64,000 bases of DNA, taken from positions 248,001 through 312,000 of the forward strand of contig NMRA01000349.1 of the NCBI GenBank assembly GCA_002633005.1. Reading direction: 5' to 3'. Position 1 is the stretch's first letter. Every line of letters starts with the position of its first letter. Below are positions 1 through 64,000 of the stretch, piece after piece. Both the position numbers and the translations under genes were made by a program. This DNA is from Phoronis australis. Lineage: Eukaryota; Animalia; Phoronida. The notes below the pieces were generated by a model, which was not told the origin of the DNA, ran no database searches, and saw nothing but the letters and a program-made list of their open reading frames with translations.

Positions 1-3000
1 CATTGAGTTAAATGCAGCTTTTAAGTTATGCAGAACGCTAGCAAAATGTTCAATTTTGGCCAAATTCGGAACATTGCATCTCAGATATGGCTGATTGGAT
101 TCACATGAAACTTTAAGACACTATGCTTTATGCAGTAATTCTACAAAACACTGTTGGGAATTGTTTGTAAAATGAATCATTTTTTACAAGGTGCTATCAT
201 AAATATGACTTTTACACACAAATTTTAAAGCTGTAACAGCATATTTGAGATTTTATCTTGAAACCCACATTGTATGAACTTGAGCCATTTTTTGCTATGA
301 ATGCACCTTTCTTTTTCACTAAATTTCACTAAAAAGCACACGACCAAATTAATGGCAAATGGAGTCAAAAATCCCAATTCTATGGAATTTCAACTCTCAT
401 AAAATATATACTTTGCAGAGTTCTATAGTTTTGCAGAAATGGCAAATACAGACTAGCCATTAAGGTCCTATATAACTTTAAACACGTACAAAGAACAACA
501 ATTATCTCCTGTCCTGTCAAGTGGTTCTTGAGAGAAAAAAATTCAGATAATGAACTAAACTAATCGTTTAGGACACACACAGGAGTACAGAAGTTGTGTA
601 TTTCTCAAGCTCTGTTAAAGTTTCAGCATGGAATTAGACATTGTATTTTTAATTCTAAGCTTGGGGTTACAGTAAAAATTGACACCACCAAGGACCTTAC
701 ACAGAACGAGAGCAAGACTATCAATGCAATGCACCATTTAGCATTAAATACGTCTTTGAACATTTTTTACCACAATACACAGGGGACATTAAGGTTGAAA
801 TGCTTCACCAAATATGACATTTATTACAAACAGTAACTACTTAACAGTAGCAGTAATACACCTCTGCAAAGAAAAGTAATTTTCCTTGGTAATTGTGAAA
901 GATTACTAGTCTAGCACTGTGGGCACTAATAACCCACTAGCCATTGAGTTCATATTCAACTAAACCAATCAGCTTACATAATGCAGGTCACTGTTATTGA
1001 CAGAAATAACAGCACAGTGAGCATAGCTTTGTTCAGTCTCTCTCTTAGTAAGAGTGTAAAAAGTTTAACTAGTGTTAACACTATTTTGAGAGGCACAACA
1101 GTTGCATTTGATGAAATCCCCCTAAAGGCAGATCATTTAAATTTGCGTTAACAGTATCAAATTCTCAATGATACTAGCACAAATCTGATGAAGCATTTAC
1201 AAAACATGTTTCATGCTGTCATTTGCACACCATCAATTTTAAATGAGGTATCATACCTGTATGCTTGCTGTGCCACGTATACCTTACTTTTATTTTTATA
1301 TCATTAAAATTTATCAGTGTTCGATGGAGTCTGCTTAAACCCAGAGGATCTGTAAAACTTGAGGGACATAGCTACACTTCTTGAAAATGTAGACAGACCT
1401 TTGAGAAAAAGAAAATTTTACTTTGAAAGCATTTTGGACCATACCAATTGAACAGGGGAAAAAATAAAACATGATGCGTTTAGTACTTTCATCATTTTTT
1501 TACCACCAGTACACACAGGAGTATGTATATTTGTCAATACGGTAGCTGCATCCTTGAAATTATAGACGGCCATGAGCATGCAACAGCTATACAGAGGCCG
1601 GTGTCCCAAGTGACAGTCAATCTTCATTTTGTCAGGATGTCTCTTGAGACTTACTCACACTGGTCAGGTGTAACAAATAGTTTTAAAAGATCGCATATAT
1701 TGCATTGTTGTCGTTGACATCTGGTGAAGGTGTGAATACTTGGTAAACAAAAAAGTTCCAGTTTTTTTGCGACACTAGAGGCACAGCCATTATTTTGTGT
1801 ATTAAATGCGAAAGTGAACTTAAAAACAGTCACAACGTTGGGAGGTGGCTTGAATCAACTGCGCTACTTTAAGTTTCCCTTTGACAGTTCGACGTCGCTG
1901 ATGGAATTCAGTTCCTACATTTGTATAACTATTCATTTGCCTAGAGTAAACTCTGTGACACAATAAAAAGTACTGGACTTTAGAAATAACCTCATTGAAA
2001 TTAAAGAATTGTGTAGAGAAACATGGTATTTAATATTATCCTAAATCATGCATTTTTTGTCGTAAAATATTATTTTGGGGCTTCATTTTAAAACTGAATT
2101 TGTCTCAATGATTGCAAACATCATTCTGTTATGCAACTTGGAGAGGGTGTGGTCGTCAGAAACAAAACTAAGTCAGTTAAGGCACCGTTAAAACAATTTG
2201 GCATTTCAAAAAAATCCCCATGTCCACATTTAATCGGAAATTTAAGGAATTCAGAAAGAAAACTTTGCAGTTGGAAAGCACGACAATTCTGGCGTGCGGA
2301 CAAAACTGCAGCAACTCTAGTAGGAGCCCTATATTCAGTGTTTGTTGTTCAAAAAGCTTCAAAGTAGGTTAAGCCCATCTCGAAAAATATCTTGAAGTTA
2401 AAAAATATAAAACTCAGCTAAAAATACAAATTTTCTGCTTGGGAAATACAGACAGGTCAATGTTTCTAGAGAACAGCCCCCTGTTCAGTAACACTAAGAC
2501 CTCTCTAGAAAGCAAGACTTCGCAAGATTATGTGAGACATAGCCGTGAGAACACACGACTTTGCCTAGCGTAGGTCCTACGATACTGAAGGCATGCCTGG
2601 GTTTCGACTCATGAAAGTGACTTACCCCGGTGAGACTTAAGACAGAAATTTGGTCTTACCCTCCCCCTTCACAAATGCTGAATATAGGATTAGCCAAGTA
2701 ATTACGAGCCCATCGCTGTCTAGAAATAATTTAAAGAAATTATCTCAGTAACTACTGAAAGCAGTTGTCCGTTTATTCTCAGACACTTTGTAGTTTTGCT
2801 CTTATGAATTTTAATATTATTTTTCAGTATTAGTTGCGTGAAGCATACAGTAAGACTTTAGTCATTCATAAGTCACTTTTCATGAAACAAGAGCCCAGGA
2901 TCATGATTTGACCTAGTGGGTTATTTTAAGGAAGAACAAACTGCCAAGTTGATCTCAATACCCAAAATACTTCCAACCGTGTAAGAAATAAAGAGACTAG

Positions 3001-3154
3001 AGAAAGAGAGTCTTAGTTTATGGCATGTGCTCTAAATCAAGTTACTTGTCAATGATCTTTCGGCTGAAAACAGATTCATAATAGCTTTCATTATCAATTC
3101 ATCATCAGCATGACTTCAGATAGGTACAATTTTACAGTAGTTATCGATACCAAC

Positions 3155-4432
3155 CAAGTTTTCTTGCTCAATAACCCTCTGTTGTCGTTGTCTGTTGATG
3201 GTAGCATTGGTAACCCTTTTCACCGGCGGTGGTTGAATGGATGGCTTCTTCTTCTTCTTCTGACCATCCTTCACTGAGGTTTCTGACAAGATCTTTTTCA
3301 ACAGTCTATCATTCTCTCGGTCAATTTCTTTCACCTTATCATTATTAAAAGAAAAGTTCTTTCTACCATGGGGTTGTGCACCCCTCGCCTGCTGATTAGG
3401 ACCCATGACCCTACGGCTTGCCTTTAGTCGCTCCTGTCTCTCCTTTAAATCTTTATCCATTTCCAGAACAGCTTGCATTAGTAACCTAAGATTCATTCTG
3501 TCCGTGTCAAAATCTGGGTCATCATATCCAGCATCGTTATCAATATCGCCCGTCTTTAAGTCATTGGCACCCTCTTGACCTCTGGGGAACCCCCGTGATG
3601 GAGGTGCATCACCACTTCCTTTGTGTAAATAACTAGAGTTCTCATTTTTTTGTGAACTTTTGGATTTCTTATCATAAGAACCACGACTTTTGTTGGAGCG
3701 CCTAGGACTCACTTTATCGTTAACTTTTCTCCGCGGTGACCCAGTCGGACTTAAGTCTGGTGACGCCAGAGGGGACACTTCAGTGACATCACTATCAGTC
3801 TCTGATCTACTATCAGTTACCGATGAATAAGTGCTTCTTGTCCGCGAACTAGACCTGCTAGAGTCTGAATAGGAACTACCACTATCATCACTATGTCTAC
3901 GACTTTTCGTGTTATTTTTCTTTCTCTCAGTGCCCCGTTTTCTGCTGTGACTTCCCTTGTCAGCTTCCCCTGTTTTCGTACCACCAGAAGAGGGACTTTC
4001 CTTACTCCAAGCATCTTTACTTTTTGAACCAGAGGAAGAATTCGTACGTGTGATTGACGGTTTGTCATTCATCTTCGTGTCAGTTTTCCTTGAGGAGTCT
4101 TTTCCTGTATCAGAATCCGTTTCTGACCCCGCTTCTAACGAAGCTCTCATTTCCACAACAGGAATTCTTGCTTCTATTGTCAAAATGCTGCTAGCGTCTG
4201 AGCGGTTACTTCTACCACTCTTCATTTCACGGTCTGACTCGCTCCTCGAATCTGTCGCCGAATCACTCTCTGAACTGTGCCGTCTGCCATTTTGTTTCAG
4301 TTTAGGAGACTGGTTGTCAGTGTTGTTCGTTTCTTTCCCTTTTTTCGGGGACATGTCATCTCTTGGAGTTTCAAAAAAGTCGAAATCAACATCGCCTTTG
4401 TAATCATCCATTAAATCGGATGTTGACGCCAT
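3155..4432 (-). CDS. CFAP97: CFAP97 (KIAA1430)-family protein, large first coding exon; later exons not identified
   Basis: ATG at 4432 (MASTSDLMDD..FDFF). Ser/Asp/Lys-rich region with SDVTEVSPLASP, then LLMQAVLEMD and RKNFSFNNDKVKEIDRENDRLLKKIL...ATINRQRQQRVIEQENL, the KIAA1430 domain. Phase-0 donor (TTG|GTTGGT) after EQENL. Confidence 0.85.
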
Positions 4433-4800
4433 TTTAGGCACTGAAAACCTTTTCACAGAAGACCCGCCGACGAATAAACACCATTGATGTTCGTAGCAAC
4501 TGTTGTCGCAAAACTATGCTCACGTTTAGTTAGCGAGTTAGCGAGAGCTTGTACTGCCAAGACGACCAAGATATGTTTTCAAATCTGGGGAACTATTTAG
4601 AAATTGTAAAATAATAAAGCAAATGCAATTTAAAAATTTACATCCATTCTTTTAAAAACTATATAAAACAAAATAATAAGAGTTATTAATAATTTATACT
4701 GAGGTGAATGATTTTTTAAAGAAAGTATGTAGCGGTCTATTGTTTCGTCTGCTTGTCGCACGACAGAAACCGCGAAGTTGAAAGTTGGATTTCAAGTAAA
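4433..4800. promoter_or_regulatory. Probable bidirectional promoter between CFAP97 (-) and the HMG-box-like gene (+)
   Basis: Head-to-head gene arrangement. CpG-containing patches flank an AT-rich core (4590-4720). Candidate + strand 5'UTR donors at ~4796 (CAA|GTAAAT) and ~6051 (CTG|GTGAGT). Confidence 0.45.
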
Positions 4801-6379
4801 TAAGTTTATTCAATGTACATGGCATAATTTTGAAGATCAGGAAAATTCGTGTATTGATAACAACTTGACCTTAGGCAAATAGATACCACGCATGGTGTTA
4901 CAGTGCACTGCTTCAACTCTTACGATGCAAGCCATGATTCCCTCGTTCGGCTCGGGCGCACGACCGGCCCCGACCCGAGTCACCGCCCGTGTGATCTTAT
5001 ATTTTATTTATTTACATGGCTTACATACTTATCACTGTTTTCTTTTCTAGGAACACCCTATATCACCATTTTTAGCAGTGTACAAAGCCAAAAACGTACA
5101 TCTGACTTAGACCGCTTAGAAAGGAATAGGCATATTGCCATTCAGTGGCATTGCCTGTGGCGTACGTGGCGTGTTGGGGGCTGTGGGTCATGCAGTGCCA
5201 GTGTGGGGAGTGTGGTTGCAGTGTTCAAACTTCAAAAGTGATAGCATAATAGACCCCATAGGCGTAATAAAGTTACTCATTTCAAATTACAGCGAATAAC
5301 ATCGATTAAAGCATGCATATACTGGGATATTCCTGGACGTCTGTCTTGTTGTGCCATATGACTGTGCATAAGAAAAAATTGCAGCAGTGCACCCGGCATC
5401 CCCCCAAGGCGCATCTTTTAAAACAAAAATTTTCCAAAAACGCAAGGCTCTAGTCAAATTACAGCCAGTTGGATAAAATATGAATCTTTTCTTATTTCGA
5501 TTGCCCTTGGGATTTCTGTTTCATGTGTTACAGCTTTTAATTTACACTACCGGTAAGTGTGCCGTTTTTTCAAAAAGTTAATTGTGCCCGGGGCACACTT
5601 TTCATTTGGTGTGCCCTAAGGGCACAAGTTCAAACCTGGTTAGGAATATCCATAAGAGTGTCTAAATCGTTTGGCCTAGATGCAATTGCTGCTTGGCAAT
5701 TAAAGCTATTTAAAACGCCTTATATACGACTATTATATGATATACCACTGAGAAACCAGAAATTCACAACACTGCTTCAGCCAGTAGCGTATATGCTTTT
5801 GACATATTTGACATCATAAAAATGGTTTTCCCAAAGACATTTCGTTGTTGCTTTACACATCCTCAAAACTTTAGCGAAACAGCCAACTGCTTTGATAGTA
5901 ATAATGAGAGTGAGATGCCAACACAGCTAACAGTCATGATGTACAAGAAGGTCCACCAACAGGCTAGTCATGATATTAAATTCTGGGTAGTAGAAAAAGT
6001 GCATTGTATGTACACACCTTGAAATGTTGACAGTTGTGAACCGCCTGCTGGTGAGTAGTAAGCACTCTAATACATGAGCAGCAATGTGCATATCTGCATA
6101 TGGATTATGTTGAAGAGGGGAATGATAAATTCAACATTTTGTTCAATACGTGGCAATGCATTACTTGGGCTTTCTTGTGAACCATTTGCCTTTGACCTGC
6201 ATTCACAAATTACCTGCACTAGCTGTATTTTTTCTCTTAACACTACAAAGATTGAGAAATTAAAGTGTCTTTAATAACAACCATGCAGTGATATAAATTT
6301 TTAGTAAAAGTATAGTAATTGTGTACCAATTAAAGCAATGCTTTGTTCTACATATCAACTCGACAGTCACATGCTAGAA

Positions 6380-6595
6380 GCGGATCTAGGATACCATAAG
6401 GGGGGGACCTAACATCTATTGCCTCAGGGAATTAGTCAAAGCACGATTGTATGTGAACAGGTGGGCCAAATGTTGCGGGGGCCTGGGATGTGGAACTTCT
6501 GTTTGGGAAATTGGTACTGACACTAAAAACAAAACAGGAACACGACAAATCCAGCGCCATATGGGGTCTGAGACCCCTCCCTTGATCCGCTACTG
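6380..6595. mobile_element. Short MITE-like element (GCGGATC...GATCCGC ends with G/C runs)
   Basis: Inverted ends GCGGATCTAGG / CCTTGATCCGC. Similar elements at 13330-13479 and 53464-53670. Confidence 0.45.
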
Positions 6596-6801
6596 GTCCT
6601 AGGCACTGAACTCAACATTTCCTCACGCTTCACGCTGTTGCTGTTTCAATTTGCTTGCGGCAGCCGTAGGGCGGGGTGGGCCAATAAATCTGCCTATGCA
6701 TGCATGTTTCAAACCCTCATCAACTATAGTCAGCTAATACATTTCCCAAAAATCACAGTAAACACTTCTAATTATGTGCCTTGTCCAACAGTGTCATTAC
6801 T

Positions 6802-9800
6802 ATGTCAAGACGCCGGAATCACACAAGTTTCTGTCTGGAGCAGACCAGTCTGTTGAAGACAAAATACCCGTTTCTGTCATCAGCTCAGATCAAGAAAAGG
6901 GTGGAAAAGATATGGGGCAACATGTCCAGTGACGAGAAGAAACGCTTCACCAGGTAAATGGACAAATACATTAACCTAGCTCTTATTTCAACTATAGATA
7001 ACATTGATTTTCAAATCCAATGTAGATGAAATCTAGTCCATTGTTAAATTTGAAGTCTTTTGTCAGTGTATCACTGAGGACGGTCTCCCACAAAAATTAC
7101 CTACCACGAAGAAATACTGGTCATCACACTGAATCGAATGATTTAATTGTGTCTTTTTCTTGTCAGTTTTCATTGTATTTTTTTGGGGAATATGTTCCAT
7201 CCCTAATAGTTCTCAAGGAATTACAAGTTTAGAAGCTAAACAATTAACAAGATTTGATATGTGCAGGTAATCATTCAGTGGAACTCACAAACTGATAGCA
7301 ATTAACTATAATAATATTCAATAGTCGCTTATACTTTGATCTTTTGTGTACCTTAGAGTCCCACTATGGAGCACTTTTCTGATGATCTTATTCCACACAA
7401 AGAACTCATGTGGTCATGAGTTTTTGCCATAGGAGACCATCTAACAAAGTAAAAAATGCATTTCAATTAAAGTGGAGCTATAACCCGGCCTTAATCTGTC
7501 ACAATTTTTTGATATTGATATGCATGTACCGTTATGACATAGTGTGATTTCTTCTGGCTTGGAAAGAACTGCACTGTTAAATTATTAGACTTGAGACCAA
7601 GCTCTTCAAGTTTACTTGTCACAATGTGTTTATTCCCCGAACATGGTCTCAAGAAGTGACTCGCGTGCTTCTTTGCAAGACAACAGTCACTTCACCTGAG
7701 TAATATACAAGCTGAGGCCATTTTTATATCTCGTTGAGTAGTTTAAATCGAGTTTCTTTGACAGAGCATGACTGTGTAAATTGCCACTTTGTTCTTGATG
7801 TTTCAACTGAATACTGGATGTCTGAAACAGCGGTCAGAAAAATAATCTTATATTACATATCAAAGTTACATGAAATTAATTGAAATGTGTTATTGAGATT
7901 AAATATTTTCAAAGCTTGTTGTTTAAACTAAGTTTCATTTTTCAGAATTCTGATATATTTTGAGCATATGTCAAAGGATTAGTTTACAATTTAATCGACA
8001 ATTCTCAACTTTTATTGATTGGCTTTCACAACAGTTGTACCTTATTGTAGACAGCCATTAACACCCGGCAGGAAGTCAGCTGGTAACAAGTTCTTCAGCT
8101 CTAGTCAGAACAGATTGTCCACAGACTTGTTTGACCAAGTGTTAAAGGTATAAGTGTTTGTTCTCACCTTCATTTTTTTAAATCTTACAATCTTTGATTC
8201 TTCAGTAAATTAACCTGCACAAAATAATTTCCATGTTTGCCAGTTTCCATTTTTTCATCAAAGGCCAACCATCTTGCAACAAATTAATGAAGATGTTGTC
8301 AAGGTGTTACTCAAGAATGATGTACGTTTTCTTAATTTTATTTTTGTTACTTATAAATGTGAATAAGACCGATTCCACCTTTCTGTCACCGGTGTTCTAT
8401 AGGAAAAGGAATTATTGTATACATCATCATAACTTACCCGTGTCAAGGCATTTTTCTTCTTGGAATTGGCCGTGGAACAAATTTAATTGAATTTAGTTGA
8501 TGCTCACTTAAAATGGGTCAAGCCTCTAATTACCCTAAGTTTTGGTGTGGTACACTTTTGTTGAACAGCAAAAATTAATATAATCCATTTCAATATCATC
8601 AAATATAAAATGAGCATTACCTTGACAAGATTGACACATGACATTACCTTTCAGCACCCAAGTAGAGCGTATGACTTCAATCTTGACAGTGAAGGCTTGA
8701 GTCAGTCTAGTGCCAGTAGCTCTCCCCTCACTTTTCAACCAGCTTCGGGCAAGAACTACACATCCTCAACAGACTACTTTGTGAAGAGAGAGCCACCTGT
8801 AGTCCTACACATGACATTTCCTCCTACATCGACTATTCTGAAGAAGTGAGTAGTTGACTAGCAGTGTTTAATTATTGTTTTCACTACTGACACTTCCTAA
8901 CTTTTTTGTTGCAGACATTCTTATAAGAATCGGTGCATTACTCCAGACCCCCAGGAAGGCTGTGCCATCACATCAAAAGCCTTCGACTACATCGTCCTTT
9001 GTGTGCCAAAGGCTGATCTGTTGTTAGAGTTGGCGAAGCTTGGTTAAGTGATCTTATCTGGTCATAAGCAGTGATAAACCGGCCTAATTTATAAAACGTT
9101 TAATATAAAATTCAAAAAATAACCTTCACAAAGAATCGGCTACAAAATTAACACAATTGGGTGTGAACTGATGACAATTTGAAATGGTGGTATTACTGGT
9201 AATTAATAGTCCGATGAACAAGAGTCATGCATTTCCACACTGCTTCAGGCCGTTCCCAACCCCTTTAGCTGACTATTGTTCATTTCCACTTCATTAGGTA
9301 AGGGATCTCCAGGTACAACAGACAGGTCAGGCAGTGCAATCATGTCCAAATTCGGAAAGCTCTGGGTTTCGGGCTCTGGAAAATCTTGTTGTGATAGTTT
9401 CTAACAATCCAAACAAAATTTTTTTGATTGTTTTGTTGTTGACCAAAACATAATTATAACTGGTGCTTTAAAACTTCCAATTTCATTATTACTGTGATTC
9501 AAATGATTTGAGCGACAATTAGACCAATGAAAGACATTTGACAGAAAATCATTTTGACTGTGCTCTGAGGCAACATGTTCTTTTATTCTTTTCACTGTTT
9601 TACTACAAACTGTAGCAACTCCATAAATTCACACAATCTTGCATCAGTTGAGCAGATCTGTGTAGCACCGACTCTCGTAACATTTGTACCTTCATTAAGT
9701 AAATGTACTGTTATAAAGAATGTTTATTAGTAATTTGGTGTGGCCGCATGAAATTTCAAAGCAGCATTTCACCTTGTGCTGGTGCGTAGTAGATATGTGT

Positions 9801-12800
9801 ATAGGAACACTGGTATTACCCTCAACGCAACCTCATATCTGGACTTGAAGTAACAAAAAGGTAATCCATTCGATAGTATACAATGTTATATCCAACTGAC
9901 CTTCTCTCCATTTATGTGAAAGGTTCATAGAAGCTTTATGTTACTGCATGTTTGGTTGCATGTTGGCATGATTCCTCTTCCACTATTCTTATTGGAAAAA
10001 CTGGAAGTCAAGGTCGATTCTGATACTTAATTATTTTTACAGAAGTAACGACAAGAGAAAGCGCTATCCATCCAAAGTCAGCTTCAGTGAGGATGTGTAC
10101 ACGAGTCCTTCTGACAAGAAGCAAGTCATCTATTCCTCTCCCTGTAACAAAGCATCAAAAATAATTCAGAAATCTGCAGTTTCTCGATCGCCGAAAACGA
10201 GAGCTCGAAAACAAATACTCAAAAAGCAACCAAAGGCATCCATTCCTTTCCGAAGTACAAACCATTCCCTCGAGTCATCCAAATCATGCGACTCCACTGT
10301 GTACGACTTCGATAATGATTCAGATGATGAGGCAGATGCGTGCTTGATGAGGTTCTCATCCAATTTCACAGACAATTCAGACAAAGACAATCAAAACGAT
10401 GTTTATACGGAAGACCAGACTATGACTAGGAAGTCAGACCCTGAGGACTCTGGTGATGAGGGCACAGCCATCATGACATACACTTCTACTTACCAACAGG
10501 AGCGAGATTCCATGGGCAGTATGTCACAAGTAGAGGCAGAGCCCCTCGCTTCAGATGCCGCTGATCCTGGTGAGGGAAATGATGGTGTGCAGGATGCCGT
10601 TGGAAGGCAACGCAAGAGACGGAAGGGGATTTGCAGTAGACCAAAGGAGAACACATCAGTCAAGATGGTGCCAAACACTGGAGGTACTGGTGAGGAGGCG
10701 GAGGATGTGAAACAGACAATTTGTCATCAAAGAAAAATGAGGAAAGGTAGGTCTGGAGGATCATGTAAGAATATGTCTGCAGATGCTGTCTCTTCCATGG
10801 TGGAAACCGCTATGTCCAGTGTTAATGAAGTGTTCAATAGCTATGTTGAATGTTCCGACCATCAGAAAGAACAACTGGTGCTGAGTGTAGGTGGTGAAGC
10901 ATATAGTGACAGCTTTGGCTTTAGTGAACTGAGTGAAATTCCCAACACTAGTGCTTGTAGCGGTCAGATGGCACGTAGTTTCCCCAGGCTTACCTCTACT
11001 CCTAAGACAGAGATGACTTCGGCAGGGGGAGAAGGCAGAGTGACGAGGAGTAAGGCGAAGTTGGCTGTGCAGTCGCCTATGAAGTGTGGCACTGAAGGGA
11101 AGAGAAAAATTTGGGTTGAAAGTCCAGGAGAAACGTTTTCAGAGTCATCGTTTGTTGAGAAAACGCCAAAGACACCAGGAATACAATCTGGCAGTGAAGC
11201 GTACAAGAAGAGTAGGTCTTCAAAAGGTAGTCAACCACTGGATCCTATTACACATACTCCATCTCGTCGTTTGACTAGATCATCCTTGAGAAGTCATTTG
11301 GACAGTTCTGTGTGCGAGTCCAACCAGAAGACAGAGTCTGGAGCACTCGGGTCTAAGAACATTTCACTGGACAATGCCAACTACCGTTCATTTAGTGAAA
11401 CTGCTGGAAGTTCTTTGGCCTCACCAGGATGCGACAACTCGGAGATGTGTAGCAGTGCAGCTAGTAACCGTGGTGATGTCGATGAATGCGCAGACTCCTT
11501 ATCGCCATGTCTGAGCAGTGCATCTCTGCCACCAACCAGCCCGCCACTGTCATTGGTGGGCCATGGGAACCAACAGACCGTTAACAGGTCCATTGCAGCT
11601 ATGAGACGTATTGTGTCCATTGAGCAGAATGAAGTTACCCTGGCAGAAGTAAGTAACACCAACGTCAGGAGCGGCAGTGTTTGAAAATTCATGCAGTTTA
11701 TGTCAGTGATAAACATCTTACTAGCATTTGAAAGATGATAGAAAAGTAGAAATCTTGGAGTATATGTTTTTTGATGCCAAATGGTTCTGTATTGCTGATC
11801 GACACCTTCTAGAAATGAGTGTTCCATTTTGGACTCGAGTCATAAACTGAATCGTATCAATTTGTAAACAGCTCCTCTGTTAAAGCGACACTGTGCGCGC
11901 TTTCTGAAAATTTGCATTTGAAACAAGTAACTTAAGGTAAAACAACTTTGAGGTGGCTTGACACACAAAAATACTGATCTCCACCCAAATACTAAAATCA
12001 AAGCACAATACTTCATCTGATATGCACAAATCAAAACGAAGTAAGACTCACCTGTCCATTGAAATGCATACCTGTCTCCGCATAATATTAACACTAGTTG
12101 GGAGTCTAGAATGCGCACGGACGGCCTCGCTTTAAACTTGCTGAATCCTTGTTTCTTGCCATTTTGATTGCATTTGAATTGCTTGGAATTGAAAATAGAC
12201 AAGGTGTTTTAAGTTTTCACCAAGTTTTTGAATTATTTCCGCAAATACATCGAGATCATTTGCATTTGATCGCCAATGTTCTGCCTTCACTGGGGACACG
12301 GATTACACATGGGGGGGGCGCAGCACTGAAAAAAGTGGGGTCTACAGCCCCCCCTGAGGTGTACCGCTTATAGACCATGGGCGCCGGAGCACTGAAAACT
12401 ACTTAAGTGGGGGCTATAGTCCCCTATGGTGCGTTACCCATGTTACATGTTTCCCGATCATAGTTTGATAATGCAACAGCACATCGCTTTGGAGATTTTT
12501 GTACCTAGAGGAAAGATCACGATTCCATTTCATGTTTTTGTATAACATTAAAAAATTGTTTAACTGGGATTTTATCCGTCGTATACCCCAAACTCTTATT
12601 CGCTGAACTCGAGTTTAACTTCAATTATATCCCAGCAGATAATGATCAGCCTTTTGTAGATCTCAGATTTGTCGGATGGTGAGATGTCAGAGCCTGCAGA
12701 GGACACATGCCTCGCGTTTACCGCACAAGTCTCAGCGATACCAATGGGAACATGTCAGTCAGCCACGAAAGACTCGCAGTACTGGGATGATGATGAACTG

Positions 12801-14104
12801 TTCATCGACAATTCAAAACATCAGGTGGTTATGTCCTTTGAAGTTGCTATCAACCTGCCTTCCAGCGCTATCAAATAATCTCATTAGACCATTCAATATA
12901 ATAAGTGGCCTTAACTCGTTAATAGCTCAGATTTCTGGGCATGCGAAAAACTGAACATAGTTCGTGCTTGAAATCATGCTTAGGTGCACAAAATGCAGCT
13001 TAGAAAGGACAGTTTCTCCTCGCAGAGAAAAATGTGAAGTCAAGTGACAAAAATGTTGAATATGAATCAAATATTGAAAATTACATTTGTAACTGCAGGG
13101 AGATCACTGCATACATAACATGAAGTTACCTGCAGTGTGACATGCTAACCAGGGCAAGTAGTTCTGGGGAATGTTTCTCATAGAGTCTATACTCAAAAAC
13201 TTGATTTTTCGTTTTTTGTGTTCGACTTTTAGCATGCACCAAGGAAGCTACGGATTTCTGTTTTTTTTTTGAGATATAGAAAAATTTTCTGATTTATGGT
13301 CTTAGACTGATCTCGTGAAACAGGGTAAGCAGGCGTGGATCCAGAATTTTGAGTTAGGGGGGGGGGGCCTGGCAGAGTATTAGCCAGGATTTTGCCCGTT
13401 AGACATTCGCACCCCCCATCTGACAAATGTAAACTGGGAGAATTTTAGGGGGCCATGGCCCCCCTCTAAATCCGCCACTGGTAAGTCATGCGTAAATGGA
13501 TTTTTAGTCAGAAGTCAAAGGACAGTAGACTCTTTAATAAACGTCCCCTTGAGTGTACATTCATCAACTGCCATGGCAGAATTTGTAGCGAGCTGGTCAT
13601 TTGTAATTCTTTTCCAGAGAGGTGAACAAGTTCAAAAACTGTTTGGAGACTCGTCAACCACTCCTGGAACCAAACGGTACGAATGGTTTGCTACGTACTC
13701 CACTAAACTTTGAGAAGCAAGCACATTGTACTCTTTCAGCATGCAACACTTATCATGACTTTAAAGACTGCATTTCAACCTGCTTATCTCTCACTTTAAA
13801 CTTATTTCCAGTTCTTAGCCGCAGTCTAAGCACTTGAGTTGGCAAGAAAAGTTCTAGCAATGGCAAAAAGCCAGGGCAACAAAGTATCTGTAAAGGGATT
13901 TTTCGTCGTTAACACACGTGCCATCTCATCGGCAGTCGTGCTGGAGAGACGCATCTCCATTAGCCCCTTCCTTGCATTGGATACCTAGTATGCCCCTGTA
14001 ACCACCCATGTTTTGAATGTTTCAGGTTTCTAGCTAGTGCCAAAAGAGGAGCACCTAATGCTGAATTTTCCAACTTGTTTGCCGACGGGGAAATCTTCAT
14101 GTGA
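6802..14104 (+). CDS. Unknown ~782-aa protein with N-terminal HMG-box-like domain and long low-complexity region; exons 6802-6953, 8051-8147, 8655-8845, 10043-11648, 12660-12824, 13618-13676, 14026-14104
   Basis: All six introns are GT-AG and splice phases chain into one open frame (2349 nt). Starts MSRRRNHTSFCLEQTSLLKTKYPFLSSAQIKKRVEKIWGNMSSDEKKRF and ends ...EFSNLFADGEIFM*. AATAAA at ~14334. Includes the 529-aa ORF in the track. Confidence 0.7.
13330..13479. mobile_element. MITE-like element with CAG...CTG termini
   Basis: CAGGCGTGGATCCAGAATTTTGAG-G-run ... CCCCTCTAAATCCGCCACTG. Its 5' end resembles 53464. Confidence 0.5.
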
Positions 14105-14651
14105 TTTCCAATGGATGAGCCAACAATGCTTGCCAGTTTTTAAGGTCATTATTATAGTCATGCCTTGTACTTTAAAAGATTAACAGTTGCCTTTGTATTC
14201 ACACTAAGGTTCGGTAGACATTGTTTCTGCATGCTTAAAGCAAGTTTTATAGTTTATCTAACTCCTGAAAAGTTTACCAGGAGTGATTTCATAGAGTATA
14301 GTATCTAAGGAGTTTATAAAGGTTTTGACTTTTAATAAAAATTTCACAAAAAGACCGCCTTTGACTTAATAATATTTTATTGTCTTTGTTAGGGTGTTTA
14401 AAACAACACCATCATTACTTCACATTGGTCATGTATTCACTCAGACAAAAATTATTGAAGTCACTAAAATTGTCCAGAGGCTGCATGCACTGACACATAC
14501 TATTCAGCAGTAATACTGAACACATTGCATTAAAATGCCAGAAAATACCCAGAAGTCCCTGGTCAGAAAAGATCCAGTTCATCAACTGCAGTCTGTGCTG
14601 GTGGCACCAGTGCAATGACACACCATCGCCACTCTAAACACGCACACACTG

Positions 14652-17600
14652 TCACTTCTTAGTAGACCCAAATCCTGAGAAGCCCATTAGAGCTGCCATG
14701 TCACTGTCCCCCTCCGGCTCAAGATCTTCGTCTGCCTTACGCTTCCTTTCTTTCCTCTTTTCTCTTCTGTAAGCTTTTTGTTTTTCCTCCTGAAATGGTA
14801 ACTTGAGCTTGAACAAACTATGCAGAACTGGAGACAGTTCTACACAAATAGATTTTAAGCTGCTTTAAAAAAAACAAAACCATTGCAGGTATTACTAACA
14901 ATTTTGCAAAAAGAGTGAGTACCAAATAAAAAATCCATGTACGTTTACTCCAACTCTTGCAGTAATTGACCTGCAGGATAATTGACCCTATCGCAAGTTC
15001 CGTTGCCTTGCAAGAAGTCGACAAATAAAAAGTTTTACTCGACAAAGTGTTATTTGTCAGGTAAAATGGCGGCTTGGAAACAAAGTTGTGTCAAGAATGC
15101 TGCATTCTGATTGGTCAGTTAAGCTGTCACTCAAAATCTTTGCGATAGGTTAATTCTAACACCACTCTTGTTGATATTGAAAACTGCAATGTTGCCAGTT
15201 AGACTTGTCTTAGTGTCCGCATTTTCCGCTGAGAAGTTGCCTTTATGTAGGTGACAGTCCTTGGACACTGTATCACATGACTTTATGATCATGATCGAGG
15301 TTTTCGCTACATTCAGATTCTTGCAGCAACAATATCTTTTGGAAACATTTGTCAAAAGAGTGGGGCAAAAGAACAGTTACATGTTAGAAAATGTTGCTGG
15401 GGGGAACCAAGTTTGGTGAACACACGATAAATTTCCAAATTTAATAGCCTGTCATGCATTTAATGATTTGCAATCTTTGATCCAGGTAAAAAATCCCCAT
15501 GATAGCGGTATACCTTAAAAAATGGCAGGTGACCTGGTGCCTTCTGTGGTGCACCAAGCGTACTTAAGTCACACAGCTAGGCCCATTGCACTAGTGTACC
15601 CTTGCATTCAATTGCAACAATAACACAAAAATTACTTGGTTTCCTGTAAACGTCTGAAACAAGTACTTGTGCGAAAAGCTTAAAACTGTGAACACTTGTA
15701 AAACCTAGTACATTTTCATTCAAAAAACAAATCATAAATGGTGAAAAAACAAAGATTCAACAACTAAAACATTTCGATTACTTCATTACAAGTCCATCAT
15801 GCAACACCCTTTAAATTAATTTCAATTACTAATATCAAATGAATTACAGTTGAACCTTACTACAACATACTTAACAGCAATACAGACTTTTAAGTCTCAA
15901 ATTTACCTTATGTGTGCATGTCTGCGCTATCATTAAAGCGTACAAAATTTAAAGGTCCCTTTATGTAAATTGTTATGAACTTCAACCAGTATTTTTATAA
16001 CAGTTTGCATTAAGCTAACCTCTTCTTTTAATTCTTTCATCCTTTCTTCAAAATCGTACTCTTTTTTCTTTTCTTCCATTTTCCTTTTGTTCAGTTCAAA
16101 TCTTTTCCTGACTTGATCTAATGATGACCTTTCGACCTTCATTGACATACCCAGGTTCCTTTGATCTGCAAAAATAGATGCATTATGGGTTAGGGCATTG
16201 CCAAATGTCTATGACTGGAAACGGACATGTGGTTGCCAATACCCAAAGTTAAAGGCCAATGGCTAGAAATTGGACACAGATCTCAGACTTTATGCAGACA
16301 TTTCGAGCTTGACTTTCAACAGAATGAACCTAAGATAAGGATCTGCAGCATAAATTCTCCCGTTTGGGCAGTGAAAAATTAATCGCTTTGCTATAGGTCA
16401 AAGCTTGTAACAAATTTTAGAAACAGACCGTCTTAAATTCAAGAGTTATGATCAACAACAAACAAGATCAATCACCTTGATGATACGCTCTATGACAACA
16501 TATCAAAATGTTGCGTGTGCATCTATTTTCGACAATTGCCAAGTCTATTTTCTGACTGTTGATACAAAATGAGAAACATGATTTTTGCCAAATCACCCTT
16601 GTCCCAGCCTTCAGAATCAATACAAGTGACTTACTTCGCGTTTCAAACAGAACTTTTACGATATTATTCTGTGCTCAAGTATATTTTGTTCACATGGAGG
16701 AATGTCTAAAAAACTTGCACTTGATGACTTCAAACTAAAATGAAATTTCCAGCTTGAACTTCCAAATTTGCAGAACATCTTCAGGGGGCATCAAGAGTAA
16801 ACCGGAACAAGAATTGCATCTGTATAAACCACACGGTACTTGCAAGTGCAATCACAGACGCTCATCTTGAGCTCGTACTAAAGTAAAACAGAAAATTATA
16901 TAAAAACACTTTCGAGATTAGGTTCTGAGATAAGACCTCAAGTCCAGTGATTGGTTTCATTTACCATCCTAGAATTGCACCATCCCATCTTAACTCTCCG
17001 TTCGCAGAGGTAGAAAACACATTGCATGATTGCCCACCATCAAAGAATAACATCAGTCTGAAACTGGCAGATACTATTACCCGCCTAGTCAATATTCTTC
17101 GAACCGGCTCACAACTCACACTCCAACAGTAAAACTTAACTGACATTTAGTAACTGTGATGGCGATTTTGATGTCGTGATGGCTTTACATCACTCTACAG
17201 TAGCAATTTACATTGCCTTCAAACTTCCTTCTCATTGTGTTTTACAATACATCACAGTCCAGTGAGAAAGGTGACAATATGGAAGATAACCTATGAGTCC
17301 AACCATAATGACTTGAGCAAAGACGTTTAGGACAGCCCTAAAAAGAGCTTATGACATTGTTTTTCATTTACTAGAGAACTATCACCCTGAAACCACTTGC
17401 GTTAACTTCCTGTATTTACTTACGTTTTTTGCCATTAATGTGGTCCAGGAAATTTATGGAGTCCTTCACGACACAGTCACATACATTACAATAGTATCTA
17501 CAAATAGAATGCAAAGATGAACAAGTGATCAGAGTTCATGTTTAGGAAACCTTGTTCAACTCATAAACAACAATACCATAAAACACTATGTCCTCTCTAA

Positions 17601-20600
17601 TTGCCTTTTAAGCAGCAAGGCTTGGACTGATCGGTGATAAAAAGAGGAAAATTTTCGAAATTCTCCAAAAATTAACAAACTTTTATGATAGAATTTTTTT
17701 GGGTTGTAAAACTTAAGTGAAATAAAAGTTTTCGCAAGAATAAAGCCAAAATAATAACAAAAAAGCAGGAAAAGAGGAAACTAGAAATCAAATAAGAAAT
17801 CAAAACCAAAAAGAGAAAAATTCCCAAGTCCTGAACAATCTTTGATCCAGGTAAAAAATCCTCATAGCAGCGTACCTCAAAATAATGATAAAAAGAGACA
17901 AAAAAAGAGGAAACTGGAAATCAAATAACTAAAGGAAAACGAAAGCAAATCAGAGGAAATCCTCTTAAAACAAGAAAGTTCCATCCCCTGAAGCTGGTAA
18001 CTGAACATTAAGAAAAACAACCTACCCTCCTAACTGTGAAGCAGGTGTGGTTTTGGTGATAACCTGAGATTTGCCTAGCTTGGAATCGAGGTCAACCTGT
18101 AACGGCAAAAATCAAGATGACTGAGAATAACAAAAGCATAGTACACAGAAAAGAAGCAAATTAGTGACTACCACCAGAGATCACAGGCAATTGATAAAAT
18201 TAATCCAATGTAATTCCCAGAGGAGGCGCCACTGTCTTCCGATGGACAAGGCGGCTTATTGTCGGTAAACAAACAATTACTTACTAGAAGTAAAATGTGC
18301 ATAACACCAGGTGCCGCCAGGGCAGTGACGTTGCGACTAAGTCTTGGTCGCAGCTTGTGTACGAGATTATTGATTTCGCGCACTGAGAATATACAGAGTG
18401 GGCGGTGCATGCTTTCATTCACATCACATCAAAGCACAGTTCGTCCAATGTAAATTTGACAAGTATGCTATTTTGCTGAATACAGAAAAATAATGTAGTC
18501 TACAATCTGATGAGACTCAAGTCAGCACACTGATTAGACCACTTGCAAGTTTCCCAACTGAGCATGGCAAGTGGAACATAACAGGTGTATAGTCCTGCCT
18601 GCGATATCATAAGACTGATTTCAAGGGAAGCAAAACATAAATCCACGTAGCTTCTTATCTTGTAAAAGGTCTTTATCCTTGTAATACATACGGTAAATGA
18701 AAGCCCACAGTTTTGTACACAGGGAGCTGCTTACACAGTAAATGATAACTAAAGACCAGAATGAATTGTCTGGCTGGAAAAATTTTAACTAAAGAACATT
18801 TGAACACTCTTAAATAAACATTTTTTGTTTTTCCCTTCGCAAATGCATCTTGGGAATTATTGCTGGATGGAATAGACTTTTTAAAGTTATTAGCTTTGAC
18901 AACAGCTATAGGTAAACAATTTATTTTTCTGTTTTTGTGATTTCATTACAAATTGTGAATTCTCGCCGTTTTCTATCTCACATTTGCTGATTTCAAGGCC
19001 AGTTACATCATGACTGTTTAATTAATGCATTTAAAATATGAACGGGGTTTAGCTCTGCCAGCACGGCCTTAGGTTGTGACTGCAGAGGTTGCAAATTTGA
19101 ATCTGCACTAAGGCTCATCTTGAATAACTTTTCTCGTCAACAGTGTCCCTTTTCTTAAGTTCCTCACAAACTTCTCATAATGACGGAAGGCTACCGTATT
19201 CAGCTGCCACTGCAAAGAATTCCGAGTCATTTCATCCTCCGACTTTTGGCGTGCACTGTAAACAACAGTTCCGTTATCAACACTATACGTCACATTTACC
19301 TTGTACTCCCTCGGCTTCAGTAGCTCCCTTTTGATAGGTGGATCCTTCTTAGAAGAGCCCTCCAACGCCTCCAGTTCAGCCTGGATTCTCTCTCTGGCGA
19401 TCCGTTCAAACTCATCCTTGTCCCACTTCTTTCTATGGTCTTCAACTGGTTTCTGGAATTACAGTAACAGATTAAACTCAATTTAATCTAACATTTGGTT
19501 AATGTTCTCAAAATCAGGACATACTATACACAACATTACAGGGGAAAGGAACCAATTTTGTAGTACACTCAGCAAATTCGAATAACTGACAGGCACAATT
19601 CAATAGTGTAGTGAATGCGCTCCAGCGAATCTATGGTAGTGATGTCACACGGAAGTTACGTCACTTCCCGAGAGTTTTAGAATCCCTTTAGAGCAGCTGT
19701 TCTGAGATAGGGAGTTGCCGCCGTGAAGTCTGAGTGTTCAGACGTGCTGTTGCTGTATGTTTAACTTGGGATAGTCACTATGTACATACGTGTATCTGTA
19801 TATTAGCTTGTGTGCAGTAGTTTGTTGAGTTCAGGGTGGACTGTGGGACGCTGAACTATGGTAAGCCATTCTTGTAGTTTTAGTTATACTCGCATGAATG
19901 TTTTGATATATTTGTCGCTAAAACACAGCGGTGCCGGGCATTGAATGCATTACAGCGGAATGGAAATTGATGACCTTTACTTCTCAGGTTATGCTTCAGA
20001 CAGGTAAGATTTTTTAAAAACGTGCGATATTTAGGTCCATGTAAGAGATTGGAGAGCTAGGTTGGACCTAGCCATGGTACAAAGCTGTATACAGCTTTGT
20101 ACCGATTACCGATGTGGGTAAAAAAGTGGTAAGATAAAATCTGACACAAAATTAGTGTCATTAAAAACTACAGTCTTCCTTGAGTAAATTGAATTATTTA
20201 ACGGTGTTGGAAAAAATGGCGTTCTACCGTTATTCTGCTGCTTAAGTTGTGGAGCGATCTTCCGCGTCGGCTTTCGGCGCCATGAAATATTGCGTCATTT
20301 CTTGGCCAGTTTCTTTTTTTGCCGGTTCTTCAATTAACTGTTGTTCTTTAAGGAGGTTGCGTACATGTCACAACAAATTATTGGAACTAGTTTCACTTCA
20401 TTATAAGTTTTTAGAATTTCCATATACCAAAAAAACGAATTTCAGAACAAATTATGCTGCTGGGAAGTTGTCACAAAAATTTAAGAAATGGCGCGTGCGC
20501 GTGACACGAGCGTATTGTCTTCAAAACGACAACATACTTTTCATTGTTACAAAATTTCGAGAATGACGCAAGAAAATGACGTTTATTAAATTGTTTTCCA

Positions 20601-21181
20601 CTTAAACGGTTGTAACGGCCGGTCAAGGCAAGTGTCGTTTGATTCCCAGATTTTGCATGCACCCCGTCCGGTCTTTAGCTTTACATGTTGATACAAGTTT
20701 CATGGCGACTTGACAAGCAGAACTACCTTGGCTGTGTGCAATTTCGGGGTCTATGGAAGAAAAACACACAGTGGTACCTAGCTCCGTATTTTGACGATAG
20801 CTAGCTGGCTGGTATGTTGGAACGTGTAAGGCAAGCAGACCCAGTTAACTCAGTCTGGTGGCTTACTTCGTCTACTATAGTGTAGACATACGTTTTAAGA
20901 CATCTTCGAAAAAAGCGATGGGCCTGTGGCCTGGCTGTGTTCTGAGCCTCTGACTGAGTCTGATTTAGTCCGACTGCGACTAGCGAAACTGGTACTTCTG
21001 ATCTGAGTTACGAAAAGTACACAATTTAAAAAACGAGCGACCTAACTTAGGTTAGGCCTACTTGATTCTTTGACTCAGTTGCCCGACTGACGACAGGGCT
21101 TTTGATGCCTATTTACATCTCAGCTAACATCAAGAGAAATGTGAAAATTTACAAAAGAAAAGTGCTCACCGCGTACGCCAT
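14652..21181 (-). CDS. ZMAT2: Zinc finger matrin-type protein 2 (Snu23), 197 aa; exons 21170-21181, 19300-19452, 18026-18096, 17424-17497, 16020-16165, 14652-14789
   Basis: Spliced translation: MAYA|[16 protein letters not shown]...[10 protein letters not shown]|[24 protein letters not shown]|[25 protein letters not shown]|[23 protein letters not shown]...|...[15 protein letters not shown]. Canonical splice sites, 594 nt in total. Confidence 0.96.
14980..15154. mobile_element. ~170-bp MITE, copy 1
   Basis: Inverted ends AATTGACCCTATCGCAAG / TTTGCGATAGGTTAATT. Homologous copy at 46972-47124. Confidence 0.65.
20150..20810 (-). repeat. Dispersed repeat family member, inverted relative to copies at ~29100-29340 and ~37650-38280
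   Basis: Shared blocks include AGACCCCGAAATT(T/G)CACACAGCC, GAGCTAAAGACCG..GCATGCAAAATCTG and TAACTTAAGCAGC..AATAA. Confidence 0.65.
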
Positions 21182-21320
21182 GTTTTGTTTCCACAGGAAA
21201 TAGTAAAATATATACGCATGCGCATTCGACTGTCAACAAGAACCTTTGGCGCACGCAGTAAAATTTGGAATGGTTTGTTGACGTGGCATTTATTAAATTT
21301 CATGGGAATTTACTCGTAAG
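21182..21320. promoter_or_regulatory. Bidirectional promoter ZMAT2 (-) / FAM114A (+)
   Basis: Lies directly upstream of the ZMAT2 ATG. NRF1-like ACGCATGCGCA at ~21214. + strand donor CTC|GTAAGT at ~21316 could splice to the acceptor at 23113 before the FAM114A ATG. Confidence 0.55.
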
Positions 21321-23125
21321 TTCATGCCAGAATTTTCAACACAACAGCCACTGTCTAATTGTCATGTTAGCTTTGTTCCCGTGAAGTTGTCAGTTTTAAC
21401 AAAACTTCCAAACAATTCCTTTTCCTAACCTCTGTCCAGCTCCAAGTCGAACTGAGCCCGAGTCGATGAGCAATGGCAGCAATGCCAAAATGAATAGCTA
21501 GAGTTTACCTTATACATGCTTATATTGGTATGCGTGAGTGCATATATAGTCATTGTAGTGAGAACTGTAGATTGTTTGGATGAGCCTGTTATGGTTGTGC
21601 TCTATGTGCTTCATAACCCGTTTCGGAGCTCAGCCACAGGTGTCCTCAACTTCTGACCGTCTCCAACACACTATATATAGAATACTATATATAGTGTATT
21701 CTGGACGATCAGAAACTGAGGACACATGTGTTTCGGAGTGCGTGACCCAGGATTACTGTTTACAATCCAGAGGCAGAGAAACAGTAAACTTCCTTCTGAA
21801 TTAACTGGCAGCACCGTTTAGGTTCTGTGACCAGTGCAAAAAACCCATACGAAAATATTCAATAGGATCCTATAGGAATTCCTATAGGATCTTCTTAAAT
21901 TTTCAAAAAAGTACATGTTCGTGTGAAACGTATATTTGGCTGAAGCCATTCATCAGTGTGATGTCTTGCCACTAGGTGTCGATGGGCGTAATACAAGGTA
22001 GTACATACGGCTGCATGAGTCTGTAAGTGCCGTCATTTGTGTTCTTAGGATTAGGTTGTTTTGAAATCTGATTCTTCTTGCATAAACAGGTGGTCTGGAT
22101 TTCAAAAGGGCCTAAGTCTGTGAACAGAGACAACACCGCTTACACACTCAGCGATATGTGCAAGCACACCCAGCGACTCCTAGCGGCAAGACTTTACACT
22201 GACGAAGACTTCATCAACCATGATCGCTGAGAAAACAAAAGTTTCTGGCATTTTTTTCAATTTGTGGGTACTTAAGAGCATAATAATTTGTTAGAGTAGG
22301 AGTCAGTATGAACAGCAGCTAAATTAATTTGGTAATATTGACTGCTGGTATGTTTTAAACTTCATTCTGTCCAAGTCTTAAAAGGCATTATACCACCGTT
22401 GCCTGATGGACTGCCGAGCGGTGTACAAAATTGGTGCCTTGTCAAAATATGTTGTGGTCAACTTCTTTAATCCAGTGAGAATAGGAGTACTAGTAAGTCT
22501 GAATTTCCTATTGACACCCTGTCATCTGTGTCTTTATAATTTTGTAATCCTGCATTTTATGTGTCTGGATTGTGGGGAAATCAAACTTACAGCTTTTTAA
22601 GCATCTAAATTTGCCACATTTGTATTTTGCCAGATTTCAAATTTCGGCTGTTTCAAAACTAGGATTTTAATTCTCGTAATTCATGAGTTCAGGGAGGCAA
22701 TAGATAAGTTTGATGGTCCCTGATTTTGAGAATCAGTTTCATTTACTCATAGCGATGCTGTTATTAAATGCTTGCCTGGTTCTCAAAATCAGAGAGAACC
22801 AGGCAATCACTTAATAATGATTCTTGTTATTCAGTAGATAAGCTGGTTCTCAAAATTAGGAACCAACAAAAGCGTCATTCAGGATTAGGGCTGGGATGAG
22901 GTTTAGAAGGTTGGTGAAGTCAGAGCTACATTGTACTTAGTAGGGTTTTTGTCATCCGGTATTGTGTGAGACTTTAAATGTTGCAATTTTCTATCGTCCA
23001 TTGTAGCACTGTGACTGTGAGTTTGATTTTGGTCAAACAAGTTGCACTGACGTAAGACGACATGATTCTTAAACGCTGTATCTATATTCATTTATACTTT
23101 GCAATGTCTTACAGAACTAGGCAAT

Positions 23126-26100
23126 ATGTCCGACTCCGAAGACGACACATTCCAGAGTGCTGATGAAGGCGATGGAGAGGGTGTTAATTCAACAGCGCCA
23201 CCCCTTGGTGGTAAAGATGAGGCTACTGCAGAACAGGAACCTAAAGTGAGTAATGTTCGTGCGAAAAATAAAGGAGAGAAAAAAGCTGTTGAAACGAAAT
23301 CAAAAAGGAAAGAGAGGCAGAAAAAGGGGAAGTCAGCTAGTGATTCTGGTACGAAAGAGCAAGGCAGCGGTTCAGGTACAGGTATCAAGACAACGGTATT
23401 AAAGGAGAAGAAGGGTGGTGACTCATCAGGTGTGACATTGTCAGGTGCAAAAGATGGAGAGACTGTGATCCCTGCTGGCAGTGTTGAGCCGGATAGTGCA
23501 GAGGCAGCTGTGCCAAGAGGGAGGGAGGAGATGAGCCCTGCAAGCAGTGCTGAGCCTGGTAGTTTGAATCTGAGCATGCCAGGAGGGAAGGGAGAGAATC
23601 AGGAAGCTGAAGAGGGCAGCACAGGGCCTGGTGAGGAGAACCCTACTGCGGAAGAAAAATCAACTACTGAGGGGATCAGTGTTGAGCCAGAGGGTTCAGA
23701 CATATCTGGAGAGAGTAAATCAGGAACTGGGGATGTGAAGGCTTCAGACATCAGGCAGAGTCTGGCAGATAAAGACAACACACCAAGCTCATTGGAGAAA
23801 GTGGCTGAAGATGGCGCTAGTGTGAGTAGGACCAATTGTATGATAACATGAGTATAAATCTTTGTGGTTCATGTCGAAGTTAAAGTGTCTTGATAATAAC
23901 TGTTACTAGTAAACAAATAGAGTCTGGGTATTGGCATAGGTCTTTGACCTGATCTTCAAGACTTTTATAGTAATTTGTACATGAGGTTATTTAATATTGT
24001 ATCCAGTTGATGTTGGCTAAAACTCAATCTCCTAAGTGAAAAGACAAGTTAGAATCTTGTTGGCTGATTGTACAACTTCATTTCCTTTGCTACCAGTGAT
24101 AAATTAAAACAGGACTTTGTGTAAGTATCACACGTGTAGCTATTATTTGCTGACTTTCCACTCTGACTGTTTTAGGCTCAATCTTCTGGTTGGGGGAGCT
24201 GGGGCTCCTGGGGTAAGTCCTTGGGGTCCAGCCTACTGTCGACAGCCTCAAACTCAGTCACCACATTCTCTCATCAAGTGGGTAAGTTTGAAAACTAACA
24301 GTGTTCACTTGACCTAGCTAGTTATGCCGGGTGTATTTAGAATGCACTGACCAGTGGATTCAATACCTCATTCTTGATGATGGGCTATCTATAATTGTGT
24401 TTGGCCAAATCTTTCAAATTTTGATCAAAGTTTTTACCTAACCATGAGCACATACCGTAGATACCATCCCGTCGCATCCATCAACAATACAGATTGTGTA
24501 GTTTTACTACTCTTCCGTTATTTTTTAGGATTCGCGCAAAAGTATCCAATTGTGAATGGTGTAAAATGTGCCAATAGATCATTACATCGTGAGGTGGTTA
24601 TTTTGAGCACCTAGACCCTGAGGGGGTTTGGAGGATTGATCACTTGATGGGCACGAGTCCGGGGTGAGGATTCCTCCAAATCTCTCACAATGGGTTCTGA
24701 TAATGGATACAATTGCGGAGAACATGCAATGATATAAATACCACAAAACCAGCAATTAATGCGACAAAGCATACGAAGCAAAATTGAAAATGTTCAACTT
24801 CCACGATTGTGCTTACCATTGGTCGTCGGTATGCAGTACGGTGAATCGAATCGCACACGTGAGTGTCTTTTACGGAATATTGCCTCGTCCTGCCAAATTG
24901 TTATCTAACCCGCCTTGGGTTATCTCATGGCAGTTATCGTTGGTTTCCTACTGATACTGTGAGATAAAAGTGAAGACCTGTTACATCAGAAGCATCGTCG
25001 TATTAATGTCTCTGTAACCCATTATTCACGTTTCTTGTACACATCTGCAGGTGAAGGACTGCACACAGTGATGGGTGCGGTGGACAGCTCACTGGGGGCA
25101 GTACCCCCTGAGGAAATGGTCAAGATACAGGTGAAGCAGTCGGAGCTGGTGGAGACTGATGTGGTGCTGGACAAAGATGGACATGAAGGTAGATGTCCAT
25201 GATGTGGTCATCCTTGCAAGTTTACTTAATAAAATCATGAAAAAGTTATAAAAACAATGAATATACCTAAAAATCCTGATTATCACAGAACCATCACTGT
25301 CCACCATTTGCTGACCTCTAAGGAATGGTTATTTTATGTAATGGAATTAATGGGCTCAGGCTAGACCTAATTGTTGTTTTTTCATCAGGTTCATCATGTT
25401 GGTTTTCAGATCCCATCAGTATGATAATGACAAAGGCTATATTTGGGTTTTCAATCGTATGTCAATTGGTCAGTCAGTTAACTAACAATTTTTTTTAAAT
25501 AACTATAGCAGACGGTGTGGTTCATGCTGTGTGCAGTCGTTTCTTCTCGCCTTACCTAATGACATCACAAGTTCACAATTCCTCCTCCAGAAAATATGTT
25601 TTTTTTTTTGGTAATCATTCCATGTGATTCTCCTTCTAGTCCAAGAGGCGGCAGAAGCTCATAAACCTCCGGCAGACGAAGCTGAAACTGAGGAGGACGA
25701 CTACAATGTATCCAGCACAGGGGGGTGGCTATCTAGCTGGGGAATGAACACACTGAGCCAGGCTGTAAAAAGCACTGTAGACACGGTAGGTCGTAGGTTA
25801 CACACAGTAGGTCATAGGTCAGAAGAGTATGTCCATAACAATTCATCACAAAAATTTCTTAGTTAGTTTCGCTGTTGCTAATGTGTTACTGAACATTTTA
25901 ACAGTAACTGTTATGAAATGTTCATTGGATGACTGAAGCTATCTTAAATCAATAGTTTGTTTATCATCAGAGTAAACACCTTGTTGAGGGCAGCCTGGAT
26001 GTTCTTGAACACATCGGTAAGAAGACAGTAAACGTGCTGAAAGAAACTGACCCTGGCTTCATGAAGACAAAGAGTCTGCTGCACGGTGAAAAGAAGCCAA

Positions 26101-29100
26101 GTCTATCTGAGGTGAGTGAATGAAACTGACTTAGGCTTCATGAAGACAACAAGTGCATTACGTGGTGAAAATAAAAAAATTATGTCTGAGGCGAGTGAAG
26201 CAGACTGACTCAGTCTTCATGAAGACAACCAGTTTGTGCATTATGAGAAGAAGCAATATGTCTGCCTAACATAAGTGAAAGAGACTGGCCCATCTCTGTG
26301 ATGGTCGAAAGTGTTTGCTTCATGGTGAAAAAGACAATTTTTTTCGTGACGTTTATAAAGACATGTAGCTGCTTCACTTTGCTCTGTCTAAAAGACTAAA
26401 AACAATTAAAATCAAAATCGGTCTCGTAATATTCCTTACCACGATGGTATTCCATTTTAATTGTAACCGACTTAAGTCACAGGCAGTGCGTACCACCCTA
26501 ATAAACTATGAAGCATTCTAGTGAGTCACTGAGGGTTTCAAAGTACTAGTTGGTAACAGATTTAGAGTCTTATTACATCAAGGAATATTATGAGATAAAT
26601 TGTAGTGTAAAAGGCCCAATTCGATTTTTGTTTTTAGCCAGTTGCAGATAAATAGGGCGAAATACAGCTTTCAATATTTGATGAACAAAGAAGCAAGATA
26701 TGGCTTGCATAAATTTTCATTGAATATTACTATTTATGTCATGTCTGGTTATAAAAAAAAATATGTCCATAATTTTTATGCGCCCACATATTTATATGTG
26801 CACGCATTATGCCGTCATCTCCGGCCGTCCGTCCATCTGGGTGGCGTCTGTCCGGCGTCTGGTGTCCGCTGCTCTATCTCCAAAACCCTTTGACATACGT
26901 TCATGAAATTTGGCACATGTGTTCCATTCATGAATGGGACGGCATGAGCGAACTTTCGGACAGATCCAACTAATGGTGTGCCCCCCAGTGGCAATTTTAG
27001 TTTTTTACGCTTACCTTTGCATCTTCAAAAGTCCTGAACGGATTTTTATGAAATTTGGTATTTAGGCACCTTTTAGTGAGATGACGCTATCCTCCTGTTT
27101 TCAGATGGATTTGACGTAGTTTACGCCACCTAGTGGTCATTTTTACTGTTTTCGAGTCTGTTGTTTTGCATCCAACCCTCTATCAACCAAACCGCTCAAA
27201 GGATGATTGTGAAAATTGGCATGTATGTGTTTACTATGTAGAGGACGGTAAACGATGATTTTCCAACGATTTCGACTGCTGTGGTGCCTCCTAGTGGCAG
27301 TTTTTTTTTTTTTTTGCACCTATAGCTGTATCTTCTTAACCGTTCGTAGGATCTTTACGAAATTTAGTAACTTAAGTATATTTACATGATGTTAACAACG
27401 GACGACGACGACTTTTGGACGGATCCGACTACCGGTGTGCCCCCTAGTGCCAATTTTATTTTTTTTTACGTTTACCTTTGTATCTTCAAATGTCCATAAC
27501 GGATTTTCATGAAATTTGATATGTAGACACCTATTAGTGAAATGACGCTATCCTCCCATTTTCGGTTAGATTTGACGTAGTTTGCACCACCTAGTGGCCA
27601 TTTTTACTGTTTTTTTTGCATCCACCCCTCTATCAACCAAACCGCTCAAAGGGTGATTGTGAAAATTGGCATTGTGCTTACTATGAAGAGGGCGGTTGAC
27701 GATGATTTTCCGGTGATTTCGACTACTGTGGAGCCTCCTAGTGGCAGTTTTGTTTATGTTGCTCCTATGGCTGTATCTCCTAAACCGGTCGCAGGATCTT
27801 AACTTAATTTAGCAAGTGTATTTATATGATTTTGACTACGGATGACGATGACATCTGACTACTGCTGTGCCCCCTAGTGGTAATTTTAGTTTTTTTACTT
27901 TTAACAAAGGTCCTCAACAGATTTTCATAACATTTTTAATATAGGCATCTATTGGTGTGTTGAGGCTATCTTCCTGTTTTTGAATGGAATCGAGGTATTT
28001 TGCTGTTTTCAGATCTTGTTTTTGGCGTCCACCCCTGTATCAACCAAATCATTTGAAAATTGGCATATTATGTTCTCAGTGTGAAGATGACCTTTGATGA
28101 TGGTGACTGACTACTGTGGCGCCTCCTAGTGGTAGTTTTGTTTTGCACCTATAGTTGTATCTCCTAAACCCACTGCAGGATCTTTACTAAATTTAGTAAG
28201 TGTATTTATATGAAAAAAACAACAGAATACGACTTTCAGGCGGATCCAACGGACACTGTGCCCACTAGTGGTAATTTCATTTTATTCTGTTTTCCTTTAT
28301 TTCTCTGAATTTCCTTGACAGATTTTTATGAAATATGGCATATTCCTGTTTTTGGATGGATAGTATGTTTTTGCGCCATCTAGTGGCCATTTTTATGATA
28401 CAAATATGTGACCCTAAAAGCACACCATTTGCAATGCATTCGTGGCATGCTATGAACAGTCCCACTAAATAAGATTGGTCCTAACCCCGCTCGTCAAGGT
28501 AAACGGTGGGGTATGGAAAATTGAACTAGACCGTATTTATCCACCTTGGCTGAGTCGCGCTCAGCTCACGATCAAACGGGATGCCACCAAGCTGCTCTAT
28601 TCATCGAGTCACGAGGGAGGATAATTGGCTTCGCTCATGCGGATATGATCAGCTGATTACAATCTACTTAGCAGACTGTACTTTTTATGGAGAGAGTTAC
28701 AAGTAGTTTTTACTGTAATATTTGAAAAGAGGAGCGAAAACAAATATGACTACAACTTTGAATTTTTCAAATCAGCCCAGAATAAGAGATTTTGCAACAC
28801 AGCAACACTCACGATTACTTTCAATCGAACAAAAATATAGGACCCAAGTTATTTAGATTTTGAAACACATGCATTGCAATATTCAAAATACGTTTATTAT
28901 GAATCTTACAAGCTGTAAAACGACGTTGTTTAATTTCATTGTGCTCATTCATTGTCATCCGTCAAATCGGCAATTTCCGAGATGTGATCTGTGGCGTGCG
29001 CGTATGTGTACAAAACACGTGATTGTTATGTTCCTGAAGTACGAAAATTAAGAAACTTTAGCATGCCGTTATTATTGACAGGGACACGATAAAACGAATT

Positions 29101-32100
29101 TGGATTTTGACTATAGTCTTGATACAGCGAGCTTGCTGACCACTGCGTCAGTGTCTCCGTTAGACCCCGAAATTTCACACAGCCTGGGTAGTTCACTTCG
29201 TTCCCAACATGTAGATCAATACTCCACGGTAGAGCTAACGACCATCGGCCTGTGCACACAAAATCTGTGAGTTAACCAGCACTCACCTTGCACGTTGCAT
29301 CCGTTTAAATGAAAAAACAATCTAGTAAACACCATTTTCCTGCATAATCCTCCGCCTTTTGTAACAAAAAAGTCTATCGTCGATGACCCACACACGCACG
29401 CTCCGGCACTCACTCTCTTACGCAGACGAACTTCAAAACAAACGTCACGTGACAACAACATGTGTGTTCATCCAGAGATTTTTCTCGTGTTGTGGGGTAC
29501 GATGTAGCGCAGATTTGCACTTAATCGCAATTAATCTGGAATCCACATGAACTTTAAAAATTGTAGAACATAAGGAAGATTTCAGGTAATTTGTTGAGTC
29601 GAAACTATATTTTTATTCAAGAGTTCAAGTTTTCCTATTGACGATGGCGATTCAGCGACGCATCAGTCGGCAAGTTTTCGCCCTGTGATGAGCACAACTT
29701 TTTGAAAAATTATCGTAATTTAACAACGGAAGTTCGTAGCAATGCACCACAATTTTGTAGAAAGACTGTCATAGGCTAAAAATATGTCACAGAGCATAAA
29801 TTTTATGAATCCTAGCTTCCGATTTTACCCATTTGGGAAACCGGCTTTCAACTGCCGTAGGCTACAATAAGAATCCCCTCCCCGTGAAATTTTCTAAGCG
29901 TTTATTAGAGCCAATACAGTACACAGCTTTCCACCAAGGCTAGGTGATGCTAGGACATTATTCTTTGTTGCATTAGTAACTGGTCTTGGCTAATTATCAT
30001 TTTATGGCCTGGTCATCCATTCAGCCAAAAGTGGTTCTAGAGGTGGCTTATCAGCCAATTATTCACGCATGCTGACTCACAATAGAAGCCTGATCAGAGT
30101 GAAGGTGGATAAATGCGGTGTTCCTACAGTTTCTTGTGCTAGTGGATGTGTTCACGACATGGGGCGCATTTCAACGCTCCGCATTGCTCTTGTCAAATTA
30201 ACTTAGACGTACCTTTTTTTTGCACGGAAACCATTATTTAAAAGTGTTTTGGACTCCCAATTGACATGTTAACTTTCTTACATCTACTTGTCGGAAGTCA
30301 GTATCGCACAATAGCTCGATGACTGTTTGAAAGTCAGGATACAAAATATTGGGCTGTGAAAAGGCTCGAAATAGATAATACTTTCAAATACACATGGGTT
30401 AACAGTTGAACAAACAAGTTAGTTTGCAAACAGACAGGTTACTTAGTTAAGTTTTGACACAGAAAGGTTATTTAGAGAACGAACAAGTTACTTGCGCTGA
30501 ACAGACATGTTACTAAAGTACTTGTCGAATGAACATGTCAGTTCTAACAAACAGACTGGTTAGACGTCGAATGAACAAGTTGGTATTGCCAAACAGATGT
30601 AGTAGCGAAACAGACAGGACAGAAGGCGCTGTCACAATTCAAGAAATAGTTAACGTCACTAAGTCATTGGATATCATGAGCTCAGTAATGAGCACAAAAA
30701 TTCCACAAACTTCTTTTTGATGGTCTTCAGTGAAGAATTTCCTTCATAAGGCTGTTCTCAATTTGTCATCAAGCTCTCAATGTAATCCTGATGCGTTTGC
30801 CTCTTGAAATGAAGGTTGATAAATTTATCAACCTTCATTTCAAGAGGCAAACACATACACGTCTTCAAAGCTTGGTTCAGTCACGCTGCTCAAATAATTG
30901 TCACTCCATAATTGAAGTGAAATTGTTCATTAAGACATGCAATTACGGTTGATCTTGTTTATAGCTATTTTGTGATTGCATTTTATTGGTATATCTTGCC
31001 ATTTTAATGATAGTCTGAAGATGACATCTTTAGCACTCGAAGGATTTCACCTCATCTTTACGTCTAGTCTTCATCAAAATTTGACAAAATATGAAATTTA
31101 GTTATCTAATTTTGTATTCGCTGTGCTGCAGCAATTTTAGTTTTTCGTACTGTATATACTTGACATTTTTATTTCAGATTTTAAAAAGCATCTGTCACTT
31201 CCTCCAGTCCTTAAACCCTTAGACGTACTTACTAGTGAATTCTTGATTACTGAGAGTTGTGAATTCTTGCCTTAATTAAAACACTGCACAAACATTGATA
31301 ATCACAAACTCAACATTTTTTGTTAAAAAGCATATTAATCTGAACTTTTGTTTTCGAAAAACACAAATGCACGGTCAAGTTTATATTTGAACTTTATACT
31401 CTAACTGCCAAACAGGAAACCATTTCTCAGATTTTGTCTACACTCTAGCAAAGGAGAAATCAGCCATCAAAATCTTTCAAACAGCATCCCAAGAGATTTT
31501 GTTTTTGATGGCTTATATCTCCCGACCATTATTTTAAGGACAATCAAAAATCTATCTGAGTCTCAGTGTTACTGGCCATAAACCACAAGATGAGTGTAAA
31601 TTTTTATTTGAATCATCCCATGTTATAAAGAGAAATCCGTGTTCAAAATTATCTACTGACACGATTGAAATCCAGAAGACCTAAAAATGTCCAGTATGCT
31701 ATTGAAATCCATTTGAATTTCATATAAAACAATGACATACTTTGTTGTGCGCAAATCATGTGTTTAAAGAAATATTGTGTGTAATAATGGAAAATAAATT
31801 AAAGTGTGTTTCATACAATATGTTAATGTTGCATTTGTCAACAGAAGTTTTCTGAAGGTTTACAATAACCTTAAATTTTTAAATCTTTCTTGTAAGGGAG
31901 CTTGTAGTACCCCTCGTTGTTTGACATTTGATTGTACTAAACTCTTTCCCATTGTCTTTCCCAGCTTCTTCAGGCAGCCAAGGCTGATGCTGAAGAGAAG
32001 GCTAAGGAGCAACAGGATCTTGAGAAGGCACAAGCAGCTAGCTTCAGCTTACTGTTTGATGAGTTCCAAGGTAACGTTTGTTCATGGAGGGTTTGTAGAC

Positions 32101-35100
32101 ACCTTGAGAAGGCACAAACAGCTAGCTTTAGTTTACTGTTTGATGAGTTCCAAGGTAACGTTTGTTCATGGAGGGTTTATAGACACCTTGAGGAGGCACA
32201 AAACTGCTAGCTTTAGTTTACTGTTTGAGGAGTTCCAAGGTAAGGTTTGTTCGTGGAGTGTTTGTAGTGCATCTTGAGAACGTGAAAACAGCTAGCTTCA
32301 GTTTACTGTTTGATGAGATCCAATGTGAGGCTTGCTCATGGACAGTTTGTAGAGCACGCAGGGATATACCTGGACGTCAAGTTTTTATGTGCCCACATAT
32401 TTGTATCTGGGTGCATATTGCCGTCATCTCTGTTTGGGCGTCCGTGTGTCTGGCATCCGCGGCTGTATCTCCTAAACCTCTAGAGGATCTTAATAAATTT
32501 GGCAGGTGTGTTCCTATGGGGTTGTCGACTGAGGGTGAAGAGTTTGGGACCGACCCGAGTACCGCTGTGCCCCCTAGTGGCAATTTTAATTTTGTGCATT
32601 TGCCTCTGTATCTGCAAAGGTCTTCAACCGATTTTCATGAAATTTCATTGGTACTTAGGCATCTATTAATGAGGTGAAGCTATCATCCGGTTTTCGGATG
32701 GATTCGAGGCATTTTCCGCCATCTAGTGGCCATTTTTATGCGCCCACATATTTATATGTGGACGCATTATGCCGTCATCTCTGTCCGTCCGTCCGTCCGT
32801 CCGTCCATCCGTCCGGGCGGCGTCCGTCCGGCGTCCGCTGCTCTATCTCCAAAACCCTTTGACATACGTTCATGAAATTTGGCACATATGTTCCATTCAT
32901 AAATGGGACGGCATGTGCGAACTTTCGGACGGATCCGACTACCGGTGTGCCCCCTAGTGGCAATTTTAGTTTTTTACGCTTACCTTTGTATCTTCAAAAG
33001 TCCTGAANNNNNNNNNNNNNNNNNNNNNNNNNNNNNNNNNNNNNNNNNNNNNNNNNNNNNNNNNNNNNNNNNNNNNNNNNNNNNNNNNNNNNNNNNNNNN
33101 NNNNNNNNNNNNNNNNNNNNNNNNNNNNNNNNNNNNNNNNNNNNNNNNNNNNNNNNNNNNNNNNNNNNNNNNNNNNNNNNNNNNNNNNNNNNNNNNNNNN
33201 NNNNNNNNNNNNNNNNNNNNNNNNNNNNNNNNNNNNNNNNNNNNNNNNNNNNNNNNNNNNNNNNNNNNNNNNNNNNNNNNNNNNNNNNNNNNNNNNNNNN
33301 NNNNNNNNNNNNNNNNNNNNNNNNNNNNNNNNNNNNNNNNNNNNNNNNNNNNNNNNNNNNNNNNNNNNNNNNNNNNNNNNNNNNNNNNNNNNNNNNNNNN
33401 NNNNNNNNNNNNNNNNNNNNNNNNNNNNNNNNNNNNNNNNNNNNNNNNNNNNNNNNNNNNNNNNNNNNNNNNNNNNNNNNNNNNNNNNNNNNNNNNNNNN
33501 NNNNNNNNNNNNNNNNNNNNNNNNNNNNNNNNNNNNNNNNNNNNNNNNNNNNNNNNNNNNNNNNNNNNNNNNNNNNNNNNNNNNNNNNNNNNNNNNNNNN
33601 NNNNNNNNNNNNNNNNNNNNNNNNNNNNNNNNNNNNNNNNNNNNNNNNNNNNNNNNNNNNNNNNNNNNNNNNNNNNNNNNNNNNNNNNNNNNNNNNNNNN
33701 NNNNNNNNNNNNNNNNNNNNNNNNNNNNNNNNNNNNNNNNNNNNNNNNNNNNNNNNNNNNNNNNNNNNNNNNNNNNNNNNNNNNNNNNNNNNNNNNNNNN
33801 NNNNNNNNNNNNNNNNNNNNNNNNNNNNNNNNNNNNNNNNNNNNNNNNNNNNNNNNNNNNNNNNNNNNNNNNNNNNNNNNNNNNNNNNNNNNNNNNNNNN
33901 NNNNNNNNNNNNNNNNNNNNNNNNNNNNNNNNNNNNNNNNTATGTTTCTGTGGTGCTTTAAGCAACTGGTGTATAGGATGTGCTTGTATTATGAAGATTA
34001 CTCACATTTTGCCCCTAGCCTATTGAGGAGACAATGACCATGCCTTTCCATTTTGCAAAGTATGCCCTCTACTGGCCACTTTATGGTACCAATAAACAAC
34101 CCTAGAAGGATACCGTATGCGGTGCAATTGTGTGCGCATTTCAACGCTCCGCGTTGCTCTTGTTACTATTTTCAAGTCCTTTTGTTGGCCCCCTGTCAAC
34201 CAAACCACTCAAAGGATGATTGCGAAAATTGGCGTGCGTGTTCTTACTCTGAGGAGGACGGTTGACGATGATTTTCCGATGACTTTGACTACTGTGGCAC
34301 CTCCTAGTGTAAGTTTTGTTTGGTTTTGCGCCCATGGCTGTATCTCCTAAACGCTCTACAGGATCTTTATTAAATGTAACAGATGTGTTTATATGACGTT
34401 GACAACAAACGACGACGACTTTCGGACAGATCGGACTACAGGTGTGCCCCCTAGTGGCAATTTTATGTTTTTTACGTTTACCTCTTTATCTTCAAAGGTC
34501 CTCAATGGATTTCTATAAAATTTGGCACAAGCACGCTTCACGGAACACGGCCTGAAGTGCACCAATTTCCGTGAAAAAAAACTTTCCATCTGCACGCTAC
34601 ATTAGAAAAGAACAAAAATATCGGATAGCAGAGACACTGAAAGTTTTCCTGTTGCAGTCTGTATAATGGTGATCTTTAAGTGCCTTCAAAAAATCTTTTC
34701 CGTGAAATTGCTATTTCATGATTTCATAATTATGCAGTCAGCACTTGAATCTGATTAACGTACATACACCGATGGTTCCCTGCATGTCGCTAGATGGCAC
34801 CAGCGAGAGTACGTCCATAGACCGATGGTCGTACCCAAAATAAAGTTTATCAATATACTTCAACCTAGGTACGGTGTCCAAAAAGAGAGGCCTCGACAAA
34901 AAAGTTTTGGGTAGTCCTGGAAACCTGAAACTTATTGGTGTATATATTAAGATGTTTCCCAGCCTAAACATCAGGTTGAGTTGTCAATGAGTTCACAGTG
35001 AAGTTATGTTAATCCCATTTGACGTTTTCTGAGTAATATTTTTAGATTCAGTGTAACTAAAAGTATGCAGGTGATGAATTTGGTATCGGAAAGAGCAGAC

Positions 35101-38100
35101 AATGTTGTATTATTTTGCTTATTTTTGGTTAAGTTCTATTGCAGGAAACTGAAATATTTGACTCTAAATGTGACCCGACTTCCACTTGTAGGACTGGAAT
35201 TGTGGCGGTGTCACACTGAGTCGCAACCCCGTCATATTGGAAATGGGTCAGAATGTTGCATTGGTATCATTAAGTAAACAAATATGTCAGCAAGCGAATA
35301 GGAGAAGTGGTCACAGGAAGCTTATGTGTTGTATGCCTGGCTCCTTTAATAACATCGAGATAAAAGATTAGCTGTACTAACGAATTCCCGAGGATCAAGA
35401 TCTTCGTTAAAATGAATCCAAAACAATGGGTATAACTGAGAACAAAGGGCGGTTCAGTGAATTTGCTTCAGAGTACCTCGGGGCTTGAAGTAGGCAGCGC
35501 TCATGATTTTGGAACATATAAGAAAATTTATCCCTATAAGAAATAACAACAAGCACTCCACGGTTGACGGAGGATTGTGAAAAAAAGATGTTTTTTGCTT
35601 CATCAAAACACAGAAGACCTGAGCATTCTCCCCATTGATTCTGCGTCTGGGACCAGGAAAGTGAAACCGGATACCAGAGTGACTGCAGTTCTGACCTGCG
35701 AGCACAGCTAGATGGCAATGATATTGTTAAGAAAAGTAACAAAATTATTGACAGTATGAGGTCAAGAATAAGTGAACTAGAGGAGAAGTTCTCGAATGTG
35801 AAAAATTTTTGGATGTAAACAAGAGCTATATCGCACTGCCAAAAAATTGGGTTAAGAAATGAATAACTGGCAAAGAATATATTATCATCTGCTTATTAAG
35901 CTAGAGTTAAAATGTGAGAAGTGGGTTAGACGGAATAAAAAACAAAATTGAAATAATTCATTCCACACCGGTTTCAACCAATTAAGGTCATTTTATGTAA
36001 CTATTGTTGGTTATTAGAAAGATTTCATGGCATATATATGTGCACAAACAGATTTAATAACGTCATGGGTAAAAGTAACATTAAGCAGTGAGCCAGAACC
36101 CTGAGGCTTCTTATTCACACTAAATCCAGGCCAACCTAGCTGGTAAAGACAACATATTTCCAGTGCTGAAAAATTAAGTGTAAAAAGCCGTGCCGTGCCA
36201 AACACTCGTGTGTTTCCAGAAAAAAGATGAGCGGACAAAAACAGCGTCACTCCTCCCAACAAGGGTTTTTCCGCACCCCTTTAACAAGAAGGTGGTTATC
36301 ATATAATTAACCAGCGATTTTCTGTTTTGTATTCCGTGCCTGCTATGTTCCGTCTCTGCTATGTTCCGTCCTTTTTTATTGCGTTATTGCAGTCATATTT
36401 GTATGTCCGGCATCGGCAGCTTGCTGTATCTCTTAAACTCCTCACAGGATCTTGATGAGATTTGGCAGATGTGTTCCTGTGAAGCTGACGACAGATGACG
36501 ACAAATTTCGGACCTGTCCAACTACTGGTGTGCCCCCTAGTGGCAATTTTATTTTTTTACGCTTACCTCAGAGTCTGTATCTTCGCAGGTCTTCAACAGA
36601 TTTTCATAAAATTTGGTAGTTAGGCATCTATTAGTGAGATGATGCTATCCTCTTGTTTTCGCACGGATTCGAGGTATTTTGCGACACCTAGTGGCCGTTT
36701 TTGCTGTTTTTGAATGTTTTTGGCATCCACCCCTCTTCCAACCAAACCATTGTACAGCACACATCACGAATTTATGTCCGACCGGTCGGACATTGGTCGA
36801 CGGTAGTCTAGCCGACCAGCAGCCAACCAACAACGGTCGGCTAAGAGCCGTCTGCTGAGTCGCCTCTGTGGTCAGCACTTGGGTCGCCTAGCGTAGACGA
36901 CCAATTCGGATTAAACGTGTCCTTGGTCGGCAATTACCATTTTATTACTTACCGGGTGAACTTTGGCCAAACAAACATTTAAATGTTCGCTGTTCGTTCA
37001 CCAGTGGCAACTCCGGTCTTGACATCAGTTTATCAACTTTTGTTAGAACTATTGAAAGGAGGTAAAATCGAATCAACCTACAAATACAAAGTGCATGACA
37101 TTACACCAGCCTAAAACTTTATGTTGAATTAATGACGGCGTGGTAAAATCAAACGTTAAGTGATATCGCGGAAGCATAATTTCTAACTTTAGATATGAGA
37201 CTTCTTATACAGTACATTATGCATAAAAAACAAGCACGAAATTTGAAATTTTACAGTAAAATTGCATAAAAATCAGAATACAACGCTGGATGTTTCACGA
37301 CCTCAAGTGTTTTCATGCCGCGGAATGCTTGACAAGCAGCACGCATTTGCGCTCATCCGTTATTGCTCTTGATCCTCACTTTATCACGCTGTATATTGCG
37401 CTTTACCACAGATAATTATTGTTTATTTCTGTATAATTTCTTAATATGTTGGTACAGCAATAGAACCCAAGTTTATTTTAGGAACAACATAAACAATGGT
37501 TTGAACATAGCGCCGATATTAAGATCATGGGCGCATGAAAATGGTAGAATGTGATCGGTTTATGGTGTCATCCATCGTCCATCATCATTCTGAATTTGTT
37601 GTCACTTTCGCGGTTAAAAAATCGTTTCGAAGCTAGAGCCTCCCTATCTAGCCAGCTAGCTGTATGAAGACTATTTTCAAAATACAGCAAGGTGCCACTG
37701 TGTATTGAGCTCAAACAGACCTCGAAATTTCACACAGCCCGGATAGTTACGCTCGTTACCTCTTCGTGAAGCTTGTATCAACATGAGCTAAAGACCGGCG
37801 GGTGTGCATGCAAAATCTGGAAGTCAGTTGGCATTCAACTTACCCGTTTTGGCCGTTTAAGCGAAAAACATCCAACGTCATCTTCTTGTGGAGTGCCTTT
37901 TGAAACGAATGTTGTCGTTTTGAAAAGAGTACATTCGTGACACGCGCCACTTCCAAAATGTTTTCGACATGTCCCATTAGATGATGGCAACATCTCAACA
38001 ATACTGATATCAAAATTCCAAAAACATATAATGAAGTGAAACCAATTCTGATCATTTGTTGTGACGTTTACTCAACCTCGAGGTAGAATGTTTGATTGAA

Positions 38101-41100
38101 GAATCTGGGAAAAAGGAACTGGTTAATAGGTGACACAATATTTCATTGCGTCGAAAGTCGATGCAAATGATCACATCATAACTTAAGCAGCTGAATAATT
38201 GTAGAAAATCAATTTTTGCAGGGCTGGTAAATAATTTAGATTACTCTAGGAAGATTTTATTCGGTCAGTTTTTACCCCCAACGGCGCAAATTTGTATATT
38301 TGATTTAGTAAACAGCTTCGTACCAAGGCTAAAGCCTTCCGAGCCCTTTGGCGTAACAACACAATACTTGGCGTTTCGCGTATACTCCAAGGGGTAAAAC
38401 TTTGAAAATAATATTTTCGGGGTAACTTGGTACATGTTATCCTAAAGAAAGTAGTCTGTGTTTTCATGTAGAGCTTAAAAATGATTAACCCAGTGATTCA
38501 AAAAGAACACTCTCGCAAACAAAAACGCACGCAATTTTCAGTTCTATTACACAGGTTAAAAATCAACTTCTATAAGTTTATTGCATCGATTCTAGTGATC
38601 ACCAGGGCAAGTCAAAACTCATAAGGGGACGCAATTTCAAACCTTTGGCAGGAGTCAGTGTTATAAAAATGGATTTAGACCGACGTTTATTCATCAGCAA
38701 TGTAGACACAACAGTTACAGACTCTGACTGCGTTTGTTAACGTCTTGTGGCAATGATAAAAGTAATTGTTTCTACTATGACTGATAACAAGTTTTACTCT
38801 GATGAGGTATGAGGCAATATGCATGCCTAATATGGAGATCGGCAGTTGCGAAAATATTAACTGGGTTTAATGAATCCGTTTGTTATGAACCACTGCAAAA
38901 GTATGATTACTAATTGTACATTCGAAGCACACCTCATTAGAATAAAAACATACACATGCTTGATGATCCTGGGAGTACCTCTATTACAGGCAGGAATGAA
39001 GATACATAGTTGTTAAGCCATAGAGGATAATAAGGCTTATACATAATATCACACTGAGCCATCTACACCAGGCATATACAAATGATACAATATTTCAAAA
39101 GAAGCCTCAACTACTCATTTTTCATAGTATTACTAAATCACAAACACCTAGATTTATATAAGAAGTTACATAGTACAATGCTACACAACCTGCTCTCCCA
39201 CATTTATGGAAGGCCTAAGTGGAAACATTAACGAAATACCGTAATCGTTCGGGTTAATGCCCATGCTCAGTTAACCGCCCACCCCCTACTTTAAGTGGAT
39301 TTTCGATTTAACCGCCCACTGCTCGGTTAAGCGCCCCCCTGCGATTTTTGAAGATTTCCAGCTAAGCGCCCACCTCTCGGTTAAGCGCCCATGCCTGACT
39401 TTTAAAGAATGAAGATTTAGCGCCTAGTGCTAAGGAAACGCGTGATTCCCCGACTTTTAGAAAAAGATCGATGATCACAATGAGTGCAACGACGCCGGGA
39501 CTTCGAGACGGTGGCTTAGCAATCTGAATTACAATACAGGTAACGAGTTATTGTCTTGGGTCATGAACTCACTTCAAAATATAATACTTGAACCTTTTTG
39601 TCTCTGTATTTTCTTCCCTTGTTTGCAAAGTTTAAGAACGTCACCTTCGTCAAAACCTCCACTTTCAGCGACTTTGTCTGCCGCGCTGAGTTTCCGTCTG
39701 CAGTGCCCTAGATAAAACATATATTCGAAAAAATCAGGCCAGAGAAATGTGACAATGGTTTTGCCAACCCTCCAAATTCTATTAAGATGGGAAGCTCTCG
39801 TATTTTGAACAAATCTCAAAATTCACGGAAAGATGTCAAATTCTCAATATTTTGATAAATATAACTGCCGGGTTGTAGAGGATGTTGGGCGACGGAAGGG
39901 AGAGTACAAGTGCCTTACTGGGTTACCGATTTCGTTGCTGCCTGTCGATTTCTGAATTCAAACGTTGGTAATAATGTATGTTTGTGTATGATCTTGAAGT
40001 AATAAAAAACGGCTAGTCAAATTTTGTTTTCGCTTATTGCATCTCAGTCAAACTGGTTAGCAGATTTAACTAATGTCGCTGGCTGTTCTTTACTATTTCT
40101 TGCGTCAGCCCCCACGTAAGCGTGACTGTGTGAATTATCATTTCCACAGTCCCCTTTTTAGCCATCCAGAATAATTTTGTTTATACATTGGCCATTTTCA
40201 GCCTGAACAAAAATTCTTACCATTCGAGTAAGAAATATCTACGACGTAGACTGCTTGACGATAGTGGGTAGGAGATTCACGCAGCTAGTTACAGGGACGG
40301 GCTTAGGGAGCATCGAGCAGGGAAATATGGGAATAGACTTGACATCGCAGTTTTGGGGAACACTGGCAATGGAGGAATATCGTAAAGAACTGGGTCTTTC
40401 GTAACAACAGCTTAAAAGTACATAGTCACACCCGTTTTTGTTACTTCGGACTGTCGCTATGTGTGACTGATTTGTAGTGGTGCACGTGCGCAAGTTCCCA
40501 CACTTTGGAGTGCATGTTACCTTGACACCAACATGTGATTGACAGGTGACTCACACGTAGGCCCAATGTGTGTACTGAATACGGCCACTATCTTTGGCCA
40601 TAAAAAACGAAATGCATATCGAAAGAGGCCATTATATTACTTGATGGCATTTCCAAGTCACGATTGTCAGCCTACTGAGACATTGCGCGATAACAGCGGG
40701 ACCGAACAGGGCCTCAGTGCGATATTACAAGTGATATAAATAGGATAATCTGGACATCTTGCATGAAAAATAAATGTTTTTCCACCACGAAGTTTGGTAA
40801 GATGATCATTTAAGAATAATGAATTGAAACATTGCTGTTTTCTGACGTTTTGTAACATATTTATGCAGTTGCTCGAAATTTTATTCTTGATCGACGACTG
40901 GCTCGACCACCCCCGATCATTGTCTTACTTCTTTGCATAGCATGTTTGGCGCAACGGCAAGAGAGCAATGCCAGGCTGTCGAGATAAGACAGCTAGCCCC
41001 AGAACCATACGTGGAGTGTCGACTATAACATCCCAAACACAAAAAAACAGCAGAGTTAAGCTTTTCAAACTTTTATTACAACCAATTTTAAAACTGCTCT

Positions 41101-44100
41101 CTGACTTCTGAAATTGACAGCTACATATAGTACGAGACTATAACCATAAATTTGATGTCTGACCTTTGCAACTCGTGAAGCTTGCTGCTTAAGCAGGGTC
41201 ACATCTTGAAACAGTTTTAATTCTAGTGGAGGCTGCGTGGTCACTGGTCGTCTGCGCACCGCAGGATGGCACGGGGTTATTACTCAGCAATTTTGTAAAT
41301 TTAATAGTGAATGACTAATCTGAGGGCAAGAGAACCTTTGTTGGGATCATCCGCTGTTATGACGTTTTCACAGTCATTTGGCGAAGTGACGATAAAGCTC
41401 TTTGAAAAGGGCTACGCGTTCCTAGTATGAGTGTCGTGTCGGGATTTAGATCGCCAGGTAAGATTAACCGCCCAGGGCGGTTGTCTGTCCTAATAAGCGC
41501 CCATGTTCGGTTAATCGCCCATCCCCTACTTTAGGTTGATTTTCGATTTAACCGCCCACTGCTCGGTTAACTGCCCTCCCCCGAGTTTTTGGGTTCGCCA
41601 ATTTAACCGCCCAGGGCGTTAACCCGAACGATTATGGTATATTTTCTATGCAAGATTAAAACCAAGCAATACATGTTAACTCTCCAGGACCAAAAATAAA
41701 TATCTCAAAACCAGAACTTTTACTTTAGCACGAATTAAAGCAATCCAATACATTGAGATTGTTTTCACACAGAAGACCAAAGAGCAAATCAAGACTAAAA
41801 TTCACCACATCAAGACTGAAAATTTATCACATCAGCTCCTATAACTTATCAAGTGAGGACCAAAAACTCTTCACTTAAGGATCAAAATAAAATACGACTG
41901 AACTAAGAATTTAATAAGTCGGGTTCAAAAACTTACCATGTCAGTAATTTTTTACGCCAGGACACCACATCACCATCCCCAAGCATTGATCCTTCAAAGT
42001 AATAATATCCGTACTACACGTATAAACAAGGGCTAAGTGTTCAACCTCTCATATTGTCTTGGAAATGCGGTTGAATTTCGTCTAATCCACGTTTTACAAT
42101 AGATGCCAATGTATAGGTACATACTGGATTGTCAGCATTGCATAATGGGTGATCACGTAGTCTCCGGGCTTGAAAACAATTCTCTCCTGGCGTGATAAGT
42201 TTTCTGACGCAAAAAATCCTGGTTGCCAATTGTTTTTGATTCAACAGATTTCAATTCCTGAATAGAAAATGCGTGTCCTGTATTTTGCTGCTTCAGCTTT
42301 CCATTCAGCCAACTAGTGCACAGCACAGTTTTTATGCGCCCACATATTTATATGTGGACGCATTATGCCGTCATCTCTGTCCGTCCGTCCGTCCGTCCGG
42401 GTGGCGTCCGTCCGGCGTCCGCTGCTCTATCTCCAAAACCCTTTGACATACGTTCATGAAATTTGGCACCTATGTTCCATTCATGAATGGGACGGCATGT
42501 GCGAACTTTCGGACGGATCCGACTACCGGTGTGCCCCCTAGTGGCAATTTTATTTTTTTACGCTTACCTTTGTATCTTCACAAGTCCTTATTGGATTTTC
42601 ATGAAATTTGGTATGTAGGCACCTGTTAGTGAGATGACGCTATCCTCCCATTTTCAGATGGATTCGACATAGTTTGCGCCACCTAGTGGCCATTTTTAGT
42701 GTTTTCGAGTCTGTTTTTGTGCGTCCACCCCTCTATCAACCAAACCGCTCAAAGGATGATTGTGAAAATTGGCGTGTATGTGCTTACTATAAGGAAGACA
42801 GCTGACAATGATTTTCAGATGATTTGGACTACTGTGGCGCCTCCTAGTGGTAGTTTTTTTTTTTTTTGCGCCCATGGCTGTATCTCCCAAACCGTTTGCA
42901 GGATCTTTACTAAATTTAGCAAGTGTATTTATGTGATGTTGACAACGGACGATGACGACTTTAGGATGATTCTGACTACCGGTATTCCTCTAGTGGCAAT
43001 TTTAGTATTTGCCTCTAGTGGCAATTTTAGTATTTTACATTGACCTCTGTATTTTCTTCAGGTGTGTACTTTGTGTTACTTCGTGACTATGAAGGAAAAG
43101 TTCCAAGTAGAAATTTGTTTCTGGCATTCTAATGCTGTGCTAATCTCGTCTGCTGGTAAATTTGTTTTTAATTCTATGTTTCTGTGGTGCTTTAAGCAAC
43201 TGGTGTATAGGATGTGCTTGTATTATGAAGATTTCTCACATTTTGCCCCTAGCCTATTGAGGAGACAAGGACCATGCCTTTCCATTTTGCAAAGTACAAC
43301 ATACTACATATATGCCCTCTACTGGCCACTTTATGGTACCAATAAACAACCCTAGAAGGATACCGTATGCAGTGCAATTGTGGGCTCATTTCAACGCTCT
43401 GCGTTGCTCTTGTTTTAACATCCCGTCGTGGTTCCACTGCAAAGAATCACTTCTGGTACAACTTTCCCTAAATGACATTCGTATTTTGCACATTTCTTCG
43501 GGGTACCAGTTTTCCAAGAGCTATATATTCATTGGACAAGTTTCTGTTTGGTATTCGGTTTTATTTTCTTTCTCAGGTAGTCCTTGAGCTCATGCTCTGA
43601 AAGTTTTGAAAACGCAACTCTTCCTTTACGCAGATACGTTTTCTGCCATGGGCAACAACTCGCTGAATTCATCAACCAAACATTTATTTTTGAAAATGCT
43701 TTCAAAAGTGGACTTTTTTAAAACACGGTGTTGACCATATTCGTCAGTGTATGGAAGCGAAATGAACAAATTTGTGCACACTGCTCAAAGCACTTTTTGA
43801 ACATACCGAAACGCCAACGTCTCTGTCTTACAACACTGCGTGTGCTTGGCATTTCTGGTAAAGCGCTCTCATGCTGGACATTTTTTAAGATTGAGCACCG
43901 TTTCAAAAAATTGTATTTCTTCTTACAGCTGAGTATAGAAGAAATATTCTGCGATTTTAGGACCGAAATGGAACCAAATCTCGAGTGGTGACTCATTAGA
44001 ATGTGCAAAACTCGGGCGGGGGGTGGGGGTGGCGATACAAGCATGATTTTTTTTGTTTTTGCGCCAAACATGTAGTTGCCACTTGTCATTCAGCGTCACT

Positions 44101-46862
44101 TACTGTTGTGTACTTAGTCACACAATAACAGGATGTTTGTAGGTTGTTATTGTTTATGAGTTCAGTAGTTTATTTGGTATTATGTCATGCGATTCCTGGT
44201 ATAGGAAGTGTGTCATAGGTAACGCATCATATGTTGTTATGTAGTTGTGTGTATATATATTGTTGTGATATGTAGAATAAATCAGTTCAGGGTTCAGTTC
44301 AATTCTGTTCGTTTCACTGCGTAGTTCATGGAGTGTCTACTTTATTTGACAAAGTAAGATACACAACACTTACTACCTAAGGTGGCCAGATCATACGCTA
44401 TAAATATCACTAGACACTTTGCTTCTCAAAAGTGCACCTTGATGTATTTCCTATCAATTTCCGACCGGTCGGACAAAAATTTGTGATATGTGCTGTATGG
44501 ATGATTTTGAAAATTGGCATTCTCAGTGTGAAAAGGACGGTCGATGATGACGACTTCAACCACTGTGGCGCCTCCTAATGGTTGTTTTGTTTTGTTTTGC
44601 GCCCATAGCTGTATCTCCTAAACCCACAGCAGGATCTTTATTAAAGATAGTAAGATTGAAGTGAACAACAGGGAACGCTGTGCCCACTCGTGGCAATTTC
44701 ATTCTATTCCATTTTTTGTTTTGCTAAAGTTCCTTGATATTTTTTATGAAATTTTGTAAATAGCTTTCTATTAAAGAAGCGATGATATGTTCCCCTTTTC
44801 GGATGGATTGGATGTTTTTGCACCATCTAGTGGCCATTTTATGATACAAATAAACATCCCTAGAAAAACCCTGTTTGCTGTGCATTTGTGGGTGCATTTC
44901 AACGCTCCTCGTTGCTGTTGTTTCATTTTGTTGTAGAGTGGAACTAGTCTAAGCTAAAACGAAAAAAAATTTTGATAAGACGAAAATCTTGATTTTGAGT
45001 CTGAATTGTGAAGTTTGAAATCGGCTTAGACCCCATGTCATTTCTGCGTGCGCACCGCAGGTAAATAAAAGAGAGCCCTCCTGGTCGGCTACAATTTGCG
45101 CCATTGTAAAACCACGATGTTGAAAAACTTTCTTTGCAGTAAAGTTGTCTTAAATGGGCGCTTTTTTACAGAATAGGTGATTTATCAAGTTCTTGAATAT
45201 TATATTCAGTCAAAATTGGCGCCAGTTTTGAATCAATGCTGATGAGGCCTGGCTTTTTCTTGTTTCGTGATGAACAACAATGAGTTGATTGCTTTTCTTT
45301 ACAAAACTGGCAGATCACATTCACGCTATTCCGCAAATAACACCACTGTTCATGTAGAGGCACAAATTATTCTTATTTATATATTTTCTAATTGCTCCCA
45401 GATATTTATTATGCTCAGGCCTGCACATCTCAAAGATCAATCATCCACTCCTGTTACCTCTATCAGTCCCTGTAGGCTTTGCGCGGACTAATTTCCGGAC
45501 ATGCGCAATCGTTAAACCGATTCAGCTGCAAGTCCGCTATTTAATAGGCCTACGTACAGCAAGCTTGGCATTTTTCGATACTATGTGCAGCTTCCATTCT
45601 TTGGAAATATTGATCTTTGTATTTTTTTCAATATTAATTAAGCTCATTGTCTGAACACTTATTGATCTATTTAGAATTCTGTTCTTGAAAGTGTGATTGT
45701 CTCTTGACTGTTTTAGTGTTTTTGTCAATATTAATTATTAGCACATATCTGAACATTAATTGATTTCGTTGGAATTCTGTTATTGAAAGGGTTATTGTCT
45801 CTTGACTATTGTCAGTATTAAGGACATCTGAACACTAATTGATCTCTTTAGAATTCTGTTCTTGAAAGGGTGATTGTCTCTTGACTATTTTAGTATTTTT
45901 GTCAATATTAAGCACATATCTGAACACTTATTGATTTCACCAGAATTTTGTTGATGAAAGAGTGATCGTGACAGCAGACCACGATTGAAGCCGAACTCGG
46001 AGTATGCGAGGCATTTTCTATGTATTGGCAAGTCCAGATTAGTATGTCATAAATTCAATGATCTTTGTTTGAATTCTTTTGCACTCAAAATTAAATATAT
46101 TTTGAAATATATTTTGAAATATATTTTGAAGTGTTTTCTCTGCACACTGCATGGTTCCCGCGAACTTATTCTCTGCTCACTGCATGGTTACCGCGAACTT
46201 ACAAGTTCATTGGAAACTACATGGTATTAAGTACGACCGTCGATCGAGACACATAAAAATTTAAGGGCTGACTCCATTTGTTCTTTATCTTTGGTTCATG
46301 TCGCAACTATCCTTCTAAAATCTGGGCCGCCTAGCTTTTAGTCTGAAAGCTAGTGGCCCAGTTGGCAACTAGTCAGTTTGGAGTTCCAAGGTAAAGTTTA
46401 AATGGAGGGTTTGTAGACACCTTGAGAAGACACAAACAGCTAACTTCAGTTTACTCTTTGATGAGTTCCAAGGTTAGGTTACTTTGTTCATGGAGGGTTT
46501 GTGGAGCACCATATGAAGGCACTAACAGCTGCTGTAGCTTCAGTTTACTGTTTGATGAATCTCAAGATAAGTTCTGTGGGCGCCTCGAATGTTCATTTAG
46601 GAAATACAGATCTGATCGTTATGTCTTCCAGTAAATCAGTTTTGACCAGCTCAGTCTTTCCTGGTTGTGCTTCTCTGGTAATTTTGTTCTCTTTGTATAG
46701 GTCTAGCCCTGCTGGAAGCCTTGGAGATGTTAAGTGGTCAGAGTGAGTCCAAGGTGATCAGCCTACTGGACAGTCTGCCATCTGATGTGGCTAACGAGGG
46801 TCAGGAGTTGATGGATGACATGGAGCACAGGTTCAACGTGGATGATGTCGACGATGTGGAAG
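23126..46862 (+). CDS. FAM114A2: FAM114A (Noxp20) family protein, 5' partial; exons 23126-23821, 24176-24281, 25051-25188, 25640-25785, 25971-26111, 31965-32070, 46701-46862
   Basis: Motifs [103 protein letters not shown]. Splice phases are consistent. The last exon ends at a donor with no stop. The A1 versus A2 label is arbitrary in an invertebrate. Confidence 0.9.
26121..26352 (+). repeat. Three degenerate tandem copies (~80 bp) of the 3' end and donor of FAM114A exon 25971-26111
   Basis: GA(A/G)ACTG(A/G)C..(CTTCATGAAGACAA)...TGA(A/G)AA...TCTGAG G(T/C)GAGTGAA recurs with increasing decay. Confidence 0.75.
26773..30193 (+). mobile_element. Non-autonomous Helentron/DINE-1-type element (copy A) with internal tandem array and nested insertion
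   Basis: 5' TTTTTATGCGCCCACA, then (GTCC)n-like microsatellite, then ~150-bp subunits in a ~450-bp higher-order repeat. 3' GGGGCGCAT (inverted to the 5' ATGCGCCC) plus hairpin CAACGC-TCC-GC(A/G)TTG and CTCTTGT. Confidence 0.75.
28529..30120. mobile_element. Putative TIR DNA element nested in copy A
   Basis: ACCGTATTTATCCACCTT at the left end versus AAGGTGGATAAATGCGGT at the right end. No clear TSD and no transposase ORF. Confidence 0.5.
30405..30620. repeat. Degenerate ~21-bp minisatellite
   Basis: Recurrent AAC(A/G)(A/G)ACA(A/G)GTTA unit. Confidence 0.5.
32071..32358 (+). repeat. Tandem ~84-bp copies of the 3' end and donor of FAM114A exon 31965-32070; array resumes at ~46381-46600
   Basis: CTTGAGAAGGCACAA..GCTAGCTT.AG.TTACTGTTTGATGAGTTCCAAG|GTAA.GTTTGTTCATGGAGGGTTT.TAGACAC is repeated. 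Confidence 0.85.
32382..34530 (+). mobile_element. Older Helentron/DINE-type copy with a younger copy (32733-34163) inserted into a T-run; spans the N gap
   Basis: Two family 5' ends (32382, 32733) and a 3' hairpin end at 34135-34163. The host sequence GGCCATTTTT|TTACT..TTTC resumes after the inner copy. Confidence 0.7.
33007..33940. other. Assembly gap (N run)
   Basis: 934 N. Both flanks match the repeat copy at 42329-43413. Confidence 1.
39239..41637. mobile_element. 2.4-kb non-autonomous Tc1/mariner-pogo-like element
   Basis: TA|CCGTAATCGTTCGGGTTAA ... TTAACCCGAACGATTATGG|TA, with subterminal direct repeats TTAA(C/G)CGCCC at both ends. No transposase ORF. Confidence 0.75.
42329..43413 (+). 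mobile_element. Complete ~1.1-kb Helentron/DINE-type element (copy D)
   Basis: T-run 5' end, (GTCC)n, internal array and 3' hairpin are all present. Nearly identical to 32733-33006 and 33941-34163. Confidence 0.8.
44104..44368 (+). mobile_element. Solo LTR, copy 1
   Basis: TGTTGTGTA...TACACAACA ends, internal TATATA and AATAAA, 5-bp TSD CTTAC. Confidence 0.85.
45645..45970. repeat. Tandem repeat, 4 copies of ~80-100 bp
   Basis: TCTGAACACT.ATTGAT...AGAATTCTGTT.TTGAAAG.GTGATTGTCTCTTGACT recurs at ~45649, 45748, 45827 and 45919. Confidence 0.8.
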
Positions 46863-46971
46863 GTGACTAACTTTGACATGTAGCAATTGCGCGATTTACC
46901 ATACTCATCCAGAGTTCTGTTTCAGGAGAAGTGACTCAAGTCGGAATTTTGGCCTTACGCCTCTACTTCAT

Positions 46972-47124
46972 AATTGACCTATCTCAAGCTCTGTCCCTTG
47001 CGAAAAGTTTTACCTGGCAACATGTTGTTTGTCGGGTAAAATGGCGGCTTGAAGGTTGGTCAAGAATACTGCGTTCTGATTGGTCAGTTAAACCGTTACT
47101 CAAAATCATGGCGATAGGTCAATT
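46972..47124. mobile_element. MITE, copy 2 of the 14980 family
   Basis: AATTGACCTATC ... GATAGGTCAATT ends, with shared core GTAAAATGGCGGCTTG..TTCTGATTGGTCAGTTAA. Confidence 0.65.
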
Positions 47125-49484
47125 GCTGAAAAAAGGTTGTAAAGTAATTATGAGTGTAATTGGGTATGATACGCTACATAAAACACTTTTATTGTACTGA
47201 CTTCTGTCCCTGTTTAAATTCAGGGTAGACTGTAGCACCATCTGAAGTAGGCCAGCACGCCTGGCATAGACAAGGATCATCCCGTAGGGTTGCCATGTTG
47301 GAATCTTTTTTGGCAAATTATGTCTCACTTACTAAACCGTCAATTCTCATCGCTGTAAGTACCTTTTGAGCATAAAGGGACACCTTAGGAGGCCATTGAT
47401 GTCTTTAATTCCTTCTGACTTGTACAAATACTTCAATTTGCAATTAAGATTTTTTTCTGAATATATATCTATTCATTTGTCAATGATGCCATTTTGTCCA
47501 GGTACAAGGGGTACAATCCTGGCGTCCAAGTTTCACGCACTTTCTAGCAAACTCTGGTGGACCACCAGTATAGTGCATTATTGATTGGCTTATTGTGGAG
47601 TTCATGGATGTCGGCCGTGATTTAATTGAAAATTTTACATGCAATTGAAAGAAAAATGGCTCTGTTCCCGATTTCGGTAACTGAAAGAAAAACCATTCAG
47701 AAAGAAATGTTGATTGAGGAAGTATTTGCTCGAGTTCGAAAGACTACTATAGACTTCAATGCCCTCCAAATGTGTTCATCTACACTTAACTGGTACATAT
47801 AGTAATTTAACTTCGATAATTTAACCAAGGTTTAGCATAAGTTGCAGAAAATCTTCCAGCATACAGGCTACATTTGGGTGTGCCATTGCCTAGATTCAGG
47901 GTTGATTTGTCCACTACCTCTTGAGGTGGAAACTACCGTAGTAAGCCTTGTGCTTTGACCTCCTGTGGGTCAACTCACTCAGCTCCTCCCATTGATCTTG
48001 GCATTGATTATTTATATGTCTGAGTAAGATACATTTATTTAGGACAAAAACCTTTTCAGTAGAACTGTTCTCCCATAAGGTTCTGATAAGAAAGAAGTAT
48101 TTGAAACTCATTAAAATAGTATTACACAAGAATTAAAATCAGAATATCAAGCAATAAAAAGATTAACAACAAACCTGAAACAAGAGAATGAACACACATT
48201 ACAATTAAGGTACCTGTGCTGTGCATCAAAATCAAGATGGCCACACGCACGCACACACACATTCACCCACACACACCCAAACCCCCCCCACACACANNCC
48301 CCCCCCCCCCCCAAACACACATATAATATATTCTATACCTCGTCCTCCTGCCCTTGTTACAATCAAACCATCAAATACAATAGCGGTAAGTGTCAAATAC
48401 TAACAGTAATACAAGCTCTTAATATTCACATGAATGTGAACAAAACATATTTACATGTTGACTATGTAAGATCTTTTTCCTTCATAATGAAGTATAGGCA
48501 GACTATCTTACAATCAAATAATTTCAAACTAACTTTAATGGGGAGTGCATTAAAACCATTGACATTTTTCCTCATGGAATTCACTGCCTTAGCAGCCTGT
48601 AGATAAAGTTTTCTGTGTGCAAGACCACATCATGGTTATCTAAAAAGAAGTGACGATGGGTTGCACGGAAGAAAAACTTGATTTGAATTAATGCATAAGA
48701 TAGTTATTCCAGTACTATTATGTAGCCAAAACAAAAACCTAATTTTAGTGTGCACATATGGTTATTTCGGAACTCCTGTGCAGCCTTGCAGTTTTTCTGT
48801 GAACGCTTAGATCCATAGAATGTTCAACAAAGTTATACAAGGTTCACAAAGTCATGCTGTCTTATCAGAGGGCACATCCGACATCAGATCTGCTGTCTGA
48901 AAATAGTCCACTTCACACGTGAGCTCCGTCAGACATCTGTCATCTTATTGGACTCCATATCAGACTCCATGTCAGACGTTGCATTTGCCATCTTACTGGC
49001 TGCATTCAAAGGAGTCACGTAACTTGCATTTAAGCTCTGTTCGATTGCTATGACTGGCAGATCATGCATTGATTTCATGCTGACAATGCAAAACTCATAA
49101 GATGGCTGATGGAACACCATTGTAAACACTAGTTTTAAACTGCTGTCCTATCTGCCTTCTTGTACAAATTCCATATCTGACCAGTGTTATTGTGGCCTGC
49201 TGTTACGTGAAAGTTCTCTTATTTGGGACAGTCTCTAAAATTTGGAACACAGAAACTTGGTCAAAAATTTAATTAAATTAGGACAAGGGCAATTTTGGCG
49301 TTACTAATAGTTCTCAAATTTCTGACAATGTCTCTTCAGTCTACAGAGTTTACAATTTTGTCATCTTTTAAGTAATTCTTGAATTTGGGACTGCCAGTAT
49401 TACCTATTTCTAGAATTGGGGACTGGCTTCAACCTTGCGCAAAATAATCGATTTTTCACTCTCAAATTGGAGAATTTTTAGTAG

Positions 49485-50390
49485 TTACCATGTGTGGCCA
49501 AAGCGACTCTCTGCATTCACGCCCACATTCGGTGCAAGCTTAACCATCATTCCATAACTCTGCATCTTCATCATCATTGTCATTGCCACAATTAAGTTGA
49601 TATGTTTGCTTGCCATATGTGCGCATATGGCGGGTTAGTGCAGTTCTATTACTACACACACGCCCACACAGGTGACACACTGTGTCATTATTATTCTTAT
49701 CGGACATGTGGTCGTCATATTCATGTGTACGGTATGTGCGCAGCTGTACACAATCGGAAACCGCCTTGTGCATCATTGCAAAAGTTTGTGTCTTACCGCC
49801 ATTGCTCCCACCATCATTGGTTTGGTACAGATGGTGAGGCCAAGCCAGCTTCACTACTGTACATACCCCCATACCTGGCACTTTCTGCATCATCCCAGGA
49901 CTGTTCACCACTGAGCTTCTTATAGTCATCACTATATTGGTGCAAACGGTAGCTATGTGTAATGGTATGTGAGGTTAAACTATCTCCGCTGCTATACACA
50001 GATTCATACCTGGCGCTTTTTGCGTCATACGAGGACTGTTCTCCATTGAGTTTCTTATAATCATTACAAATGGTAGTCCTGTTGGCGTGCATGTGAGGTT
50101 AAACTTTCTCCGCTGCTGTACACAAGCTCATACATGGCACTTTCTGCATCATCCCAGAACTCTTTTTCATGGAGTTCTTTATAACCCCACTGAATTGGTA
50201 CAAATTATAGTAGTCCTGTTGGCGTGCATGTGAGGTTAAACTATCTCCGCTGCTGTACACAGGCTAAAACCAGGCACTTTCTGCGTCATCCAAGACTGTT
50301 CTCCATTGAGTTTCTTATAATCATCATTGGATTAATACACAAGTGGTAGTCGTGTGTGCGTGCATGTGTCATTAAACCTTATTCACTGCT
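49485..50390 (-). pseudogene. Degenerate ~120-bp-period C2H2 zinc-finger-derived repeat array, cassette 1
   Basis: One intact finger (CHLCGRVCSNRTALTRHMRTY, last His replaced) plus Cys-less units (SWDDAESARYxxxYSSxxxLxSH). Contains frameshifts and stops. Confidence 0.6.
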
Positions 50391-50391
50391 C

Positions 50392-51357
50392 TTATTCAAT
50401 GGCTGCTTGATTGTTGACCCCTCGTGGTTCACCTTCTTCTGGAAATTGGGTGTCGTCCTGTGATCCATGCTTGTCAAGGAGAGGCATTAATTTGCCTATT
50501 TGTGTCGTCAATTGGTCTATTTGACTGCACAGTTTGTCTGTTTTTGTGCCCAGTGGGTCTTTACTTGTTTGTGTGCTCAGCTTGTCTATTTGTGTGCTCA
50601 CTTGGTTTACAAGACTGCTCAGCTGGTCTATTGGTCTGCTCGAAATATCGAGGACAGCTAATAGTGGTTTGTGGTCCAAAATGTTCTCATCTCCTTCCCC
50701 AAATTGGATGTTGCAGATGTGATATTGTGGCCCATTATATAATAAATAATCGATCTTCTTTTCTCCGGCTTCATACAAATGGAATTGTGGGTATTTTGCT
50801 AGGACACTTTGTGCTTTGTCGCTTTCATAGTTGAAGTCGCCTCCAACAAGTACTTTAAATCCATTCTGTTTGCTCATATAGTCCAGCAGGAACAGAAGCT
50901 CATTTAATATGGATTCCTTGACATCTTTTGCTTTGTAACGGCCATGGTAAGTGGCCACAAGAATATAGGTATCCGACATGCCCTTTATCCAAAACTTTCT
51001 GATGAATAGCCTTGTTGCAAATTCACTGTCCTCTGATATATGTTTAAGTATGCAAAGCCTCTCATGCATGTTAATGAAGTCGTGTTCTTCAATCAGCACA
51101 TTATTTAAGTTGTACACAAAACTTGTGTATCCTCCAGCACGGTCTTTTCTCCCCTCCCATACTTCGTAACAAGCAGGTTTTAGGGAATCTGCATGTGTGT
51201 TAAGGTAGCTTAGTAACATTTTTGCACTGCTTAACTCTTGCAGAAACACCAGGTCTGGCTGTTTGTCCTTCAGCAACCCGTGTATGTATTCATATACTTT
51301 GTCTGTGGTTACACCTTTTTTACGGCCTGCATTCAAGCTTATGAAATCAATTGCCAT
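50392..51357 (-). CDS. Stand-alone EEP (DNase I/APE-like) nuclease/phosphatase with C-terminal heptad repeat, 321 aa, intact
   Basis: Motifs in the expected order: ISLNA, PDLVFLQE, ATYHG, VLVGGDFN, KIDYLL, LDHKPL. Tail IDQLSSL/VNQVSTQ/IDKLSTQ. No reverse transcriptase follows. Confidence 0.85.
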   Translation of the reverse strand: MAIDFISLNAGRKKGVTTDKVYEYIHGLLKDKQPDLVFLQELSSAKMLLSYLNTHADSLKPACYEVWEGRKDRAGGYTSFVYNLNNVLIEEHDFINMHERLCILKHISEDSEFATRLFIRKFWIKGMSDTYILVATYHGRYKAKDVKESILNELLFLLDYMSKQNGFKVLVGGDFNYESDKAQSVLAKYPQFHLYEAGEKKIDYLLYNGPQYHICNIQFGEGDENILDHKPLLAVLDISSRPIDQLSSLVNQVSTQIDKLSTQTSKDPLGTKTDKLCSQIDQLTTQIGKLMPLLDKHGSQDDTQFPEEGEPRGVNNQAAIE

Positions 51358-53463
51358 GATTGTTTGATGTCTGCTTTTACGTCAGATAGGGTGGTTGATG
51401 GATAGTTTTTTTACTGTTTGCTGTCTGAAATGTGTCACGAAAGAATATGTTATGCAAGAGTATAGAAGAAAATTTGAAAGCTAGAAAATGGATGTGGTTT
51501 GAATCATTTGTATTTTTTGGAGTTCTGTAGTTTTTTCTTGTTACAGCATAACAGTGTTTAAAACTACAGGACGACAAAAACGTATTAAACAGTCTTTAAC
51601 TTAACTGTAAAACGCCTTTCATTTTTGGCTTTTCATACTGAACGTAAACTACTCAAAAAAGTAAATGGATGTTGTTGTTCACTACTAATTACCTGGAAAT
51701 TGAGAAGTTCAACATGGATGTAGTCCATACAATATAGGTGTTTGCCAGGAAATTTTCCAGACATTTTGAAATGTGTCTGAGGAATTTTTGTCTGATGTTG
51801 AAAGAACAAGTTTTTATGAAAATTCACTAGTCAGAAAACGAAAGTCACAAAATTTAAGAGATTTAACCAGTGCAGGTTCCTGGTTTCTTGGAACTATTGG
51901 TGGTCTATTAGTTGCTTGTGCCTAAACTATACTCACTTGTTGTTTCCTAAGGTTCACACAATGCCAGTCACCCTCACATATGCAGTTCTAGTCACGATTC
52001 TAAACTTTGTCAGCTGAAAATGTAAGGTAGTGTTAACACAGTTGTGCCCTTCCTCAGCACTAGGAACCAATTTAACACGTCACAGATAGTTCATGTGCCA
52101 GAAAAAAGGAAAAAATAAATTAATTTATCATCAAAACTTTAGAAACATTTAGAAAATATATTTCGTGGAACATAAAAAAGTTTCAAGCCAGCAATTTCTG
52201 ATGTTAAAAATGGAAGTATTTCCATATAGCCGAGCCTTTTGTCTTGCTCCGCCATTTTGGATTCAAGGAAGAGCAACTACAAGATTTCTTGTCCTAATTT
52301 CATCAGCATGAACACAATACCAAACAAACAGTGATAATATCTAATTAAAATGTGTTTTCAACAACATGGCATGCACGAACGCTTAAAATTTAATCTTGTA
52401 CACCAAAGCTACTTGTTTTCTCTCACCTCGTCTCTCACCTTTCGTCTCAAAACACCAAGCGTACAAGTCCCGGATGTAACGCTAAGACGTGTGGGATTGC
52501 TCACCAGCCAAATGGCAGCAATGACCGAAACCAATTATGGGATTAGTGAATAGAACAAGTGTTTGAAAATTGCAGGTTTCTATATTCCTTCTCGTATTGG
52601 TTCCTAGCTCAGCATTACATTTCCTGGACTGTTAAAACCAAGAAATTTCCAATATGTCATATGATCTGATCTAAAATAACATTCCATAAACTTGACAAAC
52701 AAGCCTATTGTGTTGGTGCACAATGCTCTGTTAGTATTGAAGTATGTCAGACTTTATGTATCTAGTCTCCTGGAGCTCCAATAAACTTTATTGTCAAGCA
52801 AGCTTTTTGTGTTGGTACACAATACTGTGGTTAAGCATGCTATGCTAGTCAAAAGAGCTTACAGTCACACAAAGGAATTAGTAGATGAAAGTTAAGTCTA
52901 ATTTCTCTGAAAATCAACTGTTTTTCTCCAGTCCACATTTTTTGGTGACAGTATTTTATACAAAGCACATCTGCTTCATGGCATTTGTTGAAAGCCGTTT
53001 ACAGATGGTATTTTTAAATATGGGTTAGCATCAGGTCACTGTTTAAAACATCCTTGCTGGATTACATGAGCATCAGATGAAAGCAGACAATAAGAAAGCT
53101 GGACTTTGTAAACATTGGTTTGCCACTGTCAAACTGATAACAACAGGGCTGTATCCTGACTGACCAAGCAGTCAATCAGGAATCAGCAGTTTAAAGTTAA
53201 GTCTAATTTCTCCCAAAGTCAACAACTTTTTTAGTAATAGCATTTCATAAAGAACGTGGTTGTTTGCATTTCTCATAGTGCTAACAGATGAGGGAAATCT
53301 GACCTAGGGTAAACATGCCCTAAAAGCCAGAAAGTTGAGCATCTTTTATCCATCTTTGCCTAAGGGCTGGTACTCCATTTGTGAATCAGCCACCTTGAAA
53401 TTCACCCCATGGCTGATGTGGGGCTATTTCCATTGGGGTGTCAGGTGACTATAGTCAGGATCC

Positions 53464-53670
53464 AGGGGCGGATCCAGGATTTTGAGTAAGGGGCGGGGGG
53501 GGCAGGACAAAGGAATAACCAGAATTTCGCCAGCCTAAAATGTACAGATGTAAGGGGTCTTGAAGTTTTGGGACCTTATGACTAAAAAAACGGGTAAACT
53601 CGGTGTGTTCATGGCCGCTATGCATTGTGCATTCCGCCCCCTCCCCCAATCCCCTCTAGGTGCGCGCATG
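53464..53670. mobile_element. MITE-like element related to 13330-13479
   Basis: CAGGGGCGGATCCAGGATTTTGAG-G-run ... C-run CTAGGTGCGCGCATG. Confidence 0.45.
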
Positions 53671-54854
53671 TTCCAGTCAGCAATTCGTACCCTGAACTGT
53701 AATTTCTAGAACGGCGGACCTTTGATATTTTGCAAATATCGACACTATAGTTTTTGTTAAGGCCCTTGATGCAGCTTAAATAGGGGAGAGGTAAAGCTAT
53801 ATACACGATGACACTCAGCTCTATGTTCCTGAAATGAGACGGAATTCATAATACCAGAAATGTGGTTACTCACAAAGAACAGCACTTAAATTCGGATGTT
53901 ACGTGGTCCAGAAAGAGTACATTCTCGCATTACCCCAGCCAATGAACTTTCAAATCGGTCGCACTTAAATGAGTGATAACACCTCATTTCATATTCGGAC
54001 GAAACTATGTGGTCGGAGAATGACTCGAAATTTTTATCTGGTTATATTTTGCATGTTACTTAAGTTGCTTAATGGCTGAAAACGGCAACAGCCCAGTATT
54101 CCAATGGTTCACTACTCTGAAGGTTCACTACTCCAATCAAAGGTTCATTGCACGAAAAATATCTATAATTTCGGATTCAGCTGTAGTTTTTTAACATTTA
54201 CGGTATTAGATGTACTGAGTGGTGTACCAGCATAACCGAAACAAATTTCGTATTTCATGTGCATGAGAAATTGCCTACATCTGTGTCTTACGAATTTGGA
54301 AAATGAGTACAGTGTACTTGCATTTTTAAAGGAATATGAAGTAGGAATATTGAATTATCAACCATGGCATTCATCAAATTCATATCAAGATTGCATCATT
54401 TCACAGCGCAACTGAAAAGTTAATTAGGGCCGCTGCACCTCAATCTCACCCGAGCCCGCCGGAATCACGCTCGTGGCCGAGCTGTAGGGTGCCCTGTCCT
54501 GGTCAGTTTTCATGAAGTCAAACAGTTCCATTCAGTATTCTCGAATTTAAAATAAAACGGAAGAATGGAAACGCACACACATGTACAAGTATGGATGTCA
54601 ATACACCAATCCACTATTAAAGTCGACACTGGATGAACAACTTATTTGACAATCACTAATTTGATGAAGCGCTTGAAAATTATTACTAACTTGGTTATAA
54701 TTATAGTTTGTACCAGTATCAGCAACAATTTTTTGTTGTTGCCCACTTATGTCCTATCATTAACGGATAGGCTGAGGCTGGACCTTTTCTGCAGGGGGGG
54801 TTTTCGAACCGCTGAACCCCCTGGCTACAGGCCAGTGTCCCAAATGCAGAATTT

Positions 54855-55980
54855 TTACCGGTTACCATGTGTGCCCATGTGCCGAGTCAGAGCACCTCTG
54901 TTACTGCACACATGCCCACACTGGGTACAAGTTGTGTCATTCCATAAGTCTGCATCTTCATCATCATTGTCATCACCACCATTAGGGCAATATATTTGCT
55001 TGTCATGTGTGCGCATGTGCCAGGCTAGTGCAGCTCTGTTGCTGCAAACACGTCCACACTGAGTGCACACTGTGTCATTCCACGAGTCTGCATCTGTGGT
55101 ATCTCCATTGATAGGTTAGTGTGTTTGATTACCATGTGAGCGCAGGTGTGAAATGAGACCTGCTCGGTTGCTACAAACACACCCACAAATTGTGCATGCT
55201 GTGTCATCCCAGGAGTGTTCTTCATCAGACATGGGGTCGTCATATTCAATCCACGATTCTGCTTTATTTACCAACTCGTTACCATGGTCACTGTGTTGGC
55301 GTATTTGATTGACGTGTGTAGGCATGTCTAGAGCACCTCTGTTGGTGCACACGTGACTATAAGAGGTGCGAAATGGGACTTCCCAAGATAGTATTTCATT
55401 GGGTACATGCTTATTTTCTTCAGTCGTTTGGTCGCCATATTCATGTGTATGTGTGCCGCTGTACACACCCAGAAATGTTATGCGTTCTGCATCAGTCCAA
55501 GAGTTTGTTTCATGAAGTGTCTTACCGCCATTGCTCCCACCATCATTGGATTGGTACATATGGTAATTATGTGCATGCCTATGTGAGGCCACGCCAGCGT
55601 CACTGCTGTACATAGTCCCACATCTGGCACTTTCTGTATCATCCCAGGACTGTTTTCCATTGATTGTCTTATAATCATCACTGGGTTGGAACAAACGGTA
55701 GTCGCGTGTGCGTTTATGTGAGGCCAAGCCATCACCTCTGCTTTACATAGGCTTATACCTGGCACTTTCTGCATTATCCTAAGGATTGTTCTCTACTGAG
55801 CTTCTTATAGTCGTCACTAGATTGGTACAAATGGTAGTTACGTGTGAATGTATGTGAGGTTAAACTATCTCAGCTGCTGTACACAGGCTCATACCTGGCA
55901 CTTTCTACATCATACCAAGACTGTTCACCATTGAGTTACTTTTAATCATTTAACTGGATTGGTACAAATGGTAGTATGTC
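54855..55980 (-). pseudogene. C2H2 zinc-finger repeat array, cassette 2, frameshifted
   Basis: Three intact fingers (CTICGCVCSNRAGLISHLRSH, CTQCGRVCSNRAALAWHMRTH, CTQCGHVCSNRGALTRHMGTH), each preceded by W-x-D, plus degenerate units upstream. Confidence 0.7.
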
Positions 55981-56108
55981 GTCTGTGCGGGTGTAATTCA
56001 ATGACTGCTTGATTTTTGTCCCAGCATGTATGGTTCACCATTTTCTGAAAATTGGGTTTGCTTGTGTGATCCAGGCTTGGATTAATGTTAGGAAATGTTA
56101 AAAATCAT

Positions 56109-57448
56109 TTATTGCAAATGGAGAGCCATTGGTGTGTCTGTTATTCTTTTGCCTATTTGTAGGTCTGTTAGTCTAGTTTTCAGGTCTATTCGATTGGTAT
56201 TCAGGTCTATTAGTCTGGTTTTCAGGTTTTTTTGTCTGGTTTCCAGCTCTATTAGTCTGGTTTCCAGGTCTATTAGTCTGGTTTCCAGGTATTTTAGTCT
56301 GGTTTCCAAGTCTATTGGTCTGGGCATATTCAGGACAGCAAATAGCGGTTGGTGGCCCAAACATTCAGGTTGTGGTTTTAATTTGACCTTGGGAATGTCA
56401 GTTATTAATCCATTATATAAAAAATAGTCGATCTTTTTTTCTTCATTGTCTGGGTACAAATGGAATTGGGTGTGTTCTTCTAAGACTTTCTTTGCGTTGG
56501 AGATCTTAAAGTTGAAGTCGCCTCCAACAAGTATTTTCAATCCCTCCTGTTTGCTTAACTCATCCAGCAAAAGCAGAAGCTCTTTGAATATGGTTTCCTT
56601 TTCTTCCTTCTTTACTTTTAAATGACGGCCGTGGTAAGTGGCCACAAGAAGTTTTAGATTCGGCTCGGGCTTTGATTGTAACTTTGTGATGAACAGCCTG
56701 TTTAAAAATTCACTGTTATTAGATACCAGGGACGTCTCGAGAAGTTCCTCATGTTTGGGCGTTAAGTCATATTCTTCAGTCTGCAGTTCATTTACATCGT
56801 ACACGAAACATGTTGATGAGTAAGGTCTGTCTTCTTTTCCCTCCAATACCTCGTAACACCTGGGTTTAAAGGAGTCTGCATTTTTGTTCAGGTGTTTTTT
56901 TTTAAATCTATCTGCATTGCTTAACTCTTGCAGAAACATCAGGGCCCGGTCTCCAATCTTTTTACTCGAAATGGAACTCGAAATTAGGTTTGGCATTTTC
57001 TACTCTACTTTTGGGCGAACTCAAGATAAGTGTCTATTATTCTATGCTCGAGTATACAATAACTTACGTAGATAATTTATTGCCCTTAGTTCACAGTTTG
57101 TAAACCCAATATTAAAGCAATAAGTTCGAGTTTGAACTCGAAATTTCGAGTTTTTACTCGAGATTGTAGCACGAATATAAGGGTCTTCAAGGGCAAACTT
57201 GAACTAGAAACTCCTATGCATTAACTATAATGTATTCGAGCACAGTCTGATAACCAATTATCTTAAGTTCGCACAAAAGGAGCAGAGAAATTGCCAAAAA
57301 TAGTTTCGAGTTCGTTTCGAGTACAAAGATTAGAGACCGGGCCCAGATGTGGCTTTTTTGCCTCCAGCAAGTCGCGTATGTATGTATATGCTTCCGTGGT
57401 GTTCCCTGATTTAGGGCCTGCATTCAAGTTTATTAATTTAATCTTCAT
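56109..57448 (-). pseudogene. Second EEP-heptad paralog (~311 aa restored), interrupted by a MITE
   Basis: MKIKLINLNAG...KKPHL (57448-57344) joins in frame to MFLQEL (from 56939) once the insertion and one TSD are removed. Retains ATYHG, GGDFN and KIDY, but DH is changed to GH. 21-nt repeats encode (IDLETRL)-like heptads. Confidence 0.8.
56943..57343. mobile_element. 401-bp PIF/Harbinger-like MITE
   Basis: ~40-bp TIRs GGCCCGGTCTC.AATCTTT.TACTCGAAA..., internal ACTCGAAA repeats, 3-bp TSD CAG at 56940-56942 and 57344-57346. Confidence 0.85.
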
Positions 57449-58943
57449 GATTGTGTGATGTATGTTTGTCTGCTTTTATATCAGATGGGTGGTTGATGCA
57501 TATTGTCTTTGCTGTATGCTATCTGAAATGTGTCAAAAAGGAATAATTAGTTATAGAAGAGAACAATACATGGAAATATGAAAAATGAATGTAGTTTGAA
57601 ATCATTTTTTATGTAGTGATATTTCCTTGTTACAGTGTAACAGTGTTTAAAACTACAAGACGCGATTATCATATTTAACAGAGTGTCTTTACTGTAAAAC
57701 AAAATTTATAGGTGTTCGTACTGAAGTAAACTAACCAAAAAATTAAATGTACACCATGTTGTTGTTGTTCACTACTAATTACCAGGAAATAGAGAACATG
57801 GATGTAGTCCATGTAGGTGTTTGCCAGGAAATTCCCGACATTTTGAAATGTCTCGGGAATTTTTGTCTGATGTTGGGAGAACAAGTTTTTATGAGTATTT
57901 GCGAGTCAGAAACCAAAAGTCACAAATTGGCAGATTTCACCAGTGTGGGTTCCTGGTTTCTTGGAATTATTGATGTACCATAATTTGGTTGTGCCTAAGC
58001 TATACTTACTTGTTGTTTTCTGAGCTTCACACAATGCCAGTCACCCTGGTATCTGCTGTTCTTTTTAAGATTCTAAACTGTGTCAACTTAAAGGTAGTGT
58101 TATCACAGTTGAGTCCTTTCTCAGCATTAAATTCCCCTGGACTGTTAAAACCAATACCAGGATCCAATATAGATTCATGTTCCATTATACTTGACAAATA
58201 AACCTATTGTGTTGGTATACAATGCTGTGGTAGTATTTGTACATTGTGTACCACTATCCTAGAGTGTAAAAATCAATTTCCACTATCACGATCTAGTCTA
58301 GAATCATTCTCCCATAGTCAACCACTTTTCTCCATTTGAAGTTTTTTTAGTAATAGCATTTCATGAAGAACACGTCTTCTTCACATTTGTGGAATGATGT
58401 TTAGAAATAGTGTTTTTACTTGGCGGAATTTTAATTCCGCCAAGTATGTTGGTCTGACAGCAAGTTTTTCTTTTTTTGTTTGTTCGCTCTCTACAGGTCG
58501 TCGTGTAGATCGGGAAGTACTGGAACGCTATTGTTTTTGGTCATGATCGGATTCAAAATGGCAGACGTGGCAGCCATTTTGTTTCCAATTTCACAGTCAA
58601 ATGCTCGTAGAGGCCGCATTTTTCGACGTACAGGGCTGAAACGTGGTACAATTATTATAGAACACGTGCTACAACTGTGCCGAAAATCGTTGACTTCCAG
58701 TCAAAGATGGCAGAAATATTGACGATGGCGCATGTGCACCTTGATATCTGGCCAAAAACGTTTTCCCCTGTAGAGGGCGCATTAGCGAACCAATCACTTT
58801 CAAACTGGTCACGTGTTTCTTGGAATTGATCAGCTTTTACAAAATATTGTTTAACCGGAAGTCACTTTCAAGATGGCGGCTCTGGCGCATTTTCACCCAT
58901 TTTCAATCGTTCTGCTGTCGCCTTTTTAACGGGAAGAGCAAAT

Positions 58944-59206
58944 TGTTGTGTACTTAGTCACAATAACAGGATGTTTGTAGGTTGTTATTGTTATGAGTTT
59001 AGTAGGTTAATTGGTATTATGTCATGCGATTCCTAGTATAGGAAGTGTGTCATAGGTAACGCATCATATGTTGTTATGTAGTTGTGTGTATATATATTGT
59101 TGTGATATGTAGAATAAATTAGTTCAGTTTTTCAGTTCAATTCTGTTCGTTTCACTGCGTAGTTCATGGAGTGTCTACTTTATTTGACAAAGTAAGATAC
59201 ACAACA
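58944..59206 (+). mobile_element. Solo LTR, copy 2
   Basis: Nearly identical to 44104-44368, with a different 5-bp TSD (CAAAT). Confidence 0.85.
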
Positions 59207-59929
59207 CAAATGACGTGAATTTTTGCATGTAGATTCCTTGAAGTATGCTCTTTCAAAATTTCTGGGATAACGGTTTCCTCAGACTTACCGTTTTCGAGTT
59301 ATTTGACTTTGAATTTCAAAAAAATACAAAATTTCAATTTTTTCGATAAATTTATGGAATGTTAAAACTATCAATTTAGATAGAATTTCGAACGGGCTTA
59401 CAGAAGATATTGTCCATTTTTCGCTAGATAATACAACACAAGAGAGCAAAGCAGTCATGGTACCTGAACATGGCCAAATTTCTTTTAATGATAGTGTTCA
59501 AGATGAAATATCAAAAATGTTGCCACAGTTTTGTATGTTTTTTCATGAAAATCTTTATAGTTCTATTTTGTTGTGACCCTGCATTGTAAAAATGGAAAGT
59601 TTAAAAAAAACAAGTCCTAACTGTACTGTGGTTTGGATCATAAACCATCACATGTGAAAGCTTATATGAATTTAAATAGCCATTTCTGAGATGTGATGTT
59701 CTGAAGTTGGCCAAATTTGGACATTTATCTACAGGTCCCTCTCAACCTCAGTATCATGTGATTCACAGAACTATTTGCTATCAGTGCCATTTTGAGAAAA
59801 CTTAGCCAAAATAAATCACTCTAGTTCATGTCTTGGTGATCTTAAGATCAAACACAAATTCAAGCATGGTATAAATTACCATGTAGATGTCTGAGGAACT
59901 ATTGATGCACTATAACCGGCTTGTGTCTA

Positions 59930-60252
59930 AATTGTACTTACTTATTGCTTCCTGGCCTTCATTGCCAGTCACCCTGACAGTCCTATTTAAGATTCTAAAC
60001 TGAGCCAGCTGATTAATAAGGTAGTGTTACATAATTGTGTACTTCCTGGTTGTTTGCATTTCTCAGTACTAACAGGTTGTGAGGCAAATCTTACCTCAGG
60101 TAAACATACCCTAAAGGCCAGGAAACTAACCTGTTTGGCAACTTTTATTCACCCTTACAGGAGTGCTGATACTCCATTTCTGAATCAGCCAAATTGAAAT
60201 TCACCCCATGGCTGATGTGGGGCTATTTCCATAGGGGTGTCAGATGACTAGT
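59930..60252 (-). repeat. Third partial copy of the EEP cassette upstream region
   Basis: TGCCAGTCACCCT..GATTCTAAACT..AAGGTAGTGTTA matches 51960 and 58035. TTGAAATTCACCCCATGGCTGATGTGGGGCTATTTCCAT matches 53395. Confidence 0.7.
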
Positions 60253-62416
60253 CTGAGGCTGATATAATGAGAGTGCTTGATAGATTTCAAAACATACCAA
60301 CTTCAACCTCTGCATGAGTTCAGTTTGTTAAAACTGCAAAAAATTTAAGTAAAAGCAATTAATGTATTAGTTATTAGAACCAACAACTGATATTCATGTT
60401 CGTTTGAACATCTCAGTTACTGTAAACTGCAAACATTAAATGATTTGATGAAAAAAACTTTAATTTTCATCTAAGCATCATTACAACAGAAGTTAGGTCT
60501 AGTGGACTTTAGTATTGACTTAGTCAGAATAATTAAATAAATATCCATGCTGAGCAATTTGGCAACAAAGTTGTAACTTTTGTCGAAGCTGAAAACTTTC
60601 ACAGTGACATTAACACATAAGTAATTGCCCAGTTGTATACCTTTCAGATGAAACTGAACACGACTTTGTCAAGTTGGTGACGAATCATTTAACTGAAGTT
60701 CACCTTGGGACTGCTCCTGACAAACTGAACCAGGTAGGATTGGCTGGCACAAGTTCGTCTAAAAGTTAAAGTCTCCAGGTGGCTCTACTTTGGTCGTGTT
60801 CTCATAGTGCAGCAAATCAAGTTCTAGGCGCAAAATCTGTCGTTAGTTGGGTTACGTAATCATGTTTTTTGTTGTACGTTTGTTAGAAAAATGAGAAGGT
60901 ACATTCATTTGATACAACACTGGGTATCAATTACTGTAACAGTTCTTTGATCAAATCATACAAAGCAGTAACAGTATGTTATGCCTAAAGTTTGTTTTTG
61001 ACCTGTGTACCAGCTTTTCAGCCTCAGAAAACCTAAACGTACTGTGTAAATGCTAAGGCTCGTCTCCTTTCGCGTGAACTTTAAACCTGTACTTACATCA
61101 CTTATTTCAGAGGTTACACAAACACTTAGACATCCTCAGACTAATGTCACGTGACTGCAAGATTAATTTGTTAATTAACTGTATGCTGAACAAAGTTAAG
61201 ATCACTGCGCTCCGCCCAGATTTCGTTAACAAGCTGCTTCACGTGATTTCTGTTTCTCTGTTATTTTAAATGAGGATAATCTTACTGTAATATGCCGTTT
61301 TTTGTCACTAATATAAACATGATTATAGATAATGAATGAAGGTTCACTGTATTGTGAATTGAGTATGAACTGTAAGTACAGCTGCAGTTAAGTTCTTCTG
61401 GACAACACCCTGGGTATTGAGGCTGACATTAAACTCCACTCATTTCTGGTGAAAATCAGAATAACGAGTGTCCCTTGCGACTCCTGGGTACTAACGTACG
61501 CATGGGCGTATGTTTTGCGTACTGCTCAAAAAGCTGAGATAGATGAAATATCGAAGACATCACATCAAGGGACCATTACAGAAATCTCCGTCTTAAACCC
61601 AGCCACTGGTTCATCTTTCAGGCTCACCTGCAAACACGAGAATGGTTGTCCAAGTGTTTCCTAGAGCAAGCAGCGGGGGACAGTGTAGACCCTCAGGTCA
61701 GTGTAGTAATCTGCTGTTGTATTAATTGTCTGGTCACAATGAGGAAATATGTCGCCAATTGTGCTTGAGTCGAAATTCACTAACAGTCCTAAAAAGCAAT
61801 ATCGATGACTTGTCGTTAAAAGTGATTTTATGCTCTTTAAAATTCTGATGGTTTACGAAAATGTTTAACTGAGGTCTTGATCATCATTTATTTTAAGCTT
61901 TGGTTTGAGTTAAAGTCTCCTCAGGATCTATAAGCAATGCGGACACAAACCAGTGGCCAGAGTCACAAATACATCAATGAGATGTAGGTGATTACCAATC
62001 ACAACATTCACTATGTTCATAGATTATAGACAACAGATTTGCAACTCCGGCATATTCTTACGAGCCGAGTTGACCTCTCCTAACCTATCTGCTGCAGTTT
62101 CCGGTCAGTTTTAATTTGACGAGAAATACCTGCATCTACTTTACTGTCCAAAACAGCGAAAAAAACATTACTTTATATTAATTTCGGTATTGAAACGCTC
62201 TTCAAAATCTTTCAATAGTAGAAGTGTTGGTATTGTGAGTACTTTTGGCAATGCTACTGGTAATTAATTTCAAAATTCAAACTTCGGTTCCGACCTTTTA
62301 TGTCGTCTGCTTGCCCAATAGCAGCATAGTTATCGGACAGTTTTTGATTTACGGTTCACATAGGCCTACTGAGAAAACTACGAAAGCGTGTTTATAAATC
62401 AACATTCTCAAGTGAG

Positions 62417-62497
62417 CAGTTCTTCTGGGCAGTGTTGAGTGGCCCTTAAAAGGGCCGTTGGTTGTAGGTATAGCGTGAAATGGTTCTTAAAAGAACC
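62417..62497 (-). terminator. Two histone-type 3' stem-loops (62482-62497, 62441-62456) and an HDE-like element (62417-62427)
   Basis: On the - strand: CAAC-GGTTCT-TTTA-AGAACC-ATTTC, then CCAAC-GGCCCT-TTTA-AGGGCC-ACTCA, then CAGAAGAACTG 13 nt after the second stem. Confidence 0.8.
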
Positions 62498-62507
62498 GTT
62501 GAATAAT

Positions 62508-62825
62508 TCAACATAAATCACACAGTATGCCATGCTCACTCAAGTACTGAAGGTCCTCTTCATTAAAGTTTTCATCTGGAAAGGTTGGATGAAAACAGAG
62601 GAGATGACAATATCGATGACAGTTGTAACACCTTAGATAGATATCACCGTTCACCAACGTTGTCACGAACCCTGCATCGTTCAGTTCTTGTTCCTGTATC
62701 CACAAATAATCCTGAACTGTAGGAAAAAAATGACAAACAACACAACGAATCAAATTTCGAAAATCATCGCCTTCGTACGATTCCGTGTTGCTGTCACCAG
62801 ACTGATGTTCTTCCCCAACGTCCAT
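62508..62825 (-). CDS. Small acidic PHD-type (C4HC3) zinc-finger protein, 105 aa
   Basis: MDVGEE... CVVC-x34-CYNC-x4-H-x2-C-x24-CDLC*. The ORF ends exactly at the last zinc ligand. Confidence 0.65.
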   Translation of the reverse strand: MDVGEEHQSGDSNTESYEGDDFRNLIRCVVCHFFPTVQDYLWIQEQELNDAGFVTTLVNGDIYLRCYNCHRYCHLLCFHPTFPDENFNEEDLQYLSEHGILCDLC

Positions 62826-63089
62826 CGTAAAAAATCGACGTTGCAAGTGATGGAAACTTGTCTACGCTCTCGTCCTTTGTTTCTAACCTTTAACCCATTT
62901 TTTAATAAAGGGGTGTACTGTTTTTGGCTCATGTTGATAGTGCATAATCTATGATTTTACAATGTATTAATAGTGTTAAATGCATATATATGAACTGGTC
63001 TCATTGAGGTGCACAGCAAATAAATTAACTATAACAAATTAAAGTTTTGAAAATATAAAGAGCAGTAACAGACTCCCTAAAAATTAGGC

Positions 63090-63152
63090 TTGTTTTCGAA
63101 AGGTTTGCGCCATTGGTGATCCGATTGGTTCAATCGCTTGCGGCGGGAAAAT
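63090..63152 (-). promoter_or_regulatory. Cell-cycle-type motif cluster upstream of the PHD ORF
   Basis: On the - strand: E2F-like TTTTCCCGCC (63142-63151), CCAAT at 63124-63128 and 63112-63116, CHR-like TTCGAA (~63095-63100). Confidence 0.45.
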
Positions 63153-63319
63153 TGATAGACCCAGTTATTGTGCGCGTGTACACTGTATCAATGCTTTGTA
63201 TCTTATTCTTATTTGTCTAATCTGTTGATACAGTAAATTTCCTTATTTATGCCCATCCTGATTTAACCCCGACTTGAGCTCCTTGGGTTTTACCATATTG
63301 GGGCTGTCCAGGGACTCAC

Positions 63320-63905
63320 GTGCATGCGCGCACCCAGTCTTCAAAATGGGGGGCTCGAATTCCTGACGTTATGGAACTGTTGTTAACAAGAGAGCGGGCA
63401 GACCTTTTTGCCCACTTCGCCAAATGGGGGGGGCTCGAACCCCCCCCCCTCTGAGTGGCGCACATGACGTGGTGCTTACTCGAATGAGTTTCATTTTAGC
63501 GGCTATTTCCAATTGTGTAGGTGAAGTAAATTAACAAAGTGGATGATTATCATCACCGGTATTTCATCATTAGTATTTTTGTCGGCCTCTCAAGTTTTCC
63601 GTGGCTAGGGATTGTCACATCTGTAAGGTAGACGTGTTTCAGTGAACCTCCATGTTTGTGGCGTTATTTATACCTGACCAAACTTTGAAAAAGAAGCCCG
63701 CGTTTAAACCAGGAGCTGCATTGGGTGCAATTTGTGTAGACGTTTCATGCGCGCACCCAGCCTCTAATACGGGGGCTCGAATCTCTGGCAAAGTGGACCT
63801 TTTGCTAACAAAAAGCGTGAGAACTAAAATAAAAAACGGGGTGCTGCCGTATTGTGGACTTTCGTCTCTTTCTCTTGGACTTTTCCCCTGGGTGCGCGCA
63901 TGCGT
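63320..63905. repeat. Cluster of GC-rich direct and inverted repeats
   Basis: CATGCGCGCACCCAG...GGGGGCTCGAA at ~63323 and ~63746, partial copy at ~63421, inverted CTGGGTGCGCGCATG at ~63888. Confidence 0.6.
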
Positions 63906-64000
63906 TTGTCTACGTTGCTAGTTTTTATAAAGGTGGGCCTGTCTGTAGCCAACTACGGTAAATTCATAAAAGGTCACGTGCAGTGCAACTCAAGTTCATT

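Follow-up and report, generated by a model that had tools for sequence, protein, structure and literature searches.

The closest described counterparts of the locus reported here are the metazoan replication-dependent histone genes, whose mRNAs are, according to the sections of PMC5054213 and PMC7026596 covered here, the only known messages with a 3′ end of this kind. In the same sections it has been described that U7 bears a conserved UCUUU box (PMC5054213), that in mouse the core AAAGAG forms base pairs with CUCUUU and that cleavage takes place 4–5 nt past the stem (PMC7026596). In a literature search with coverage of few subscription journals, we found no description of a non-histone animal or animal-virus gene with such a 3′ end, and the available parts of PMC11071296, PMC4841609 and a soniCLIP preprint contain nothing on non-histone animal clients of the histone pathway. 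Six matches to the Histone3 model, of 25–29 bits, have been recorded in polinton-like viruses from Paulinella, a protist (PMC12220804); they are not discussed in section 16, the part of that paper covered here. A class of non-histone genes with histone-type ends thus appears to be undescribed in print for animals. A second system with points of likeness is that of the accessory genes of Polintons and adintoviruses, including the Oncoid CXXC genes (PMC8502044); the words 'stem' and 'hairpin' are absent from the main text of that paper.

In this study, we analysed a 64-kb stretch of animal DNA (the window, by which we mean the whole of this stretch) with a G+C content of about 39%, which contains a CFAP97/hemingway exon and, near its end, a small ORF named P0001. 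As in metazoan replication-dependent histone genes, a six-pair stem starting with GG, a UUUA loop and A/C-rich flanks follow soon after the stop codon of this ORF, a purine-rich run lies about 14 nt past the distal stem, the ORF is short with no evident intron, and CCAAT and TATA-like sites are located upstream. P0001 differs from these genes in that its product is not a histone, that its hairpins stand in tandem (an arrangement seen in 0 of 21 histone genes), that the core downstream is GAAGA, that five ATGs precede its own, and that no histone cluster is present in the window. The features of the locus, all on the minus strand, are the following:

63112..63128, minus strand: two CCAAT boxes (63128 and 63116), 12 nt apart, a possible promoter some 290 nt before the ATG
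62985..63059, minus strand: two TATA-like sites (63059 and 62990) upstream of the P0001 ORF
62508..62825, minus strand: ORF P0001, 105 aa, ending in CxxC-stop (ORF translation)
62511..62744, minus strand: C4HC3 zinc-finger motif with PHD spacing, residues 28–105 (loosened PHD pattern)
62482..62497, minus strand: proximal histone-type hairpin, 10 nt past the TGA; Rfam Histone3 22.8 bits, below the cut-off
62441..62456, minus strand: distal histone-type hairpin, 51 nt past the stop; Rfam Histone3 34.8 bits, above the cut-off
62417..62427, minus strand: candidate histone downstream element, purine-rich, starting 14 nt past the distal stem
61887..62115, minus strand: candidate poly(A) hexamers downstream of the hairpins, ATTAAA at 62115 and AATAAA at 61892

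The tandem hairpins and the downstream element

The original prediction placed a hairpin (GGTTCT-TTTA-AGAACC) 10 nt past the TGA of the 105-aa ORF and a second one 25 nt further on, and both positions were confirmed. When the two were scored with the Rfam Histone3 model (RF00032, gathering cut-off 34 bits), as had been suggested, the distal hairpin passed with an E value of 2.4e-6 and is the sole Rfam gathering match in the window, whereas the proximal hairpin fell short of the cut-off. With a strict hairpin pattern the 64 kb yield 2 sites, both of them behind P0001, where an order-3 Markov model predicts about 0.0018, and with this excess and the location directly behind the stop codon we rejected a chance origin of the hairpins. 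Both stems are perfect and dominate the predicted ensemble, with pair probabilities of 0.85–1.0, and the distal stem and loop are those of an H3 gene on a public contig (L041). The two 30-nt hairpin copies are 73% alike and have identical loops; their stems differ at 4 of 12 positions, all of which fall within two compensatory pairs, and this fits selection acting on the structure. Compensatory stem changes can also arise through template switching in inverted repeats.

A purine-rich downstream element had been claimed as well, and here the placement 14 nt past the stem agrees with the claim while the composition speaks for it only weakly. Seven of 8 nucleotides are purines around the core GAAGA, and the position is that seen in the histone genes of the public contigs; at least 7 purines in 8 are found at that distance in 18 of the 21 histone genes and at 17% of background positions. 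An AAAGA core is present in 12 of these 21 genes, and an H2B gene (L025) has GAAGA, as here. The proximal hairpin is followed by 5 purines in 8 at best, that is, by no purine-rich element. With the distance given in the part of PMC7026596 covered, the cut is predicted 4–5 nt past the distal stem, near 62436.

P0001 encodes no histone and is therefore, by Pfam and by comparison with 16 histone genes, not a replication-dependent histone gene itself. None of the 107 frames between 60.5 and 64 kb that run for 22 or more codons without a stop matched a histone Pfam family at E≤0.05, and the 16 histone genes, taken from public contigs, gave a best tblastn E value of 0.5 and a best blastn E value of 0.055 against the whole window, which bears out the earlier statement that no histone-coding sequence lies nearby. 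A decayed histone gene overlapping the region was likewise considered and rejected, as neither Pfam nor tblastn or blastn gave a trace of one. Judged from its sequence, the 3′ end of this non-histone ORF is genuinely of the histone type.

On the upstream side, pairs of CCAAT boxes no more than 40 nt apart occur three times on the minus strand and four times on the plus strand of the window, which makes the pair before P0001 weak promoter evidence. Since the CCAAT boxes are separated from the ATG of the ORF by five other ATGs (63004, 62985, 62945, 62932 and 62898), the promoter of the ORF is uncertain despite the CCAAT and TATA-like sites. Immediately upstream of the candidate promoter, the segment 63322–63903 has a perfect 16-bp inverted repeat at its borders and a 67-nt duplication inside, and is possibly a miniature transposon; a 60-codon ORF in another frame (62750–62932, minus strand) extends into the beginning of the zinc-finger ORF. 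Elsewhere in the window, 49500–52100 and 54800–58200 are two copies of a cassette duplicated in tandem on the minus strand. Both contain an exonuclease-endonuclease-phosphatase ORF, intronless and with a coiled-coil tail, followed by a repeat region with C2H2-like fingers, and the second is broken by a 415-nt inverted-repeat insert (56936–57350).

The P0001 protein and its relatives

P0001 is an acidic protein (20 D/E against 4 K/R) with the ligands C28, C31, C66, C69, H74, C77, C102 and C105. The same C-x2-C ... C-x2-C-x4-H-x2-C ... C-x2-C spacing is found in the PHD finger PF00628, to whose models and clusters P0001 shows weak matches; in contrast to that family, the motif stands alone in a protein of 105 aa and has a first loop of 34 residues, which is longer than usual. 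A loosened PHD pattern, the first loop of which was widened after the protein had been inspected, matches once in the window, in P0001, and never in 555 simulated windows, which argues that the ORF is, or formerly was, a real gene.

It had been proposed that the motif is a C4HC3 PHD finger. While the Cys/His spacing agrees with this, the PHD label does not hold at the Pfam cut-off, as the match to PF00628 reaches 10.1 bits against a cut-off of 24 (E 0.88). Atlas PHD clusters were assigned at 0.85–0.88, a recognition below the Atlas mark that we treat as a lead only. The AlphaFold2 models of P0001 are poor (pLDDT 44 and 47), and a fold search with such a model, which is meaningless as input, gave no match with Z of at least 5. 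In a PDB sequence search the best matches were to unrelated chains (E 0.064), and 1wev, which we take to be a PHD finger, was found at E 0.28–0.31. P0001 is likely to be a PHD-type zinc finger, and from the cysteine spacing and the sub-threshold PHD matches only it may be put forward as a candidate chromatin reader.

A word-indexed search among 5.8 billion proteins returned two relatives only, each from a single ENA record. P0002 is 96% identical, begins at the same Met and keeps the first CxxC; it lacks the last CxxC and has Pro in place of His74. P0003 is 68% identical over the C-terminal 69 residues; it lacks the first CxxC and has Tyr in place of Cys66. Both sequences look broken or mis-called. 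No relative was found among longer proteins, which, with a word-indexed search, is weak evidence, and none in the viral_contigs collection, where the queries A1 and A3 also gave nothing. A phage collection and PHROGs gave no match, three loci in metagenome_contigs were all chance matches to bacterial or unrelated cysteine-rich ORFs, and query A1 gave two weak matches in the five source records searched, both inside long bacterial-looking frames.

Histone-type ends on other non-histone genes

A hairpin pattern scan of genome_contigs gave 57 stretches, many of which are evidently animal DNA binned with bacteria. These correspond to 39 distinct contexts, namely 21 histone genes, 8 non-histone ORFs and 10 others that are bacterial-looking or without a clear ORF. 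The 8 non-histone ORFs end 19–40 nt before the hairpin, with no histone near any of them, and half of their hairpins (L034, L037, L058 and L068) pass the Rfam cut-off. They encode the following products:

L022, L023, L037: small Cys/His proteins before the hairpin
L034, L054: MADF proteins before the hairpin
L068: RING protein before the hairpin
L057: RING-like protein before the hairpin
L058: ORF with a product of no recognized family before the hairpin

In record G007, the downstream element of the non-histone L058 is nearly the same as that of the histone genes of that record. Five source records were widened, giving 11 stretches, of which one (L079) is bacterial. Tandem hairpins are absent from all 12 other non-histone sites tested, as they are from the histone genes. 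Three hairpin scans of viral_contigs returned 0, 8 and 1 stretches; the eight were rejected, with a single perfect stem among them that lies inside a coding frame, as was the lone stretch of the third scan, in which the stem is imperfect and no ORF precedes the hairpin.

Some further cases were noted in passing. The contig stretch L074:166-9163 (G003:C209) is gene-dense (93% ORF cover) and virus-like, with a protein kinase, and its RING gene ends in a 41-bit histone hairpin and an AAAGA element. Record G006 has three MADF-like ORFs (L034:132-860, L054:1107-2648 and L087), each ending in a histone-type hairpin, and two of the three have Pfam MADF matches. A 100-aa ORF of no known family (L076:930-1272; 33.6 bits) and an SGNH/GDSL-hydrolase-like ORF (L077:859-1527; 27.5 bits) are followed by hairpins that fall short of the Rfam cut-off.

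L022 and L023 come from contigs that are Polinton/Maverick elements, recognized by pPolB (PF03175) and a Pox_A32 ATPase, and the first of them (L069) also carries an rve-chromo integrase. Each has two adjacent accessory ORFs, both with a hairpin end:

L069:13105-14193 (G001:C70) and L070:9488-10583 (G001:C47): accessory ORFs, a Cys/His finger of 69 aa and a protein of 182–183 aa without a family

The hairpins of these ORFs are followed by near-identical sequence, the Polinton hairpins stay under the Rfam cut-off, with 32.7 and 28.9 bits in L069, and the elements downstream of them are purine-poorer. Further members of the small finger family are located next to a TnpB-like ORF (L075, 34.4 bits) and at a site with no recognized element gene nearby (L078, 39.0 bits), and therefore solo copies exist. 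On a Maverick-like contig (L065/L072; G002:C3) with an rve integrase, a weak protease match and a 1354-aa ORF without a PolB match, four histone-like hairpins stand in a row at 11057–11146, followed by an AAAAGAG run; no ORF of at least 40 codons ends within 150 nt before these hairpins, and the 1354-aa ORF lies 800 nt upstream.

P0001 resembles the accessory genes of Polintons and adintoviruses, including the Oncoid CXXC genes as described in the accessible part of PMC8502044, in that it is small, acidic and has a paired CXXC and CK2-type sites (at 12, 36 and 81). The small Cys/His ORFs of Polintons share the RNA end, and the Maverick-like contig shares its tandem arrangement. P0001 differs from these genes in that its window contains no pPolB, rve integrase, packaging ATPase, capsid gene or other Polinton or viral core gene, and that no homology to the Polinton finger family could be demonstrated (hhalign probability 1.3–1.4%), on which ground membership in that family was rejected. 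Oncoid membership was rejected as well, as P0001 has neither the LxCxE nor the CR1 of the Oncoid definition given in that part of PMC8502044. Comparing the 209 ORFs of the comparison loci with the window gave a best tblastn E value of 0.008, at an unrelated nuclease ORF, and no convincing terminal repeats bracket the hairpin-gene cassette in the window. As the window edge lies 1.2 kb upstream of the ORF, an element could still lie beyond position 64000. The earlier suggestion that a host, transposon or endogenous-virus gene had co-opted this type of processing is thus strengthened on its transposon/virus side by accessory ORFs that end alike in Polinton contigs of other animals, and the window adds no element gene to it.

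Processing and origin of the P0001 message

According to the model that we prefer, P0001 is an accessory gene left stranded by a Polinton-like or large-DNA-virus-like element, and its message would be bound by SLBP and cleaved by the U7 snRNP near 62436, just past the distal hairpin. The distal hairpin together with the purine-rich element would form the processing site, and the proximal hairpin, with no purine-rich run behind it, would be retained and offer SLBP a second site, so that the resulting message would keep both hairpins and have no poly(A). It would also follow S phase, the period in which a DNA element depends on the replication machinery of its host. We place this model as a whole just short of an even chance. 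We infer the mobile-element origin of P0001 by analogy, because homology, core genes, element ends and a relative in the viral contigs were all sought and not found; the gene has probably been left behind in the host genome as a stranded copy.

A rather unlikely alternative is that P0001 belongs to a lineage-specific, non-viral host gene or family, which has captured a histone 3′ cassette and is co-regulated with the histones. The window, with neither element genes nor element ends, is what this would lead one to expect, and several of the 8 non-histone cases are on short contigs without a recognized element gene. Three candidate exons on the plus strand (59428–59532, 60648–60733 and 61622–61696) have compatible phases, and the P0001 gene may therefore be nested antisense within an intron of a host gene; however, none of these exons matches a Pfam family. 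A host gene also fits poorly with the small number of relatives, both defective-looking, and with the single hairpins of the histone genes, from which a captured cassette would have come. Near the candidate exons, we also noted a CpG-poor stretch (59600–60400) and a CpG-rich, promoter-like one (58400–58900).

It is also conceivable, though improbable in our judgement, that SLBP binds the message but U7 makes no cut, and that the message is polyadenylated downstream with the hairpins acting as stability, translation or decoy elements. The two poly(A) hexamers, the GAAGA in place of the AAAGA core common among histone genes, the share of background positions that are equally purine-rich and the fact that a single cut needs no second hairpin are all in line with this. 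Against it, the purine run lies at the histone-typical distance and behind the distal hairpin only, the H2B gene L025 likewise has GAAGA, and this core may be tolerated through a G–U pair with the UCUUU box of U7 (box as described in the covered part of PMC5054213).

Much less probable still is the idea that the finger is encoded by the terminal exon of a gene with introns and that the 105-aa ORF is not the actual product. A pyrimidine-rich, acceptor-like site at 62716/62711 coincides with the point where the similarity to P0003 starts, and the upstream ATGs make an unspliced leader awkward; however, the entire C4HC3 motif, which never occurred in the simulations, is contained in the unspliced frame and owes its first CxxC to it, P0002 has the same start Met and first CxxC, and histone-type genes are intronless according to the available part of PMC5636114. 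An accident in which a lost histone orphon has left its 3′ end beside an unrelated or dead ORF, to which the defective relatives might point, is similarly far-fetched in view of the missing histone coding trace, the two perfect stems, a first hairpin starting 10 nt past the stop and the recurrence of the layout in 8 of 39 public contexts.

Returning to the model of a stranded element gene cleaved by U7, a wider version of it can be formulated, which we offer as possible, though on balance unlikely. In this version, invertebrate Polintons and related DNA viruses would have a class of small regulatory genes, encoding PHD, RING, MADF and other zinc fingers, processed by way of SLBP and U7, giving messages without poly(A) that are timed to S phase, and the cassettes would escape as solo genes into host genomes; the P0001 locus would then be a live PHD-type chromatin reader that is made in step with new histones, with the second hairpin binding extra SLBP. 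If true, a non-histone client would break the histone-only rule for this 3′ end, and DNA elements would have a means of timing gene expression to S phase. RNA-seq of poly(A)-selected libraries, and the annotation derived from it, would in that case overlook a whole class of genes.

What the first reader, a model, noticed from the sequence alone, without database searches (positions are those of the whole stretch)
62441..62497. The two stem-loops differ by compensatory base changes
Seen: the stems are GGTTCT/AGAACC and GGCCCT/AGGGCC. Two pairs switch from T-A to C-G, while the loop (TTTA), the 5' CAAC and the 3' A are unchanged. Only the distal hairpin has an HDE-like sequence at the right distance. 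Inference: four substitutions that all preserve pairing suggest selection on RNA structure rather than a chance palindrome. A mature RNA could carry two SLBP sites, unlike typical histone mRNAs.
Basis: partly seen in the sequence, partly recalled or inferred. Interest (0 to 1): 0.7.

Follow-up and report, generated by a model that had tools for sequence, protein, structure and literature searches.

The report
PHD gene with double histone hairpin
A small gene for a stand-alone zinc-finger (PHD-type) protein ends in two copies of the RNA hairpin that animals are thought to reserve for histone messages, and the same double layout sits behind many jumping-gene remnants, so such elements likely borrow the histone message pathway, although no RNA ending at the hairpin was seen.

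Summary
Two histone-type stem-loops lie on the minus strand (62497-62482, 62456-62441). They differ at two whole base pairs, and only the distal one has a purine-rich element behind it.

The 'compensation' is modest evidence. Both forms are fully paired variants of the published degenerate histone consensus, so two ordinary variants or palindrome repair would look the same. Copies of this family could not be collected to test covariation.

The context matters more. The hairpins begin 10 nt after the stop of a 105-aa non-histone ORF with all eight PHD zinc ligands. It belongs to a family of about 30 stand-alone relatives, including mussel proteins. The same layout (stop, two hairpins, purine element after the second) occurs in 118 metagenome loci. 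In 93 of them it follows a Tc1/mariner-like transposase tail; none follows a histone motif.

RNA reads cover both strands, look hyper-edited and run through both hairpins with no pile-up of ends. Best reading: a probably mobile PHD mini-gene that borrows histone 3' processing, cut after the distal hairpin. Use of that pathway is unshown.

The parts
62482..62497 (-). Proximal histone-type stem-loop GGTTCT-TTTA-AGAACC, 10 nt after the stop codon; -5.5 kcal/mol
   Evidence: (22.8 bits, below gathering)
62441..62456 (-). Distal histone-type stem-loop GGCCCT-TTTA-AGGGCC, 51 nt after the stop codon; -10.0 kcal/mol
   Evidence: (34.8 bits, above gathering)
62436..62440 (-). ACTCA tail; predicted cleavage just behind it (about five bases after the stem is recalled knowledge, not shown here)
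   Evidence: sequence; inference
62420..62427 (-). Purine-rich HDE-like element CAGAAGAA, +14 to +21 from the distal stem
   Evidence: pairing with this species' U7 RNA not tested
62508..62825 (-). Uninterrupted ORF, 105 aa plus stop: acidic N-terminal tail, then a C4HC3 PHD-type finger (C28 C31 C66 C69 H74 C77 C102 C105)
   Evidence: model and fold comparison
63112..63150 (-). Possible promoter: E2F-like TTTCCCGC (63150-63143) and two CCAAT boxes (63128, 63116); motif meanings recalled, and the E2F motif is not enriched in the window
   Evidence: (5 matches, 3.74 expected)
62060..63321 (.). Approximate extent of the block covered by RNA reads between two high-copy repeats; true ends not defined
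   Evidence: depth and loose-end tables; (15 reads and one contig leave the window's sequence at 62389)

Best explanation
The two hairpins are histone-type stem-loops at the 3' end of a small non-histone gene for a stand-alone PHD-type zinc finger, which likely sits on a multicopy mobile element and is predicted to borrow the histone 3'-end pathway. Shown: the ORF, both hairpins, their spacing, the purine element behind the distal hairpin only, and transcription of the region. Inferred: SLBP binds the hairpins; U7 snRNP pairs with CAGAAGAA and the RNA is cut near 62436; the mature message has no poly(A) tail and keeps the weaker proximal hairpin as a second SLBP site; the protein is therefore made on the histone schedule, in S phase and in oocytes or early embryos, and may read or mask histone tails. 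The paired differences between the stems are two standard variants of the histone consensus, kept paired because SLBP needs a closed stem.
For: Both hairpins match the published consensus and pair fully. Rfam hit above gathering for the distal one. Stop codon 10 nt upstream. All eight ligand positions are kept in 28 or 29 of 29 aligned proteins; P0003 passes the Pfam PHD_NSD cut-off; the top structural matches are PHD fingers. The same layout occurs in 118 metagenome loci: 93 of 118 have a transposase-like tail upstream on the same strand, 87 of those within 60 nt; 42 of 56 tested lie between inverted repeats; the purine motif follows the distal hairpin in 56 and the proximal in 2 of 118. Controls: 0 in viral contigs, 5 stretches in prokaryote genomes, which are tandem palindrome repeats. 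Signs of several copies: a second flank at 62389 in 15 reads and one contig, three-allele sites, and editing on both strands. The three stem variants in the shown rows that are not antisense editing give G-U pairs.
Against: No place where many molecules end, in 4 runs over 61800-63400 or in the one RNA run relaid at 62385-62560; sense-strand depth stays 17-29 across both hairpins and the purine element. Library selection is not recorded, so tail-less RNA may be missing. No DNA was obtained for any PHD relative: none of the 118 double-hairpin loci encodes one, so the hairpins are not shown to be a family trait. No terminal inverted repeat around this copy and no second copy in the window; pooled animals or alleles could mimic multicopy. 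In the 118 loci the proximal stem is fully paired in only 63, and pair 3-14 of the distal stem shows no covariation (8 mismatches, 8.8 expected). The window protein itself scores only 10.1 bits for Pfam PHD, and its best structural Z is 4.6.
Confidence: 0.5

Rival explanations
1. Only the distal hairpin works. The proximal one is a leftover of a 41-nt tandem duplication, or of a second capture, and has no role of its own; the message is processed like a single-hairpin histone message.
For: 41-nt period with 73% identity over 30 nt. The proximal hairpin is weaker (-5.5 versus -10.0 kcal/mol) and below the Rfam cut-off. In other loci the proximal stem is often broken (63 of 118 fully paired), though only its 5' arm was free in the search pattern.
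Against: Here the proximal stem is perfect and keeps its CAAC flank while the spacer has diverged. Doubling recurs in front of the purine element after unrelated ORFs: transposase tails, a P2RX7_C protein, zinc-finger proteins.
Confidence: 0.2
2. The hairpins are inherited relics of a histone 3' end that this copy no longer uses. Transcripts are read-through of a repeat from both strands. The paired differences come from two different donor genes or from template-switch repair of the palindrome, not from selection on RNA.
For: Reads on both strands run through the hairpins with no end pile-up, and many are hyper-edited as repeat-derived double-stranded RNA would be. Both stems are standard consensus variants. 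The transposon loci with double hairpins are mostly decayed fragments.
Against: The ORF is intact with all ligands, and the hairpins, flanks and purine element are all in register. No pairing-breaking genomic-looking variant is among the 40 rows shown; 30 rows were not shown.
Confidence: 0.2
3. An ordinary, non-mobile host gene family of small PHD proteins that adopted the histone 3' end long ago and is co-regulated with histones as a chromatin factor.
For: Relatives at about 36-42% identity in other animals keep length and ligands. Possible E2F and CCAAT promoter. No terminal repeats found.
Against: Several paralogues in one mussel species and many near-identical members on different long contigs. 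A second flank among reads. The double hairpin elsewhere is mostly on transposons.
Confidence: 0.1

Closest known systems
Metazoan replication-dependent histone mRNA 3' end (stem-loop Rfam RF00032, SLBP, histone downstream element, U7 snRNP)
   Same: 16-nt stem-loop matching the consensus, A/C-rich flanks, a purine-rich element about 14 nt downstream, a short distance from the stop codon, and an uninterrupted ORF.
   Different: Two hairpins in tandem, and the ORF is not a histone. PMC4604434 (abstract start and passages seen) calls histone mRNAs the only known non-polyadenylated cellular mRNAs and found no other SLBP targets in HeLa cells. Processing here is unshown.
PHD fingers (Pfam PF00628, PF22908 PHD_NSD; MLL1 PHD3, MLL3/4 PHD6, Pygo)
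   Same: C4HC3 ligand order; all listed structural matches are PHD-containing chains.
   Different: Stand-alone 105-aa protein with an acidic tail, a long helical insert between the first and second ligand pairs, and the chain ending at the last cysteine; below the Pfam cut-off.
Short Tc1/mariner-like elements with a double histone hairpin
   Same: Stop codon, two hairpins, then a purine element after the second only; the weaker hairpin is first in 7 of 14 clusters and second in 5.
   Different: They carry transposase tails between inverted repeats; the window's element has a PHD ORF and no inverted ends.

Membership tests
Histone mRNA 3'-end signal (RF00032 + HDE) | 16-nt consensus stem-loop with a paired stem | tested here: met
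   Both match the expression of PMC4604434 and pair; Rfam 34.8 and 22.8 bits
Histone mRNA 3'-end signal (RF00032 + HDE) | Purine-rich downstream element at a fixed distance | tested here: met
   CAGAAGAA at +14 after the distal stem only
Histone mRNA 3'-end signal (RF00032 + HDE) | Downstream element pairs with the species' U7 snRNA | not testable with these tools
   No genome is held for this window
Histone mRNA 3'-end signal (RF00032 + HDE) | Mature RNA ends just after the hairpin, without poly(A) | tested here: inconclusive
   No end pile-up and read-through on both strands; library selection unknown
Histone mRNA 3'-end signal (RF00032 + HDE) | SLBP binding | not testable with these tools
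   Needs a binding assay
Replication-dependent histone gene | Encodes a histone | tested here: not met
   No histone family in Pfam for the ORF; PHD ligands and fold; five short histone motifs absent from the window
Replication-dependent histone gene | No intron in the coding region | tested here: met
   Continuous ORF aligning without large gaps to relatives; no joints in reads
PHD finger | Cys4-His-Cys3 zinc ligands | tested here: met
   All eight present and conserved in 28-29 of 29 rows
PHD finger | Reaches the Pfam cut-off | tested here: inconclusive
   Window protein 10.1 bits against 24; relative P0003 27.7 against 23.9 for PHD_NSD
PHD finger | PHD fold | tested here: inconclusive
   Model pLDDT 79; no Foldseek match under E 0.001, best are PHD6 of MLL3/4; Z 4.6, rmsd 2.6, 59 aligned to MLL1 PHD3
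PHD finger | Binds a histone tail | not tested
   No complex prediction was run
Non-autonomous Tc1/mariner element | Terminal inverted repeats | tested here: not met
   None around the hairpins in 60000-64000 at E<0.001; one search lists only short arms
Non-autonomous Tc1/mariner element | Transposase remnant before the hairpins | tested here: not met
   The ORF is PHD-type; DNA similarity to the transposon loci lies only at the hairpins
Mobile element of any class | Dispersed copies with defined ends | tested here: inconclusive
   Second flank and multi-allele sites in reads; no genome to count copies

The most novel reading that the evidence does not exclude
Unrelated mobile elements of invertebrate animals (Tc1/mariner transposons, P2RX7_C-domain elements and a PHD-only mini-element) have repeatedly adopted a doubled histone 3' end. 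A second hairpin upstream of the cut site gives the tail-less message two SLBP sites and ties it to S phase and oocyte storage. Here the cargo is a lone histone-tail reader that could shield the element from silencing while chromatin is rebuilt.
Probability: 0.3. Interest if true: 0.82.

Novelty: new variant of a known kind. Interest (0 to 1): 0.6.

Why it matters
SLBP and U7 are described as serving histone messages only (PMC4604434, passages seen). A non-histone, probably mobile, chromatin-reader gene with a complete and doubled signal would be a second client of that pathway. The same layout behind transposase genes would give transposons a way to time expression to DNA replication and to be stored in eggs without a poly(A) tail. 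The natural pair of a weak and a strong hairpin makes a simple reporter test of what a second SLBP site does. The compensatory changes alone are ordinary consensus variation and would not merit attention.

Tried and rejected
No whole genome is held, so copy number, element ends, this species' histone hairpins and U7 could not be examined.

Early protein queries began four residues after the true ATG at 62825; later ones used the full ORF.

Viral contigs: three protein scans gave no real relative. The 2 loci are 10-residue matches; the one inspected (L124) lies in a phage tape-measure-like region.

Runs X6 and X8 laid nothing at the hairpins. No RNA holder was listed.

Pfam named no DDE family for 7 of 7 transposase-tail fragments, nor for 2 of 3. 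Only L104 gave DDE_3 (E 5.4e-5, below cut-off) and Sleeping Beauty transposase (E 9.1e-5), so the Tc1/mariner label rests on that fragment, similarity to it and its neighbours, and inverted repeats.

P0008 was dropped as a repeat-rich false hit. The continuation of the truncated repeat at 62059 was not found in the window. No tandem repeats in 58000-64000. The E2F-like motif is not enriched. The wide structure search could not be run.

Ten literature searches listed no paper on tandem histone hairpins, or on histone hairpins in transposons or PHD genes. Only listings and abstract starts were seen, apart from passages of four papers. Two searches used a half-remembered element name and found nothing relevant. 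The lancelet words used in searches were my guess at the host and are untested. Subscription journals and Repbase reports are not in the library.

Full report
Observation. The minus strand reads TGA (62510-62508), 10 nt, GGTTCT TTTA AGAACC (62497-62482), 25 nt, GGCCCT TTTA AGGGCC (62456-62441), then ACTCA and CAGAAGAA at +14. Both hairpins follow CAAC and precede A. These are the only 2 matches in 64 kb to a degenerate pattern with up to one mismatch; 0 of 100 shuffles reach 2. Rfam Histone3 gives 34.8 bits to the distal copy, the only hit at gathering level in the window, and 22.8 bits to the proximal. Both fold in the MFE and centroid structures, z -3.6. The description is accurate and far beyond chance.

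How much the compensation shows. If one hairpin was duplicated (41-nt period, 73% identity over 30 nt), four random stem changes would fall as two restored pairs with probability 0.001-0.009. But the published search expression for the histone stem-loop is GG[C/T][C/T][C/T]TT[C/T]T[A/G/C/T]A[A/G][A/G][A/G]CC plus a pairing filter (PMC4604434, passage seen), and both hairpins satisfy it. The changes sit on the positions the consensus leaves free. Capture of two standard variants, or template-switch repair of a palindrome (recalled, no call), needs no selection in this element. Within-family data are thin. In 118 RNA reads of run X9, 40 variant rows were shown and 30 were not. Three stem variants outside antisense hyper-editing (62441, 62454, 62484; 5 reads each) all turn a pair into G-U, and 62484 may itself be editing. 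One contig of run X7, under a different organism label, spans both hairpins with no change listed in them. Runs X6 and X8 laid nothing.

What the hairpins terminate. The ORF 62825-62508 encodes 105 aa with an acidic tail and C-x2-C, C-x2-C-x4-H-x2-C, C-x2-C. It is not a histone. Pfam PHD scores only 10.1 bits. The representative search returned 8 proteins (one dropped as a false hit) and a profile search 31. Most are 84-119 aa, although that search only admitted 42-200 aa. Apart from P0001 (96%) and P0002 (68%) they are 32-42% identical. In an alignment of 29, the eight ligands are kept in 28 or 29 rows. P0003 passes PHD_NSD. Named members are two Dreissena polymorpha proteins, and P0003's cluster has 5 members on separate long contigs. 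The model (pLDDT 79) matches PHD fingers best, but weakly: no Foldseek hit under E 0.001 and Z 4.6 to MLL1 PHD3. Upstream lie an E2F-like site and two CCAAT boxes; the E2F motif is no more common than chance in the window.

The double layout elsewhere. A tandem-hairpin pattern found 118 loci in 6 of 64 parts of the metagenome collection (about 1300 estimated), 0 in viral contigs and 5 stretches in prokaryote genomes, which are tandem palindrome repeats. Using four fragments from these loci as seeds, 93 of 118 have a similar protein tail upstream on the same strand, 87 of them within 60 nt of the first hairpin. One has it only on the other strand and 24 have none (seeds match themselves). Seed L104 resembles DDE_3 (E 5.4e-5, below cut-off) and Sleeping Beauty transposase (E 9.1e-5); 9 other fragments got no DDE name. 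Of 57 stretches with enough flank, 42 of 56 metagenome loci lie between inverted repeats and the window's own does not. Other loci end different ORFs, among them a P2RX7_C-domain protein (L080). No histone motif occurs in any of the 118 (five short motifs), and none encodes the PHD family. A GARGR motif lies 9-26 nt after the distal hairpin in 56 of 118 and after the proximal in 2. Distal pair 4-13 has 0 mismatches against 6.5 expected, pair 3-14 has 8 against 8.8. These are related copies in about 29 clusters, not independent events. The proximal stem is fully paired in 63 of 118 and the distal in 110, but the pattern constrained the distal more.

Transcription. Three raw RNA runs and one contig run cover roughly 62060-63320, between two high-copy repeats, with no splice joints and no place where many molecules end. 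At 62385-62560 run X9 has depth 17-29 for first mates on + and 13-49 on -, with no drop at the predicted cut. Of 18 A>G rows, 15 occur only in first-mate-minus reads, mostly in reads with 9 or more other changes; two of four T>C rows occur only in first-mate-plus reads. This looks like A-to-I editing of double-stranded RNA from both strands (inference; no matched DNA). Fifteen reads and the X7 contig leave the window's sequence at 62389 with a shared other flank, which suggests more than one copy or haplotype. So the region is transcribed, but the reads seen are read-through; whether the libraries keep tail-less RNA is not recorded.

Mechanism. From known histone processing (PMC1635294, abstract and passages seen: cleavage between hairpin and purine-rich element, with distance critical), the distal hairpin and CAGAAGAA would direct a cut near 62436. 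That would leave both hairpins on a tail-less message. The proximal hairpin lacks a downstream element and would act only as an extra SLBP site. The protein would then follow the histone schedule. All of this is inferred: confidence 0.5 for the whole, 0.2 that only the distal hairpin matters, 0.2 that both are unused relics, and 0.1 for a fixed host gene family.

Novelty. PMC4604434 (passages) reports no non-histone SLBP targets in human cells. Ten searches listed nothing on tandem hairpins or on hairpins in transposons or PHD genes. A 2026 preprint on the evolution of this pathway (10.64898/2026.10.14.759114; abstract start and term look-up only) has no occurrence of 'non-histone', 'transpos' or 'tandem'; its supplements were not seen. 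PMC10954484 (passages) was not relevant. Earlier AI notes of this scan report single and double histone hairpins on other non-histone genes and repeats; they are unchecked leads, and they make this a recurring pattern and not a lone oddity. Verdict: a real feature and a new variant of a known signal, interesting for its non-histone, probably mobile host more than for the compensatory pairs. Interest 0.6.

Noticed in passing
L002:965-1322, L003, L004, L038 and most of L001-L118: Short Tc1/mariner-like elements with long inverted repeats (many with CACTGTG-like ends) keep only the transposase tail followed by a double histone hairpin and a purine element. No paper on this was found.
   Followed up: partly
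L080:233-933: A 213-aa ORF with a P2RX7_C domain (E 1.8e-6) ends 12 nt before two GGCCCT-type histone hairpins.
   Followed up: partly
L009:493-1556, L047, L113, L018, L054: Other non-histone ORFs, some with zinc-finger-like cysteines and no Pfam family, followed by double hairpins; L054 has a weak-then-strong pair much like the window's.
   Followed up: partly
window 62385-62560: Strand-specific A>G and T>C clusters in RNA reads suggest A-to-I hyper-editing of both strands, including the hairpin loops of antisense RNA.
   Followed up: partly
window 62018-62059 and 63322-63903: A 42-nt piece of a high-copy repeat that breaks off at 62059, and a high-copy repeat starting at 63322 with 16-nt perfect inverted arms (63322-63337, 63888-63903).
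   Followed up: partly
window 49540-51381 and 54646-56996: Two similar blocks on the minus strand, each an endonuclease/phosphatase-like ORF with a coiled-coil tail beside C2H2 zinc-finger ORFs; possibly a local duplication.
   Followed up: no
L119, L121, L122: An archaeal (Methanosarcinales) assembly carries tandem repeats of about 49 nt that contain a palindrome matching the histone stem-loop consensus; probably a coincidental intergenic repeat.
   Followed up: no
P0004, P0013, P0018: N-terminal extensions rich in F, L, I and S just before the common start could be read-through of a T-rich leader or an intron acceptor; DNA not seen.
   Followed up: no
window about 33010-33940: Assembly gap of Ns.
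   Followed up: no
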